A stretch of 64,000 nt of DNA from positions 34,314-98,313 of IMG/VR virus record IMGVR_UViG_3300042446_001732. One strand, written 5' to 3'. The DNA comes from a virus. Below the pieces are notes generated by a model. The model was not told the origin of the DNA, searched no databases, and saw only the letters and a program-made list of their open reading frames with translations. Of this stretch, positions 1 to 64,000 are shown piece by piece; position 1 is the stretch's first letter, and each line of letters starts with the position of its first letter. A program made the position numbers and the translations under genes.

Positions 1-394
1 TGATACCCAGTTTGTAAGGCACAGGCATCAGCCGTTCAATTGTGAATGCGTTGCCTTGTGTGGTTTCGTAGGTCTCAGTGTCCTGATCGTAGGTGCGTTG
101 ACGAACATTGACCTTGCTCACAAAGTAAGGTTCTTGCATTCTTGGTCGATCATAGTCCAGACTAGACACATAAAATGTCATCAGCGGTGTGCTGGGCATG
201 CTGCTGGCAGAATTTTCCTGAATAATTGTTTGTGCATTACGGCTAGCGTCACCGTAGCGAACAGGCACACGCAAAAGAGCCGCTTGATCAGAATTGGCTT
301 CACGTCCGTATTCAATTTGGAAGTTTGAAACTATCCTGGTAAACTGTAACAGGAAACGACGAATTTGTTCGTCATAAAAGAATTGTTGTGCCAT
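1..394 (-). CDS. gp15: Tail terminator / tail sheath stabiliser (T4 gp15-like), 3'-truncated by window edge
   Basis: Not in the ORF track. ATG at 394 reads MAQQFFYDEQIRRFLLQFTRIVSNFQIEYG...LRVPVRYGDASR...PLMTFYVSSLDYDRPR, resembling the gp15 N-terminus (FY..RR...F..I...VP+.Y). It lies directly downstream of the gp14-like gene. Confidence 0.7.
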   Translation of the reverse strand, partial: MAQQFFYDEQIRRFLLQFTRIVSNFQIEYGREANSDQAALLRVPVRYGDASRNAQTIIQENSASSMPSTPLMTFYVSSLDYDRPRMQEPYFVSKVNVRQRTYDQDTETYETTQGNAFTIERLMPVPYKLGI

Positions 395-399
395 AATGA

Positions 400-1722
400 T
401 TAACCGCCGTTGTCGGCTCTGGGTTTGAGCAGTTCACTGAGACTCTGACGACTTGGCATAGGCCCACGATCAGTAGTGTTAACTGTAGCTGTGTTGTTCA
501 CAAAGCTGGAACGCAATGTTTTGTTGTCTGGTCCGTTGTTGAGGTCAGTGCGCACACTGTCATCAATTTTAACCCAGCGGATGCCGTCATATCTAAACAA
601 GCGATTGGGCTTGTAGTCCAATCTCAATACATATGCCCCGGCCACGGGATTGGGAGGGAATGCCACACCTGGAGTAACAGGTAATCCATTGGGTGCAATG
701 TCGTCGCTGCCTGTTAGGTAGCCCAGAGTGTAGCCTTCGGCTCGTGGACTAGTGGCTTGACCGCCTTGTGTGCCGTCCACTGTGGTTGTTTCGTCTGCTG
801 TCAAGCTAGCGCCTTCAGCCAGTGCAGGTTGATCATTCAACAGTGTTGGCACAATGTAGAATTTGGTAGTGTCATAGCCACTCAATGGCACTTCAACGTC
901 AGCTTGAGTAAGAATAGCATCATTGATCTCTTCATCTTTGGTGCGGGTGCCTTGCACATCTGCAATGGTAGGCGGTGTGTACTCTTGCCAGTAAGTGGTA
1001 TTGTTGATGGCTATGTCAGCTGGAGTGTTGATCTTGGCCTGATAATAAGTGTTGCCGTAGTTCACAATACTTCCAGCAGGATAGTAATTGCCATTGTCCC
1101 AGATTTGTTCACTCACAAATGGTTTGTTGGTAATAGAATTGTACTCTTGTGCATCAGTGAGAGGCGTTGCCTTGACTCGCCACAAGTGCGGCAACCAAGT
1201 AACAGAAAAACCTTCACTAGCATATGCAGCATCTTGAATCACATAGTACTTAGGCAATGCAGCAGGCAATGCTGAATTTAATGGATTGTAATCTTTCAAG
1301 TTTGGAACTTCAATTACATCACCACTCATGAGTTTGCGACCAAACGAATCAATCATGTCATTGTAATGAAATGTAATAAACAAGGTATCGTTGTTCAAAA
1401 ACAAACCAAATTGAGTCAGGTCAAAGTCCACATCCTGTGTGTTGTACACACCACGCATGACATAGATGTCTGGATCATACACACGATCTCTGTTTTCCAA
1501 CAGCAACAGATCTTGTATGTTTAGTGGACTTAGAGTTTCGTATACTGGCTGAGTTGCGTCGGCATTGCCGCTCAGAGTAGAGTCTTCGCCACCAGTTTGC
1601 GGACCCATGTACTTGTGGACAAACATGTCCAGTCCGCCCACAGTGTACATTTCACTGATTGTGCGGTCCAAGAATTGGTAATCTCGGGTTCGGTTGGGGC
1701 GGAATAGGCTTAGACGTGGCAT
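400..1722 (-). CDS. gp14: Neck / head-completion protein (T4 gp14-like) with C-terminal extension
   Basis: 440-aa ORF. The 'LTQFGLFLNNDTLFITFH...GDVIEVP' segment resembles gp14. It precedes the gp15-like gene and has a TAAATA late motif upstream. Confidence 0.6.
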   Translation of the reverse strand: MPRLSLFRPNRTRDYQFLDRTISEMYTVGGLDMFVHKYMGPQTGGEDSTLSGNADATQPVYETLSPLNIQDLLLLENRDRVYDPDIYVMRGVYNTQDVDFDLTQFGLFLNNDTLFITFHYNDMIDSFGRKLMSGDVIEVPNLKDYNPLNSALPAALPKYYVIQDAAYASEGFSVTWLPHLWRVKATPLTDAQEYNSITNKPFVSEQIWDNGNYYPAGSIVNYGNTYYQAKINTPADIAINNTTYWQEYTPPTIADVQGTRTKDEEINDAILTQADVEVPLSGYDTTKFYIVPTLLNDQPALAEGASLTADETTTVDGTQGGQATSPRAEGYTLGYLTGSDDIAPNGLPVTPGVAFPPNPVAGAYVLRLDYKPNRLFRYDGIRWVKIDDSVRTDLNNGPDNKTLRSSFVNNTATVNTTDRGPMPSRQSLSELLKPRADNGG

Positions 1723-1729
1723 AGTGTTG

Positions 1730-1735
1730 TATTTA
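1730..1735 (-). promoter_or_regulatory. T4-like late promoter core (TAAATA)
   Basis: ATAAATA on the - strand, 7 nt before the ATG at 1722. Confidence 0.6.
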
Positions 1736-1743
1736 TGGGCAGG

Positions 1744-1772
1744 TTGACCAATAATTGAACAAGTGCTACAAT
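1744..1772 (+). promoter_or_regulatory. sigma70-type early promoter
   Basis: TTGACC-17 nt-TACAAT with extended TG; ATG follows after 6 nt. Confidence 0.75.
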
Positions 1773-1778
1773 AGCTGT

Positions 1779-2051
1779 ATGAAAGTAGTTAAACTGAATC
1801 GCAGATTTCGCCAGTTCCGAGAACACGGACACACTGTGGGCTTGAGATTTCCTAGCTACACTGAATCTACACCATACGAAGCAGCAACCAGGAAGAAATT
1901 GGGCGATGGCGGCTGGCAGCGGCATGATCTATGGTACAGTTACTTCGGGCATGGCCGGGTAGATGGGTACCGTCCGTACTGGATCACATTCCGCAATGAG
2001 TCAGATGCCACTTTGGTAGTACTTTCTACTGACTTGACCAAATTTTGGTAA
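1779..2051 (+). CDS. Hypothetical early protein
   Basis: ORF directly behind the promoter; start moved to ATG 1779. Confidence 0.65.
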   Translation: MKVVKLNRRFRQFREHGHTVGLRFPSYTESTPYEAATRKKLGDGGWQRHDLWYSYFGHGRVDGYRPYWITFRNESDATLVVLSTDLTKFW

Positions 2052-2062
2052 TCTGCTATAAT
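2034..2062 (+). promoter_or_regulatory. sigma70-type early promoter
   Basis: TTGACC-17 nt-TATAAT with extended TG. Confidence 0.8.
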
Positions 2063-2069
2063 TACTGAT

Positions 2070-3230
2070 ATGATTAAAGGAGCCACCGTGAAATCTGCTG
2101 TAGCAAATAAACCCGTAAAATCTCTGAATCCACGCAGTGCAGACACCAATGTCATGGGACCAGAACCCACCTGGCGCGAACAGCCCATCAGCAACAGGAC
2201 CAGTCAAATGACTGCTGCCTTTTCCTGGTACAATTACTTTTACGGCAAAAAAGATGCTCGTGACATGATTGTGAACTATCTGGAACTGCATGGCCGTAAA
2301 GCAGATGTTCGTGCTCTCAAAGGTGTGTCCGATTCAGACATTCGACTAACTGCTGGGTGGTTGTGCAGAATGAGCATGGTGGGCCTTGACCTGTCTGAAC
2401 ACGAACAAATCAAACTAGACAACATGCTGAAAGAACTGGTCGCAGTCAAACAACAAGAAGGTTCAACAGAGTCCGCAGAACCTGTGATAGCACGACTGAC
2501 CATTCAGGATCGCCTGCGTGAAAAAGTAAGCGAGTGTGCCGGTGAACTGGACGGCATGTTTGATGAGTTTATTTTGGCCGGCGCCAAAATGAGTGCAGAC
2601 TACAAGCCAATTATGTTGATCCGTGGCATGAACGTGGCACCACAAATGGTAAGTTCTTTGTCTGATATTTGGAAACGCAAGCAGGCTGAATTTGAAGAAG
2701 TTGCCAAAGGCAAAGACGCACAACTGGCAGAAGGCTACGGATATCTCAGCAAGATTCAGCTACGAAATGTGTTGAAGTTTTGCGAAACTGTGATCAACGA
2801 CTGCGGCGCATATGTGCAGATTAAAAAGGTTGAGCGCAAGCCACGTGCAGTCAAAGCAGTGTCGCCAGAAAAACGTGCAGCCAAGTTCAAGGTTGCAATG
2901 GAATTTGCTGATCTCAAACTCAAGGGATTGCCTGCCGCAAGCCTGGTGGAAAAAACAGAAGCCTGGCTGTATGATACCAAAAAGCGCAAGCTGATACACG
3001 TTGTGGCAGACTCACATGCAGGATCGTTCACTGTAAAAAGCAATTCCATCATTGGATTCAGTGTGTCGGAGAGCATGCAAAAGACTGTGCGCAAACCCGC
3101 AGAAGTTGTCAAAGCCATGCAGGCCGCAGGCAAGCCGGCTGCTAGAAAGATCTACAAAGATCTAACCACCACTGAAACAGGGTTCAACGGACGTGGAACT
3201 GAAAACTTGATGGTGCTAAAGACCTGGTAA
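2070..3230 (+). CDS. Hypothetical protein (Lys-rich); alternative start GTG 2088 after AGGAG
   Basis: 386-aa ORF with its own promoter; no motif recognised. Confidence 0.8.
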   Translation: MIKGATVKSAVANKPVKSLNPRSADTNVMGPEPTWREQPISNRTSQMTAAFSWYNYFYGKKDARDMIVNYLELHGRKADVRALKGVSDSDIRLTAGWLCRMSMVGLDLSEHEQIKLDNMLKELVAVKQQEGSTESAEPVIARLTIQDRLREKVSECAGELDGMFDEFILAGAKMSADYKPIMLIRGMNVAPQMVSSLSDIWKRKQAEFEEVAKGKDAQLAEGYGYLSKIQLRNVLKFCETVINDCGAYVQIKKVERKPRAVKAVSPEKRAAKFKVAMEFADLKLKGLPAASLVEKTEAWLYDTKKRKLIHVVADSHAGSFTVKSNSIIGFSVSESMQKTVRKPAEVVKAMQAAGKPAARKIYKDLTTTETGFNGRGTENLMVLKTW

Positions 3231-3237
3231 GTAGTCC

Positions 3238-4116
3238 ATGCACAATATTACAAACAAAGTTGATTTTTACATTACCAATGTTTGTAATCTAACTTGTGAT
3301 CGTTGCAATAGATTTAACAATCACGACTTCCGCGGCTGGCAACGATGGAGTGATTACCAGGCTCAATACGAACAGTGGGGCAAGTTGGTGCAACTAAACG
3401 CTGCCACTATCATGGGCGGTGAACCTTTTTTAAATCCTACCTTGGGTGACTGGATAACAGGCATCAACAGAATATTTGATATTGATGTGCAAGTGTTGAC
3501 CAATGGCACTCGATTCAATCAATCCAAGTCACTGTACGAAAAATTACTGTATAGATCTCCTCGCACAGGAGCAATGAACCATATTGGTGTGAGTTTGCAT
3601 AATATTGCTGACCAAGAGCAATTGCTGGCTGACGTTCGTGCATTTTTCCCTGTGCCTTTTGAAGAATTTCCCAAAGGATCTTCCAGGAACTACTGGAACT
3701 CAGATTGGTTTTTCATTGACAACAATGGAGTAATGATCAACGTATACACAGTTAACGAATTTGGTGCTGCTGCTATCAGGCCAGCACAGCAGCAATTTCA
3801 TTTGCACAACAGTGACCCTGTGCAAGCACACAATACCTGTGCGTTTGCTCGCTTCAAGTCGTATCACTACATTCGTGGCCGACTGTACAAGTGTGGACCA
3901 GTGGCCTTGATGTCAGAATTTGATCAACAGCATAGTTTACAAATCTCTGATTCAGATCGTGAGCTGCTGAATTCATACAAGTCATTGGGGGTTGATAATT
4001 TTGATCAGTATTATCAAGAATTTTTTAACAAGTTGGATCAGCCTATTGCACAGTGCAAATTTTGTCCGGAACAGTCTGAAATGCAGACAATTTTTCCTAT
4101 ACGCAAGGGTCTGTAA
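3238..4116 (+). CDS. Radical SAM protein with C-terminal Cys cluster
   Basis: CNLTCDRC (CxxxCxxC), GGEP, LTNG; C-terminal C..LYKC..CKFC. Confidence 0.85.
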   Translation: MHNITNKVDFYITNVCNLTCDRCNRFNNHDFRGWQRWSDYQAQYEQWGKLVQLNAATIMGGEPFLNPTLGDWITGINRIFDIDVQVLTNGTRFNQSKSLYEKLLYRSPRTGAMNHIGVSLHNIADQEQLLADVRAFFPVPFEEFPKGSSRNYWNSDWFFIDNNGVMINVYTVNEFGAAAIRPAQQQFHLHNSDPVQAHNTCAFARFKSYHYIRGRLYKCGPVALMSEFDQQHSLQISDSDRELLNSYKSLGVDNFDQYYQEFFNKLDQPIAQCKFCPEQSEMQTIFPIRKGL

Positions 4117-4118
4117 CA

Positions 4119-5189
4119 GTGTTCCAGGATAGATTCTATCAAACACAACAAGGCGAAGTATTTGAACAAAGCCAGTGCATGCAGCATGAGCATGTGTTGG
4201 CCAATTTCTTTTCTAGTATTCTAGTTAATCTTGAGTACTCAACAGTAGACCCAGGTCGCAGGATCTGGACCAGAAACAACAAAACAGTAATAGTGTGCTT
4301 GGCAGACGATTTTAACATCTGCGGCGCAAATTTATCAACGTCTCCTGGCAAATGGTTTGACGCTGACACAGTTGTGATAACAGATAACTTGATCACTTGT
4401 GATACACAATACACTGTGCTTCGGGTGCCTGTTAGTTATTTTGGAGTGTTTGGATACACACCAGCACTACAAAATTTTACACCATCCCACAGGTTTCATT
4501 TGTCAGTGAATCGCCTTGACTCACAAAGACAATTGATACTGTTTGAACTGATTGCACAAAGCGGTGACCTTGATGCGGTACAGCAGCAGGATCTTGTCAA
4601 TTTCAACGCTAGAGATGCCTATGAACCCAACAACAATGTGCAGGATCTACAACAAAATTTTGTAAAACATTGGCAGCCATTGGCTGAGTATTATACAGGA
4701 GTGTACGATCAACACTGGGACGCTGTATTAAATTCTTTGCCCTTGCTTACTCACAATTTTAGTATTGAACAAGCTGGGGTTGATGCATACTTGAACCTGG
4801 TGGTTGAGACCTATGCAGGCAACACCACTATAACATTCAGTGAAAAGATATTCCGCGCTCTGGTAACGCCGGCACCCTGGGCAGTGTTTGCAGCACAAGG
4901 AGCAGTGCAGCATGTTGTGGATCTGGGATTTGATGTCATGTCAGATATTGTGGACCATTCATACGATCAATATGTACAAGATAACTGGCCGGGCCGTAAC
5001 AAAATAGCAAATTATATCTCAGCCAATCTGTCTAATTATCACAGAATCCAGCAGATTGATGCTGCTGTGCTGGCAGCAAGATGCAAACAAGCAGCAGAAC
5101 ACAATCAGCAGCGCCTGGCTGCATTGCGGGCACAATGGCCCGGCGATTTTGCACGGTGGCTTCCTGGAGTGATAGCGCAGCTTGAATAA
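4119..5189 (+). CDS. Hypothetical protein, possibly glycosyltransferase-like
   Basis: 'LVVETY...FSEKIFRAL...LGFDVMSDIVDHSYD' motif shared with 55588..56658. Confidence 0.6.
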   Translation: MFQDRFYQTQQGEVFEQSQCMQHEHVLANFFSSILVNLEYSTVDPGRRIWTRNNKTVIVCLADDFNICGANLSTSPGKWFDADTVVITDNLITCDTQYTVLRVPVSYFGVFGYTPALQNFTPSHRFHLSVNRLDSQRQLILFELIAQSGDLDAVQQQDLVNFNARDAYEPNNNVQDLQQNFVKHWQPLAEYYTGVYDQHWDAVLNSLPLLTHNFSIEQAGVDAYLNLVVETYAGNTTITFSEKIFRALVTPAPWAVFAAQGAVQHVVDLGFDVMSDIVDHSYDQYVQDNWPGRNKIANYISANLSNYHRIQQIDAAVLAARCKQAAEHNQQRLAALRAQWPGDFARWLPGVIAQLE

Positions 5190-5212
5190 ATATAGGAACC
5201 GGAGTTTCCTTT

Positions 5213-5974
5213 ATGGCCGACAATACATTACCCCAGCTCAAGCAAGATCTTATTGATTATGTGGGGCTGCTGCTGGGCAATCAGATCATTGATCTCGAAC
5301 TAGATCCTGCACACTTTGAGGCTGCATATCAAAAGACCATTGGCACTTTTCGCCAACGAAGCAATGCAGCATATGAAGAAGCTTACATTTTCATGGAGCT
5401 GATTCGTGACGTAAACATTTACACATTGCCGCAAGAAGTCACAAGTGTGCGTCAGATTTTTCGCAGAACATTTGGTGATGCCACAGGACCGTTTGCTTCA
5501 AACTTTGATCCATTTGCACAGGCCAGCATCAACGTGTATCTCATGAACTTCAACGTGGCTGGTGGACTTGCTACCTATGACTTCTACTCACAGTATGTGG
5601 AACTAGCTGCCAAGATGTTTGGCGGATTCATGAACTATACCTGGAATCCTGTGACCAAGAAATTACAGCTCATACGAGATCCAAAAGGCACCGGGGAAAA
5701 TGTGCTGCTTTGGGCTTACCAGCTCAAGCCCGAGATTCAGTTGTTGACTGATCATCAAACTGGACAATGGATCCGTGACTACATGGTTGCTGTTTCCAAA
5801 ATGATCATTGGTGAGGCTCGCGAAAAGTTCTCAACCATTGCTGGCCCGCAGGGCGGAGGTAGTTTGAACGGTGCTGCAATGAAGTCAGAAGCACAGGCTC
5901 AGATGGATGCGCTGTTGGAACAACTCAAATTGTATGTAGATGGTGCGCAGCCATTGACCTTTGTAATTGGCTAA
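5213..5974 (+). CDS. gp13: Neck protein (T4 gp13-like)
   Basis: 'LKQDLIDYVGLLLG..IIDLELD' N-terminus and 'KF..IAGPQGG.SLNG..MK.EA' C-terminus, typical of gp13; TAAATA at 5187. Confidence 0.8.
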   Translation: MADNTLPQLKQDLIDYVGLLLGNQIIDLELDPAHFEAAYQKTIGTFRQRSNAAYEEAYIFMELIRDVNIYTLPQEVTSVRQIFRRTFGDATGPFASNFDPFAQASINVYLMNFNVAGGLATYDFYSQYVELAAKMFGGFMNYTWNPVTKKLQLIRDPKGTGENVLLWAYQLKPEIQLLTDHQTGQWIRDYMVAVSKMIIGEAREKFSTIAGPQGGGSLNGAAMKSEAQAQMDALLEQLKLYVDGAQPLTFVIG

Positions 5975-6695
5975 CAAGCAAACCCTGATGATTGGTTGCA
6001 GCTTTATGTCAAGGCTGCAGGCCCGTCATGCTGGAGACATGGGCATAAACGCCGCAAAATACCATGTGTTAGCCAGCCCGGGCACAGGCAATCAGGCCAT
6101 TGCTGCCAGAGCCATGTATCAGTTGGCTCAGGAAGATTATGATCGTGTGGTAGTGTTGTGGTCTGGCATCAACAGAATAGACTTTCCAGTCAGCGAAGAA
6201 CTGCAACGCACACAACACAACAACCCTGACGGTGATTGGGTGGCCAGCTGCAACATTGGCAGCATGGCCTGGTATCATTCAGGCGGTTTTTTGGGAACAG
6301 GCGTTTTTGGTGCAGTGCCAGAACCTGTGCAGATCTTCATGCGGGCACAGTATCTGGGATCAGAACCCAACAGCAAATACCTAAGCGAACTTACCTTGAT
6401 CAGCATTGTAGCACTGCAAAGTTTGCTGAAGGCTCGTGGCATTGATCATCAAATGGCATTCATACACAATACCACTCACGGTGATGTTGGCCGACAACAA
6501 GAACATGCACACGGAATTTTGGATCACAGTTCACCCTTGGACAAACTGGTAGATTGGAGCAAGTTCAACATGAACAGCAATCCTTATGAATGGGCCATGC
6601 GCCGCGAACAACTGGAAGGTGATCAATATCATCCTACCAGAAACGCCATGATTGACTGGTTTCGAGAACAAATGGGCATTGACATGACCCAGTGA
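5967..6695 (+). CDS. SGNH/GDSL-like hydrolase or acyltransferase
   Basis: N-terminal GCSF, 'GTGN', C-terminal DxxHP. Confidence 0.55.
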   Translation: MANKQTLMIGCSFMSRLQARHAGDMGINAAKYHVLASPGTGNQAIAARAMYQLAQEDYDRVVVLWSGINRIDFPVSEELQRTQHNNPDGDWVASCNIGSMAWYHSGGFLGTGVFGAVPEPVQIFMRAQYLGSEPNSKYLSELTLISIVALQSLLKARGIDHQMAFIHNTTHGDVGRQQEHAHGILDHSSPLDKLVDWSKFNMNSNPYEWAMRREQLEGDQYHPTRNAMIDWFREQMGIDMTQ

Positions 6696-6707
6696 TTGTG
6701 CTATACT
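6679..6707 (+). promoter_or_regulatory. sigma70-type promoter
   Basis: TTGACA-17 nt-TATACT with TG; ATG 6714 follows after 6 nt. Confidence 0.75.
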
Positions 6708-6713
6708 TGCAGT

Positions 6714-7235
6714 ATGCACCTAATGATTGACCTAGAAGGGCTGAGCACTGGCCCAGACACTACTATCCTTACTATTGCCGCACAAGCGTTTGATCCGTTT
6801 GGCAAAGGCTTCTATGAGCAATCTTACTATGCTAGAGTTACCTTGGAAAGTCAGGAAAATCGTGTAATTGATGATAACACTATTGCATGGTGGGCAACGC
6901 AACCTGAACACGCTAGAGAAGAAGCATTTGGAGAACAAGATCGAATTCCACTAGATGAAGCACTAGACGGATTAGGCCGACTAATTTGGAACAGCAAGAT
7001 GATTTGGGCACAAGGTCCAACTTATGACATGAATATTCTTGAGCATGCTTACAAGAGCTACAACAAGCCCCTGCCGTGGAAATACTACATGGTGCGAGAC
7101 AGTCGCACAGTGTTCAGCTTGTGGCCTGATCAGCCAATACCTCCAACTAGTCACCATGCTCTTGAAGACTGTCGCAGACAAATTGGTATGTTGCAAAACA
7201 CATTAACACATCTAAACGTAAAGGCATTGAAATGA
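6714..7235 (+). CDS. DEDDh 3'-5' exonuclease (Rv2179c/RNase AS-like)
   Basis: HLMIDLE, W..G..YD, HHALED motifs. Confidence 0.8.
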   Translation: MHLMIDLEGLSTGPDTTILTIAAQAFDPFGKGFYEQSYYARVTLESQENRVIDDNTIAWWATQPEHAREEAFGEQDRIPLDEALDGLGRLIWNSKMIWAQGPTYDMNILEHAYKSYNKPLPWKYYMVRDSRTVFSLWPDQPIPPTSHHALEDCRRQIGMLQNTLTHLNVKALK

Positions 7236-7726
7236 ACATTTATCTTGACATGGATGATGTGGTAGCAGACTGGATGGCTCATGCACAGGACTTTTTAAAA
7301 ATGCGATGGAATCATGAAACAAGTGAGCGTGTTCCGCAGTCAGACTGGGACAAACTCAAATCTGACACACATTTTTATCGCTCTTTGCCCTTGAAAGCTG
7401 GCGCACATGAACTGGTTGATTACTGCCGTGAATTGACACAGCACACCAATGGACACTTGCGGTTCTTGACTGCATTGCCACACGACTACTCCATGCCATT
7501 TGCTGTGAGCGACAAAGTGTTTTGGGCACAGGAACATTTTGCGGATGTTCCGGTTACAATTGGTCCTTTTTCTTTTGACAAATGGCGTCATTGCAAAAAT
7601 CCCACTGATATTTTGATCGATGATCGCACCAGCAACTGTGAAGAATGGATCAAGGCTGGGGGCCTGGCACACATTTATCGAGACTGGCCTGCTTGCAAAG
7701 CATGGTTTGAGGAAATTATCAAATGA
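7232..7726 (+). CDS. HAD-family 5'(3')-deoxyribonucleotidase
   Basis: IYLDMDDVVAD, FLTA, ILIDDR..N...W. Confidence 0.8.
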   Translation: MNIYLDMDDVVADWMAHAQDFLKMRWNHETSERVPQSDWDKLKSDTHFYRSLPLKAGAHELVDYCRELTQHTNGHLRFLTALPHDYSMPFAVSDKVFWAQEHFADVPVTIGPFSFDKWRHCKNPTDILIDDRTSNCEEWIKAGGLAHIYRDWPACKAWFEEIIK

Positions 7727-8247
7727 AAACATTACCTAAGTTACTAATTATTGGCAATGCTCGTCACGGCAAAGACACAGTGTGTGACATATTACGTGAA
7801 GAATTTGCATACTCTTTTCGTTCCAGTTCAGACTTTTGCGCAGAAAAATTTATCTATGCCGAACTCAAACACAAGTACGGATACACCACCTACGAGCAGT
7901 GTTTTTTGGACCGGCACAATCACAGAGCCGAATGGTATGACATGATACATGCCTACTGCAAAGATGACTATGCTAGATTGGGACGTGAGATTTTTGCTGA
8001 AAATTCAATCTACTGTGGCCTGAGAAACAAAGGTGAATTTCATGCCATGCGCAACACCAAAGTTTTTGACTACGCTATCTGGGTTGATCGCAGCGATCAT
8101 TTGCCTCAAGAAGACAAGAGCAGCATGACTCTGGAACCCTGGATGTCAGACTATGTGATTGACAACAACGGCACACTAGCGGACCTACAAAGAAACACAA
8201 TTGAACTGATCACACGTCTGGTTGCAGATCACCAGGCCGCCATGTAG
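7723..8247 (+). CDS. P-loop kinase, dNMP kinase-like
   Basis: GNARHGKDT Walker A; GLR..GE; C-terminal IDNNGTL. Confidence 0.7.
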   Translation: MKTLPKLLIIGNARHGKDTVCDILREEFAYSFRSSSDFCAEKFIYAELKHKYGYTTYEQCFLDRHNHRAEWYDMIHAYCKDDYARLGREIFAENSIYCGLRNKGEFHAMRNTKVFDYAIWVDRSDHLPQEDKSSMTLEPWMSDYVIDNNGTLADLQRNTIELITRLVADHQAAM

Positions 8248-8557
8248 AATCAGATTTTGATAAATCAACTTCGCAGTTGCGGCACACAGTTTTGAGATTT
8301 TTAGCTTCGCAATTGTTGAGATTGCTGTCTGCATGATATACCAACATTTGTGCTGAATACCGGGCCTTGAATCCGCAGCGATCGCACTGCATTTTTCTCT
8401 TGTACCCAGCTGCTTCCCAGTTGGGTTTTCTTTTGGGCAAACCACGTTTTTTACGCAGACAATTTTCACACTTGCTTCGATAGTGTGTGATATTGTCTCG
8501 GTGATAGTTTACGGCACAAGGACGCTGGTTACAAGTTGTGCAAGTGGGTCTTTTCAT
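8210..8557 (-). CDS. Zn-binding HNH-like small protein
   Basis: CxxC pairs; CDRCG...YH.DSN..N...NL..VC.NC; TAAATA 4 nt before ATG 8557. Confidence 0.65.
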   Translation of the reverse strand: MKRPTCTTCNQRPCAVNYHRDNITHYRSKCENCLRKKRGLPKRKPNWEAAGYKRKMQCDRCGFKARYSAQMLVYHADSNLNNCEAKNLKTVCRNCEVDLSKSDSTWRPGDLQPDV

Positions 8558-8588
8558 GGGGTATTTATTGGCGGACCTTTGCAAAGGG

Positions 8589-8609
8589 CAGTGTAGAACA
8601 CTGTTTTTT
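8589..8609 (+). terminator. Intrinsic terminator
   Basis: CAGTGT-aga-ACACTG stem followed by a T6 tract. Confidence 0.55.
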
Positions 8610-8618
8610 CAATATGCC

Positions 8619-8626
8619 TATAAATA
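8619..8626 (+). promoter_or_regulatory. T4 late promoter TATAAATA
   Basis: Exact T4 late consensus upstream of the tail sheath gene, followed by an AAGGA RBS. Confidence 0.8.
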
Positions 8627-8653
8627 TCTACAACTTGAAAAGGAAACCACAAG

Positions 8654-11600
8654 ATGGCTCTAATCTCCCCCGGCGTAGAAGTAACAGTAATTGACGAAAG
8701 TCAGTACATCCCTTCAGCAGTTAACACAGTACCCTACTTTGTAGTAGCAACCGCACAGAACAAAGTTTCTAGTGATGGTATCACTGTGGCAGCTGGAACC
8801 ACTGCTGCAAACGCTAACAAAACTTATTTGATCACTAGTCAACGTGATTTGGCAGCCACATACGGTGTGCCTTTCTTCTACAACACAACCACTGGTACAC
8901 CTATCAATGGTTATGAACTCAATGAATATGGTTTGCTTGCTGCTTACTCAGCACTGGGCGTTACCAATCGTGCATATGTTCAACGTGTGGACATTGACCT
9001 TACTGAACTCACAGCTTCTTTGAGTCGCCCAGTTGGATCAGCTGTAGATGGCACCTATTGGTTAGACACTGCAAACAGCCTCTGGGGTATTTTTGAATGG
9101 AATCAAACCACTGCTTCATTCACAAACATAACTCCTATTGTTATTACTAGTACTGCTGATGTTGTGAGCGCGGTTGGCGGCGACTACACACCACTTACCA
9201 CTGTTGGCAATATTGGTGACTACGCTGTGGTGCCAATTGATAACTTTATTACTGGCTACTACAAAAACAGCAGCAATGCCTGGGTTCAGATTGGATCCAC
9301 TGCTTGGCAAACCAGCTGGGCAACAATCACTGGCACCAATACACCATCCAGTTTGACTGTTGGTAACAACATGTATATCAATGACAATTTGATCACAGTG
9401 GGTGCTACTAACACTGTGGCAGGTTTTGCTGCCTTGATCAACGCTGCTGCTATTGCAGGTGTTACTGCTGCTGCGGTATCTGGCAAGTTGGCAATTTATG
9501 CCAATTCAAATGCTACCAATGATGGTTCAACTGCAACCAACGGTGTGGTATCCATCCAAGCTGGTCCTAATTCAGGTGCAGCATTGTTGACAGCACTGGG
9601 CATCACAGCCGATGAGTATTTTGCTCCTGTTTACTTTCCAGGTTACAGCTATCAAAGTCCCCGTTGGAGAACCACAGATACAACCCCTCGCCCAACTGGC
9701 AGTGTGTGGAACAACGTTAGTAGTGCCAACAACGGATTGAATCTTTCGTTCAAACAATACAATGCAGCACTAGACACCTTTGTTGCACAAGCTGTGCCTG
9801 CTTTTGCCAATGATCCGTTTGCATTTGGCACCCTAGACCCCAATGGTGGAGGCAAAAATATACCCGTTGGCACCACCTACGTTCAGTATGATGCGCAACA
9901 GTATCTAACCTCTCCCAATAGTTCTTTTAACTTTTTGATACTTGAAAGACTTTCATTGGGTCAAGCAATATATACTGGTACCACAACACCTGTAGGTAAT
10001 GCATTTACAGTTGGCAACAGTTTCACTCTAGCAGGTACTACTCAGAACAATCCACAGTCTCTTAATACAGCCACTGTCACCATTGGCGGCACCGGCACAG
10101 TGTCTGATTTTATCACAGCAGTCAGTCAGGCCAATGTGCCTCACGTAATTGCCAGTGTTAACTCTGCAGGCAACATTGTGTTTACACATGTGCTTGGCGG
10201 AACGATTGCGGTTACTCCCATCAGCGGAACGCCACTGACAGCCGCTGGATTCACCTTGGCAACTCCCAAAGCTCGTGAATCCAGCACTGTTGCTAACACA
10301 ATTGTGTTTAGTAATTTTGTAACCACACCACTGTTTACCTATACAGCCAGTGATACAGAACCTGATCAGGATCCAGCTGATGGACGTTTATGGTTCTACA
10401 GCACCGTGAGTGATGTGGACGTCATGATCCAAAACAATGGTGCCTGGGTGGGATATCAAAACGTCGTCAATGACGTTCGTGGTTTTGATCTGTCACAGAC
10501 CAATGCATCGGGTCCTATTATTGCAGCATCTGCGCCAACCACTCAAAATGACGCAGCATTATCGCCACTGGAATACGGCGATTTGTGGATTGATTCCAGT
10601 GATCTAGAAAATTATCCTGTGATGTATCGCTGGCAGCCAGTCAGCGGTGTTGACCAGTGGGTAGCAATTGACACCACTGATCAGGTCACCGACAATGGGG
10701 TGTTATTTGCAGATGCTAGATGGGCACCCAACGGCACCACAGATCCTGTAGCAGATGCGTTTCCAACTATCATTAGTTTGTTAACCAGCAATTACCTTGA
10801 CCTAGATGCCCCAGATCCTGCACTGTATCCACAAGGCATGCTGTTGTGGAACACACGCCGTTCGGGCTACAATGTCAAGAGTTTCCAGGCCAATTACTTT
10901 AACTCAACAACATTCCCTGACGACACATTGCCAGCTGAAACCAACACCTGGCTCACCGCCAGTGGCAACAAAACCGACGGTGCTATGTATTCAGGACGTC
11001 TGGCACAACGTAAAATGATTGTGGCTGCAATGAAGTCGGGTATTGACACCAGTACTGCTGCACGTGAAGAACAAAATCAGTTTAACATCATTGCTACACC
11101 TGCGTATCCTGAACTGACACCAAACATGATTGCACTCAGCAACGAGCGCAACAACACACTATTTGTGGTAGCAGATACTCCAATGCGACTTGGTGCAAGC
11201 GGCACGGAACTGGTTACTTGGGCAACCAATGACCTTGGCGCCGGCCTTCCAACTGAAGACGGCAACTCAGCAACCAGTAACTATGCTGGTGCATTCTACC
11301 CCAGCTGCCAGACCACAGACTTAGGAGGTAACTTGGTTGTTGCTCCACCAAGCCATATGATGGTACGTACAATTCTGCGCAGTGATGCTGTGAGCTATCC
11401 TTGGTTGGCACCAGCTGGTACACGTCGCGGTGTGATTGACAATGCCAGCGCAATTGGATACATTGACAGTGCCACTGGAGAATTCCAACAAATTGGTGTG
11501 AGTCAAAGTGTCCGTGATATCTTGTACGAGCGTAACATCAACCCAATTACCTTTATTCCGGGCATTGGTATTACCAACTTTGGTAACAAGACCACAACTA

Positions 11601-11935
11601 TCACAACCACAGCACTGGATCGTATCAACGTTGCTCGACTGGTTGCGTTCTTGCGTGGACGACTTGAAGAAATTGGTAAACTGTTCTTGTTCGAACCCAA
11701 CGACGAAATCACACGCAACGAAATCACCAATTTGTGCAACAGCTTGATGATTGACCTGATTGCTAAACGAGCAATTTATGACTACCTGGTTGTTTGTGAC
11801 TTGAGCAACAACACACCAGCACGTATTGACCGCAACGAATTGTGGGTTGACATTGCGATTGAACCAGTGAAAGCTGTGGAATTTATCTACATCCCGCTGC
11901 GTATCAAGAACACTGGCGAGATTGCTGCTGGATAA
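8654..11935 (+). CDS. gp18: Tail sheath protein
   Basis: MALISPGVEVTVIDES N-terminus; PW.APAG.RRG, INPI, RINV.RL, FEPND, CD.SNNTP..IDRNEL.VDI.I.P.KAVEFIYI. Confidence 0.95.
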   Translation: MALISPGVEVTVIDESQYIPSAVNTVPYFVVATAQNKVSSDGITVAAGTTAANANKTYLITSQRDLAATYGVPFFYNTTTGTPINGYELNEYGLLAAYSALGVTNRAYVQRVDIDLTELTASLSRPVGSAVDGTYWLDTANSLWGIFEWNQTTASFTNITPIVITSTADVVSAVGGDYTPLTTVGNIGDYAVVPIDNFITGYYKNSSNAWVQIGSTAWQTSWATITGTNTPSSLTVGNNMYINDNLITVGATNTVAGFAALINAAAIAGVTAAAVSGKLAIYANSNATNDGSTATNGVVSIQAGPNSGAALLTALGITADEYFAPVYFPGYSYQSPRWRTTDTTPRPTGSVWNNVSSANNGLNLSFKQYNAALDTFVAQAVPAFANDPFAFGTLDPNGGGKNIPVGTTYVQYDAQQYLTSPNSSFNFLILERLSLGQAIYTGTTTPVGNAFTVGNSFTLAGTTQNNPQSLNTATVTIGGTGTVSDFITAVSQANVPHVIASVNSAGNIVFTHVLGGTIAVTPISGTPLTAAGFTLATPKARESSTVANTIVFSNFVTTPLFTYTASDTEPDQDPADGRLWFYSTVSDVDVMIQNNGAWVGYQNVVNDVRGFDLSQTNASGPIIAASAPTTQNDAALSPLEYGDLWIDSSDLENYPVMYRWQPVSGVDQWVAIDTTDQVTDNGVLFADARWAPNGTTDPVADAFPTIISLLTSNYLDLDAPDPALYPQGMLLWNTRRSGYNVKSFQANYFNSTTFPDDTLPAETNTWLTASGNKTDGAMYSGRLAQRKMIVAAMKSGIDTSTAAREEQNQFNIIATPAYPELTPNMIALSNERNNTLFVVADTPMRLGASGTELVTWATNDLGAGLPTEDGNSATSNYAGAFYPSCQTTDLGGNLVVAPPSHMMVRTILRSDAVSYPWLAPAGTRRGVIDNASAIGYIDSATGEFQQIGVSQSVRDILYERNINPITFIPGIGITNFGNKTTTITTTALDRINVARLVAFLRGRLEEIGKLFLFEPNDEITRNEITNLCNSLMIDLIAKRAIYDYLVVCDLSNNTPARIDRNELWVDIAIEPVKAVEFIYIPLRIKNTGEIAAG

Positions 11936-11944
11936 TCAAGAAAA

Positions 11945-11982
11945 AGGTGGGTGATTTTTCACTCACCTGATTCAGGTAAATA
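11945..11982 (+). promoter_or_regulatory. Intergenic hairpin followed by late promoter TAAATA
   Basis: AGGTGGGTGA-tttt-TCACTCACCT stem; TAAATA at 11977; AGGAG RBS. Confidence 0.55.
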
Positions 11983-12001
11983 AACACATAGGAGATAACA
12001 A

Positions 12002-12625
12002 ATGGCAGTTTCATCATTACAGCGCATGACAGTACCTTTGGCAAGCGATCAAAGTTCGCCAACCCAGGGCCTGTTGATGCCCAAACTCAAATATCGCTTT
12101 AGAGTGATGTTTGAAAACTTTGGTGTGTCAAAACCCACCACCGAATTGACCAAGCAGGTCATGAGTTTTTCACGTCCAAATCCAACATTTGAAGAAATTT
12201 CATTGCCAATCTACAATTCAACATTAAAATTGGCCGGCAAACATTCGTGGCCAGATGTCACATGCGAAGTACGCGACGATGCAGGCGGCTCTGTAAGCAA
12301 GTTGATTGGCGAACAGTTGCAAAAACAAATGGACTTCTTAGAAATGGCTAGTGCAGCGTCTGGTATTGACTACAAGTTTACTACTGTGGTAGAAATACTC
12401 GACGGCGGCAACGGCGCCAGTACTCCGGTGGTTCTTGAAACCTGGAATCTGTATGGCTGCTACATTAAAAATGCAGACTACGGTGCTCTTAACTACGGTG
12501 AAAGTGCTCCAGTGACAATCAACATGACCATCACTTATGACAACGCCAATCAAGGCGAGGGTGAGGGTGTTGGTACTTTGATTGGTAGAACTATTGGTGA
12601 TGTGGTAACTGGCGCCGGAGCTTAA
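12002..12625 (+). CDS. gp19: Tail tube protein
   Basis: Follows the sheath gene; PKLKYRFRV, 'KLAGKHSW', 'W.LYGC.I...YG.LNY'. Confidence 0.85.
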   Translation: MAVSSLQRMTVPLASDQSSPTQGLLMPKLKYRFRVMFENFGVSKPTTELTKQVMSFSRPNPTFEEISLPIYNSTLKLAGKHSWPDVTCEVRDDAGGSVSKLIGEQLQKQMDFLEMASAASGIDYKFTTVVEILDGGNGASTPVVLETWNLYGCYIKNADYGALNYGESAPVTINMTITYDNANQGEGEGVGTLIGRTIGDVVTGAGA

Positions 12626-12630
12626 ACTCC

Positions 12631-13809
12631 ATGGGCAGTTTTGGCCAAGACTTCGCTAAGGGTTTTTTTGGCACCGACAGCTTGCGTGATTATACTCACG
12701 CAAGCAAGGTCTTTCGCACAAATGCATACGAACTTAAACCTCGGTTCAAGTTTCTTTTTCACGTTAGCTTCACAGTCAACTATCAACAGATCCCTGCACT
12801 CAAAGGTGCAATGGACATTGATGCGTTGACCAATCTCAGTTATGTGGTCAAAACCGCTGACCTTCCTAAATTCAATGTGACTCACGAATACATGAATCAG
12901 TATAATCGTAAACGTCTGGTTCAGACCAAGATCAACTACGATCCCATAACTCTCACATTCCACGACGACGGCAGCGATACTGTGCGTAACATGTGGTACA
13001 ACTACTACAGCTACTACTACAAAGATGCCAGTCAAAAGTATGGTAATGATTCAAACACCAATGGCAGTGCAGGTGCTAGTCAAAATCAACAAAATGGGTT
13101 TGGCGGCTGGGAACGTGATATCTATTCAGACAACCGACAGGTTAACGACTGGGGCTATATCGGCGAAGCAGTCAACGACGGCACCAACACCACAACATCT
13201 GCAGGCGGCAAACCTGCATTTTTCCGCGACATTCGCATCTACGGATTTGACACCAACCACAAGTATGCTGAATACGTGATGATCAATCCTATCATTACCA
13301 ACTGGGCGCATGATCAGTATGATTACAGTGCTGGCAACGGCACCATGCAAAATACCATGACTGTAGCATACGAAAGTATCAAGTATTACGCTAAAGCACC
13401 AAACAAATCTGCGGTGGGCTTTGGCAAACCTGAACACTATGACACAACTCGTAGTCCTATTGCTAGACCAGGCAGCACCAACAGCATCTTTGGTCAAGGC
13501 GGCTTGTTGGATGTAGTAGGTGGTATCAGTGAAGACTTGCAAAGCGGATCAGTGTTGGGTGTGATTGGTGCTGTGCAAAAAGCTGGCACATTCTACAACA
13601 CCAACAAGCAATTTGGCGGCCTTAAAACGCTGGCCGTAAGTGAAGCCAAGGCACTGGGCAAAGATGTGTTGGTAGGAGCATTGCCAGCTGCTACTCGAGC
13701 AGTTGCCAGCAAGGCTGACGGCTGGATATTCCCCACTGCACAACAAACACGTCAAACCGCAGGTGCCGCAGCGGCAGCCAGAGCCAACGGCGCAGGAACC
13801 CCACAATGA
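12631..13809 (+). CDS. Tail-tube-like baseplate/tube initiator (gp54/gp48-like)
   Basis: Tube-fold motifs 'VKTADLPKF...QYNRKR..QTKINYDPITLTFHDD'; position after gp19. Confidence 0.6.
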   Translation: MGSFGQDFAKGFFGTDSLRDYTHASKVFRTNAYELKPRFKFLFHVSFTVNYQQIPALKGAMDIDALTNLSYVVKTADLPKFNVTHEYMNQYNRKRLVQTKINYDPITLTFHDDGSDTVRNMWYNYYSYYYKDASQKYGNDSNTNGSAGASQNQQNGFGGWERDIYSDNRQVNDWGYIGEAVNDGTNTTTSAGGKPAFFRDIRIYGFDTNHKYAEYVMINPIITNWAHDQYDYSAGNGTMQNTMTVAYESIKYYAKAPNKSAVGFGKPEHYDTTRSPIARPGSTNSIFGQGGLLDVVGGISEDLQSGSVLGVIGAVQKAGTFYNTNKQFGGLKTLAVSEAKALGKDVLVGALPAATRAVASKADGWIFPTAQQTRQTAGAAAAARANGAGTPQ

Positions 13810-14168
13810 GCACAGTCAACGAAGTCAACCCAAGACTGGGACAAACAGTCAGAGTGTTTGATTCCTTTTATGCATTTGATATAAATGCGTCGGCTGCAGA
13901 ATATGATGTGGTGTTTAGTTATTTTCAAAAACAAATGACCACAAAACAAGCAGCAGGAAACTTCACTGTGAGCCTGTTTAGAGTTGCTCAAGAAACTGGT
14001 ATCCCAGCGCTGACCTTGCTGTCAGAGTTTGAAGGCACAGCAGGCGGAGTTAATCTCAATGTGCAATTGGCCTATTATCTCAACTTGATACGTAATCGTG
14101 CCACTTTGTTGGGTGTGGGTGTGGCAGTGACACCCAACTATTATCCAGCTCGAGCAGTGATACAATGA
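13806..14168 (+). CDS. Hypothetical protein
   Basis: ORF translationally coupled within the late operon. Confidence 0.7.
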   Translation: MSTVNEVNPRLGQTVRVFDSFYAFDINASAAEYDVVFSYFQKQMTTKQAAGNFTVSLFRVAQETGIPALTLLSEFEGTAGGVNLNVQLAYYLNLIRNRATLLGVGVAVTPNYYPARAVIQ

Positions 14169-14596
14169 GTCATTGGGCCCAGGGCAGCTACGATGTGATA
14201 AACCGGGCCAAGTATGTGGGCAAAGGCATACCTAGATATCGGTCAGGCTGGGAACTCAGCTTCATGCGATTTTGTGACACCAATGATCATATCTTGCAGT
14301 GGGCCAGTGAGTCAATTGCTATTCCATACAAGCATCCGCTGACAGGCAAAATGACACAGTACATTCCAGACTTTTTGATCACTTATCGTACAAGAACCAA
14401 CACAATGAAAGCAGAGCTGATTGAAATCAAGCCCAAAAAGCAAAGTGTTATTGAATCAAAAATGAGCAGTCGAGATCGTGCTGTTGTTGCTATCAACTAC
14501 GCCAAATGGGACGCTGCTACCAAATGGGCTCGCCGCAATGGTCTGAGCTTTAGAGTTATTACAGAAAATGACATGTTTCATAACGGTCGAGCATAA
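14165..14596 (+). CDS. gp4: Head completion nuclease (T4 gp4-like, TnsA-type PD-(D/E)XK)
   Basis: KY.G....YRSGWE..FM..CD...W.SE...IPY...Y.PDF...EIKP..Q...N.AKW.AA. Confidence 0.85.
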   Translation: MSHWAQGSYDVINRAKYVGKGIPRYRSGWELSFMRFCDTNDHILQWASESIAIPYKHPLTGKMTQYIPDFLITYRTRTNTMKAELIEIKPKKQSVIESKMSSRDRAVVAINYAKWDAATKWARRNGLSFRVITENDMFHNGRA

Positions 14597-14611
14597 GCCA
14601 CTAAATATGGC

Positions 14612-15112
14612 ATGACACGTAAACTCTCAGAACTGTTTGATCTACCTCCCACCACAGACGAAATAGACACTGCAATTCCTGATCTGCCCACCAGCAGAGA
14701 AACTTTGCAAGCGTTGGACACTGCTATTGACAAGATAGACACAGCATTACCAGCAGTTCGTGGCCTGGATTCAACCGACACAGAGATGGACGAACTCAGT
14801 GATTTGGCCAAAAGCAGCTACAAAGATCTAATGGATCTTGGCATGCAAGTAGACAGCCGCTTTGCCAGCGAAATCTTTGGGGTAGCCAGCAACATGCTGG
14901 GCCATGCAATCACAGCAAAAACAGCCAAACTGGACAAAAAACTCAAGATGATTGATCTGCAACTGAAAAAGATGCGACTGGATCAAACAGCCAAACCCGA
15001 TGGCGACGACGGCTCAGGCCTTGTACAAACAGCACAAGGCGTGGTGTTGAGCCGTAATGATTTACTGGAACGTATCGTGGGTCGTAAAGATCAAAACGTT
15101 CAAAAAGAATAA
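14612..15112 (+). CDS. Terminase small subunit (T4 gp16-like)
   Basis: Size, central helical region ('DSRFASEIF') and C-terminal 'VVLSRNDLLERI' parallel gp16; TAAATA 4 nt upstream. Confidence 0.55.
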   Translation: MTRKLSELFDLPPTTDEIDTAIPDLPTSRETLQALDTAIDKIDTALPAVRGLDSTDTEMDELSDLAKSSYKDLMDLGMQVDSRFASEIFGVASNMLGHAITAKTAKLDKKLKMIDLQLKKMRLDQTAKPDGDDGSGLVQTAQGVVLSRNDLLERIVGRKDQNVQKE

Positions 15113-15132
15113 ATAGAGCATAGGATACCGAT

Positions 15133-15741
15133 ATGAAACCATTTGCAAAATACCTAGCTGAAAGCGAACGTACCTACAATTATCGCATCAAGATAGTTGG
15201 CGACGTGCCTTCGGACTTCTTTAGAGAACTTCAAGACAAACTGGCACAGTTTGACGTTGTTACAATGTCAAAGCCCAAGACAAGTCCAGTGCGTAAAGAG
15301 ATTCCAGACTTTCCAGCTTTTCCCAACCAAAGCATGACCATTGTGGATGCAGAGTTCAAGTACCCTGCTATTGAACCACAAATCAAGCAGTTGGCACAGA
15401 TACTGGGCATGGACCCTAATCGTATTGTGATGATGACCACACCCTACGAACAAAGCATGGACATTGAAGCTGAAAAGATCGGAAGTCAAAACAAAGACCT
15501 CCTAGACGATCCCACATATCCAGCCGATGATGCCCAACAACGTGCTCTCAAGAAAGACTACGGCGCAGACCCACATGATCATGTGGTGTTGAAGAATGCT
15601 TACAAGAGCAACTTTACTGTGGCTGGGGGAAAGACACCACCAGCAAAAACCACAAATGAATTGCCCATGGGCAATAAGAGCCCAATGACCAATATCAAGC
15701 GTCAGCCCAAGCCAGCCACTGGCGCCAACCCAAGAGGATAA
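15133..15741 (+). CDS. Putative head/internal protein
   Basis: N-terminus MKPFAKYLAE resembles a capsid-targeting sequence; late promoter at 15110. Confidence 0.6.
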   Translation: MKPFAKYLAESERTYNYRIKIVGDVPSDFFRELQDKLAQFDVVTMSKPKTSPVRKEIPDFPAFPNQSMTIVDAEFKYPAIEPQIKQLAQILGMDPNRIVMMTTPYEQSMDIEAEKIGSQNKDLLDDPTYPADDAQQRALKKDYGADPHDHVVLKNAYKSNFTVAGGKTPPAKTTNELPMGNKSPMTNIKRQPKPATGANPRG

Positions 15742-15745
15742 TATT

Positions 15746-17719
15746 ATGAGTTTCTTTTACGACCTAAACAAAAAACTAGATGGCATCCGTGCCACACCTG
15801 AAGTCACACACCAGCAACTAAACGAGCGTGATATGAGCCGTGCTGCCAAGGGCTATGAAAAATACGGCAAAGAGGGCATGGAAGCCTTGGCCAAGGCTGG
15901 ACGCGAAGGCAAAGCTCTTGACCCTGTCCGCGCCAAGTATGACAAGTATGACAACACCGAAGTAGACGAAGGCGCCCACAGTCAGGATGCCATGAAGTTG
16001 AATCCAGACTTTAACAAGATTGGCCGCAAGCCTGGCGTCATGGACCGTGTGGCCCAGGGTGTAAAAAAGATAGCTGATTTTGTAGCACCTGGCGACGAAG
16101 ACCTCATGCGTGACCTAGAACGCAAGAGCGGTGGCCGTCGCCCTACCAAAGAAGCTGCCCCAATGTCTGCCAAACAGAAATCGTTTGCTGCACTTGCTGA
16201 GCCTAAGGACAAGATCACCTTTGCCGACAAGATTGCTGGTGCCAAGAAAGAAGTTGACGAGATGCTGGGTGATGTTGCTGCCGAAGCAATGAAGAAAGCA
16301 CTAGGCGGCGGTAAAGGTCGCAATGCTGAAATGGACGAAGCCAGCCAAGACAATGCATTCACTGCACACAAGCGAGCCCGTGTTGAACAACCCAAAGTAG
16401 GCACAATCACTCATGGTTCCAAGCATGACGTAGAAGAAATTCCTGGCGGTCGCAGAGTCACTCGTCGCACTGATGCACAAGGTATCAGCGTTGGGGCCGA
16501 TGATGACAAGCCAGCAGATGGCGAAAAGCGTGGACGTGGACGACCAAAAGGTCCTGAGAAAGCACCTGAGCGTGTGACTGGTGGTGCTACCAAGCACAAA
16601 GGCGGTCGACAAATGGCCAAAGAAGATGACAACGAAAGCGACGAAATCAAACAAGCAGTGGCCATGCTGAAGAAAGCTGGCTACAAAGTTAGCAAAGCCG
16701 CCGACAGTGCTGAACAAGTGGATGAAAAAGCCGTAAGCAAAAAACAACAAAAGTTCATGGGCATGGTGCATGCTGCACAAAAAGGTGACAAGCCTGCCAG
16801 TGGAGCAGTTGCTAAAACAGCCAAGACCATGGGCAAAAAAGACGCAGAAGATTTTGCTGCAACCAAGCACAAGGGCCTGCCAGAAAAGAAAAAGCCTGAA
16901 GCCAAGAAAAAAGAAGTTGAAGAAACTTCTGACAACACACCAAGCAAGAGCTCAGGTGGCTTCAAGTTTGGTGGCGGCATCTACGACAGCCTGAATCGTG
17001 ACCTTGAAAATATGATTGCTGAAAGCATGAGCCGTCTTGACGAAAGCATGAGCATCAACATGAGCATGAACAACGACGAGCACGGTGGTCCAACTCGCAG
17101 TCTCACAGTCACAGCAACAGATGACGATGCAATGAAACTGAGTCAACTGTTGAAGAGTGCAGGACTTGGCGGAGGCGATGAAGGCTACGGTGGTAGTGGA
17201 ACACCTGACTGTTCATGTGGTGAACAACAAATGGACGAAGTGTCCATGAATCAGCCTGACTATCCTACCAATACTGAAACCAGCAATGATGCACTGCAAT
17301 ACTCAGGTGGCCTGAACAAGCCCAAGTCAACTGGACAGACTACAATTCCTGTAATTGCCAGCCAAGAAGAACGTCAGTACACACAAGAAGGTTCTGACTA
17401 TGACGACCTACAGGACAAAATACAATGGTTGATGGGTGCGCCAAATTATCTCAAACCCGACGAAGCCCGAGAAGCAGCAGCCTATACACCGGACACTGAC
17501 AGTATCTGGGATGGCTATCGTGACGACACCAACGAAGATCCCATTGCTAGAATGATGGACATGGCTGGTGTCAAGAAAGCCAAGCCAGATTTTCTGGACG
17601 TTGACAAAGATGGTGACAAAAAAGAACCATTCAAGAAAGCAGCCAGCGAAAAAGAAAAACAAGTTGACGAAAGCATTTTTGCTATGACAGCAAACTTGTG
17701 GAAAACCTACAAAGGATAA
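15746..17719 (+). CDS. Putative internal head polyprotein (charged, modular)
   Basis: Many xxE motifs; AVSKKQQKFMG module, AT-hook-like KRGRGRPK, EF-hand-like DVDKDGDKKE. Confidence 0.65.
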   Translation: MSFFYDLNKKLDGIRATPEVTHQQLNERDMSRAAKGYEKYGKEGMEALAKAGREGKALDPVRAKYDKYDNTEVDEGAHSQDAMKLNPDFNKIGRKPGVMDRVAQGVKKIADFVAPGDEDLMRDLERKSGGRRPTKEAAPMSAKQKSFAALAEPKDKITFADKIAGAKKEVDEMLGDVAAEAMKKALGGGKGRNAEMDEASQDNAFTAHKRARVEQPKVGTITHGSKHDVEEIPGGRRVTRRTDAQGISVGADDDKPADGEKRGRGRPKGPEKAPERVTGGATKHKGGRQMAKEDDNESDEIKQAVAMLKKAGYKVSKAADSAEQVDEKAVSKKQQKFMGMVHAAQKGDKPASGAVAKTAKTMGKKDAEDFAATKHKGLPEKKKPEAKKKEVEETSDNTPSKSSGGFKFGGGIYDSLNRDLENMIAESMSRLDESMSINMSMNNDEHGGPTRSLTVTATDDDAMKLSQLLKSAGLGGGDEGYGGSGTPDCSCGEQQMDEVSMNQPDYPTNTETSNDALQYSGGLNKPKSTGQTTIPVIASQEERQYTQEGSDYDDLQDKIQWLMGAPNYLKPDEAREAAAYTPDTDSIWDGYRDDTNEDPIARMMDMAGVKKAKPDFLDVDKDGDKKEPFKKAASEKEKQVDESIFAMTANLWKTYKG

Positions 17720-17724
17720 TTATC

Positions 17725-17907
17725 ATGATGAAACCATACACAGAAATTCAAGCTCAACATGCACGTAACGAAGCCAGTGGATATGTACCACCAGCATTTA
17801 CTCCAGCAACTGTGAAACAAACTCCTGTGGAAATTCCTGGAGTCATGTATCAGTCTGCCAGCTTGTATCAACCGGTTGTGAGTCAACCGCCTGAGGACAA
17901 GAAATAA
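17725..17907 (+). CDS. Small hypothetical protein
   Basis: AAGGA RBS, ATG 17725; stop overlaps the next start. Confidence 0.6.
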   Translation: MMKPYTEIQAQHARNEASGYVPPAFTPATVKQTPVEIPGVMYQSASLYQPVVSQPPEDKK

Positions 17908-18236
17908 TGCCTCAAGCAAATGTATACACAAGTGCATCGGCACAGGCCTGGTTCACAGACAAGGCTCGCATCAGCACTGGCAGTAACACTGTGACGTTTC
18001 AGGTTGAAGCGGTACAATTGACCTATCAGAATCCAGGCACAGGCAACTGGGCCAATGCAGGCACAGCGGTAGGCAACATCTACAGCAATGCTGTCGCAAT
18101 TCCGGCAAACAGTCGTCAAGACATCTATGTTGGCGTGGGCAACAAGCTCACAATAGCAGGCGGCAACGTTACTATTCAAGAACTTGGCACAGCCAGTTCT
18201 GCTACCGCTGGCGAGAATGGCATAGGCAACGGCTAA
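17907..18236 (+). CDS. Hypothetical virion protein (beta-rich)
   Basis: Coupled ORF with Thr/Gly/Asn-rich composition. Confidence 0.65.
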   Translation: MPQANVYTSASAQAWFTDKARISTGSNTVTFQVEAVQLTYQNPGTGNWANAGTAVGNIYSNAVAIPANSRQDIYVGVGNKLTIAGGNVTIQELGTASSATAGENGIGNG

Positions 18237-18607
18237 TGCGAGCCAATGAGTTCATTGCAGAAGCCCATATTGGCCAGATTAGCAAACGCAATCAAAACGC
18301 CACAGTGGGGCTGAACAAGTTTCGTGATCAGAAATTTGCTGATCGTGTGTATGAACTCAATCGTATCATGATGGCTGTGGCATCAACTGATGGCACCTTT
18401 GTGCCTGATGTTGATGGTGAATCATGGGCAGGTCGCAACAATATTGCTGTGCCATACACCAAAGAAGAACAAAACATGCTGGCAAAAGCATTCCAAGCTG
18501 TGGGCAGTCATCACGAAGACATGAATCACGGTGATTTAAAATCTGCAGAGCATCCGGCTGTGAACACTATTAGCCCCATGCAGTCATTCAAGGGCTATCC
18601 GCGATGA
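18236..18607 (+). CDS. Putative internal head protein
   Basis: MRANEFIAE N-terminus; paralogous to the next gene. Confidence 0.65.
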   Translation: MRANEFIAEAHIGQISKRNQNATVGLNKFRDQKFADRVYELNRIMMAVASTDGTFVPDVDGESWAGRNNIAVPYTKEEQNMLAKAFQAVGSHHEDMNHGDLKSAEHPAVNTISPMQSFKGYPR

Positions 18608-18990
18608 GAGCCCGTGAATTCCTTAAAGAAGAAACAACGTTGCCTCCTGAACAAGGAGATCCAATGAATCATGTGTTTACCTTGCCTGGAGTAAAGTCTA
18701 GTGATCCGTACCAAATCTATAGACTGGGCGTAGCAATAGCCCGTGCTCGCAGCGATGCTGGCACAGATGGTATCACTGACAAATTACCCAACTGGTCAGC
18801 ACAAGCCGCTTTTGGTGAAGATGCTGTGATTGCTGGATTCAACGACAGTGCTGGTCCAGCAATTGACTATGCATTAAAAATGGCCGGCCTGCCTGTTAAA
18901 AAAGTTCAGATAAGTACTCCAAACAGCCTAGAGCCCGCCCTGGTAAATCGTCAAAGCCCTGTTAACGCCTTTGCTGGCTACCCTCGCTAA
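18604..18990 (+). CDS. Putative internal head protein
   Basis: MRAREFLKE N-terminus; shares C-terminal VN..SP...F.GYPR with the previous gene. Confidence 0.65.
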   Translation: MRAREFLKEETTLPPEQGDPMNHVFTLPGVKSSDPYQIYRLGVAIARARSDAGTDGITDKLPNWSAQAAFGEDAVIAGFNDSAGPAIDYALKMAGLPVKKVQISTPNSLEPALVNRQSPVNAFAGYPR

Positions 18991-19034
18991 TCAATTTTTT
19001 TTTGCTAAATACTCCAACGAGGAATATTTAGATC

Positions 19035-19643
19035 ATGGCCAATCCACCACCACCATACGACAACATCACCGGCATTAGCCGTGCTGTGATGAAGGACAAC
19101 GCACAAGAAACCATTGGCAATTACAATGGTGTTGCTCGCCCCAGCGAATTAGTAGTCAACCAACTCACACAAGATATCTATGTGGGCAACACCAATGGAA
19201 ATTTAAATTTGGTAGCATACGGATCAGGCGTTACCAGCACCACAACATTCAACTCGCAGTTCACTGACGGATCAGGCACATTTGCTGGCGGCACTACCAC
19301 AGCATCCTATGTGCGTATGGGTCCGCTGATGTATATACATGTGTATGTGGATTTTACAGGGGTTACCAACTTTGGCAGCACAGGATATCAGATTACACTG
19401 CCCACACCTGCAATAACCACATTTAGACTGGCAGGCGGCAGTCTGCATCAAACAGCCGGTGCTGGTTCTCCTGCCCTGTATCATATTGCTGGCATTGTAG
19501 ACGTCGTTGACAGCACCACAGTCATGAAACTATACTATTCTGGTAGCACCACTGATCTAGTTTGGAAATTCAACACTCCGGCCACAGGCGCCTGGCAATC
19601 GGGCGCACATTTTGATATCTCGGGTACTTACCAAATAGCATAA
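19035..19643 (+). CDS. Short fibre / receptor-binding protein
   Basis: C-terminal 'Y.RMGPLMYIHV...ITLP...ISGTYQIA' beta-sandwich typical of fibre tips; late promoter at 19006. Confidence 0.6.
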   Translation: MANPPPPYDNITGISRAVMKDNAQETIGNYNGVARPSELVVNQLTQDIYVGNTNGNLNLVAYGSGVTSTTTFNSQFTDGSGTFAGGTTTASYVRMGPLMYIHVYVDFTGVTNFGSTGYQITLPTPAITTFRLAGGSLHQTAGAGSPALYHIAGIVDVVDSTTVMKLYYSGSTTDLVWKFNTPATGAWQSGAHFDISGTYQIA

Positions 19644-19644
19644 C

Positions 19645-21042
19645 ATGGCCAATCCACCACCACCATACGACAACATTACCGGCATTTCACGTGCCGCAAT
19701 GAAGGACAACGCCCAAGTTACCTTGGCCGAATACGACGGAAATGCCAGACCAGGTGAACTAGTAGTAGATCAAACCACAAGCATTGTGTATGTGGGCAAC
19801 GCTCTAGGCGACCTAACAGCAGTAGCCACACCAGGTGGCGCAACAACCTGGGCACTGTTAAGCAACAAAGATGGTGCCGCAGGACCCACTATCATAGCCC
19901 TGGGCCAAAATGCTGGGTTTGACGGTCAGGCCAATGCTGCCATAGCCCTGGGTGAGGCAGCCGGTGCGGGAGGCCAAAATTCAGCAGCAATTGCAATTGG
20001 ACAAAATGCCGGGGCCAACACCACCCAAGGCTCGAGTGCTGTGGCCATTGGTGTCTCAACTGGATTTGATGCTCAAGGCCAGTACGGCGTGGCTATTGGT
20101 GCATTTACTGCAACAACTTTGCAAGGTGCTCGATCAGTGGCCATTGGACTCAGTAGTGGCCAAACCACACAAGGCACTGACGCTGTGGCCATAGGTCAAT
20201 ATGCTGGCAACGAAGTACAAAGCGTCTCAGCAGTGGCCATTGGTAACAATGCTGGTTATACTGGTCAAGGCATAAGTTCTGTGGCCATTGGCCAAGGTGC
20301 TGGTTTGACCAATCAAGGTAATCAAAGTGTTGCAATTGGACAAAATGCTGGCGCCACCCAAGGATCAACAGCAGTGGCAATTGGTCAAAATGCCGGTGGC
20401 GGCGTTGCTTTGCAAGGTGATGACGCAGTGGCCATTGGCCACGGTGCAGGCGAAAATACGCAAGGTACTCAATCAGTTGCCATTGGATTATACGCTGGCC
20501 AAAACACACAAGGTCAGTTAGCAGTGGCCATTGGTACCAATGCTGGCAATACCAGCCAGGGCAATAGTGCAGTAGCCATTGGTGATAATGCTGGAATTGA
20601 CAATCAGGGCGATCAGAGCGTGGCCATAGGCCAGCAGTCTGGCAATACCAATCAAGGCCCCCAGTCAGTGGCCATTGGTACCCAGGCCGGTTTCACTGGG
20701 CAGGGTGTGCTTGCTGTGGCCATTGGCATCCAGTCTGGTTATGACACACAGGGTGATAATTCGGTAGCCATTGGCCGCAATGCTGGTTATGTCACACAAG
20801 GTGCCAATGCAGTGGCCATTGGTAGCAAGGCCGGACCAAGCAGTCAAGCCAGCAACTCAATCATCATAAATGCCACTGGTAACAACCTGAATCAAACCAC
20901 AGCCAACACATTCACAGTGAAACCTGTGCGAGCAGTGACCAGTGTGACTTTTGCCGCACCCACATCAGGATCAATACCTGCAGGATTCTCACCCATGTAC
21001 TACAATCCCACCACAGGTGAGATTATTGTGATCACAACTTAA
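19645..21042 (+). CDS. Fibre/adhesin protein with beta-roll (YadA-head-like) repeats
   Basis: About 20 repeats of (S/A)VAIGxxAGxxxQG; C-terminal YYNPTTGEI. Confidence 0.75.
   Translation: MANPPPPYDNITGISRAAMKDNAQVTLAEYDGNARPGELVVDQTTSIVYVGNALGDLTAVATPGGATTWALLSNKDGAAGPTIIALGQNAGFDGQANAAIALGEAAGAGGQNSAAIAIGQNAGANTTQGSSAVAIGVSTGFDAQGQYGVAIGAFTATTLQGARSVAIGLSSGQTTQGTDAVAIGQYAGNEVQSVSAVAIGNNAGYTGQGISSVAIGQGAGLTNQGNQSVAIGQNAGATQGSTAVAIGQNAGGGVALQGDDAVAIGHGAGENTQGTQSVAIGLYAGQNTQGQLAVAIGTNAGNTSQGNSAVAIGDNAGIDNQGDQSVAIGQQSGNTNQGPQSVAIGTQAGFTGQGVLAVAIGIQSGYDTQGDNSVAIGRNAGYVTQGANAVAIGSKAGPSSQASNSIIINATGNNLNQTTANTFTVKPVRAVTSVTFAAPTSGSIPAGFSPMYYNPTTGEIIVITT
19891..20850 (+). repeat. Coding tandem repeat, ~48-nt (16-aa) period
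   Basis: Recurrent GTGGCCATTGG core encoding VAIG. Confidence 0.85.
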
Positions 21043-21050
21043 AATTTAAC

Positions 21051-21488
21051 ATGAAAAAATTACTTGCACTCTTGCTGATCGTGCCTGTGCTGGCTGTTGC
21101 ACAACCCCGACAACGACCGGGCGTGACCTATGACGCTGTGATCACCAGAGTCATAGACGGTGACACTGTGGCTTTTCAGGCAGACTTTTTGCCTGCGCCA
21201 CTCAAAAAAGAACTATCAATCAGAGTGTACGGTGTGGACACTCCTGAAAAAGGATTCCGTGCCCAATGCCCTAGTGAAGCACAGCGTGGAGAAGCAGCCA
21301 CAGCATTTACCAAAGCTCAAATCAACGCTGCAACTAAGCGTCAAATCGTACTCATGGACTGGGACAAGTATGGTGGTCGTGTGCTGGGTGATGTGCTGTT
21401 AAACGGACAAAGCCTGCGTGGCATGCTGATACAAAATGGTTTTGCTCGTGAATACTACGGCGAAGCCAAAACATCCTGGTGCCAATGA
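21051..21488 (+). CDS. Staphylococcal-nuclease (SNase/thermonuclease) homologue with signal peptide
   Basis: RVIDGDT, IRVYGVDTPE, DKYGGRVLG; N-terminal MKKLLALLLIVPVLAVA. Confidence 0.9.
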   Translation: MKKLLALLLIVPVLAVAQPRQRPGVTYDAVITRVIDGDTVAFQADFLPAPLKKELSIRVYGVDTPEKGFRAQCPSEAQRGEAATAFTKAQINAATKRQIVLMDWDKYGGRVLGDVLLNGQSLRGMLIQNGFAREYYGEAKTSWCQ

Positions 21489-21506
21489 TCCGCCTGTAAA
21501 TACAGG

Positions 21507-22649
21507 ATGACGAATTTTTACTGTGCAGCCCCTTGGCGTGGCCTGCATATCAATCCCCGAGGCGATGTAAAAACCTGTTGTGCTGGCGACCCCAACATGC
21601 TGGGCAATTTAAACACACAGACCATCGAACAGATCCTCAACAGTGATTTGATGACAGAAATTCGTGGCAGCATTGCCCAGGGCCAAAGTCATCAGTACTG
21701 TTCAAACTGTGTGCAAGCCGAGCGCCATGGCGGTGACTCCGAACGAGCCTGGCACAACCGTGACAATCCCAATTTTGATTTTGCCAAGGCCGGTGACAAA
21801 TATCACTATCCAGTCATTGTTGATATTCGTTGGAACACCACTTGTAATCTAAGTTGCAACTATTGTATGGAATATTGCAGTTCAAAATGGGCCGCGTTGA
21901 AAGGTATTCCTGTCAAGTCTGGTACTAGACCCTACTACGAACAAGTGTGTGATTTCATCGAGCAACATTATGAACACATTCACGAAGTGGCACTGGTAGG
22001 CGGCGAGCCGTTGTTGCTGCCAGAAAATAATCGCTTGCTGGACGTGATACCTAAAGATGCAGTTGTTACCTTGATTACCAATCTTACCGGCGATCTTGAA
22101 AACAATCGAATATTTCAAAAACTAGCAAAACGAAATCGTGTTGGCTGGAGTATGAGCTTTGACAACATAGGCCCAAGATTAGAATATGTTCGCTATGGCG
22201 CTGGTTGGGAAGAAATACAACGCAACCTTGCCCTGGTCAAAAATCTAATGACCACACAGGGACACTCAGGCGGCATACATGCAGTGTACAACATATACAA
22301 TGCCACACGCATCTGTGAACTGCGTGAGTTTGCCAAACAGACTGGAACCACTGTGCTATGGCAGAATCTTTTTCAACCCGACTACCTTGATCCATTCTTG
22401 CATGGTCCAACAGTTGCTGCCGAAGCAATTGCTGAGATTGAGCGCTTTTATGCATCAGGCATTGCTACCGCTGCTGAACGGGTGTTCTTTGACCGTGCAT
22501 TGCAGAGCTATCGTTCAGTGACCCACCCACGGCCCAATATTGAACATCAGTTTGCACAGCATATTCAACAGATTGAAAATCAGTACCACCCAGACTCAAA
22601 AGGACAGTTTACAAGTTTGTGGCCTGAACTAGCAACACTATGCAAATAA
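21507..22649 (+). CDS. Radical SAM protein with N-terminal SPASM/twitch-like Fe-S domain
   Basis: CAAPW..G.V..CC...CSNC followed by CNLSCNYC, GGEP, ITN, YVRYG. Confidence 0.85.
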   Translation: MTNFYCAAPWRGLHINPRGDVKTCCAGDPNMLGNLNTQTIEQILNSDLMTEIRGSIAQGQSHQYCSNCVQAERHGGDSERAWHNRDNPNFDFAKAGDKYHYPVIVDIRWNTTCNLSCNYCMEYCSSKWAALKGIPVKSGTRPYYEQVCDFIEQHYEHIHEVALVGGEPLLLPENNRLLDVIPKDAVVTLITNLTGDLENNRIFQKLAKRNRVGWSMSFDNIGPRLEYVRYGAGWEEIQRNLALVKNLMTTQGHSGGIHAVYNIYNATRICELREFAKQTGTTVLWQNLFQPDYLDPFLHGPTVAAEAIAEIERFYASGIATAAERVFFDRALQSYRSVTHPRPNIEHQFAQHIQQIENQYHPDSKGQFTSLWPELATLCK

Positions 22650-23395
22650 CAACACCTTGGCATTTTGGAATACCGTATGCTGGCTATACCTCTGAATGGT
22701 TGCCCACAGACACCAAAGAAAATTTTCAACGGCTCATGCAAGAGCCCAAGCATCAAGAGTATTTTGGCAGCAAAGGGTGGGACCAGCCTGGTGCAATCAC
22801 CTACAAAATAAACAGTCACGGATTTAGATCAGAAGAATTTGATCCTGCTGCGCCTAGTATAGTGTCATTGGGTTGCAGTTATACCATTGGTATTGGCCTA
22901 CCTGAACATGCTACCTGGTCACACCTGGTCGCGCAAGCCACAGGATTAAAAAACTACAATCTGGCCTGGGCTGGTACCAGTGCAGACACATGCTTTATGC
23001 AGGCGCAGTATTGGTTGCCTATATTGCGTCCTAAACTGGTGGTAATGGTGGCCCCTCCCAAACACAGATTTGATTTGATTTCAGAAGATCCTACACTGCC
23101 ACATGACACATACATGTCTTCGGGCGGATCGTGTGAATCATATCGTGACAATTTTGTCAAAACTTGGCTGCTGAATGATCGTAACGCAGAGTTAAATAGC
23201 TCACGTAATCGATGGGCAGTGCAAGGATTATGTGCTAACCTGGGCATTGCATGTTTGACCTACGATGCACATGAATGGTTTGCCAAGAGTCGTGAAGAAT
23301 TAGAATACGCAAGAGACCACATGCACGCCGGCCCCCGTGGGCATCAGCTACTAGCAGAAAGAATCATAAATGATTGGCGCAAAAAACACACTTGA
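22640..23395 (+). CDS. SGNH-like hydrolase or acyltransferase
   Basis: INSHGFRS.EF, LGCSYT.G.G, NLA..G.S, ARD.MHAG. Confidence 0.6.
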   Translation: MQITTPWHFGIPYAGYTSEWLPTDTKENFQRLMQEPKHQEYFGSKGWDQPGAITYKINSHGFRSEEFDPAAPSIVSLGCSYTIGIGLPEHATWSHLVAQATGLKNYNLAWAGTSADTCFMQAQYWLPILRPKLVVMVAPPKHRFDLISEDPTLPHDTYMSSGGSCESYRDNFVKTWLLNDRNAELNSSRNRWAVQGLCANLGIACLTYDAHEWFAKSREELEYARDHMHAGPRGHQLLAERIINDWRKKHT

Positions 23396-24959
23396 TACGG
23401 TACTTGTAAAAGCACCTCATCGTAGAGAAACATATTCTGAGTCTGAGCTTGAAGATTTTGCCAAATGTGCAGATCCAGTCACAGGACCCATGCACTTTAT
23501 GGACAACTTCTTTTACATCCAACATCCCACACGCGGCAAGATGTTGTACCATCCTTTTGAATATCAAACAAGACTGATCAACAACTATCATACCAATAGA
23601 TTTTCAATTTCTCTAATGCCTCGACAAACAGGCAAGAGCACAAGTGCTGCGGGTTACTTGTTATGGTATGCTATGTTTGTACCGGACGCAACCATTCTGA
23701 TAGCAGCACACAAGTACCTGGGCGCACAAGAAATCATGCAGCGTATTCGTTATGCATATGAATTGTGTCCCAATCATATCAGAGCAGGCGCCACCAGTTA
23801 CAACAAAGGCAGCCTGGAGTTTGACAACGGATCACGTATTGTGAGTCAGACCACAACTGAGAACACTGGTCGCGGTATGAGTATTACGCTGTTGTACCTA
23901 GACGAGTTTGCATTTGTGAGACCCAGCATTGCCAAAGAGTTTTGGACGTCAATCACACCCACACTGAGTACTGGTGGTAAAGCTATTATTACTTCAACTC
24001 CAAACTCAGACGAAGATCAATTTGCCTACATCTGGAAAGGTGCCTTAAAGACTCAAGATGAGTTTGGAAATCAACGAGCCAACGGCCTGGGCATCAACGG
24101 TTTCAAAGCATTTCGTGCATTCTGGCGTGAGCACCCAGACCGAGACGAAGTCTGGGCAGAGGAACAACGATCCCAGCTGGGCGAAGAACGTTTTCGTCGA
24201 GAAATGGATTGCGATTTTGTTATCAACGACGAAACACTAATATCGCCGCTGAAACTGCTGGAACTGGAAGGCATTGAACCCACTCACAAGTCTGGACAAG
24301 TACGCTGGTACAAACCCATACTCAAAGACAAAATGTATATTGTTGCACTGGATCCCAGCTTGGGCACAGGCAGCGATCCCGCAGCTATACAAGTATTTGA
24401 AGCAGACACCACTGAGCAAGTGGCAGAGTGGCGCCACAACAAAACTGATGTGCCCACACAAGTTAAAATTCTAGCAGATATTGTGAAAGAAATACATGCA
24501 GTGACCAAAGACAACAAAAGCATTTATTATTCCGTGGAAAACAACACACTTGGCGAAGCAGCACTGATCAGCATCAACGAGTACGGAGAAGAGAATATTC
24601 CAGGTTATTTCCTAAGCGACAACAGTGTGCAGGGCAGCAGCGGCCGTAGAATCCGCAAGGGATTTACCACCACCAACAAAAGCAAGATCAGTGCTTGTAG
24701 CAAACTGAAAATCCTGATAGAATCTGGCCGTATGAAGATCTACAGCAAACCCTTGCTGACCGAACTCAAAAGTTTTGTGGCCAACGGCACTAGTTATGCA
24801 GCCAAACCAGGCGAAACAGACGATCTTGTGATGGCCAGTTTACTGATCACACGCATGCTGATGCTGCTGCAAACCTATCATTCTGACCTGGACTCGCACC
24901 TTAAAGATCATTCGGACAACGTGATTGAACCGTTGCCGTTCATCAGCATCATGCGCTAA
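23370..24959 (+). CDS. gp17: Terminase large subunit
   Basis: RQTGKST Walker A, LYLDEFAF Walker B, ITSTPN; nuclease domain ALDPS.G...DDLVMA. Confidence 0.95.
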   Translation: MIGAKNTLDTVLVKAPHRRETYSESELEDFAKCADPVTGPMHFMDNFFYIQHPTRGKMLYHPFEYQTRLINNYHTNRFSISLMPRQTGKSTSAAGYLLWYAMFVPDATILIAAHKYLGAQEIMQRIRYAYELCPNHIRAGATSYNKGSLEFDNGSRIVSQTTTENTGRGMSITLLYLDEFAFVRPSIAKEFWTSITPTLSTGGKAIITSTPNSDEDQFAYIWKGALKTQDEFGNQRANGLGINGFKAFRAFWREHPDRDEVWAEEQRSQLGEERFRREMDCDFVINDETLISPLKLLELEGIEPTHKSGQVRWYKPILKDKMYIVALDPSLGTGSDPAAIQVFEADTTEQVAEWRHNKTDVPTQVKILADIVKEIHAVTKDNKSIYYSVENNTLGEAALISINEYGEENIPGYFLSDNSVQGSSGRRIRKGFTTTNKSKISACSKLKILIESGRMKIYSKPLLTELKSFVANGTSYAAKPGETDDLVMASLLITRMLMLLQTYHSDLDSHLKDHSDNVIEPLPFISIMR

Positions 24960-24969
24960 ATACACTATC

Positions 24970-27876
24970 ATGGCACAAGAACAGAATATTTCAACACAGC
25001 TCGATAACCTACTGGTCACTCGTAATTTCGCTCCAGAAATGCTGGATCGACAGGGCAAACCGTCTGAATCAGAAGACGCCAAAACATTTACATTTGACTA
25101 TGTGAGCGGCAGCGGCAAGAACTATGGCACCATGGTTGTTATTCTAGACTCTGAAAACGACATGAAAGTGTTTTACGGTGACAATCTGGGCAGAGCCATG
25201 GAAGGCGACGACAAAGACGAGTTCTTTGACTTTCAGCAACATCTCAGCAAGTTTGCTAGAATGCATCGTTGGACCTATACGGCCAAAGACCTAAACCAAC
25301 TCAAACATACCATGCAAGGGCTTGCAGCCATACAAGAAGGCCTGTTTGAAGGCTACTATGGTACACGCAAAATCAGTTATGCTGGTGAACCCACCGAAGC
25401 TCGACTCATGATCAAACACAACCGCACACTGGGCGAAGCTGATGCACGTTTTCGCTATGTGGAAAGTTTGTTTATTGAAACTGCTGATAGCCAACGATTT
25501 CGATTGCCTTTCAAGAATCTAGCTGGTGGTCGTGCCATGTTGGAACATGTGCGTCAAGGTGGCAATCCTTATGATGTGCGTGGTGTACACATTGCTGAAA
25601 TGGTCATGGAAATTGCCACACTGAGTCGTTTTAACCGTGCCAGTGCCAGTCGCATGCTAGAAGGCACTACAAAAGAATTGGTTACCGAAGCACAGACCTA
25701 CTACAAAAGTTTGCGTGAAAATATCAAACGCATGGCCAGCCCTCGTGGCTATAGTGCATATTTTGAAACTTGGCATCCTGCCACCATTGACGAACAACAA
25801 GATCTGGTAGAAGATATCAAAACACTGTTCATTGAACAGACCCTGGACACACGAATTGAGGCAGCACTGCCGCTGTTGGCCAGAATACAACAACAAGGAA
25901 ACGCTATGAAAGAAGCACAAATTTTTGAAAACTGGATCAACAGCCTAACCGAAGGCACCTGGAGTTTGCCCGAAACACCAGAACAATTGAACAAACTCAA
26001 AGAACTCATGGCCACAGAACTCATTGTGGGACCTGATGCTACCAATGCCACAGAACAACTGTATGACTTGATAGGTGATGATATCTTGTTTGATCGACTG
26101 AGCGAGTTAGCTGACAGAGATCCCAGAGCCAATGTCTGGAATGACACTGAAGTAATGGATCGTATACGTGAACTAGGCATTGAAACAGAAACACAAGCAC
26201 CTGCTGGTGCTGAGGGCGATGCAGCACCAATTGATACTGCCGCTGCACCAGCACCTGCGCCACAACAACCAGTGGCAGAAGGTCAAGGTGCCACTACCTA
26301 CACTGTTGCTTACAAAGACCCCACCAAGCCAGGCAAATCACACAGCACTCAAGTCAAAGCCACCAGCGCAGCAGAAGCAAAAGCAGCGTTTCAAGAATGG
26401 GACACCACAAATCGATTCACTTACTTGGGTTCCAGACCCGATGTTGATACAGTTCGTGAAGGTGTAGCAGAAGCCGCAGAACTCAACACCATGTTGAAGT
26501 ACGCTGGTGTGCCTGTGGCTGAAAGCCGAGTGCTGGACGAATCAGGAGAAACACTCACCCACATCCTGGATCGTTTCAAACACGAAGTTGCACAATTTGA
26601 GCAAGGTGCTGATCTTGATGACAATCTTTACGATGCACTGTATGATTACTATTCAGACAAAGGCGAAATTCCATATGGCATTGCCAAAGCTCGCACAGGT
26701 GATCCATACGAATGGATAACTAATCGCCTGGATCAAGAACTTGGCATCAATGAAAGCAACTCAGGCATGATCATGCCCGAAGCTGATCCAATCTCTACAT
26801 TTGAAGTCATGAGCGGATTCGCCGCTCCAGTAGCCGAAGGTTCGTGCAACAGCACCATGGAGGGCGAATACTGCCCAGAACACGGGCTAATGGAATGCGG
26901 CATGTACGAAATGGGCACTGTGGCAGGCGGCATGGCTCCTGTTGTAGGCGAAGGCAACGATGATCCAATCAACTACAACGGCGCCATCACTGGCAGCTAC
27001 TACGAAGGCAAACAGGATCCTTTGGTAAGACTAAAATCTTTGGCCAAGATAAAAGAAGGATGGAAAGGCGAGCTTGCTGGCGGAACACTAGGTGGTGTGG
27101 GCGGAAGCGTTGCTGGTTCGGCATTGGGCGCACTTGCTGGCGGCCCAGTTGGCGCAGCAATCGGCGGAGTAGTTGGCGGTGCCGCAGGCGGTACTGGTGG
27201 TGCCATGATTGGTCGCGAAATGACCAAAGAAGAACAATTACATGAAATTGCTCCGTTAGTAGCAGCAGGTGCAAGAGCCATTATACCTTTGTTGGCCAAA
27301 GTTGGTCCCAAACTGGGTCGTATGGCATCTGGTGCAGGCAAATCTGGAGCAGAAGTTGCTGGAAAAGCAGCCACAGGCATTGGCCGCGGCACAGTAGACG
27401 TTGCCAAATCTGCTGCACAATCTGCTGCACAAAATGCAGATAAAATTGGGCTCGGGTTAGGTGCATACCAAGCCATCACTGATGTAGCAAACAATACAAT
27501 GGGTGGCGTTGGCGAAGTGTACCGAGACATTGGTCAAGCCGCTGATGCAATTACACAAACAGTGGGCAATGCAATTGACGGAAAAACTATTGCCGAACTG
27601 GCAGGAACCGCAGTAAAATATTCAATTCCAATTGGTATATTGCTAGCGGTGTTGTACGGCGGCAAAAAACTCATTGACCAATTGATGTCCGAAGACGCAG
27701 CAGATACTGGCATGGCCCTTGGCGGAATTGCAGGTGGATTAACCGGAGGACCTTTAGGGGCAGGTGCTGGAGTGCAAGCAGGCGGAGCAATAGGATCTTT
27801 AGTTGACGCTAACAAGAAAACATTCGAAGGCGATGCCATGCTGGCCAGAATAAAATCTCTGGCTCTGCTCAAGTAA
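24970..27876 (+). CDS. Large putative head/ejection polyprotein with glycine-zipper modules
   Basis: Start moved to ATG 24970 behind TAAATA; numerous VAE/xxE motifs; GxxxG-rich C-terminal region. Confidence 0.7.
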   Translation: MAQEQNISTQLDNLLVTRNFAPEMLDRQGKPSESEDAKTFTFDYVSGSGKNYGTMVVILDSENDMKVFYGDNLGRAMEGDDKDEFFDFQQHLSKFARMHRWTYTAKDLNQLKHTMQGLAAIQEGLFEGYYGTRKISYAGEPTEARLMIKHNRTLGEADARFRYVESLFIETADSQRFRLPFKNLAGGRAMLEHVRQGGNPYDVRGVHIAEMVMEIATLSRFNRASASRMLEGTTKELVTEAQTYYKSLRENIKRMASPRGYSAYFETWHPATIDEQQDLVEDIKTLFIEQTLDTRIEAALPLLARIQQQGNAMKEAQIFENWINSLTEGTWSLPETPEQLNKLKELMATELIVGPDATNATEQLYDLIGDDILFDRLSELADRDPRANVWNDTEVMDRIRELGIETETQAPAGAEGDAAPIDTAAAPAPAPQQPVAEGQGATTYTVAYKDPTKPGKSHSTQVKATSAAEAKAAFQEWDTTNRFTYLGSRPDVDTVREGVAEAAELNTMLKYAGVPVAESRVLDESGETLTHILDRFKHEVAQFEQGADLDDNLYDALYDYYSDKGEIPYGIAKARTGDPYEWITNRLDQELGINESNSGMIMPEADPISTFEVMSGFAAPVAEGSCNSTMEGEYCPEHGLMECGMYEMGTVAGGMAPVVGEGNDDPINYNGAITGSYYEGKQDPLVRLKSLAKIKEGWKGELAGGTLGGVGGSVAGSALGALAGGPVGAAIGGVVGGAAGGTGGAMIGREMTKEEQLHEIAPLVAAGARAIIPLLAKVGPKLGRMASGAGKSGAEVAGKAATGIGRGTVDVAKSAAQSAAQNADKIGLGLGAYQAITDVANNTMGGVGEVYRDIGQAADAITQTVGNAIDGKTIAELAGTAVKYSIPIGILLAVLYGGKKLIDQLMSEDAADTGMALGGIAGGLTGGPLGAGAGVQAGGAIGSLVDANKKTFEGDAMLARIKSLALLK

Positions 27877-27878
27877 CA

Positions 27879-28059
27879 TAAATAAAACAAAGAAGGGCGT
27901 GTAGTGGCATGCCCTTCCGTAAACAACTAGATAGGCAAAGTTCACTGCCGTTAGTGGTAGGAAACACAGACAGGCTGTGTTAAAATAACCTTGTAGGCAG
28001 CATTTAAGCAAGTCTTAAATTTTTAAAATCATATTAACGCACAAGAAAGGCAACACAAT
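27879..28059 (+). promoter_or_regulatory. Late promoter plus structured 5' leader of the ssb gene
   Basis: TAAATA at 27879; stems at 27892-27917, 27934-27949, 27963-27981 and 28002-28020. Confidence 0.6.
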
Positions 28060-29052
28060 ATGGCATCCTTAGCAGAAATTCGTGCCCGTTTACAGGCATC
28101 AGAGAACAAAGGTTCTAACAACACAGGCGGTGGCGACAAGTCAATTTACCCGCACTGGAACATGGAAGAAGGCCAAGCAGCCACACTACGCTTCCTCCCC
28201 GACGGCAACAGCAAAAACACATTCTTTTGGGCAGAACGAGCAATGATTCGACTGCCATTCAATGGTGTCAAAGGCGAGATGGATTCAAAACAAGTCATGG
28301 TTCAGGTACCATGCGTTGAGATGTGGGGCGATGCTTGCCCAATCCTAGCAGAAGTACGCACCTGGTTCAAGGACAAGAGTCTGGAAGACATGGGTCGCAA
28401 GTACTGGAAAAAGCGCAGCTACATCATGCAGGGTTTTGTGCGTGAAAACCCCATTGGTGACGACAAAACTCCGGACAATCCTATTCGCAAGTTTATCATT
28501 GGCCCTCAGTTGTTTACCCTGATCAAGAGCGCACTGATGGACCCAGAACTGGAAGAATTGCCAACTGACACCTTGCGTGGCCTGGACTTCCGCATTGCCA
28601 AGACCCAAAAGGGTGGTTACGCAGACTACAACACCAGCAAATGGGCTCGCAAAGAATCGGCCTTGACTGAAACTGAGCAAGCAGCCGTCGATGCACACGG
28701 CTTGTTTGACTTGAGCACATTCTTGCCCAAGAAACCTGGCGATGTTGAGCTCCGAGTAATCAAGGAAATGTTTGAAGCAAGTGTAGACGGTCAGCCCTAC
28801 GACACAGAGCGTTGGGGTCAGTATTTCCGTCCTGCTGGTGTTAATGCACCCAGTGGCGCTGCTGCCAACAACGACGACGCAGAAGCAGCACCTGCTGCTC
28901 GCACTACGCCTGCGGCAAAACCTGCTGCATCTAGCCCTGCCTGGGAAGATGACGCAGCAGAAGCAGCAGCTTCCTTGGTCACTAAACCAGCTGGCGGCAA
29001 TCAAAAGGCCGAAGACATCCTTGCGATGATTCGCGCACGTCAAGCCAAATAA
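28060..29052 (+). CDS. gp32: Single-stranded DNA-binding protein
   Basis: LRFLPD, CP+, KYWKKRSY, G.DF.I.K...GY..Y..S; low-complexity acidic tail; precedes uvsX. Confidence 0.85.
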   Translation: MASLAEIRARLQASENKGSNNTGGGDKSIYPHWNMEEGQAATLRFLPDGNSKNTFFWAERAMIRLPFNGVKGEMDSKQVMVQVPCVEMWGDACPILAEVRTWFKDKSLEDMGRKYWKKRSYIMQGFVRENPIGDDKTPDNPIRKFIIGPQLFTLIKSALMDPELEELPTDTLRGLDFRIAKTQKGGYADYNTSKWARKESALTETEQAAVDAHGLFDLSTFLPKKPGDVELRVIKEMFEASVDGQPYDTERWGQYFRPAGVNAPSGAAANNDDAEAAPAARTTPAAKPAASSPAWEDDAAEAAASLVTKPAGGNQKAEDILAMIRARQAK

Positions 29053-29068
29053 GTCAAGCAACTTAACT

Positions 29069-29100
29069 ACACTGGGGCTATGGTCCCAGTGTTTCTATTT
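29069..29100 (+). terminator. Intrinsic terminator / attenuator after gp32
   Basis: ACACTGGG...CCCAGTGT stem with T-rich tail. Confidence 0.65.
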
Positions 29101-29113
29101 CTATAGGTGATAC

Positions 29114-30178
29114 ATGGGAAAACCATTTGATATAAGCAAGTTCCGCAAGGAAATCACTAAGAGCATTGACGGCCTTAGTATCGGATTCAACGATCCAACT
29201 GACTGGGTTGGCACAGGTAACTATGCCTTGAACTATCTGATCTCAGGAGACTTCAACCGTGGTATTCCACTGGGCAAGGTCACTGTGTTTGCCGGAGACT
29301 CGGGCGCAGGCAAAAGCTACATTTGTTCAGGAAACATTGTGAAGAACGCACAAGAGCAAGGTATCTTTGTGGTCTTGGTTGACAGTGAAAACGCACTGGA
29401 CGAAGCCTGGCTGCAAGCACTTGGTGTAGACACCTCAGAAAGCAAGTTGCTCAAACTGAGTATGGCCATGATCGATGACGTGGCCAAGACCATTGCTACA
29501 TTCATGAGCGACTACAAGGCCTTGCCTGATGGTGAACGGCCTAAGGTAATGTTTGTGATTGACAGTTTGGGCATGTTGTTGACACCCACTGATGTGAATC
29601 AGTTTGAAGCAGGTGAAATGAAGGGCGACCTGGGTCGTAAACCCAAAGCACTTACCAGCTTGGTTCGAAACTGTGTCAACATGTTTGGCAGCTACAACGT
29701 TGGCATGGTTTGTACCAACCACACCTACGCCAGTCAAGACATGTTTGACCCCGATGACAAGATCTCCGGTGGTCAAGGCTTTATCTATGCTAGCAGTATC
29801 GTGGTTGCCATGAAAAAACTCAAGCTCAAAGAAGACGAAGACGGCAACAAAGTTTCTGAAGTCAACGGTATTCGTGCTGCTTGCAAGATCATGAAAACAC
29901 GATATGCTAAGCCGTTTGAAGGTGTGCAGGTCAAGATTCCTTACACAACAGGCATGAGCCCTTATTCGGGCCTTACTGATCTCATTGAGAAAAAAGGCCT
30001 ACTCAAGCGTGAAGGCAACAGCCTGGTGTTTACCACCAGCGACGGTGAAATTATCAAGAAGTTTCGCAAGGCCTGGGAAGCCAATACTGATGGTTGTTTG
30101 GATGTGGTCATGAAAGACTTTGCCAATCAAAAGAGCGAGGTAAGTACACCTGACATTGAACAGGAGGAAAACCAATGA
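29114..30178 (+). CDS. uvsX: RecA-like recombinase UvsX
   Basis: GDSGAGKS, DSENA, IDSLG, NHTY, SGG.G..YASS. Confidence 0.92.
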   Translation: MGKPFDISKFRKEITKSIDGLSIGFNDPTDWVGTGNYALNYLISGDFNRGIPLGKVTVFAGDSGAGKSYICSGNIVKNAQEQGIFVVLVDSENALDEAWLQALGVDTSESKLLKLSMAMIDDVAKTIATFMSDYKALPDGERPKVMFVIDSLGMLLTPTDVNQFEAGEMKGDLGRKPKALTSLVRNCVNMFGSYNVGMVCTNHTYASQDMFDPDDKISGGQGFIYASSIVVAMKKLKLKEDEDGNKVSEVNGIRAACKIMKTRYAKPFEGVQVKIPYTTGMSPYSGLTDLIEKKGLLKREGNSLVFTTSDGEIIKKFRKAWEANTDGCLDVVMKDFANQKSEVSTPDIEQEENQ

Positions 30179-30441
30179 TCGAATCAGTAGCCAGCGAAAT
30201 GTGGGGCGAACTCAAACGCTATGTTAACACTGTGGACCGAGCCGAAGCAGCAGAAACTGTACTAAGCATTCTCATTGACAATGACTGCACTGTGGATGAT
30301 ATCAAAGATGCCTTCAAGGGCGACAGCGATATCAAACGTGCGCTCACAGCCTATCTTGACAACGATAAAAGTTATGAAGATGATGACGAAGTTGAAGACG
30401 AAGACACTGACGAATCTGAAGACGACAAGTGGGAAAATTAA
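30175..30441 (+). CDS. Small acidic hypothetical protein
   Basis: GGAGG RBS; lies between uvsX and uvsY. Confidence 0.75.
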   Translation: MIESVASEMWGELKRYVNTVDRAEAAETVLSILIDNDCTVDDIKDAFKGDSDIKRALTAYLDNDKSYEDDDEVEDEDTDESEDDKWEN

Positions 30442-30894
30442 ATGTGGTATAATCGGGTAGTTGCAGACTTATCACTGATACCTGACTTTATAACTCATTA
30501 CGAATCAGAAATAATCTCAGCCAAACGAGATTGTATTATTGCTGGAGTAGTAGAACGTAATCTCAAAGAGTTGCCGGGCACAACTGAACAGCGATTTTAT
30601 CAGTTGCAGGAAATTGAGGCAGTATTAAACTATCTCAATATCCAGCTGCGCAAGATACGTAGGAAACATTTTCAGAAATACCTAGAAAATTATCCCAGAG
30701 CGCTGACCAGCAGAGACGCCGAAAAGTATGTGGATGGTGAGGACGAAGTCATTGACTACGAAACCATTATCAACGAAGTGGCATTTCTGCGCAATCGTTG
30801 GCTGGGTATCATGAAGGGTCTGGAAACCAAGCAGTGGCAAATGGGACACATTGTAAAACTCAGAACTGCTGGCATGGAAGATATTTCAGTCTAA
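30442..30894 (+). CDS. uvsY: Recombination mediator UvsY
   Basis: Helical 150-aa protein with 'AEKYVDGEDEV' and terminal 'KLRTAG', next to uvsX. Confidence 0.75.
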   Translation: MWYNRVVADLSLIPDFITHYESEIISAKRDCIIAGVVERNLKELPGTTEQRFYQLQEIEAVLNYLNIQLRKIRRKHFQKYLENYPRALTSRDAEKYVDGEDEVIDYETIINEVAFLRNRWLGIMKGLETKQWQMGHIVKLRTAGMEDISV

Positions 30895-30918
30895 CACTTG
30901 GCCACTGTAAATACCAGT

Positions 30919-31677
30919 ATGAAAATTGTATTAGTAACTGGGGGTTTTGACCCTGTGCATTCTGGACACATTGCTTATTTTAGTGCTGCTAGAGAACTAG
31001 GTGACAAGCTGTATGTTGGCCTCAACAGTGACGCTTGGTTGCGCCGCAAAAAAGGGTCAGCATTCATGCCTTGGTCTGAACGTGCTGCTGTTGTGGCAGC
31101 CATGCATGTGGTTGATCGAGTAATTGAATTTGATGACAGTGACGGATCAAGTTGTGCTGCAATTGAAGCAGTAAAACTACTGCATCCAGGTCATGAAATT
31201 GTCTTTGCCAATGGTGGCGATCGTACACAAGATAATATTCCTGAAATGACTGTGCCCAACGTGGAGTTTGTGTTTGGGGTTGGCGGCCAAGACAAAAAGA
31301 ACAGCAGCAGCTGGATCTTGCAAGAATGGAAGGCTCCTAAAACCAGCCGGGCCTGGGGATATTATCGTGTGCTGCACGAAGTAGGTGCCAACACCAAACT
31401 CAAAGAGCTCACGGTCATGCCCAAGACCTGTTTGAGCATGCAACGTCATGATCTACGACAAGAGTTTTGGTTTGTGGCTCAAGGCACTGCCACAGTGTAT
31501 ACACTGGATGAAAACAGCACAGATCAAGATGTCAAGTGCTATCTAGATGTGCATGAACATACCTTTATTGAATGCCGTGAATGGCATCAGCTGTGCAACG
31601 AAACTGATCAACCACTAAAACTGATTGAGATTCAGTATGGCCAAGATTGTGTAGAAGAGGACATTGAACGTCAATGA
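30919..31677 (+). CDS. Cytidylyltransferase (HxGH) fused to type-II mannose-6-phosphate-isomerase-like cupin
   Basis: TGGFDPVHSGH, GLNSD, FANGGDR, SSS; cupin RAWG.Y..LSMQRH..E.W...IEIQYG..EEDIER. Confidence 0.85.
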   Translation: MKIVLVTGGFDPVHSGHIAYFSAARELGDKLYVGLNSDAWLRRKKGSAFMPWSERAAVVAAMHVVDRVIEFDDSDGSSCAAIEAVKLLHPGHEIVFANGGDRTQDNIPEMTVPNVEFVFGVGGQDKKNSSSWILQEWKAPKTSRAWGYYRVLHEVGANTKLKELTVMPKTCLSMQRHDLRQEFWFVAQGTATVYTLDENSTDQDVKCYLDVHEHTFIECREWHQLCNETDQPLKLIEIQYGQDCVEEDIERQ

Positions 31678-32354
31678 AACCAATTCCTGTATTTGTGGGC
31701 TACGACCCTAGAGAAGCTGTTGCATACCATACTTGTGTAAACAGTATCATACGCAACAGTTCGCAACCGGTTGCTATTGTGCCTGTTGCACTAAATCTGT
31801 TTCGAGACTACGCAGAAACACACACAGACGGCTCAAACCATTTTATCTACACACGTTTTCTTGTGCCGCACTTGATGGAGTACACTGGTCATGCTATCTT
31901 TATAGATGGTGACATGATTGTGCGTGGAGACATTGCGGAACTTTGGAACTTGCGAGATGTGTACAAAGATGTACAAGTGGTCAAACATGACTACAAAACT
32001 CGCATGCCTGTAAAATACCTAGGAGCACGAAATGAAGACTATCCTCGAAAAAATTGGAGTAGTGTTATTTTGTGGAATTGTAATAGCTTTCCTAACCGGC
32101 GACTTACTCCCGAGTTTGTCCAACACAGCACCGGCAGTGAGCTCCACCGCTTCTCGTGGATAGAAGACGATCGTATTGGCTCACTACCGCCCGAATGGAA
32201 CTGGTTGCCTGATGAATACGGGCCAAATGCCGATGCCAAGTTACTGCACTACACACTTGGCACACCATGCTTTCACGAATTTGCTACCACTCCACAAGGT
32301 GATGAATGGCACAGAGAACACATGCTAGCAGATTATTGTCTGCAGAGAGTTTGA
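31674..32354 (+). CDS. GT-A glycosyltransferase (GT8-like)
   Basis: FVGYDPRE, FIDGD, YPRKNWSS, EWNWL, LHYT.G.P. Confidence 0.8.
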   Translation: MKPIPVFVGYDPREAVAYHTCVNSIIRNSSQPVAIVPVALNLFRDYAETHTDGSNHFIYTRFLVPHLMEYTGHAIFIDGDMIVRGDIAELWNLRDVYKDVQVVKHDYKTRMPVKYLGARNEDYPRKNWSSVILWNCNSFPNRRLTPEFVQHSTGSELHRFSWIEDDRIGSLPPEWNWLPDEYGPNADAKLLHYTLGTPCFHEFATTPQGDEWHREHMLADYCLQRV

Positions 32355-32357
32355 TAA

Positions 32358-33464
32358 ATGATTTTACCAACAGCACTGGTCGACCGTTGGCCAGCCCTAG
32401 AATATGAGCAACAACACAAGACAATTGAGTCAGCGTTGAAGCACAGCATATCTGACTTGTTGAATTTTTACAAAGAAGTAAAAGTTCTAAAAAGTATTGA
32501 AAAACAATGGGGCAACGGCGGAAATATCCCTGAAGAACTGCTGACAAAAGAAATTCGAAACTTTATAAAACGTTACTCAGACGCCACAATCACTGATGAA
32601 TTCATTCAATATGTGGTTAGACAGGATCAACGTTTTGATCGTTGTTTAAAGTACACTGATTATCCTGCCATGATCATGGCTGCATATCCTGAAAGTCGAT
32701 TCTACAGCAAATCCAGATTCAAAGCTGAAGCAGATGAGATCTGCCAGCAACCAGTTTTGTTGCGCGGCATTTCATCAGGCAAAATCATTGACGAAGTTCA
32801 ACGTCGGGGTCAAGATTACTATTTTATTGAAACAGGATATCTAGGCAACTATCGTTGTGACAACAATTTGACTGGTCGCAAAATCTACCATCGCATTGTA
32901 AAAAATAGTATGCAACACAACACCATCATGGATGTGCCTGATGATCGTTGGAATGACCTGGTCAAATTCAACCCAAAATTGCAGTATCGAGGATGGAAAA
33001 ATTCAGGCTCTAAAATCTTGCTGGTGCTGTCTACAGAAAAGCCGTTTCAGTACTACAAAGAAGATCGAGACCAGTGGATAAAAAACGTTATAGACACACT
33101 GAAACAGCACACCGATCGTGAAATTGTCATTAGAGAAAAAGCCAGCAGAGGTGAGCGCACCAATGACACTATATACGATGCACTTGATGACGACATTTAT
33201 GCGTTGGTTACTTACAACAGCATTGCCGCAGTTGAAGCCATACAACATGGCATCCCGGCATTTGCGTTGGCTCCCACAGCAGCAGACCCGGTGGGAAACA
33301 AAGATTTGTCACTGATTGAAAGTCCCAACAAGCCATCAGAAGACATAATACAAAAGTGGTTAAACAGCATAGCCTATAGCCAGTTTAGTTTGGGTGAGAT
33401 TATTGCAGGCGATGCCTGGGGAATGGTATTAGAAAATGCACAACGGTCGACCCTTAATTATTAA
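32358..33464 (+). CDS. Capsule-polysaccharide (KpsS/KpsC-like) GT-B protein
   Basis: YYFIETGY, VTYNSIAAVEAI..GIP. Confidence 0.55.
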   Translation: MILPTALVDRWPALEYEQQHKTIESALKHSISDLLNFYKEVKVLKSIEKQWGNGGNIPEELLTKEIRNFIKRYSDATITDEFIQYVVRQDQRFDRCLKYTDYPAMIMAAYPESRFYSKSRFKAEADEICQQPVLLRGISSGKIIDEVQRRGQDYYFIETGYLGNYRCDNNLTGRKIYHRIVKNSMQHNTIMDVPDDRWNDLVKFNPKLQYRGWKNSGSKILLVLSTEKPFQYYKEDRDQWIKNVIDTLKQHTDREIVIREKASRGERTNDTIYDALDDDIYALVTYNSIAAVEAIQHGIPAFALAPTAADPVGNKDLSLIESPNKPSEDIIQKWLNSIAYSQFSLGEIIAGDAWGMVLENAQRSTLNY

Positions 33465-34392
33465 AAGCTACTTGAGTAGCCTGCCAGCCAGAATCAATGG
33501 CCAAGAAAAAATTGATGCACTGACATATTTTGCTGAAGGCGCAGCCCGCTGCGGAGACTCAGCCGTGACCACACACAGTCAGCAATACGAACAGTGTGAT
33601 GTTGGAGCCATCATTGGCAATGCATTTGATGCCAATCCAGGCAAGGTAAATCTACCACATTACAAAGTTCGCAAGATGGTAATGGAAAAGCAGGCACAGC
33701 TGGGCAAATATTGGCTCAGCATTGACAGCAATGTGTTCATCTACAAAAACAGCTTGAATCCACACAAGTATCTGCGTTATAGTTTCAACGGTGTGTTCCC
33801 TGCAACAGGAATTTACTGCAATGACAACCCTGGCGACGAAAACTGGAACAACATACGCCGCGATTACAACATGGATCTAAAGCCTTGGAGGACTCAAGGC
33901 AATCACATTCTTATTACGCTGCAACGTCCCATGGGCTGGAGCATGCGAGGCGTTGATCTCATGAGCTGGCTCAAACAAACCCTTAGACAAATCAGAGAAA
34001 ACTCAGATCGTCCTATATTGATGCGCTGGCACCCTGGTGATTGGAAAGCATTTCCCAAATACAGCAGCACTCTAAACAAGTTTGGTGTTACACTGAGCCC
34101 ACAGGACAGACACATCACACAAGATCTAGTGAATTGCTGGGCAGTGGTTTGTCACAACTCAACTCCCAGTGCTGTGGCACCCATCGAAGGCATTCCTGCG
34201 TTTATCACAGATGATCCCAGTTATAGTCAAGGCGGCGATATTGCCAACACTGACTTTACTCAACTTGAGAACCCCAACTTGCCAGACAGAGAACAATGGA
34301 TTCGCAAGTTGGCACAGTGCCACTGGAGCTTTGAAGATGTGCGATCAGGCCGCTGCTGGGCTCACATGAGAAACTACGTCAAACTCTCTTAA
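33436..34392 (+). CDS. Capsule-polysaccharide (KpsS/KpsC-like) GT-B protein
   Basis: ILITLQ, MRWHP, HNS...A..EGIP, QCHWS..D...G. Confidence 0.55.
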   Translation: MHNGRPLIIKSYLSSLPARINGQEKIDALTYFAEGAARCGDSAVTTHSQQYEQCDVGAIIGNAFDANPGKVNLPHYKVRKMVMEKQAQLGKYWLSIDSNVFIYKNSLNPHKYLRYSFNGVFPATGIYCNDNPGDENWNNIRRDYNMDLKPWRTQGNHILITLQRPMGWSMRGVDLMSWLKQTLRQIRENSDRPILMRWHPGDWKAFPKYSSTLNKFGVTLSPQDRHITQDLVNCWAVVCHNSTPSAVAPIEGIPAFITDDPSYSQGGDIANTDFTQLENPNLPDREQWIRKLAQCHWSFEDVRSGRCWAHMRNYVKLS

Positions 34393-35175
34393 CTGTTTCA
34401 ACTGTTGATCATAGTCAGGAATACCAAAATCAAATTCCTGACGTGTGTCAACCAGCACCTTGTTGATATCTTTAGGCCCTTGTGTGGGCACAATGGTTTG
34501 GTTCAGTTGATAAATTTCGTTGATCTTGCACAGCAAATTGTATTTGTTGATGCGATTGTGATTGCTTACCAAATGATACACACCTGATATCTTGGGATCA
34601 CGCATGTAGAGATCAATACAACGTGCCAGCTCTAGTGTGGTAATACCATTCCACCAAGCATTAGTCCAACCTGGCAGTCTTAATCCGGTATTGCTCACTG
34701 CCCAGTGCAACAGTCCTGTTCCGTTTTTGAGTTCAGGACCAATAATACTCATTCTGAATGTGATGTCTTTGGTGTTGTTTACTTCACCAAAACTCTTGCT
34801 GCGACCATAAGCGTTTGTTTCAGTATGGGGGTCAGTTTCAGCATAATCGCCCTTGGCTCCATCGAACACACAGTCAGTGCTGAGATGAATCAATCGTGTC
34901 GAGGTATTCTGCAAACGATGTTCAATATAATGCGGCAACCAACTGTTGATCAACACAGCTTGGTCAGGCCTATCCGCACAGGGTCGAACCAGTAAGCCAA
35001 TGCAGTTGACCACAAAGTCAGTGTCGAGACTGTCAAAAAACTCAGACACTTGCGCAGTGTTCCCAACATCAAGTTCTGCTCTGGTCACAGCAGTCACAGC
35101 ATGTCCTTGCTGCTTTAAATATTTGACCACAACATGCCCGGCCATGCCCGCAGCACCTAAAACTGTTACTCGCAT
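34345..35175 (-). CDS. RmlD-like NDP-4-keto-6-deoxysugar reductase (QnlA/WbvR-type)
   Basis: GAAGMAG, VNCIG, HLSTDCVFDG, YGRSK. Confidence 0.85.
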   Translation of the reverse strand: MRVTVLGAAGMAGHVVVKYLKQQGHAVTAVTRAELDVGNTAQVSEFFDSLDTDFVVNCIGLLVRPCADRPDQAVLINSWLPHYIEHRLQNTSTRLIHLSTDCVFDGAKGDYAETDPHTETNAYGRSKSFGEVNNTKDITFRMSIIGPELKNGTGLLHWAVSNTGLRLPGWTNAWWNGITTLELARCIDLYMRDPKISGVYHLVSNHNRINKYNLLCKINEIYQLNQTIVPTQGPKDINKVLVDTRQEFDFGIPDYDQQLKQLREFDVVSHVSPAAA

Positions 35176-36152
35176 ATGAATCCACCTTTGATTAGCATTT
35201 GTTTGATTTCGTCACGGTTCATGATAAAAGTACGTGATGAAAATTCTTCCTGATCATACTCAGTCATGCTGGAATACTTTGATTCCAGCTCGGGTGTGCG
35301 CTTGACTGGCAATATCACAAAGTAATTTTTGTCGTAGTAGTAGCTCAAACAAGCTTCGTGCTTGCTGATCAGCATTTCGTCCAATTTTTCTCCGGGCTTG
35401 CTGCCAATCTCTTTGACTTCCACCTGTCCGTAGTGTTCCATGAGAACGCTGGCAATGTCTTTGATGTAGCAGGCCGGCATGTTCATTACAAAAGTTTCGC
35501 CGCCAATGGAATCTTCAGCTGCTTTGAACAATAGAGCAATGGCTTCTTCCAGGGTCAAAAAGAAACGAGTCATTTCAAGATCTGTGATAGTAACAGGACC
35601 ACCTGCTCGAATCTGCTCAACAAAGTAGGGAATGACACTGCCATTAGAACCCATGACATTACCGCCACGCACACAAACAAACTTGGTATGCGGGGTCAAG
35701 TCGTTGCCTTGGATAATCAGCTTTTCGCCCACAGCTTTGGTCATGCCATACAGGTTGAGTGGTTCAACTGCTTTGTCTGTGGAAACATCAATCACTTTGG
35801 CCACACCGTTTTCGATAGCAGCGTTTACAATGTTTGTTGTTCCTGTGATGTTTGTTTTGATTGCTTCTTGTGGATGATCTTCACAGATGGGCACATGTTT
35901 TAGCGCAGCCAAGTGAAACACAATGTCTGCGCCTTTCATGGCAAAACTCACAGCTTGGTAGTCACGCACGTCACCAACCACAAACTTTAGTCTGGGATCT
36001 TGGAATCGGCGTTGCATCAGCACCTGTTGCAGCTCTCCTCGACTGAAGCAAATGATCTCTCGGGGAGAATAGTTGGCCAGCAACATTCTGGTCAGGGTTT
36101 GTCCCCATGAGCCTGTTGCGCCTGATATGAATATTGTTTTTCCGTTAAACAT
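35166..36152 (-). CDS. UDP-GlcNAc 4,6-dehydratase/5-epimerase (FnlA/WbjB/PseB family)
   Basis: GATGSWG, HLAALKHVP, STDKA, YGMTK, RGGNVMGSNGSVIP, MTRF, GEKL.E. Confidence 0.9.
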   Translation of the reverse strand: MFNGKTIFISGATGSWGQTLTRMLLANYSPREIICFSRGELQQVLMQRRFQDPRLKFVVGDVRDYQAVSFAMKGADIVFHLAALKHVPICEDHPQEAIKTNITGTTNIVNAAIENGVAKVIDVSTDKAVEPLNLYGMTKAVGEKLIIQGNDLTPHTKFVCVRGGNVMGSNGSVIPYFVEQIRAGGPVTITDLEMTRFFLTLEEAIALLFKAAEDSIGGETFVMNMPACYIKDIASVLMEHYGQVEVKEIGSKPGEKLDEMLISKHEACLSYYYDKNYFVILPVKRTPELESKYSSMTEYDQEEFSSRTFIMNRDEIKQMLIKGGFICE

Positions 36153-36762
36153 TACTGTCTTTCTTAATATGTAACACAGTTAGGCCGTGTATCTTTCTAT
36201 GTTTTGGTACACGATTTGTCCTGGATATTTCGCATGTGCCACCTAGTTCTTGTACTAATTCTGACATAAATTTATCACTACGACAAAGATGCCCAGCGGT
36301 AGCTGATGCTGGCTCAAAATCTACACCGTCGTCATCAATTTCGTCAGCCCAGACATATTCGACTGCAAATATGCCTGTAGTTTTTAAACTGCGAATAGCA
36401 TTTGCAAGCTCTATTTTTAATGGAACAGTCGGTACATGTTGCACTACGTTATGACAAATGATTAGATCGAAGTAGTCACTAGGTAACGTATCTACTTCGT
36501 CGATGTGATATACCTTTTTGCATATGGGTCTGACACGATCTAGTGCTGCTTGACTAATATCTAAAACGCTAATGTTAACTACCTCAGAGAAACCTTTAGT
36601 AACATATCCTAGCCCGCATCCTATTTCTAATACATGCATGCCTGGCGCTATAAATTCTTTTACATTTAAAAAATCTACTGTTTCGGTGTAGGCACAACCA
36701 GACAGTGTTCTTACATTACTGGCTGCGTGTTGTTGTTCCCAAAAATTTTGATTATGATCCAT
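36145..36762 (-). CDS. Class I SAM-dependent methyltransferase
   Basis: VLEIGCGLG, LDIS, FDLI..NVVQH. Confidence 0.85.
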   Translation of the reverse strand: MDHNQNFWEQQHAASNVRTLSGCAYTETVDFLNVKEFIAPGMHVLEIGCGLGYVTKGFSEVVNISVLDISQAALDRVRPICKKVYHIDEVDTLPSDYFDLIICHNVVQHVPTVPLKIELANAIRSLKTTGIFAVEYVWADEIDDDGVDFEPASATAGHLCRSDKFMSELVQELGGTCEISRTNRVPKHRKIHGLTVLHIKKDSNV

Positions 36763-37825
36763 GATTTCCTAACAAGATGTTTATCACTGTGTCGCTAACA
36801 TTGGTTCGCGCATATTCTGCAGGAATTGTCCAAGATCTATCACACATTTTCATAGCATTGAATCCTGCAACAATGTTGTTGGCGTCAAGCCCTGTTACAA
36901 TATTAGAGCCACACCATACAGTTTCAGGACGTTCAGTAGTTGATCGTATAGTTATAGTTGGTTTGTGAAACAAACACATTTCTTCTTGCACTGTGCCCGA
37001 ATCGCTGATGGCCATGTAACTGCGTTGTTCCAAGTTGACAAAATCAAAAAAGCCCATGGGTTCAGTTACAATGATACGATCACTCAGTTTTCTACCAGCC
37101 AGTCGTTGTTTTGTTTTTGGATGGCAACTGAACACAATAGGGTATTCCTGGCTGATGGTTTCAAGTGCCTGAACTATTTGGTCCAGGCGTTTGGGATCAT
37201 CTACATTTTCTGCTCGATGCAGGGTTGCAATAATGTATTGCCCTAGGGTCAAACCCAAGCGTGTCAGCACGTCACTTTTGGCAATGTCTGATCGATAGTG
37301 TTCCAGCACTTCTTTGATTGGGTTGCCAGTCACAAACACACGATTGTTTGCTGCGCCTTCTCGCAGTAGGTTCTGTCGACTGAGTTCTGTATACGGCAAA
37401 TTTACAGTGCTGATACTGTCTATCAAGCGACGATTCTTTTCTTCTGGCACCAGCATGTCGTAACAGCGGTTGCCTGCTTCCATGTGATACACAGGTATGC
37501 CCATGCGCTCACACACAATAGCACTCAAGCCAGAATTGGTATCGCCTAACACCAACACAGCGTCGGGCTTGAATTCTGACACATACTGTTCTACACCTGT
37601 CATGATAGCAGCCAGTTGCTGACCAATTGTGCCACGACTTTCCAGCACATGATCAGGTGCGCGAAGATTCAGCTGCTCAAAGAAAATGTCATTGAGTGTG
37701 GCATCGTAGTTTTGTCCAGTGTGCAACACTCTATGATCGCACACTTGATCCAACTTGGGCATGATCCTGCTCAAGCGAATGATTTCAGGACGTGTGCCCA
37801 GAATGGTCAATATCTTACGCTTCAT
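36752..37825 (-). CDS. Non-hydrolysing UDP-N-acetylhexosamine 2-epimerase (FnlC/WbjD/QnlB-type)
   Basis: GTRPEIIRLS, HTGQNYD, GDTNS, HMEAGNRC, PEE.NR, HRAENVD, SDSGTVQEE, TERPE; start moved to ATG 37825. Confidence 0.9.
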   Translation of the reverse strand: MKRKILTILGTRPEIIRLSRIMPKLDQVCDHRVLHTGQNYDATLNDIFFEQLNLRAPDHVLESRGTIGQQLAAIMTGVEQYVSEFKPDAVLVLGDTNSGLSAIVCERMGIPVYHMEAGNRCYDMLVPEEKNRRLIDSISTVNLPYTELSRQNLLREGAANNRVFVTGNPIKEVLEHYRSDIAKSDVLTRLGLTLGQYIIATLHRAENVDDPKRLDQIVQALETISQEYPIVFSCHPKTKQRLAGRKLSDRIIVTEPMGFFDFVNLEQRSYMAISDSGTVQEEMCLFHKPTITIRSTTERPETVWCGSNIVTGLDANNIVAGFNAMKMCDRSWTIPAEYARTNVSDTVINILLGNHGS

Positions 37826-38342
37826 AAAACCCCACATAATAGTCATCAAACCCACGCAGATAAATTCTAGTGAATCCGTCAAAGTCCTCTGGAGTCCATA
37901 AACTTTTGTGTATGTCTAACTGATTGCCGTGGCACCACAATTCTGGATTGCTCACGTTTTCGTGATTCTCTGTCCAGATAGACTCAAGTGGTGTCAGCAA
38001 AAATATTTTCTTGGCAACCTGTGTTTTGCACTCTTCGATCAGTCTGAGACCCTGTTGTTTGTCAATGTGCTCGATAAAATCCAACATCAAGATATAATCA
38101 AATTGGTCTGCCACTATGTCTGCCAAGGGTGTGGTTTCAAGATCAGCCACAATGTCAGGCTCGACCCACTCCCAGCCATCCACGGTGACCACACAACTGC
38201 ACTGAAGCTTCAATGGGTCTGAATACATTTTTGGACCACAGCCTAGATCCAGCACTGTGCTGTTGTGCTCAACGGCACCCATCAAGTATCCCACTAGCAA
38301 ATCGTTAGAGAATGCCCGTTTTCCTTTAATCACATGTTTCAA
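37815..38342 (-). CDS. Class I SAM-dependent methyltransferase
   Basis: VLDLGCG, FD.I...DFIEH, H.SLW. Confidence 0.8.
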   Translation of the reverse strand: MKHVIKGKRAFSNDLLVGYLMGAVEHNSTVLDLGCGPKMYSDPLKLQCSCVVTVDGWEWVEPDIVADLETTPLADIVADQFDYILMLDFIEHIDKQQGLRLIEECKTQVAKKIFLLTPLESIWTENHENVSNPELWCHGNQLDIHKSLWTPEDFDGFTRIYLRGFDDYYVGFYEA

Positions 38343-39195
38343 ATTTGTACTCCTTTATCACAGTGGATAGTAAATTGTTGTGTGCATGCACTGTGCTAGC
38401 AGTCAACTCATTCTCAAACTGTTGCGATTGAGGATGCCCGGCAAACCAATGAAATCCCAGTGTCAACTTGTTCTTGATTTTTCCAATAGTACCAGCATCC
38501 ACCGGTTGGTAAAACTGTTCAATAACCTTGCTGGTAATAGAGTACACACAATTGCGATTAACAAATAAAAAATTGTTGTTTGGAAATTGTTCGCCAAGAC
38601 TTTCAAAAGTTTTAAATTCTTGGTTGATCAAGTCACTGCCCATGCATTGATATACATTGGGGTTGTATTGTTTTTTTGCTTGTTGCCCAATGTATTTAAA
38701 AAACTTGTTGTTTGCTGATGACAACAAAAACCCCACTGTGTGTTTGCCCGGCGCTTTCAATGGGCACAACACTGTGTCAATCTCAGCATGTCCAGGCAAG
38801 TTTTCTTTAAGACTGGTCATGGGCCGTGTGTACAAAATGTCAATGTCAGACCATAGGCCACCGTACTGTGCCAGCAGTCGCCATCTCAAAAAGTCACTTT
38901 TGTGAACTTCGTGTGCTTGATTTCTAAACCTATAACGATTGAAATCGTGCAGCACAATCTCTACATCAAGTGCTTGCAGTTGATCAGTGTAGTCAGACAA
39001 AATGTTGATGTCTTTTTGTTGAAACGAATCCCACGCAGGTTTTGCTCTGCTGAGTTTGGCTGGCATATGTACACGAACATCCCAGTCTGGATTGAGTTCC
39101 TTGAATGATTGTACTGACAAAAATCTAAGATAGGATAGCTTTTTACCGCCCCAGTAAAAGTGTGCAATCTTTGGTATGTTTTTTAAATGCCACAT
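38326..39195 (-). CDS. DXD glycosyltransferase (GT32-like)
   Basis: IPKIAHFYW, SDFLR..LL..YGGLWSDID; start moved to ATG 39195. Confidence 0.8.
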   Translation of the reverse strand: MWHLKNIPKIAHFYWGGKKLSYLRFLSVQSFKELNPDWDVRVHMPAKLSRAKPAWDSFQQKDINILSDYTDQLQALDVEIVLHDFNRYRFRNQAHEVHKSDFLRWRLLAQYGGLWSDIDILYTRPMTSLKENLPGHAEIDTVLCPLKAPGKHTVGFLLSSANNKFFKYIGQQAKKQYNPNVYQCMGSDLINQEFKTFESLGEQFPNNNFLFVNRNCVYSITSKVIEQFYQPVDAGTIGKIKNKLTLGFHWFAGHPQSQQFENELTASTVHAHNNLLSTVIKEYKFETCD

Positions 39196-39953
39196 ATGTT
39201 GTTGCCATTGTTGGCTGCTTGAATCTGCAAGTCGTCTTTGACTGTGGCCCACAGTGCTCGGTTGTCTATAGTGACTGGGGGATTATGTGGGTTGTCGTAG
39301 GTCTTGCGATGGTATTGATGCACCACCCAAGGATCAGCCACAAACTGTATTTCCAAAGGCATGGCTCTGATTCGATGTATCAGTTCTACATCGTCCATGT
39401 CTTGTCCTTGTGCAAATCTTTCATCAAACCCATTTAGCTTGATCAAATTGTTTCTGGTGATTGCTGCGGCAAAATGATAGGCATAGGGACGTTCGGTTGT
39501 GTGATTGTACCAACGAGATTTCTTTTCTGTAAACATCGGTAGTGGTTCACCAGAACGCATTACTCGAGTTTCTGCCTTGGTTGCAGCATAGCAGTGAAAA
39601 GAAAGATAGTTGTGGTCAGTCAAATTGTCTAGGGTATATTGCAACACATCGCCCATGTGGCAACATTCAGGATTTTGAATAATCACCATATCACCACAAC
39701 AAGCACGAAGTGCAGTGTTGTAGGGCACACAAGGGTTGCAATAATCTTTTTTGTCCCTGGTGTCAGACATTCGAATCACCCGGATGTCAAGGTGCGGAAA
39801 CTCTGACTGTATGCGATCTAGTCGTTCACCGGGGTCGCAGAAATCCTCGGCAATTACAATTTCTAAATCTTTGACTTGACTTTGACCGATGGTTTTGAGA
39901 GTGTATCTCAATTGATCCAATCTATTGAAATAGCTCATCACAATTGAAATCAT
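39183..39953 (-). CDS. GT2-family glycosyltransferase
   Basis: ISIVMSYFNR, GFDERF..G..DD.E, HQYH. Confidence 0.85.
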   Translation of the reverse strand: MISIVMSYFNRLDQLRYTLKTIGQSQVKDLEIVIAEDFCDPGERLDRIQSEFPHLDIRVIRMSDTRDKKDYCNPCVPYNTALRACCGDMVIIQNPECCHMGDVLQYTLDNLTDHNYLSFHCYAATKAETRVMRSGEPLPMFTEKKSRWYNHTTERPYAYHFAAAITRNNLIKLNGFDERFAQGQDMDDVELIHRIRAMPLEIQFVADPWVVHQYHRKTYDNPHNPPVTIDNRALWATVKDDLQIQAANNGNNICGI

Positions 39954-40735
39954 TGATACTTCCTTTGTTCATTTATGAATATGTCCAGCTCTTTGCGTTT
40001 GCCTTTGGCGCTCCAGATAGCACTTTCTGGTCGCATGGCCCAGTCAATGTAGCTCATGGGCAGGAGTCCTTTGCGATACAGCGGAACCAAGCGGTCCAGG
40101 ATCACTTGATCCAAAAACCAGTAAAGATCATTCTTTTCTATGCTGGATTTCAGATCGCCTGCATAGTGCTGCAAGAAATCGTGACTGCGAGGACGTCCAT
40201 TGAACAACACAGCACCAGCTAGGTGTGTGCCATCCTTGGGTTTTTCGTACAAATAAAAGTCTGACGATCCCAGGTCATGTCCAAAAGGACCACGTACCAA
40301 GCCGTCCACATCAATGGCCAAACAGCGCTGACCTAACTGTAACACTTGAGCCAGGCGCACAAATCTAGCACAGGCATAATAGGTCTGCCTGATCAACTTT
40401 TCCGCTTCAACCGGGCCACCAACTCGTGCCTTTTTGCTCATTTGTTGCTGTCGGGGATTTTCAAACACAGTGCGGTCGATCCAGTAGCGAGCAATTTCTG
40501 CCCAGTTGACCTGGTCCAAGTGCTCATATGTACAGCTTACACCAGCTTGATTGCAAAAATCAATTTGATCTGGCCTGGGATTGTAGATGTGAATGTGAAC
40601 TCCGTAGTCAGGAGTGTTGGCTCGCACACTGCGGATCAAGGGCCGAGCATGAACGTCAAAATAAACAGGATCAGCGGCAGCGTACAAAAAGAATTTGTCC
40701 TGGGCCAGCTTTCCTTCAAGTGGTGGCATTAGCAT
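39950..40735 (-). CDS. GT-A glycosyltransferase-like protein
   Basis: YYACARF, IDVD, WFLDQ, IWSAKGKRK. Confidence 0.65.
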   Translation of the reverse strand: MLMPPLEGKLAQDKFFLYAAADPVYFDVHARPLIRSVRANTPDYGVHIHIYNPRPDQIDFCNQAGVSCTYEHLDQVNWAEIARYWIDRTVFENPRQQQMSKKARVGGPVEAEKLIRQTYYACARFVRLAQVLQLGQRCLAIDVDGLVRGPFGHDLGSSDFYLYEKPKDGTHLAGAVLFNGRPRSHDFLQHYAGDLKSSIEKNDLYWFLDQVILDRLVPLYRKGLLPMSYIDWAMRPESAIWSAKGKRKELDIFINEQRKYQ

Positions 40736-40737
40736 AT

Positions 40738-40747
40738 TAAATATTTA
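40738..40747. promoter_or_regulatory. Overlapping divergent late promoters (TAAATATTTA palindrome)
   Basis: TAAATA on both strands, 6-7 nt from each start codon, in a 15-nt intergenic gap. Confidence 0.6.
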
Positions 40748-40750
40748 ACT

Positions 40751-41593
40751 GTGATCAAAACCCTAGCTTATTTTCCCCTGCAGGTTGCGCTGAATGGCAA
40801 TGCCCCTTTTAATGCACTCTTGGACTCTGCTCAAGCAGCAGGTATACAAACACAAGAAAACTCCCTTACAGCAGACGCCGCAGTGATATGGAGTGTGCTG
40901 TGGCATGGTCGCCTCAAAACAAATCAAGCAGTATACGAACACTATAGACAGCAAAACAAACCAGTGATCATCATTGAAGTGGGCGCACTGTACCGTGGAC
41001 AAACTTGGAAAGTGTGTGTAAATAATGTCACTGCTGAAGGCTACTACGGGCACCAAGAGCAACTGGATTGGGATAGGCCTAGAACACTAAAAATCAGCCA
41101 GGCACAACAAACACAATCAACCCCTCACGTGATAATTGCATTGCAGCATGCTCACAGTTTACAGGTGGCCGGCGTCCCTGACATGACACAATGGGTTCAA
41201 GAAACTGTTAACACACTCAGAACAGTTACTGATCGTCCCATAGTGGTACGTCCACACCCCAGAAGCCGTTGTGCATTGCCCCCGGGTGTAACTGTGGAAC
41301 AGCCACAAAAGCTGGCAGGAACCTATGACAGCTACAACATGCATTTTGATTGTCATGCTGTGGTCAACTACAACTCAGGTCCAGGCATTCAAGCAGCCAT
41401 AGCAGGCGTGCGGCCCTTGGTTGATGCTTCCAGTTTGGCTGCACCTGTTGGTGTTGACTGGGCCAATATTGAAAAACCCTACACTGTTGACAGAGATCTG
41501 TGGCTCACGCAAATATGCCACACTGAATACACTGTAGAAGAAATACATCGAGGCCTATGGCTAAAACGAATAGAATCAGCACTGACGGCATAA
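40751..41593 (+). CDS. Capsule-polysaccharide (KpsS/KpsC-like) GT-B protein
   Basis: IEVG, IALQ, VRPHP, NYNSGPGIQA..AG. Confidence 0.55.
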   Translation: MIKTLAYFPLQVALNGNAPFNALLDSAQAAGIQTQENSLTADAAVIWSVLWHGRLKTNQAVYEHYRQQNKPVIIIEVGALYRGQTWKVCVNNVTAEGYYGHQEQLDWDRPRTLKISQAQQTQSTPHVIIALQHAHSLQVAGVPDMTQWVQETVNTLRTVTDRPIVVRPHPRSRCALPPGVTVEQPQKLAGTYDSYNMHFDCHAVVNYNSGPGIQAAIAGVRPLVDASSLAAPVGVDWANIEKPYTVDRDLWLTQICHTEYTVEEIHRGLWLKRIESALTA

Positions 41594-42294
41594 CTGACTG
41601 TGCTTGTGTGATACACAGCACCGGTTATGACTGGCAATATGTGGAAAAACTACACAGCATGTTGACCAGGCTCTTGCCTGGCGGCATACGCATGCATGTG
41701 TACACCGAAGCTGACAGACCTGTGCCTGAACACATGATAAAACATGTGCTGACAGAATGGCCGGGCATTGCTGGTCCCAAACGAAGTTGGTGGTACAAAA
41801 TGCAGTTGTTTAATCCTGCACTATTCCAAGGCAACATGTTGTATTTTGACCTGGATTGTGTCGTTGTCAATGATCTCACCTGGATCACACAATTAGATCC
41901 CTCATTGTTTTGGGGAATTAAAGATTTCAAATACCTTCAACAGCCTGTGAGCATAATCAATTCCAGTGTGATGTGGTTCAATACCAACAAGTTTGCCTGG
42001 TTGTGGCAAAGGTTCTCTGACCAAGGCATAGATGTTGCTCGGCAAGGATGCCAGGGCGACCAAGACTATATAACCAAAAACATAGATCCAAGTCAGCGGC
42101 GCTTTTTTGACACCAAGTATTTTCAAAGCTATCGTTGGCAATGCCTGGATGGCGGATACGATTTCAAATATCGTAGATATCACAAGCCAGGCACCGGGGT
42201 CACAATCGCCCCTGACACTGCTGTGGTTGTGTTCCACGGCAGTCCCAATCCACATCAAGTCACAGACCCCACAATAGTTGCACTTTGGCACTAG
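41557..42294 (+). CDS. GT-A glycosyltransferase (GT8-like)
   Basis: WWYKMQLF, YFDLD, NSSVM, GDQ, FHG.P.P. Confidence 0.75.
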   Translation: MAKTNRISTDGITDCACVIHSTGYDWQYVEKLHSMLTRLLPGGIRMHVYTEADRPVPEHMIKHVLTEWPGIAGPKRSWWYKMQLFNPALFQGNMLYFDLDCVVVNDLTWITQLDPSLFWGIKDFKYLQQPVSIINSSVMWFNTNKFAWLWQRFSDQGIDVARQGCQGDQDYITKNIDPSQRRFFDTKYFQSYRWQCLDGGYDFKYRRYHKPGTGVTIAPDTAVVVFHGSPNPHQVTDPTIVALWH

Positions 42295-42350
42295 GTTGAC
42301 CATTATTTCCCATTCTGCTACAATACACACATAGACAGCAAGGAGTAGGA

Positions 42351-42596
42351 ATGATAGACCAAGCACACCAGGTAGAGCACAACGGTCGTTCATACACCGT
42401 CACACACGGTTGCCCATTTGATCGCGGCTCAGCAGACAGCTACTACGGTCGCATCCGCAACCCACATAAAGGTGGTGTAGGCGGCGATAGCGGTCCTCGT
42501 GTTGAAAGCAACGAAATGAGCTTGCAAGAGGTCGCAGACTACGGCGCAGGCTACAATTACAACGAATCTACTGGCGAGAAAAAAAGCTGGGATTGA
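42351..42596 (+). CDS. Small early hypothetical protein
   Basis: Own promoter and RBS; 'HG.PFDRGSADSYYGR' motif. Confidence 0.8.
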   Translation: MIDQAHQVEHNGRSYTVTHGCPFDRGSADSYYGRIRNPHKGGVGGDSGPRVESNEMSLQEVADYGAGYNYNESTGEKKSWD

Positions 42597-42651
42597 CCAT
42601 TAATTCCCATTCTGTTATAATTAACACTTAAACAGCAACAAGGAGTCTAGC

Positions 42652-42873
42652 ATGGGCTACAAGGTATTGGCAGACAAGACAGAAATGGATCAGATGCGCA
42701 CCCGGTACAGCCCACGCAAAGGACTGGAAGGTCCATTCAACTTCTCCGGCCGAGTGTTGTATTATGACAACAAAGAAGGCCAATACTACGATCCCGCTAC
42801 AGACTTCTATGTGGAGCAGGCGGAAATGGATCTGATCCATGCACAATTAATGACTGTTTTGAGCAAGGTGTAA
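42652..42873 (+). CDS. Small early hypothetical protein
   Basis: Own promoter and RBS; 'GLEGPF..GRVLYYD.KEGQYYDP.TD'. Confidence 0.8.
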   Translation: MGYKVLADKTEMDQMRTRYSPRKGLEGPFNFSGRVLYYDNKEGQYYDPATDFYVEQAEMDLIHAQLMTVLSKV

Positions 42874-42969
42874 TACTTTTGTGTTGCAAAAAAAGCAACA
42901 CCCAAACGGTTGACCAATAATCACCAAAATGCTATAATATACACATAGACAGCAAAAAGGAGCCAGCAA

Positions 42970-43212
42970 ATGATCAAGCAATTTGTCCAAGTTAGTGCCC
43001 ACAGAGACAGCGGCAATTTTGCACATTGTAGCAATCTGAGTCTGATGGCTGATCGCGATATGAGCGCCACACAGGCTCTGCACTACCTGCAGGTCATGGC
43101 CGATGACTATGCCCAGCGTGGATACCGTGTTGAGTGGATTCGTGAGGACTGGGATGCGGCCTACGAAGAAATGTACGGCGACCTGTTTGAGTCCCGTGCC
43201 GTGTCAAACTGA
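42970..43212 (+). CDS. Small early hypothetical protein
   Basis: Own promoter and AGGAG RBS. Confidence 0.75.
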   Translation: MIKQFVQVSAHRDSGNFAHCSNLSLMADRDMSATQALHYLQVMADDYAQRGYRVEWIREDWDAAYEEMYGDLFESRAVSN

Positions 43213-43227
43213 AACAGGAGTTGAAGA

Positions 43228-43434
43228 ATGATGTACAACTTGATTCTAGTGCTGGCCACTGGTGTTACCACTGTTGGCAACTATGCAGACCTCACAGCAT
43301 GCCAAGCAGAGCTGGCACAATTTCACAAGCAAAATATCACAGCGGCCTGCGTACAGCAACCCAGTGCCGAACAAAGTATGGCACAAGCACAGGCCATGCT
43401 GAAGAATTTCATGAAAATCATGGAAGAAAAATAA
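43228..43434 (+). CDS. Small early hypothetical protein with hydrophobic N-terminus
   Basis: AGGAG RBS upstream. Confidence 0.65.
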   Translation: MMYNLILVLATGVTTVGNYADLTACQAELAQFHKQNITAACVQQPSAEQSMAQAQAMLKNFMKIMEEK

Positions 43435-43516
43435 CAATATGTGCAGCCAGAGTCTGGTTGACCATTAATTGCAATTCTGCTATAATTAATACTTAAACAG
43501 CAAACAGGAGCTTAAT

Positions 43517-43630
43517 ATGATGGTTCAGGACAGAAAGACAGGCGTGTGGTACGACCCAGATCTCAAGTTTCAAGAACTGCTCCGCCAGCAATGGTTCATC
43601 CTTGTCATGCAACGCATGGCCAACAAATAA
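43517..43630 (+). CDS. 37-aa early peptide (MMVQDRKTGVWYDP...RMANK)
   Basis: Below the ORF-track cutoff; has its own promoter and AGGAG RBS. Confidence 0.65.
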   Translation: MMVQDRKTGVWYDPDLKFQELLRQQWFILVMQRMANK

Positions 43631-43700
43631 TAAGATTTGACCAATAATTGCAATTCTGCTATAATTAATACTTAAACAACGCACACCAAAGGAGCCAACC

Positions 43701-44723
43701 ATGAGTGCAATTCGTATCGTTCGCGGAGAGTATCGTAAACGTCCCGTAGCTGACCAAGTGTTTAGTCTTGTGTCGGGTTTTCAGACCGGCGCCAAAGGCA
43801 ACTTTGTGACTGTTAAAAATGACGGCAATTTTCCCAATTGCCCAGATACAATCCGTATCCGTGTTGACAACATTTCTGATATTGAGTATACTAACGGCAT
43901 GACAGACACAACTACCAACGCTGCCAAGGCAGTGGCTGCACCAGCAGAAACAGAAGAACAAGCCATTGAACGCATTCGTGAGCGATTTGACATCCTGCAT
44001 GAAATGACCAAGGCAGCAGTCACAGGCGACATTCGTGCCATGATTGTATCGGGCCCCCCAGGCGTGGGCAAGAGCTTTGGCGTGGAGCAAGAGATTGAAA
44101 AAGCCACCATGTTTGACAAGCTGGCAGGCAAGCGTCTTCGTGCAGAAGTTGTGAAAGGTGCCGCTACTCCCATTGGCCTGTATCAGACTCTGTACAAGTA
44201 TTCGGACGAAAATTGCGTGGTTGTGTTTGACGACTGCGACAGTATCTTGCTGGATGACGTGAGCTTGAACTTGCTGAAGGGTGCATTAGACTCAGGCAAG
44301 AAGCGTAAAATTTCATGGTTGAGTGAAAGCAGCAGCCTGCGCCGCGAAGGTATTCCAGACAGTTTTGAATTCAAAGGCAGTGCCATCTTTATCACCAACT
44401 TGAAGTTTGACAAAATGAAATCGCAGAAACTGCGGGACCATTTGGATGCACTGCAAAGTCGCTGCCATTACTTGGACTTGACTCTGGACACCATGCATGA
44501 CAAGATCCTGCGTATCAAGCAAATCGCCAAGGACGGTGTATTGTTTGCAGACTACGACTTTGAGCCCGAAATTCAGGACGAGATCATTGCGTTCATGGAC
44601 GCTAACCAGAATCGTTTGCGTGAAATGAGTCTGCGTATGGCAATCAAGATTGCAGACCTGCGCAGGATGAGCATGCTGAACTGGAAGCGGTTGGCAGAAA
44701 CAACTTGCATGAAGGTGGCTTAA
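43701..44723 (+). CDS. AAA+/P-loop ATPase of unknown function
   Basis: GPPGVGKS Walker A, VVVFDDCD Walker B, FITN, ALQSR. Confidence 0.85.
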   Translation: MSAIRIVRGEYRKRPVADQVFSLVSGFQTGAKGNFVTVKNDGNFPNCPDTIRIRVDNISDIEYTNGMTDTTTNAAKAVAAPAETEEQAIERIRERFDILHEMTKAAVTGDIRAMIVSGPPGVGKSFGVEQEIEKATMFDKLAGKRLRAEVVKGAATPIGLYQTLYKYSDENCVVVFDDCDSILLDDVSLNLLKGALDSGKKRKISWLSESSSLRREGIPDSFEFKGSAIFITNLKFDKMKSQKLRDHLDALQSRCHYLDLTLDTMHDKILRIKQIAKDGVLFADYDFEPEIQDEIIAFMDANQNRLREMSLRMAIKIADLRRMSMLNWKRLAETTCMKVA

Positions 44724-44724
44724 T

Positions 44725-44832
44725 ATGTATGAAATTTGGGATGGTGATTTGTTCCTTTACGCTGTGGATACACTATACGAAGCAGACGAACAGCGTGAAG
44801 CAGGCTTTACTGTGAAAGAAATCAACAAATAA
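44725..44832 (+). CDS. 35-aa hypothetical peptide (MYEIWDGDLF...)
   Basis: Starts 1 nt after the ATPase stop and ends just before terminators. Confidence 0.5.
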   Translation: MYEIWDGDLFLYAVDTLYEADEQREAGFTVKEINK

Positions 44833-44833
44833 T

Positions 44834-44900
44834 CCTGGGTGCTGGTTGGCTCCGGCCCAGGTTTTTGACAGGTGCCCTTAAAACGGCACCTGTTTTTTTT
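44834..44900 (+). terminator. Tandem intrinsic terminators
   Basis: CCTGGG...CCCAGG + T5, then ACAGGTGCC...GGCACCTGT + T-run. Confidence 0.8.
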
Positions 44901-44917
44901 GACACAATAAGTACACA

Positions 44918-45709
44918 GTGCAAATAGTTTTTTCAAACAATACCACTGTTGATTTAATCCTGCAGTCAACGCCACTGACCACAGTGTATCAAAAAATATA
45001 CAAACATCTTGGTCATGTGACAGTGCCATTTCGTGACTGGGATCACCCTTTTTATTGCAATACTCTGGCAGAGCTGGTTGAACAGTTGATTTTGCATGCA
45101 AACAAAGTATCGGTCACAGTGTGTCGTGAGTCTTGCTTGAATCAAGATCAAAATTATTTGAATCGTATTCACAAAATCTACGAAGACAATTACAATGGAG
45201 ATCCTGCTTGGTTGAATTTCCACGAGCATATTCACATGTGTGAACACTGGCCTGTGCAACAACCAACACTGACCATTGACTATAGAGAAAAAGCTGGTCT
45301 GCTAGAACGACCATTTGACCTGAACTGGTTGGAAAATGCCACTACCAAAATCAAAGCAGGTGATGTGTATGTGGAATGGGCAGAATTAGGAAAAACGCCA
45401 TATGGTTATTGGCAAAACAATGAGCCAGACAACACGACTCGCATGTGCGAGTTGGCCAAACCTTGGTTGGTGCTTAGACCCAAAATTGTTGTGGCGCTTG
45501 CAGATATCGATACATTGCACAATGTTGATATTCCAAAATTTGAATCTTGGTGGCAACAACACAGTGAGGAATGGTGCCAGCACTGGAACATTTCATCTTG
45601 GTCCATTACTGATATGTGTTCAGTGGTGCGGCTGGGGCAAGTGCCTGAATTTGAAAATATAATTGAACAATTGAAAAACAACAATACACCAACAAAGATA
45701 TTGTTATGA
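44918..45709 (+). CDS. Hypothetical protein
   Basis: 263-aa ORF; TAAGTA 4 nt before GTG; 'HEHIH.CE' motif. Confidence 0.7.
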   Translation: MQIVFSNNTTVDLILQSTPLTTVYQKIYKHLGHVTVPFRDWDHPFYCNTLAELVEQLILHANKVSVTVCRESCLNQDQNYLNRIHKIYEDNYNGDPAWLNFHEHIHMCEHWPVQQPTLTIDYREKAGLLERPFDLNWLENATTKIKAGDVYVEWAELGKTPYGYWQNNEPDNTTRMCELAKPWLVLRPKIVVALADIDTLHNVDIPKFESWWQQHSEEWCQHWNISSWSITDMCSVVRLGQVPEFENIIEQLKNNNTPTKILL

Positions 45710-45752
45710 CAGTGCAATTTGTTCATTTAGCAATCTCAACTTTGAAATCTGG

Positions 45753-45781
45753 TTGTAAACCTCTAGCAAATGTTGTATAAT
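45753..45781 (+). promoter_or_regulatory. sigma70-type promoter of uvsW
   Basis: TTGTAA-17-TATAAT; ATG follows after 7 nt. Confidence 0.6.
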
Positions 45782-45788
45782 AAACACA

Positions 45789-47258
45789 ATGAAACAAGCA
45801 ACAATAATCATTCGAGACGAAGTCAATATCAAGATTGAGGGCCTGGACATTGACTGTAGGAAAAAACTAGTCAATACATTCAAATATGAAATTCCAGGCG
45901 CAAGATATCAGCCCGCAGTGAGACTGGGACGCTGGGATGGCAAGGTGGCTTATTTTCAACTGGGTGGATCCAGTTATATCAATTTACTGCCTGAGATCGT
46001 TCCCATTCTAGAACAATACGATTATGATATTGAGTTGGATGATCAGCGTGATTATTCCACTGTGTTTGATTTTGTGCAGGTCACAGAGGATTCATTTGCA
46101 CACAAGACTTGGCCTGCTGGGCATCCTGCTGTGGGACAGCCTATAATGCTGCGTGACTATCAAGTGGAGATTGTGAACAACTACCTGCAGAATCCGCAGT
46201 GCATACAAGAAGTGGCCACAGGCGCAGGCAAAACACTCATGACTGCTGCTTTGAGCCGGAGTGTGGAAGCATATGGTCGCAGTATCATTATTGTGCCCAA
46301 CAAGAGCTTGGTAACACAAACAGAAAAAGACTATGTTAATCTTGGCCTGGATGTGGGTGTGTATTTTGGTGATCAAAAAGACTATGACCGAACACACACC
46401 ATATGCACATGGCAAAGTCTAAACAACATGATGAAGAAGACCAAGTCGGGTGAAGCTGAAGTGGACATTCAGGACTTTATTGAAGGTGTGATCTGCGTGA
46501 TTGTGGACGAAGTACACATGGCCAAGGCAGATGCCTTAAAGACCTTGCTTACAGGGGTCATGGCTAGAGTGCCAATTCGGTGGGGTTTGACGGGAACTGT
46601 GCCCAAAGAAAAGTTTGAAAGCCAAAGTTTGTTAGTGAGTCTGGGGCCTGTTATCAGCAAGCTCAGTGCCAGCGAACTGCAAGATCGTGGCGTGCTGGCA
46701 CAGTGTCATGTGAACATTGTGCAACTGATAGACCATGTGGAGTACGCTGAATATCAAAGTGAGCTAAAGTACTTGCTGGAAGAAAAAGGCCGCCTGGATG
46801 CCATGGCCGGATTGATCCTGCAGATAAACGAAACAGGCAACACCTTGGTCTTGGTAGATCGTGTAGCAGCAGGCACTGAGCTGGTGTCAAGACTGGGAGA
46901 CAAAGCAGTGTTTGTGTCAGGCGCAACCAAGTCTAAAACACGTCAAGATGAATATGACATGGTAGCAGACTCTGTAGACAAGATCATTGTGGCCACGTAT
47001 GGTGTGGCTGCTGTGGGCATCAACATACCTCGAATCTTTAATCTTGTGCTGATTGAACCAGGCAAATCATTTGTTAGAGTTATACAGTCAATTGGTCGTG
47101 GTATTAGAAAAGCCGAAGACAAAGACCATGTGCAGATCTGGGACATAACCAGCACATGCAAATTTGCCAAGCGTCACTTGACCAAGCGCAAACAGTTCTA
47201 CAAGGAAGCCAACTATCCGTTCACAGCAGAGAAACTAGACTGGATGAAGATAGCATAA
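45789..47258 (+). CDS. uvsW: SF2 DNA helicase UvsW
   Basis: WDGK, RDYQ, ATGAGKT, DEVH, GLTGT, QSIGRG.R. Confidence 0.92.
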   Translation: MKQATIIIRDEVNIKIEGLDIDCRKKLVNTFKYEIPGARYQPAVRLGRWDGKVAYFQLGGSSYINLLPEIVPILEQYDYDIELDDQRDYSTVFDFVQVTEDSFAHKTWPAGHPAVGQPIMLRDYQVEIVNNYLQNPQCIQEVATGAGKTLMTAALSRSVEAYGRSIIIVPNKSLVTQTEKDYVNLGLDVGVYFGDQKDYDRTHTICTWQSLNNMMKKTKSGEAEVDIQDFIEGVICVIVDEVHMAKADALKTLLTGVMARVPIRWGLTGTVPKEKFESQSLLVSLGPVISKLSASELQDRGVLAQCHVNIVQLIDHVEYAEYQSELKYLLEEKGRLDAMAGLILQINETGNTLVLVDRVAAGTELVSRLGDKAVFVSGATKSKTRQDEYDMVADSVDKIIVATYGVAAVGINIPRIFNLVLIEPGKSFVRVIQSIGRGIRKAEDKDHVQIWDITSTCKFAKRHLTKRKQFYKEANYPFTAEKLDWMKIA

Positions 47259-48160
47259 TGAGTACGGATTTTCTTGTAGACGACGGGGTGTTTATACCCA
47301 TGCTAAACGACGCTGCCCGAAATCAGTTTTATAAACAAGCACTGGATCGTGCCGCAGCAGGTCAAGTGGTCTGCGACATCGGTGCTGGCACTGGGTTTCT
47401 CAGTGTGCTGGCGATCGAAGCAGGTGCGTCACATGTAATTGCTGTGGAACGAAATCCAGACAGATTTGCATACCTAAATCAGACTATAAAAAATCTAGGA
47501 CTTGAAAACCGAATAGAAACACACTGTGTTGATTTCTTAGACAGTGATATCCAAGCTGATGTTTATGTCAGTGAAACAATCAACACACAAATATTTGGCG
47601 AGGACATGACTAGACTCAGTAATCATGTGGCACATCGTGGCAGCCAATTTATACCTGCTGGAGTTAGAATCTGGGCCGAAGTTTATGTTGATCATGCGGT
47701 GTTTGTGCTGGACCTAACGCACAATGAATCATACGAGTTTGATCCCGGTATTGATGTAAACTCAGAATTTGTCAACAACGTCAACTCAGACTTTCAAAAG
47801 CAATACAACTTACAGGAAACGGTGTTCAAGGCCAATCAGTTCAACCGACTGTTTACCATGCTTGATCGTTTTACAGATCTGAAACTGAACAAGATTAGCG
47901 AAACCACTCCAATCACTGTGAATTTTGACCAGTACACCAACGAAAACAACATTGAAATTGTGATACCCAACAGCCAGGTGCCCCGGGGAATGCCAATGGT
48001 GGTGTTAAAATGGGAAATGTTTTATCAAGACATTGTGCTGCACAGCAACAAGTGCTGGTTTGGTAATGTTGCTAAAAATATACGTGACCAATTTCGCACA
48101 GGCAACGACATTGTTTTTCGGTATGATCCTGCCATACGCAACTGGAGATTGAGCTACTAG
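47258..48160 (+). CDS. SAM-dependent methyltransferase, protein-arginine methyltransferase (PRMT)-like
   Basis: MLND..RN..Y..AL, DIGAGTG.LS..A..AGA.HV.AVE, D..VSE......GE; start moved to ATG 47258. Confidence 0.75.
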   Translation: MSTDFLVDDGVFIPMLNDAARNQFYKQALDRAAAGQVVCDIGAGTGFLSVLAIEAGASHVIAVERNPDRFAYLNQTIKNLGLENRIETHCVDFLDSDIQADVYVSETINTQIFGEDMTRLSNHVAHRGSQFIPAGVRIWAEVYVDHAVFVLDLTHNESYEFDPGIDVNSEFVNNVNSDFQKQYNLQETVFKANQFNRLFTMLDRFTDLKLNKISETTPITVNFDQYTNENNIEIVIPNSQVPRGMPMVVLKWEMFYQDIVLHSNKCWFGNVAKNIRDQFRTGNDIVFRYDPAIRNWRLSY

Positions 48161-48162
48161 GC

Positions 48163-48191
48163 TTGACTTTTGTTTGAATATAAATTATAAT
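48163..48191 (+). promoter_or_regulatory. sigma70-type promoter
   Basis: TTGACT-17-TATAAT; ATG 48198 follows after 6 nt. Confidence 0.75.
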
Positions 48192-48197
48192 ACTACT

Positions 48198-48698
48198 ATG
48201 CGAATATTAACACTAGACAACACTTATTATGATCTTGATCATTTGCCTGAAGAAGTAGATGATATGAGATTTGCTATCCTGGACAATTCAAATCCTCAAG
48301 ATCCTGATTATCATTTTATTCCTTTAATCTTTTTGGAGAGCTTTAACGCTCCTGCCTTGGTGTTGCGAATTGGCACAGCCACAATCAAGATGCCCATGGA
48401 CTGGCAAATCCTAATAGGTGAGCCCGATGTGGGCGATCTAGAAGTGTTACCCTTGACCAGCATTAACGATCGTGGCTTCAAGGTATTTCAATTCAACCCA
48501 CTCACCAGCTATAGACCCAGTTTCCCAGACATTGAAATCCTGGATGTTTACCATGAAGTAAACTGGTATGCGCCCAAATTAAAAAATGGTCAGATGCTGG
48601 CAGTGCCGCTAAACGATGATGCAGAACCCGACTGTGTTTACTTTGTTAAAGATGTCAGCCGCAACTGCGAAATTGTGGACTACAACAAGGCCTGGTAA
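48198..48698 (+). CDS. Hypothetical protein
   Basis: ORF directly behind the promoter. Confidence 0.75.
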   Translation: MRILTLDNTYYDLDHLPEEVDDMRFAILDNSNPQDPDYHFIPLIFLESFNAPALVLRIGTATIKMPMDWQILIGEPDVGDLEVLPLTSINDRGFKVFQFNPLTSYRPSFPDIEILDVYHEVNWYAPKLKNGQMLAVPLNDDAEPDCVYFVKDVSRNCEIVDYNKAW

Positions 48699-48699
48699 C

Positions 48700-48960
48700 A
48701 TGGGACAGCTCAAACCAGGTGCCACTTACATTTACGAACGCAATGGCAACACGGTGTTCAGAAGAGAGTTTGGCGCAGATCCCAGCACACGTGAAGTAAT
48801 GGGCTACGATTATCGCACCAGTGATGGCAGACCCTTGCACGATCATTTAATGGATTCCAAGATGTGGGGCGAGATTCACCAAATGGCCAAAACCAATCCC
48901 ACTTTACAAGATGCTATAGATCGTGTTATTATGATTTATCAACTGAGCAAAACAACATGA
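48700..48960 (+). CDS. Hypothetical protein
   Basis: Coupled ORF; start moved to ATG 48700. Confidence 0.7.
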   Translation: MGQLKPGATYIYERNGNTVFRREFGADPSTREVMGYDYRTSDGRPLHDHLMDSKMWGEIHQMAKTNPTLQDAIDRVIMIYQLSKTT

Positions 48961-49403
48961 GTGACAAGTTACACATTGGCAATGAGATGCGACAATTAGA
49001 TCTCAAGAACAGAGACTTCTACGACAGCTTGGATGCAGAAGAACGCAAAAAGTTCAGCACATTTCTCATGCTGCGTTGGAGTAGTTGTGTTGAAGGATCA
49101 CAGGAATTGCAAGAATACTATGTGCAAAGCTGCAATCACTATCTCAACAAGCACTTTTTTACTCTGAGTCGCCATCCCAAACTGCAATGGTTGTGTTCCA
49201 CTGCTGTTAGTCCAGGCATGGGCACGCCTCGACACAACTGGATTGCGCCCAAAAAGAAAGAAGCAGGTGCCAGTGCCAAACGCAAAGCACTGGCCGCGAT
49301 GTTTCCGCATTACAAAGACGACGAGATTGATGTCATGATGCAAATAGTAACGCAAAAAGAAATTGACGCTTACCACAAGAGCGCTGGCTTTGATAAAAAA
49401 TGA
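48957..49403 (+). CDS. Clamp loader small subunit (T4 gp62-like)
   Basis: 'FS.F.MLRW.S...N...H...Q.L...V.PG.....W..K' pattern and size parallel gp62. Confidence 0.5.
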   Translation: MSDKLHIGNEMRQLDLKNRDFYDSLDAEERKKFSTFLMLRWSSCVEGSQELQEYYVQSCNHYLNKHFFTLSRHPKLQWLCSTAVSPGMGTPRHNWIAPKKKEAGASAKRKALAAMFPHYKDDEIDVMMQIVTQKEIDAYHKSAGFDKK

Positions 49404-50119
49404 TTCAACAGTTGGTAGTCAATGGTTGCAGTTACATGGACATGTACGCACAGGGCAACGGGCATGCGGACCTGGCACAACAACTTGGTATTGCCAATTA
49501 TTCCTGCCTGGCCATTGGTGGCAGTGCAAACTCTCGTATCATACGCAGCACTCTCAAACACAGTTATCAGGCCGCAGTGCCTACATTTTATTTACTGGGC
49601 ATGACATTTCTCAGCAGGCTTGAAATACCTATATTGGGTCAGGATCCCAGCCGTGAGTTTGAGGGCACCTGGACCAATCCTCAGAATCAACAATTTAGAT
49701 CGCAATGGATACCAAACTGGACTGATCGAGATACCAAACAATGGATAGGACTCAAACTCAAAAGTGAATTTCAGAGCATTGTTGATCGACTGGAAGATTT
49801 GATGTACCGTATGTTGAGTTTGCAGGCCAGCCTGACTGCTCGTGGTCATCGTGTGTTGATGTATCAACAAGCAGACAACATTTATCAGGAGTTTATTGAA
49901 GACTCTCGTTTTGAACTTTTTAAAAACAATGTTGGCATCAAAGACGGATTTGTCTGGCGATCAATTGCGTGGCAACACGGACATAAGGTTGCTGCTGTGA
50001 ATTATTCCGAAACTGATCAATATGTGCCACCAGACATGGCTCACCCTTTGCCCGGACATCATTTGATGATCAATACTCATTTGACACAGTATATCAAAGA
50101 TGCTAAAATACTAGCATGA
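49400..50119 (+). CDS. SGNH-like hydrolase or acyltransferase
   Basis: NGCSY, LA.GGSAN.RI.R, C-terminal HP. Confidence 0.6.
   Translation: MIQQLVVNGCSYMDMYAQGNGHADLAQQLGIANYSCLAIGGSANSRIIRSTLKHSYQAAVPTFYLLGMTFLSRLEIPILGQDPSREFEGTWTNPQNQQFRSQWIPNWTDRDTKQWIGLKLKSEFQSIVDRLEDLMYRMLSLQASLTARGHRVLMYQQADNIYQEFIEDSRFELFKNNVGIKDGFVWRSIAWQHGHKVAAVNYSETDQYVPPDMAHPLPGHHLMINTHLTQYIKDAKILA
50081..50109 (+). promoter_or_regulatory. sigma70-type promoter
   Basis: TTGACA-17-TAAAAT with TG; ATG 50116 follows after 6 nt. Confidence 0.65.
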
Positions 50120-50790
50120 CATTTGCCTGTGCCTACTGCAAGAAAACTTTTGTAAAAGAAACGTCTATAGCGGTGCATGTGTGCGAGCCCAAGCGCCGTG
50201 CATTGCAAAAGGACGAACCTGGGGTGAGATTGGGGTTTCAGGCCTATTTGCGATTTTATGAAACCATGCAAGGATCGTCTGGTAACAAGACCTATGAAGA
50301 CTTTGCTGAGTCAGCTTACTATCGAGCCTTTGTGAAGTTTGGGCGTTACTGTGTGGACACCCGCACAATCAATCCAGCTCAGTTCATGTTGTGGCTACTA
50401 AAGGCACAAAAAAAGATTGACTACTGGTGCAGTGACAAGGTCTATACAGAATATTTGTTGTACTACCTGCAGACGGAGGCAGTGGATGATGCTCTGGCTC
50501 GAGCAATTGAATACAGCATGACCTGGCAAGAAAACACAGGCTATCCTGCACATGACTGTTTGCGTTACGGCAATACCAATGCAGCATGTTATGCTGTTAC
50601 ATCAGGAAGAGTAAGTCCCTGGGTGATTTACAACTGCGAGTCAGGCCAGAAGTTTTTGAGCGGTCTGGATCCCACTCAGGTGGCCATGATCTGGAGTTAC
50701 ATCGACAGTGATGCCTGGCAAAAACGTTTTAGAGATCGTCCCGAAGATCAAGCATATGCACAAGAAATTTTAACCCGAGCAGGATGGTAA
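50116..50790 (+). CDS. Hypothetical protein with N-terminal C2HC zinc-finger-like motif
   Basis: F.CAYCKKTF......HVC. Confidence 0.75.
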   Translation: MTFACAYCKKTFVKETSIAVHVCEPKRRALQKDEPGVRLGFQAYLRFYETMQGSSGNKTYEDFAESAYYRAFVKFGRYCVDTRTINPAQFMLWLLKAQKKIDYWCSDKVYTEYLLYYLQTEAVDDALARAIEYSMTWQENTGYPAHDCLRYGNTNAACYAVTSGRVSPWVIYNCESGQKFLSGLDPTQVAMIWSYIDSDAWQKRFRDRPEDQAYAQEILTRAGW

Positions 50791-50791
50791 C

Positions 50792-51142
50792 ATGATTCAA
50801 GGAATAATACCCGGCACAGGGTTAGTAACCACAGGCGGCAGCTCTATGCAGCCGTATATAAGCCCAGGATCGCAGAGTGCTGGAATATTACGGTACAATA
50901 CAAGTTTAAAAAATATAGAAGTGTATGACGGTGTCAGCTGGCTAACGTTGTCCGGCAGCCATACTCAGATAAGTCTTGACGGTCCAACACAGGAAGCTGT
51001 CCAGTGGGTTCGTCGTCGAATGGAACAAGAAAAACGCCTGGAAGAATTGGCCAGACAACATCCTGCTGTGGCTGATGCAGCGGCCGCAGTGGCTCAGGCG
51101 CAGGAACAACTGGACATAGTGACTGCTTTGGTACAACTATGA
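50792..51142 (+). CDS. Hypothetical protein
   Basis: Coupled ORF; 'G.LRYNT...EVYDG..W' and 'LA..HPAV'. Confidence 0.65.
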   Translation: MIQGIIPGTGLVTTGGSSMQPYISPGSQSAGILRYNTSLKNIEVYDGVSWLTLSGSHTQISLDGPTQEAVQWVRRRMEQEKRLEELARQHPAVADAAAAVAQAQEQLDIVTALVQL

Positions 51143-51708
51143 GCGCAGACATTGATATAGACGTGCCCAACAGAGATGTTGTGTTGCAACTGATACAGCA
51201 TGTGCCTGCACAACAAAGCACTGGACGCAAGCACAACTCGGGCATTTATGTCACAGACATTCCGCGGGATGTGGTCAACGGACATGCAGCACTGGATTAC
51301 CAGTCAGCAGAACAACGTGGCTATTTCAAAATAGACCTGTTGAACATGAGTGTTTATAACTTGGTCCACGGCCCCGAACACTATGAAACGTTACTGGCAG
51401 CTACACCGCCTTGGAGTCGACTGTGGACAGATCGTGCCTGGGCCAGTCAACTGGTACACGTGGGCAACTATGCGGACCTGCTGCGAGAAATGAAGCCAGA
51501 CTCAATTCCTAGAATGGCTGCATTTATCAGCATTATTAGGCCGGGCAAAGCTCACCTACAAGGACAACCTTGGGATCAAGTGTTTGCTGAAGTCTGGAAC
51601 GGGGATGATAGTCGGGGCTATACCTTTAAAAAGGCACATGCTATTAGCTACGCTGCCTTGGTGGCCTTGCACATGAATTTACTCAATACGCCGGACCAAG
51701 GTAATTGA
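51139..51708 (+). CDS. Miniature DNA polymerase III alpha (DnaE)-like catalytic core
   Basis: DIDID, KHNSGIYV, GYFKIDLL, IIRPG and GYTFKKAHAISYA occur in DnaE order. Confidence 0.8.
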   Translation: MSADIDIDVPNRDVVLQLIQHVPAQQSTGRKHNSGIYVTDIPRDVVNGHAALDYQSAEQRGYFKIDLLNMSVYNLVHGPEHYETLLAATPPWSRLWTDRAWASQLVHVGNYADLLREMKPDSIPRMAAFISIIRPGKAHLQGQPWDQVFAEVWNGDDSRGYTFKKAHAISYAALVALHMNLLNTPDQGN

Positions 51709-52056
51709 TTTTCGCTTGGACTTTTTGCGGGCAATGTCCATAAGGCTACAAATGGGACCGTGCAAGATTTCCAGGTCCTTGTTGGCAAATGTTCTCAAAG
51801 TAACACGGAATTGATCCCATTCTTTGCGCAGGAAAATGTTTATAGGAATGCTTCTGTTGCTTTCCCACCACCATGTGCCGGCTAGTTCTAAAAATAACAT
51901 CTTGTCAGACTGATCTATCACTGATCCAAAGTCGTAAATAGTTGTCACAATGTCATCACGGTTTTGTACCACTCCTACGTACTCTTGATTTGCGTAAACG
52001 CACAAGGTAATAAAGGGGTACTTTTCCGTTAATTTTTCAAATATGTTATTGCCCAT
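51679..52056 (-). CDS. Hypothetical protein
   Basis: 125-aa ORF; TAAATA 6 nt upstream; WWWESNR.IPI. Confidence 0.75.
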   Translation of the reverse strand: MGNNIFEKLTEKYPFITLCVYANQEYVGVVQNRDDIVTTIYDFGSVIDQSDKMLFLELAGTWWWESNRSIPINIFLRKEWDQFRVTLRTFANKDLEILHGPICSLMDIARKKSKRKSITLVRRIE

Positions 52057-52062
52057 CAGGGT

Positions 52063-52082
52063 TATTTATTAGCAGCTAAATA
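52063..52082. promoter_or_regulatory. Divergent late promoters
   Basis: TAAATA on - (52063-52068) and + (52077-52082), 6 and 5 nt from the respective ATGs. Confidence 0.6.
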
Positions 52083-52087
52083 GAGTA

Positions 52088-53158
52088 ATGTATTCCACCA
52101 CCGTTTATCTTTACCAACAAATTACTCGAGTGTTATTGGTCAACACTGATGGTGGCTACTTCACAGCAAGGTATGACCCAGTGTACGCAAAATCTCTAAC
52201 CATCAACAAAGGCGTGGATAATGTTCTCTTGTTTGAGTTCATTAACCAAGACCAAAAACCTGTAAACATCACAGGTAGCACGTTTGTTTTCCGTGTGATC
52301 AACCAGGCAGGCGATGAGCTGTTGGTACAAAAGGATTGCGAAGTGTTGAGTGCTACTACAGGACGTGTGAAAGTGGTACTAGACAGTACTGACACCATTA
52401 ACATACAAGCACAGCCTGCCAGCTACAGCATCACACGCACAGCCGGTAACTATGCACAAGCTGTGTATGTGGACGCCAACAGCCAAGCTCGTGCAGACTG
52501 CAATATTGTGGACTCTGTGCTGCCACAATTTCAGCCCAGTCAGCCAGTCACGGTGCCTGACATCTACGGCAAGAATCAATTTGTGAGTGCAGCACCCACA
52601 TCTTATCCAGACTGGGCCTTGAACCCGCAACCAATCAACAGCATACAACAAACTGAATTTTATAGTAGTCATATTGAAACCACAGGTGCTGCATTTACCA
52701 CAGTGAAATTTGATCTGGTTCACTTTACCGGAGCAATCAAGGTTCAGGCTGCTGAAAACTATGAGTCAGTTTGGTATGATGTCAGCGAAGCTCGTGAATA
52801 CTTTGATGACACAATCAGCGACTATTTTAACATTGTGGGCTATCATCCGCTGTTGCGTCTAGCATTGAACAACTCCATTGGCTACGGAGCCAGCGGCACA
52901 GTCACAGTGGTCAACGGTGTGGTCACAGGAGTGTCCCTGACCAATTCAGGATATAGCTATGTGGCTGCACCTTATGTTCAGATTCTGGGCAACGGTGCTG
53001 GCGCCATAGTAGAAGCGGTATATGGCGGCAACGGAACAATCAGCCAGGTCAATGTGATTGCTGGAGGTTCTGGATACTTACCAATTCAATTCTTGGGCAG
53101 TCCATCTGCTACTGCGGTTTTCAGCAACGGCAAGATTGAAAACGTTCAATATCGTTGA
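52088..53158 (+). CDS. Virion structural protein (baseplate/fibre-associated)
   Basis: N-terminal 'I.KGVDN.L.F..INQDQKPVNITG' Ig-like segment; C-terminal 'G.GY...P.V' repeats. Confidence 0.6.
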   Translation: MYSTTVYLYQQITRVLLVNTDGGYFTARYDPVYAKSLTINKGVDNVLLFEFINQDQKPVNITGSTFVFRVINQAGDELLVQKDCEVLSATTGRVKVVLDSTDTINIQAQPASYSITRTAGNYAQAVYVDANSQARADCNIVDSVLPQFQPSQPVTVPDIYGKNQFVSAAPTSYPDWALNPQPINSIQQTEFYSSHIETTGAAFTTVKFDLVHFTGAIKVQAAENYESVWYDVSEAREYFDDTISDYFNIVGYHPLLRLALNNSIGYGASGTVTVVNGVVTGVSLTNSGYSYVAAPYVQILGNGAGAIVEAVYGGNGTISQVNVIAGGSGYLPIQFLGSPSATAVFSNGKIENVQYR

Positions 53159-53183
53159 TATTGTGTGACAACTCTGCTATACT
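53155..53183 (+). promoter_or_regulatory. sigma70-type promoter of primase
   Basis: TTGATA-17-TATACT with TG; ATG follows after 6 nt. Confidence 0.65.
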
Positions 53184-53189
53184 AAGCAG

Positions 53190-54161
53190 ATGCTGGATAT
53201 CTTAGATTACTTACCCGCCAAGCGAAAAGTCAGTCCCAGCGGCTGGATCAGCTTTAATGCGGTATGCTGTGATCACAATGGCAACAGTCCAGATCGACGC
53301 AGTCGCGGCGGCATCAAAACAAACGAACAGGGTTGGAGCTATCATTGCTTCAACTGTGGATACACTGCCAGCTTTATTATTGGACGCACAATAAGTTACA
53401 AGGCTCGGAATCTATTGGGTTGGATGGGTGTTCCAGAACGGGAAATTGACCTAGTTAACTTGGAAAGTCTAAGACATCGAAGCATACACGGACTGCTAGA
53501 AGATCGACAAGCAACCGACACATTGGTTCAGGGAATTGAATTTGAAGAATGGGAATTACCTCCAGGCGCAGAGTTTTTGACAGCAGAATTTGCAGTGCAG
53601 TGGGAGTACTTACAAAGTAGATGTGTGCCATCTGACTTTCCGTTTATGGTGCAGGCTCAGTCCAAGCGACCAGGTGTGATAGTTCCGTTCACATACAACA
53701 ACAAAATTGTGGGCAGTACTGTTCGATTCTTGGACAATCACAATCCTCGATATCTAAACAACATGCAACCAGGTTATGTGTTTGGCGCAGACTTGTTGCA
53801 CAACAACTGGACTCATGTGATAGTGACAGAAGGTATCTTTGACGCACTGTCAATTGGAGGTCTAGCACTCATGCACAACACAGTGAATGATGCTCAAGCA
53901 AAATTGATACGCCGATTGGGCAAGGAAGTTACTGTGGTACCCGACCAGGATTCTGCAGGTATTGAACTGATAGATCGTGCTGTGGAACTGAACTGGGCAG
54001 TAAGCATACCTGCCTGGCCTGCAGACGTCAAAGATGTCAACGATGCTGTGAAGAAATATGGTAGGCTAGGCGCACTGATAACTATCATGCAAGCTAGAGA
54101 AACATCCAAGATCAAAATTGAATTACGAAAGAAACAACTTGTTAAAAGACTACGGAACTGA
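53190..54161 (+). CDS. gp61: DNA primase (gp61/DnaG-like)
   Basis: Zn ribbon CC..YHCFNCG; TOPRIM EGIFDAL, PDQD.AG, KDVND. Confidence 0.88.
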   Translation: MLDILDYLPAKRKVSPSGWISFNAVCCDHNGNSPDRRSRGGIKTNEQGWSYHCFNCGYTASFIIGRTISYKARNLLGWMGVPEREIDLVNLESLRHRSIHGLLEDRQATDTLVQGIEFEEWELPPGAEFLTAEFAVQWEYLQSRCVPSDFPFMVQAQSKRPGVIVPFTYNNKIVGSTVRFLDNHNPRYLNNMQPGYVFGADLLHNNWTHVIVTEGIFDALSIGGLALMHNTVNDAQAKLIRRLGKEVTVVPDQDSAGIELIDRAVELNWAVSIPAWPADVKDVNDAVKKYGRLGALITIMQARETSKIKIELRKKQLVKRLRN

Positions 54162-55584
54162 TGTACAACGACTGTTCCTGGAGATGATACTTCAGGATGC
54201 AGAAAGTTATGTTCGTGTACAGAACATCTACAATCCAGAAAACTTTGATCGTAGTGTAAGACCTGCGGCCGAGTTTATCAAGACACACAGTGTGGACCAC
54301 GGCACCTTGCCCACTGCTGCACAGATCGCTGCAACCACAGGGATCAAACTACAGCACCTGGACGAATTCAATGAAGGACATCATGCCTGGTTCATGGAGG
54401 AGTTTGAAAACTTTACCAAACGTCAGGAACTGGAACGTGCTATTTTGAAAGCAGCTGACTTGCTGGAAAAGGGTGACTATGATCCTGTGGAAAAACTGAT
54501 CAAGGATGCTGTGCAGATCAGTCTAACCAAGGACATGGGCACGGACTATTTTGATGATCCCAGTGCTCGTATCAACAAGTACTTCAATGCTGGAGGACAG
54601 GTTAGCACAGGATGGCCACAAATGGATCGATTGTTGTATGGTGGATTCAGTCGTGGAGAGCTGAACATTTTTGCAGGCGGATCAGGCTCGGGCAAAAGTC
54701 TTGTGATGATGAACATTGCACTAAACTGGTTGCAGCAGGGTCTAAGTGGTGTATACATCACCCTGGAACTTTCTGAAGAGCTAACCAGTTTACGAAGTGA
54801 TGCCATGCTGACCAGCATGAGCACCAAAGAGATCCGCAAGGACATTGAGACCACAGCACTCAAGGTCAAAATGATTCAAAAGAAGTCTGGACAGTATCGT
54901 GTGAAGGGACTGCCGGCACAAAGCAATGTGAATGACATTCGTGCTTACTTGAAAGAAGTGCAGATACAAACAGGTATCCGGGTGGACTTTATTATGGTAG
55001 ACTACCTGGACTTGGTCATGCCTGTGAGTGCCAAAGTCAGTCCCAACGACTTGTTTGTGAAAGACAAGTATGTATCGGAAGAACTGCGTAACCTGGCCAA
55101 AGAACTAGGTATCCTGATGGTAACTGCAAGTCAGTTGAATCGAAGTGCTGTGGAAGAAATTGAATTTGATCACAGCCATATTTCAGGTGGTATCAGCAAA
55201 ATCAACACAGCAGACAATGTGTTTGGTATCTTTACAAGTCGTGCCATGAAAGAGCGTGGCAAGTATCAGATACAATGTATGAAATCTCGAAGCTCGACCG
55301 GCGTTGGTCAAAAAATTGATTTGGAGTATAACATTGAAACCATGCGTATTACTGACGAAGGCGGGGACGAAAACGGTTATAACAAACCACAAAGTTCAAT
55401 CATGGACAGTATCAAGGCCAAGAGCCAGGTTGTTGCAAGCTCCGACGCCACTTGGGCTGTCCCCACAGGCGGCACACATGTCTGGGACAAGCCCATGGTC
55501 AAACACGAAGATGTTGCCAAGGTCAGCGGCGACGTTCAAAGTGCCAAGCTAAAACAAATGCTCGGCAAGATCAAATCAGGTTAA
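54139..55584 (+). CDS. gp41: Replicative DNA helicase (gp41/DnaB-like)
   Basis: GGSGSGKS, TLEL, VDYLD, TASQLNR, KSR; probable TTG start at 54139. Confidence 0.92.
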   Translation: MLKDYGTDVQRLFLEMILQDAESYVRVQNIYNPENFDRSVRPAAEFIKTHSVDHGTLPTAAQIAATTGIKLQHLDEFNEGHHAWFMEEFENFTKRQELERAILKAADLLEKGDYDPVEKLIKDAVQISLTKDMGTDYFDDPSARINKYFNAGGQVSTGWPQMDRLLYGGFSRGELNIFAGGSGSGKSLVMMNIALNWLQQGLSGVYITLELSEELTSLRSDAMLTSMSTKEIRKDIETTALKVKMIQKKSGQYRVKGLPAQSNVNDIRAYLKEVQIQTGIRVDFIMVDYLDLVMPVSAKVSPNDLFVKDKYVSEELRNLAKELGILMVTASQLNRSAVEEIEFDHSHISGGISKINTADNVFGIFTSRAMKERGKYQIQCMKSRSSTGVGQKIDLEYNIETMRITDEGGDENGYNKPQSSIMDSIKAKSQVVASSDATWAVPTGGTHVWDKPMVKHEDVAKVSGDVQSAKLKQMLGKIKSG

Positions 55585-55587
55585 ACA

Positions 55588-56658
55588 ATGGATCTTATAA
55601 ACAATATACCTTCACTGCCCAGCACTTTTGTTTCTGCAGACAACCGCCGACGCCTCTATCAATTTAATGACCATTGCGTTACAGACGAGATTATTAATCA
55701 GACTATACTAGAGTGCGGCCCAGAAGATTACATCTCCAGCGACTTTTATTGCAAATTGGATTCTGCACATAATATTCTTTGTATGCCAGTGGTATTTTAT
55801 GCCTCTTCTATTCCTGTAGCACGTTCAATAAATCACAGTTCTCCAGCGGTTTTAAAAACAGAATATTGTTTTAATTTTTCAGTCAATCTTAAACGCATAA
55901 ATCGTTTCATAATGATAAAGCTGATAGAGTGGTTTGGGCTCACCAACATGGATTATACCTGGAGTGGTGTTGATTCCAACTTTGATATGAGCATTATTAT
56001 TCAAGAAATGAATTCCGTTCAGAATCCGCCTTGGTCTAGGGAGTTTGAAAGTTTTCTACTAGCACCGATCACAACACAGAAAAAATGGATCAACACACCC
56101 AACGATACTCTAATAGAGTCAACTCATATTCAGACAGTCAATAAAAAAGCCTGGCATGCTGGTCTAGATCAACTGTTTTCTCACAGTGCAGTTAGCTTGA
56201 TTGCTGAAAGCATTGACTATCAATCAGGTGCTGGTTACACTGAAAAGACTGCATATGCATTATTTGGCCAAACGTTTCCTATATGGGTAGGCGGAAAATA
56301 CCAAGCCGAACAATTTGCTAAACTAGGATACGACACGTTTGACGATGTTATTGATCATTCGTATCAGTATAGAGACACCTTGATAGAACGCTGTTACTAT
56401 GCAATTGCTGATAATTTAGAAATTCTTAAAAATTTAGAACATGCTACTGCGTTACGAAATAACCTGTCAACTCGATTGACAGAGAATCGACAAAAGTTAT
56501 TGACAGATTGTACTGTGCTTGACCCACTGCTACTTGCTAAGTTTCGGAAGATCATAAGAGATTGGTTAAACAAAGGCATTGATATGTCAGAGGCAGAAGG
56601 TGTTGGCTTTGAAAATGCATACATTAATCGAATGATGATACATCTTGGTAACTGTTAA
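55588..56658 (+). CDS. Hypothetical protein, possibly glycosyltransferase-like
   Basis: 'LIAES...TEKT...LGYDTFDDVIDHSY', paralogous to 4119..5189. Confidence 0.6.
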   Translation: MDLINNIPSLPSTFVSADNRRRLYQFNDHCVTDEIINQTILECGPEDYISSDFYCKLDSAHNILCMPVVFYASSIPVARSINHSSPAVLKTEYCFNFSVNLKRINRFIMIKLIEWFGLTNMDYTWSGVDSNFDMSIIIQEMNSVQNPPWSREFESFLLAPITTQKKWINTPNDTLIESTHIQTVNKKAWHAGLDQLFSHSAVSLIAESIDYQSGAGYTEKTAYALFGQTFPIWVGGKYQAEQFAKLGYDTFDDVIDHSYQYRDTLIERCYYAIADNLEILKNLEHATALRNNLSTRLTENRQKLLTDCTVLDPLLLAKFRKIIRDWLNKGIDMSEAEGVGFENAYINRMMIHLGNC

Positions 56659-56708
56659 GCAACACTGACGCTGATCGGGGCATAATCTAACACAACGATC
56701 ATCTGGTG

Positions 56709-57680
56709 TCAAGAAGTCACGCCTTTGATAACAACAAAGTTCAACACAATAGCTTCTGCCAGTGGGCCAGCTGAAAAGTTGGTTATGCTGATTCTACAAC
56801 TGCCAGCAGCAATTGCATCCACGTGAGTGTTGTATGCGCCGGCTGTGGCACCTGAACTGATAGCGGTAAAAACTACATCAGTGGCAGCAATGGTGCTGTT
56901 GGTAAAAGTAAAGCTGACTTCGTCTGCTGCTGCCAATGACGCAGCATTCATGGTGATCTGACCAGACACTTTGTTTAGTGTAACTCCAGTTGCTTTGCTT
57001 GAGGCCTGTGTTACTGTGCCGCCAGCACCTGTGCCATATCCTACACCAGCGGTGTCACTGGTTGACTTGATCGACGAAGCTGAAGTAATTGCATTGGTAA
57101 AAAAGCTCAAGGGACGGTTCAAGTCATACACAGTGATAGTGGTTCCACCATCTGTTGAACTAAACGAAAATTGATATGTGCCAGTTGCAGCAAAAGTAAT
57201 AGTGCCGCCAGCGTAGCCTTGAATGCCAGTTGTGCCCAGAGTCACTGCGGCAGGCAAGGTCAGTGTGTGTGCAGTATTGGTCACATTCACTGCAATTTGC
57301 ACAATGCCAGCACTGCCGCTGGCTGGCCAATTGTTAAAACTTAGGCTGATGGATCCTGAAGTAGAAATAAATTGATATTGTCCAGCACTATAATCGATAG
57401 CAATGGATCCTGATGTTGCTGTGTTTGGAACATATGTGTAACTCACATCCTGTAATTTAACAGCATACATCAAGTTGTCTGCCATGTTGTTGTTCAAGGT
57501 GGTGCCCGACAGTGCAGCCTTCAACACAACCTTGCTTTGTAAGTCGTCTATTTCGCTTTCTGCGTATTGGAAATTGGTTTTGATATTGGTAAAGTTGTCT
57601 CTAAAGCCCTGGGTGTTGTTGGGCACTCCGGCCACTGGATAGTTACCGTCGACGTTGTTTGGGTTGATTTGGCTGGTCAT
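56709..57680 (-). CDS. Virion structural/fibre protein
   Basis: 'YPVAG..N.TQGFRDNF..IK' anchor, Thr/Ser/Gly-rich; late promoter at 57701-57706 and AAGGA RBS. Confidence 0.65.
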   Translation of the reverse strand: MTSQINPNNVDGNYPVAGVPNNTQGFRDNFTNIKTNFQYAESEIDDLQSKVVLKAALSGTTLNNNMADNLMYAVKLQDVSYTYVPNTATSGSIAIDYSAGQYQFISTSGSISLSFNNWPASGSAGIVQIAVNVTNTAHTLTLPAAVTLGTTGIQGYAGGTITFAATGTYQFSFSSTDGGTTITVYDLNRPLSFFTNAITSASSIKSTSDTAGVGYGTGAGGTVTQASSKATGVTLNKVSGQITMNAASLAAADEVSFTFTNSTIAATDVVFTAISSGATAGAYNTHVDAIAAGSCRISITNFSAGPLAEAIVLNFVVIKGVTS

Positions 57681-57748
57681 TTCGTAGTCCTTGTTATAGA
57701 TATTTATTCAGACCCTGAAATAGCTAAATAATCCAAAGGTCCGGAGCA

Positions 57749-57997
57749 ATGCAGAAAAAAACTCGAAGTATTCTAGAAGAATTAGAATCACTGTATGTAG
57801 AACGTGATCAGCGCTTGCTGATTGAAAATCGTGCTACAAACGTGATTGCCAATGCCATACGACTTGTAGAACAAATTGAAGCTGAGTACGATGCTGAAGC
57901 AGCAGAAAATCTCACAAGAAAATTGCTCAATGCCATTCGCACCAAAGACGCAGGCAAGTTCTCGCGTTCAGTAAGGAGAACCCATGCAGATTCATGA
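57749..57997 (+). CDS. Hypothetical late protein
   Basis: TAAATA at 57725, GGAG RBS. Confidence 0.75.
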   Translation: MQKKTRSILEELESLYVERDQRLLIENRATNVIANAIRLVEQIEAEYDAEAAENLTRKLLNAIRTKDAGKFSRSVRRTHADS

Positions 57998-58745
57998 ATT
58001 AACACGTAAACGTCCTGTCAAAGAAGGAGTCCTTGGCGCAGTTGGTACAGCCATTGGCGGCGTGGCGTCACAATTGGCCAACAAAGCCATGGCTTCACAA
58101 GGTATAACTCCAGACACTGGCGGCCAACAAAAAGCTACTGGATCCGGAGCTCAAGACGCAGCAGTTTCAGCCAATGATCCACTGGTCAAAGGTCTAGCAA
58201 CTGCTGCTGCAAAAGAATGGAAACAATCTGTTAGTGAACTAATGCAAACTATGAAAACTCCTGATGGTATGATGGCAACTCGTCCAAGTGAACTACCGCC
58301 AGCCGAGTTAGAAAAAGTGCTGGGAGACATGGTGTCAAGATTGATTGGTAAGCCGTATGAATCTTTAGTCAATAATATAAGTGCAGAGGCACACGACGGA
58401 ACAGGCAAACAATATGCTGCCAAGTTAACCTCCTCTATCAAAAATCAAATTGATGCTATCATAGCACAAGAACAAACAGCTGGCAAACCTGACCCCAACA
58501 AAGAGTCAGTGTTGTGGACCACACTGGCACAGGCAATTGCAGGTGCCAAGAGCGAAATAGAGTTTAGCTCCAGCGGCGGGCAAGGCGTTGCTGCTCGTCC
58601 AGGATTCCTGCCGCCAGCGGCAGAGCAATTGGCAGACAAGATGGGAATTTCAGATCAAACTGTTGCTGCCTTGCAAAATCATATCAAACTCAACGGCGGA
58701 AAAATGACTCCTGCGTTGGCAGCATTGTTAGGTGTGACAAAATGA
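57984..58745 (+). CDS. Putative internal head protein
   Basis: MQIHEL...VKE-G N-terminus followed by a Gly/Ala-rich amphipathic segment. Confidence 0.6.
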   Translation: MQIHELTRKRPVKEGVLGAVGTAIGGVASQLANKAMASQGITPDTGGQQKATGSGAQDAAVSANDPLVKGLATAAAKEWKQSVSELMQTMKTPDGMMATRPSELPPAELEKVLGDMVSRLIGKPYESLVNNISAEAHDGTGKQYAAKLTSSIKNQIDAIIAQEQTAGKPDPNKESVLWTTLAQAIAGAKSEIEFSSSGGQGVAARPGFLPPAAEQLADKMGISDQTVAALQNHIKLNGGKMTPALAALLGVTK

Positions 58746-60676
58746 ATTTAATTGAAGGCGGCAATGTATTCAAAGACAAGATGGGGCTGCCACTGACACA
58801 GCGCATTGAACAAGGTGATATACCTGGCACCGTGCAGTGGTTGGAAACTGTGACAGGTCTAGACTTGACCAGCACACAAGATCCTGCCACAGGTTATCCT
58901 GTGAAATGGCTGGGCAGCACTGGAAAAAAACCGTCGTCGGGAGACCTGGATCTAGCAGTTGATACCAACGAGATATCCAAGGCCGAACTAAAAGTCAAAC
59001 TAGATCAATTTGCCACAAGTCAGGGACAGGATCCAAGAGATTTTGTGCGTATGAGTGGTGAAGCTGTGCATTTTAAAACACCCATACTTGGCGATGCTGA
59101 CAATGGTTTTGTGCAAACAGATTTCATGTTCATGCCCAATGTTGAATGGGGAGCATTCTTTTTGTCCGGCGGTGTTGATTCTGAATACAAAGGCTTGTAC
59201 CGCAACATACTCATGAGTTCAATTGCCAAGAGTCTGGGTCTCAAAGCATCTGCCAAAGGTGTGTCTAGTAGAGTAACAGATCAGTTGATACAGGGCGGAC
59301 TAGATCCTGACTACGCTGCGGAAATTCTACTGGGCAAAGGTAACACTCGAGACAACCTAAAAAATGTTGAAGCTATTTACGCTGCTCTGGCTCGTGATCC
59401 CAAACGTGATGCGAAACTGGAAGACTTCCGCCAATATCTTGCTAGAGACAACCTCAAAGAACCGTCAGCATCAGTTGCTGAAGATGATGTGGGCTTTCTG
59501 GGACGCCTGCGTGACCGCATTGTGAATCGTGGCTACGTTGCTCTAGTAGAAAACAACATGATTGCAGAAGCTGCTGCACCCGGAGTAGGCGGTCGTGCCA
59601 AAGGCATTGAACACCTGGAAGATTATGTTTTTAGAGAAGGTGTAGCTGGCATTATCAAAGCTCTGGAGATAGCCCAACATGCTGCAGAATCTCCAACAAC
59701 TACTACCACTGCCAAGTGGGACGGCAAACCTGCTGTGATATTTGGCCGCAAACCTGCCACAGGTGAGTTTGTGCTCACAGACGGTTCAGGATTTGAAGCC
59801 AAGGGCTACGATGGTCTTGCCACAAGCCCACAAATGATGGCAGATATACAAAGCAACAGATCTGGAGACAGAACTGACTTGATCAACATCTATGCAACAC
59901 TGTTTCCAGTGCTAGAAGCTGCCTTGCCCTCCAACTTCCGCGGTTATGTCAAAGGAGACTTGCTGTATATGCAACGTCCTCCTGTGGTAGCTGGCAACTA
60001 TGTGTTTGAGCCCAACACCATTGAATATCGTATCCCTGTCAAAAGCTCCATGGGTCAGCGCATTGGCAACAGCGACATAGGTGTTGCTATTCATAGCATG
60101 TATGCTGATGTTGGCGACTCACGCCAGCCACTCAGCGGTGTAAAATTCAATGAAGTCCCAGGTCTGCTGCTGGAACGCCCGGCTACTCCCAACACACTAG
60201 AACTAGACGATGGGATTGTAAAACAACTCAATCAAATTGTTCGTACTTACGGATCTAGCATGAAAACTCTGTTTAATCCAGCTGAGCTTCGTACTGCACA
60301 AATCACAGATTTGTTCAAGCTGGCAGTGGATTTTATCAACACCAAAGTGGGTGCGCCCTTGCAGCCTGCCAATCAGTTGGTCATAGAGTTTGGCAACTGG
60401 TTAAAAACCAAAGTAACTCCGCGCAAGTTCAACAACATTGTGGAATATTTGAACAGTCCCAGTAGCAACATTGAGGCCCTGGGCGCAGCGTTTTATGCAT
60501 TTGAACTGCTTCATGCACTCAAGATGCACCTAAAGAATCAAGCAGATGTTGCCAATCCTGGTGGCGAAGGTTGGGTTATGGCCACGCCTGCAGGCTATGG
60601 CAAACTGGTAAGTCGCTTTGATCCAACCGCATTTGCTGCTCAAAATCGAGCTAGAAATAACCCGCAATCCACGTAA
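58742..60676 (+). CDS. Two-domain protein: Pol-beta-type nucleotidyltransferase plus RNA-ligase-like (KxDG) domain
   Basis: LGS.....GDLDL...QTD; KWDG, KGDLLY, EGWV, KLV. Confidence 0.65.
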   Translation: MNLIEGGNVFKDKMGLPLTQRIEQGDIPGTVQWLETVTGLDLTSTQDPATGYPVKWLGSTGKKPSSGDLDLAVDTNEISKAELKVKLDQFATSQGQDPRDFVRMSGEAVHFKTPILGDADNGFVQTDFMFMPNVEWGAFFLSGGVDSEYKGLYRNILMSSIAKSLGLKASAKGVSSRVTDQLIQGGLDPDYAAEILLGKGNTRDNLKNVEAIYAALARDPKRDAKLEDFRQYLARDNLKEPSASVAEDDVGFLGRLRDRIVNRGYVALVENNMIAEAAAPGVGGRAKGIEHLEDYVFREGVAGIIKALEIAQHAAESPTTTTTAKWDGKPAVIFGRKPATGEFVLTDGSGFEAKGYDGLATSPQMMADIQSNRSGDRTDLINIYATLFPVLEAALPSNFRGYVKGDLLYMQRPPVVAGNYVFEPNTIEYRIPVKSSMGQRIGNSDIGVAIHSMYADVGDSRQPLSGVKFNEVPGLLLERPATPNTLELDDGIVKQLNQIVRTYGSSMKTLFNPAELRTAQITDLFKLAVDFINTKVGAPLQPANQLVIEFGNWLKTKVTPRKFNNIVEYLNSPSSNIEALGAAFYAFELLHALKMHLKNQADVANPGGEGWVMATPAGYGKLVSRFDPTAFAAQNRARNNPQST

Positions 60677-60740
60677 TTTTTGTCAGTTTGGTAAATAAAA
60701 GCAGAGTCCAAGTGACTCACTAACTTAAAGGAAATTTATC

Positions 60741-61148
60741 ATGGCAGTATTTACAAAAGTAAACGGAACTACACAACCAGTATTTGCACTGGACGTGGCA
60801 AACGGTTCTATCGCAGGAACAGCTAACGTAGCAGCTCAAGGTCCAGTTCAGATCCAAGGTCCAAAACTTGACTTCTTCACTTTGACAGCTAACGCCGCGT
60901 TGACAAACGCTGGCAACGTTAACGGTTATCTAAACAATGTGTTGACAGCAGTCCAACAAAATGGTACCATTGCAATTTATCAGGCTGGTGCAGCAGCTGG
61001 CGTTATCAACATTGCTATCTACCCAAGTGGCGCTTACACCACAGCTACTCTGGTTGCTGCTGCTCAAACAGCCAACGCCACAGGCGGCCTGAACATTGGT
61101 ATTCCAACTGCCAACGTTAGCGGCTCAGCTACATTTACTAACCTGTAA
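60741..61148 (+). CDS. Abundant small virion protein (decoration-like)
   Basis: Late promoter at 60692, strong AAGGA RBS, Ala/Thr/Asn-rich, own terminator. Confidence 0.6.
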   Translation: MAVFTKVNGTTQPVFALDVANGSIAGTANVAAQGPVQIQGPKLDFFTLTANAALTNAGNVNGYLNNVLTAVQQNGTIAIYQAGAAAGVINIAIYPSGAYTTATLVAAAQTANATGGLNIGIPTANVSGSATFTNL

Positions 61149-61166
61149 TCAGTTTAGACCCACAGC

Positions 61167-61200
61167 AACCCTGGACGTAAAAAATCCAGGGTTTCTTTTT
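61167..61200 (+). terminator. Intrinsic terminator
   Basis: AACCCTGGA...TCCAGGGTT stem plus T tract. Confidence 0.85.
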
Positions 61201-61219
61201 GGCCTTAAATATCTGTCTA

Positions 61220-61663
61220 ATGAGAATACAGTGCCGAACACTTTTTGATTGCAGCTACACAGGCGTTACAGGCAGCTTCCGCACTAGTATGATCCCGTTC
61301 GAAGACAAGTCGGGACAACCAGTACTAGATCTTGCTGACTGGAATCGCAGTAGAAACCAACAACGCAACTGGGAAACTTTGTTGCAAATACTAGGACTCA
61401 AAGCACAACCCACAGACCTGGTATTGCCGGTTCATCGGTCAGGCACCTGGGAGTTTGAATTTGCCATAGAATCTGAAGGCGTGTATCTAGATGGAACTGA
61501 TCCCAACCCACTGGCAGGCCTGCTGCAAGATTGTGACGGCGTGCCAATGCTGACAGGGCTCACTGAAACAGCAGGAGTTGAACGTAGTATTTCTACTCAC
61601 GGCCCTGATCAGAACATTTGGTTTGTGCTACTAAATAATACACTGGAACAACAAAATGGCTGA
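61220..61663 (+). CDS. Hypothetical late protein
   Basis: TAAATA at 61206; 'RNQQRNWET..Q' motif. Confidence 0.7.
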   Translation: MRIQCRTLFDCSYTGVTGSFRTSMIPFEDKSGQPVLDLADWNRSRNQQRNWETLLQILGLKAQPTDLVLPVHRSGTWEFEFAIESEGVYLDGTDPNPLAGLLQDCDGVPMLTGLTETAGVERSISTHGPDQNIWFVLLNNTLEQQNG

Positions 61664-61922
61664 TACCACCGACATTGAAAAGAAAAGTCTTGAAGCACAT
61701 GTGGAATTGTGTGCAGAAAGATACAAAGCATTAGAACTGCAATTTACAGACGTTAAATCAGACATAAATGATCTCAAAATCATGGCTGAGAACACTCATA
61801 AATTAGTGCATAAAATGTCAGAAAACCGCAACAGTCAAGTGATCAACTGGGGTATAGGTATCATTGGAGTATTGCTTGGAGTATGCGGTTGGTTGATAAC
61901 GCAGTATGTCAAAACTTTATGA
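61656..61922 (+). CDS. Coiled-coil protein with C-terminal transmembrane helix
   Basis: LEAHVELCAERY coiled coil; WGIGIIGVLLGVCGWLI. Confidence 0.7.
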   Translation: MADTTDIEKKSLEAHVELCAERYKALELQFTDVKSDINDLKIMAENTHKLVHKMSENRNSQVINWGIGIIGVLLGVCGWLITQYVKTL

Positions 61923-62404
61923 CTAGAGAACAAAAGCTAGAACGTTTTGCCGAACGTGAATTCAAGAGAAATCTTGACAACATGATTGTAAAAGAAAACG
62001 ATGGTAGCTATATTGTGTTTGGCAAGTATCGTGTGGCACAACACCTCTACGGATACATGGTCAGCACTTGGTCAGATGACATACACTGCTTTGACAGCAA
62101 GCGCAATGCTGTGAGCTGGTGTGTGGCAGACAAATTTAATCAACTGACATTGGCCAACACTATTTTGAATCTAGACCGTAGAAAACAAACATTAACAGCT
62201 GATATCCATTGCCGTCAAAGCATAGGCAGACGTAGTCAGTCAACTCACTCTTATGAAATCATAAACATGAAAGTACAGCCCAAACAAATTCTGTTAAATT
62301 CAGTATCATCTGAATTGGAGAAATGTGTAAACTCGGCTAAATATATGCAAATTAGAGGATTCTCAAATGAAACTGCAAGAACTAGCGGCCCCTCAGCCAA
62401 GTAA
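61919..62404 (+). CDS. Hypothetical protein
   Basis: Coupled ORF; start moved to ATG 61919. Confidence 0.65.
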   Translation: MTREQKLERFAEREFKRNLDNMIVKENDGSYIVFGKYRVAQHLYGYMVSTWSDDIHCFDSKRNAVSWCVADKFNQLTLANTILNLDRRKQTLTADIHCRQSIGRRSQSTHSYEIINMKVQPKQILLNSVSSELEKCVNSAKYMQIRGFSNETARTSGPSAK

Positions 62405-63236
62405 ACAAATCGCCAAAGTATTCGAAAGCTACTTTGGTTCACGCATCAGCTTTGACCAACTTAGTCGTCGTCAAACTGCTGGCATGCTTGATCGTGTGCG
62501 TGGCCTACTGGGTGAACACCAGAACACCACAGCTCGCCATCACAGTGAAAAGAACCCCAGTTATCTCAAACTGGTAATGATGGAACAGGCTCTTCGTGGA
62601 CGTCTCAAAGAGATGGATGCACCTGGTGCCAACGGACAAGTTGATCCGGCTGCTGCTGTGGCCAAGGTCAAAGATCCCAAGCTGGCTGCTGCTCTCAAGA
62701 AAAGCACTGCTGGCCAGACACTCAATCCTGATGAACAAAAAATGGTTGCTGGTGCTGCATTGATGCAGGCCGAAAGCTATCGTCGTCGTCAACTGGGACG
62801 TAGACTAACTGAAAGCGAAGTGCAACAAGCACAAGTTGTGTTGGCGGCCCAAGACATGGTTGACAAGATGCAAAGCATGCTGGAAGATGTATCTGAGTTG
62901 CAATTCAAAGAACTGCCAGCCTTGGTTGATTCGATCAAAAATCAAGTTGGCATCGACCAAGCTGCACAATTCAATGGTGACGCAAGTGCTGCGCTGACTG
63001 GATTGATGCAAAATCTGCAGGCTGCCAAGCTACAAATGGATCAAGCTCTGGGTGTGGTCACAGGTACTGCACAAGCACCAGTTGATGCTGCTGCTGACGG
63101 TGCAATGGCCGGCGCCGAAATGGGTGCTGACATGGGTGCTGACCTGGGCGCCGAAATGGGCGCAGCTGATGATGTTGCTGCTGACCCAGAAGCCGAACCA
63201 CCTGCAAGTGCTGGCCTGGGCCGAGCACGTAGATAA
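62367..63236 (+). CDS. Putative prohead core/internal protein
   Basis: MKLQEL N-terminus, LTE-SE site, acidic low-complexity tail; TAAATA at 62338. Confidence 0.6.
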   Translation: MKLQELAAPQPSKQIAKVFESYFGSRISFDQLSRRQTAGMLDRVRGLLGEHQNTTARHHSEKNPSYLKLVMMEQALRGRLKEMDAPGANGQVDPAAAVAKVKDPKLAAALKKSTAGQTLNPDEQKMVAGAALMQAESYRRRQLGRRLTESEVQQAQVVLAAQDMVDKMQSMLEDVSELQFKELPALVDSIKNQVGIDQAAQFNGDASAALTGLMQNLQAAKLQMDQALGVVTGTAQAPVDAAADGAMAGAEMGADMGADLGAEMGAADDVAADPEAEPPASAGLGRARR

Positions 63237-63604
63237 TGAAAATATTTGAAGTCGACGGCGGCCTCTCAGAATTTACTCCCAAGCCTGATCAATTGATGGG
63301 CTTGGTCTCATTTCTTAATGGGCGAGCCGAGGATACCGGTAGCCAAAAACAAATCAGTCAACAGGCATTTATCAGTCTGGCTCAGAGCCTAGACATCAAT
63401 GTCACTGACCAAAACATTGCTGAATTGGTGGGACAGCCCCCACTGAGCAATTTACTAGAACCACTAGCACCAGACTCTCCTCAGGATCCAATTGTGTTCA
63501 AAGGTGGCAAAGCACCTGCACCAGCCACAATGCCAGTTAACAAAGCTCAGAACATTGTGGCTGCTGCTGCCAAAACAGCAATGAAAAAAGATCGCGGCGT
63601 TTAA
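63236..63604 (+). CDS. Hypothetical late protein
   Basis: MKIFE N-terminus; coupled ORF. Confidence 0.65.
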   Translation: MKIFEVDGGLSEFTPKPDQLMGLVSFLNGRAEDTGSQKQISQQAFISLAQSLDINVTDQNIAELVGQPPLSNLLEPLAPDSPQDPIVFKGGKAPAPATMPVNKAQNIVAAAAKTAMKKDRGV

Positions 63605-63616
63605 CACCAAACTACA

Positions 63617-63645
63617 TTGACATTTGTCGTTAAATACCTTATACT
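63617..63645 (+). promoter_or_regulatory. sigma70 promoter with an embedded late motif
   Basis: TTGACA-17-TATACT with TAAATA at 63631 inside the spacer. Confidence 0.7.
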
Positions 63646-63663
63646 TAAACTAAGGAAAATTTT

Positions 63664-64000
63664 ATGGCATATTCAGAAAAAGTTGTTGATCATTACGAGA
63701 ATCCCAGAAATGTGGGCAGTTTCTCCAAAGAGGACACAGATGTGGGCACAGGCATGGTAGGAGCTCCGGCTTGCGGTGATGTAATGAAACTGCAAATCAA
63801 AGTCACGGATGGAATAATCACAGATGCAAGATTTAAAACATACGGTTGCGGCAGCGCGATTGCGTCAAGTTCTCTTGTTACTGAGTGGGTCAAAGGACGT
63901 ACCCTTGAGCAGGCGGAAACGATCAAAAATAGCGAAATTGCTACTGAGCTTGCCCTCCCCCCTGTTAAAATTCATTGTTCAATACTTGCAGAAGATGCCA
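63664..64000 (+). CDS. iscU: Fe-S cluster scaffold IscU (3'-truncated by window edge)
   Basis: Not in the ORF track. Reads MAYSEKVVDHYENPRNVGSF...GAPACGDVMKLQI...FKTYGCGSAIASSS...LPPVKIHCSILAEDA. Confidence 0.97.
   Translation, partial: MAYSEKVVDHYENPRNVGSFSKEDTDVGTGMVGAPACGDVMKLQIKVTDGIITDARFKTYGCGSAIASSSLVTEWVKGRTLEQAETIKNSEIATELALPPVKIHCSILAEDA

Follow-up and report, generated by a model that had tools for sequence, protein, structure and literature searches.

The 189-aa ORF at positions 51139..51708 (+) probably encodes the C-terminal unit of a split, minimal family C DNA polymerase core, in which two non-covalently associated chains would rebuild the active site and work as a low-processivity polymerase beside a family B replicase. 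The ORF lies in the 64,000-nt stretch of DNA analysed here (hereafter, the window), which comprises bases 34314-98313 of a 98,313-bp IMG/VR contig. With a completeness of ~29% as estimated by CheckV, this contig represents only part of a phage genome of ~300-350 kb. The assignment of the gene as the C-terminal, Mg2+-/template-binding half (C unit) of a minimal DNA polymerase III (Pol III) alpha draws on its membership in phrog_11778, on profile searches against the PDB, on an AlphaFold2 model and its structural alignment with VIA-align, and on dN/dS values. The original prediction, made from the nucleotide sequence of the window, had read the gene as a compact, non-decayed DnaE core and as one half of a split enzyme, and our results support this first reading. 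The idea of a split mini-DnaE is not new, since a minimal split DNA polymerase III alpha has been described from sequence in group 2.2 jumbo phages (Iyer, Anantharaman, Krishnan, Burroughs and Aravind, 2021, Viruses 13:63, PMC7824862), and the window gene is another, divergent environmental member of the enzyme described in that study.

A compact ORF carrying the motifs of family C polymerases

The ORF is intact and its start ATG shares bases with the TGA stop of the preceding ORF (ATGA). The five DnaE motifs listed in the original prediction were all located in the protein in the same order, namely DIDID (residues 4-8), KH..G..V (residues 31-38), G.FK.D.L (residues 61-68), RPG (residues 134-136) and GY.F.K.H...YA (residues 160-172), and they are conserved across the phrog_11778 homologues. 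Thus, palm strands carrying D4/D6/D8 and K64/D66 are followed by a reduced finger module that contains R134-P135-G136-K137 and K164/H167. The chain begins three residues ahead of the DxD motif, does not hold a complete single-chain palm and is missing the GS nucleotide-binding loop.

We compared the protein with profile collections and found a match to phrog_11778 (annotated as “DNA polymerase”; E 1.1e-49) in which residues 3-183 covered profile positions 7-192 of 197. A second profile, phrog_405 (DnaE-like, 1190 positions), was weakly matched by residues 112-154. The C unit alone scored below the Pfam and NCBIfam thresholds, and it gave no match to PF07733 (DNA_pol3_alpha; gathering score, 23.9 bits) at either E ≤ 0.1 or E ≤ 10. 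The family is nonetheless large. A search of 1.8 billion cluster representatives retrieved 341 clusters at 50% identity (E ≤ 1e-3), and 5710 matches at E ≤ 1e-3 were present among the 90%-identity clusters of similar length. The window C unit is 59% identical to the nearest 50%-identity cluster representative and 44% identical to its PA5oct counterpart. In a diverse alignment of 81 full-length homologues (183-219 aa; 80 near-full-length representatives were used), K64, D66 and P135 were invariant and D4, D6, D8, H32, G35, R134, K137, K164 and H167 were conserved in at least 90% of the sequences.

The C unit resembles the palm and proximal fingers of Pol III alpha

A single-sequence PDB search with the C unit returned chance-level matches alone (E ~0.4). 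The family profile, when compared with the PDB, matched exclusively Pol III alpha chains (E. coli, Thermus and Mycobacterium), with E values from 3e-6 to 1e-4. In the resulting alignment, K64/D66 correspond to E. coli K553/D555, the RPG motif to residues 639-641, and K164/H167 to K758/H760. An AlphaFold2 model of the C unit, built from the 81-homologue alignment, reached a pLDDT of 95.3 and a pTM of 0.88. Foldseek comparison of this model with the PDB gave family C polymerases as all of the best 16 matches (top E 1.5e-3; probability 0.95-1.00 for the best eight). VIA-align aligned 15 family C entries at Z scores of 5.9-9.8 over 181-189 of the 189 residues, and the next unrelated fold appeared at Z 3.5. 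The aligned ranges were 399..784 in E. coli, 460..841 in Thermus (Taq) and 970..1303 in PolC. The relationship to DnaE that the original prediction had drawn from the motifs was hence recovered in two ways, as a palm match with Z scores of up to 9.8 and as PDB profile matches consisting solely of Pol III alpha.

According to the predicted structure, the C unit is the DnaE palm from the DxD strand onward together with the proximal fingers. The DnaE thumb, which is located between the DxD and H..G.V strands, and ~100 finger residues are replaced by short connectors. The aligned range also indicates that the PHP domain, the thumb, the distal fingers, the clamp-binding motif, the HhH and the OB domain are all missing from the chain, in which zero Pfam domains were recognised. 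Because the C unit aligns inside E. coli 399..784 and the protein is short, the absence of PHP, GRGS, thumb, HhH and OB elements follows directly, and the original description of a protein with reduced thumb and fingers that lacks PHP, GRGS, HhH and OB parts proved correct.

The four relatives tested also encode a family B polymerase

A tblastn search of 50,697 phage records with the C unit matched 96 records; of the listed ones, almost all belong to jumbo phages and one is a 94-kb record. The matches listed included the PA5oct/Wroclawvirus group (44% identity), RaK2/121Q/PBECO4-like phages (~35% identity), Atu_ph07, Sinorhizobium phage Phosso, XaC1, SCTP-2 and a Vibrio phage. The annotation “DNA polymerase” or “DNA polymerase III alpha” is attached to the gene in several of the 96 records. 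Each of the four relatives tested encodes a family B polymerase (825-918 aa; PF00136 above the cut-off), and two of these relatives are 97-100% complete. The same PF00136 search gave no match on the 98-kb contig, which is ~29% complete. The family B polymerase envisaged in the original prediction was thus found in the relatives and not on the contig itself, and from these relatives this phage may be expected to encode one.

The C-unit gene lies in a conserved replication block

Examination of the surrounding genes revealed a block with the order 224-aa C2H2-like protein, variable insert, C unit, antisense 125-aa ORF, structural-like protein, primase and DnaB helicase. This block is kept from the clade of the window to PA5oct-like phages and Phosso, although the structural-like protein was not detected in Phosso. 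The first gene (50116..50790, +) encodes a 224-aa protein of phrog_11058, a virus-only family, with an N-terminal C2H2-like zinc finger. No Pfam or NCBIfam match was found for this protein, and the atlas clusters to which it belongs carry the name C2H2-type and contain viral members alone (100%). Since the gene is located upstream of the C unit in 75 of the 75 close relatives with enough flanking sequence, and also in Paride and Phosso, its product is, by association only, a candidate accessory factor. Between this gene and the C unit, the window carries a variable 116-aa ORF (50792..51142, +) that does not belong to the polymerase and whose PHROG matches, to the N-termini of uncharacterised 300-360-aa phage families, are weak (E of 3e-5 at best). 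This ORF occurs in 62 of the 75 relatives, at a variable distance, and is missing from Paride and Phosso. The distance from the C2H2 gene to the C unit varies among relatives (loci L013-L092), from ~0 in Paride and several others, where the two genes adjoin, to ~2.8 kb; the interval resembles a hot spot at which small accessory genes are inserted.

Downstream of the C unit and on the opposite strand, an antisense ORF of 125 aa (51679..52056, -; phrog_11637, E 7e-30) overlaps by 30 nt, 3′ end to 3′ end, with the C-unit gene. This ORF occurs directly downstream in 81 of 82 loci, including those of Paride, PA5oct-like phages and Phosso. It is followed by a gene for a 356-aa protein (52088-53158, +) whose C-terminal 70 residues have PHROG matches to baseplate-wedge and virion structural proteins; a structural-like protein is therefore placed inside the replication block, with the C unit on one side and the primase on the other. 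The primase gene, two genes downstream of the C unit, encodes a Toprim DNA primase (53190..54161, +; Pfam Toprim_2/Toprim_3; phrog_47, E 1e-29) and is syntenic in Paride and Phosso. The last gene encodes a DnaB-like replicative helicase (54118..55584, +) with a Walker A motif (GSGKS), and the syntenic genes of Paride and Phosso are annotated as DnaB-like helicases. Note that the DnaB ORF as listed starts at a TTG codon located 44 nt within the end of the primase gene, and that translation may in fact begin at an ATG further downstream.

The genomic and structural data bear on what kind of reaction the enzyme might catalyse. The Pol-beta fold serves many non-polymerase transferases, and the two-piece core could act as another nucleotidyltransferase, devoted to template-independent tailing, RNA or primer handling, DNA modification or the synthesis of a counter-defence signalling nucleotide. 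Such a function would agree with the loss of all the elements with which DnaE holds the primer-template (thumb, clamp-binding, HhH and OB) and with the complete family B replicase that these phages, judging from the relatives, already possess. We nevertheless consider it unlikely, because the finger motifs that align with E. coli 639-641 and K758/H760 are near-invariant, the closest structures are solely replicative family C polymerases and the gene resides inside a primase/helicase block conserved as far as PA5oct and Phosso.

A distant gene encodes the GRGS half of the palm in relatives

When two complete relatives were searched with phrog_405, the C unit matched at profile positions ~579-809 and a separate, distant ORF matched at positions 362-436. 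This second protein (N unit) is 169 aa long in Paride and 177 aa long in Phosso, and corresponds to phrog_11127 (E 1e-46 to 1e-50). The partner N units scored 26.0 and 35.5 bits with PF07733, above the 23.9-bit gathering cut-off. A G.GRGSS motif is invariant in N units, whose C-terminal end reads ...(D/E)EF(L/I)(K/R/N). Relative to DnaE, N units contain the palm helices situated ahead of the C unit, along with the GRGS loop that binds the nucleotide. Comparison of the N-unit profile with the PDB again returned Pol III alpha exclusively (E 0.007-0.12). The claim that the 189-aa protein is one half of a split enzyme in need of a GRGS-carrying partner is thus sustained by the existence, in relatives, of a ~170-aa protein with an invariant G.GRGSS motif.

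The N-unit profile stops at E. coli residue 393 (Thermus (Taq) 455), the equivalent of FERFLN, and the C unit begins, as M-x-x-DIDID, at about E. coli residue 399, so that the end of the N unit is about 5-6 residues short of the C-unit start and its DxD motif. Since one unit ends at ~393 and the other starts at ~399, these alignments place the cut within the Pol-beta-fold palm, in the short loop that connects the GRGS helix region to the DxD strand.

The genes of the N and C units are separated by ~44 kb in Paride and by ~224 kb in Phosso. The nearest long relative is a 209-kb contig, on which the two genes lie ~98 kb apart and the C unit shares 77% identity with that of the window. The GRGS fragment anticipated in the original prediction was therefore present in Paride, in Phosso and in the 209-kb relative, and was not detected on the ~29%-complete contig. 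A six-frame scan of the 98-kb contig for GRGS found it solely in a 591-aa ORF without DnaE-like context (contig position ~6630, within the 34 kb upstream of the window). Searches of the same contig, ~29% complete, with PF07733, phrog_405, phrog_11127 and the Paride N unit retrieved either the C unit itself or nothing, and 12.6 kb of the contig remain beyond the C unit. Because the contig is a fragment, this absence is uninformative, and we infer from the relatives that the N unit of this phage is encoded in the part of the genome not covered by the 98-kb contig.

We also considered the products of the genes starting at 50116 and 50792 as the GRGS half and rejected both, as neither contains GRGS or shows a DnaE-like match and the 116-aa ORF is variably present. 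The earlier proposal of these two neighbours as co-folding partners did not hold, given that the true partner gene is distant (44-224 kb in relatives) and that neither neighbour is the GRGS half.

Two further observations were made on the N unit. Its PHROG matches include phrog_13169 (463 positions), phrog_11165 (782 positions) and phrog_7513, in which the GRGS palm segment occupies differing positions. phrog_13169 and phrog_11165 have the GRGS palm segment in common with the N unit (E 5e-7 to 6e-4), whereas they are longer and have other domain complements. The profile matches suggest that these three families (461-782 positions) may represent further truncated or differently split phage family C polymerases. 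In addition, a gene for a GroES-like co-chaperonin is located just downstream of the N-unit gene in three distant clades (L093:2256-2657, L004:2081-2407 and L003:2226-2576); one small gene lies between the N-unit gene and the GroES-like gene in Paride and Phosso.

The N and C units co-occur and are naturally fused in one clade

Among the phage records, the N unit was found in 95 and the C unit in 96, with a near-identical host distribution. The C unit was also present in five of five long IMG/VR genomes that had been picked for their N unit. Moreover, the metagenomic clusters P0157, P0272 and P0273 encode proteins of 375-376 aa that consist of the N unit, a linker of ~10 residues and the C unit. 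In P0157, a PF07733 match of 59.6 bits runs over the N/C junction, and in a BLASTP alignment residues 74-205 are collinear, through the junction, with positions 283-411 of a DnaE fragment from a bacterium (E 1e-12). A search of longer proteins for fused relatives of the window protein found none, and the fused forms are confined to one small clade. In a quick tree (supports of 80-94), this clade is nested among C units that stand alone, which hints that the fusion may be secondary rather than ancestral, the tree being unrooted and the direction undecided by it. The structural model of a natural fused form had a pLDDT of 62 and a palm core of low confidence, with residues 142-152 and 181-270 mostly below 50, and the underlying alignment was shallow over the C part.

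These results weigh heavily against the view that the two proteins have nothing to do with each other. The 189-aa protein might be a replisome accessory that binds DNA or has a regulatory role, either alone or with the 224-aa C2H2 protein, its aspartates being merely metal-binding or structural and the GRGS protein being independent. The 44 to 224 kb between the N and C genes, which are not co-transcribed, and the strict conservation of the C2H2 neighbour (75/75 relatives) would be accounted for by this explanation, but the near-perfect co-occurrence (95 versus 96 genomes and 5/5 long contigs) and the natural fusions, which keep the units in DnaE order, would not. Furthermore, the break falls within one structural domain, and thus neither unit has a complete Pol-beta palm. 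For these reasons, an accessory role of this kind appears very improbable, and a shared active site remains the explanation that we favour.

The C unit is under strong purifying selection

In 81 close IMG/VR relatives, every ORF was intact, with lengths of 184-194 aa, and the catalytic and finger residues were all invariant. Pairwise dN/dS values in this set had a median of 0.097 (interquartile range, 0.074-0.118), which indicates strong purifying selection. The original prediction had regarded the gene as something other than a decayed pseudogene and had named variation in length and loss of the catalytic Asp residues among homologues as the signs of a decaying fragment. With a dN/dS of ~0.10, homologues of uniform length (183-219 aa) and catalytic Asp residues retained, that view was confirmed. 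The idea that the 189-aa protein is a decaying remnant of a full-length phage DnaE, to which a length of one sixth of cellular DnaE and scores below the Pfam thresholds might lend themselves, has practically no probability left and is refuted by the selection and length data (median dN/dS of 0.097, 81/81 close relatives intact with invariant catalytic residues, and thousands of uniform-length homologues), as well as by a fold predicted at high confidence.

A model for the assembly and role of the split polymerase

In the split polymerase that we propose, the N and C chains would dock without a covalent link and build a single Pol-beta-fold active site. No split-intein halves were found at the break, that is, at the end of the N unit or at the start of the C unit, and the fused forms bridge the gap with just the ~10 residues of their linker; assembly is presumed to be non-covalent because no leftover sequence is available for an intein. 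The GRGS motif of the N unit would hold the triphosphate and the Asp triad of the C unit would hold two Mg2+ ions. The resulting heterodimer would be a template-directed DNA polymerase, whose processivity is expected to be low since the thumb and the clamp-binding, HhH, OB and PHP parts are all missing. A thumb-less core without duplex-binding domains might even be non-templated as well as non-processive. Alongside the family B replicase, the heterodimer could carry out primer extension, gap filling or repair, a role suggested by the position of the gene in a primase/DnaB/recombination gene block.

A more specific version of this model, which we put forward as a speculation with rather low odds, is that the mini Pol III is a dedicated primer-extension or gap-filling enzyme physically tied to the primase-helicase. 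The part of the missing thumb and DNA-binding domains would be taken by the strictly co-located C2H2 protein, possibly together with the ~90 residues at the start of the N unit, which are unique to it, and the enzyme would hand over to the family B replicase. Such a hand-off would be analogous to those from DnaE to PolC in Bacillus and from Pol alpha to Pol delta.

Comparison with known family C polymerases

The C unit has in common with bacterial DnaE and PolC the Pol-beta-fold palm, the DxD...D triad, the catalytic Lys and the RPG and KSH finger motifs. It differs from them in having about one sixth of their length, in being devoid of PHP, thumb, distal fingers, beta-clamp motif, HhH and OB, and in that its palm is shared between two polypeptides, with the cut located after the GRGS helix and before the DxD strand. 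Cyanobacterial DnaE is likewise encoded by two distant genes, dnaE-n and dnaE-c, whose products restore the full-length enzyme covalently by split-intein trans-splicing. Like that system, the phage enzyme is a family C polymerase made from two distant genes, but its break is at a different site.

The closest known system is the split Pol III alpha of jumbo phages, which consists of an N-terminal NTP-binding protein and a C-terminal Mg2+-/DNA-template-binding protein encoded by distant genes (PMC7824862, sections 3.4.1 and 3.5). In that study, the split enzyme is reported to accompany a family B polymerase and is discussed as a model for ancestral replication enzymes (PMC7824862). The window gene belongs to the same family (phrog_11778) and, as in the published enzyme, the Mg-/template-binding unit stands alone, without PHP, OB and clamp-binding parts. 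It also comes from the same phage group (PA5oct, RaK2/121Q-like phages and Atu_ph07), with relatives that carry a distant N unit and a family B polymerase. We see no essential difference between the two, other than that the window member is divergent and that its contig is incomplete and without an N unit. The fused 375-376-aa forms, the conserved C2H2 neighbour and the antisense ORF are not mentioned in sections 3.4.1 and 3.5 of that paper (PMC7824862). Our literature search found no published biochemical assay of the activity of the enzyme or of heterodimer formation, and the split enzyme goes unmentioned in the PA5oct omics paper and in a 2026 jumbo-phage review.

What the window contributes is, accordingly, supporting detail on a known enzyme, in terms of selection, structure, natural fusions and conserved neighbours. 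Family C polymerases are otherwise large, bacterial and single-chain. Abundant among environmental jumbo phages, with thousands of database clusters, a two-chain version of ~360 residues would delimit the minimal catalytic unit of family C and, as a polymerase whose active site is made from two polypeptides, would be a rarity. If the primer-extension reading is true, the single-chain fusions of 375 aa would be the smallest natural family C polymerases.
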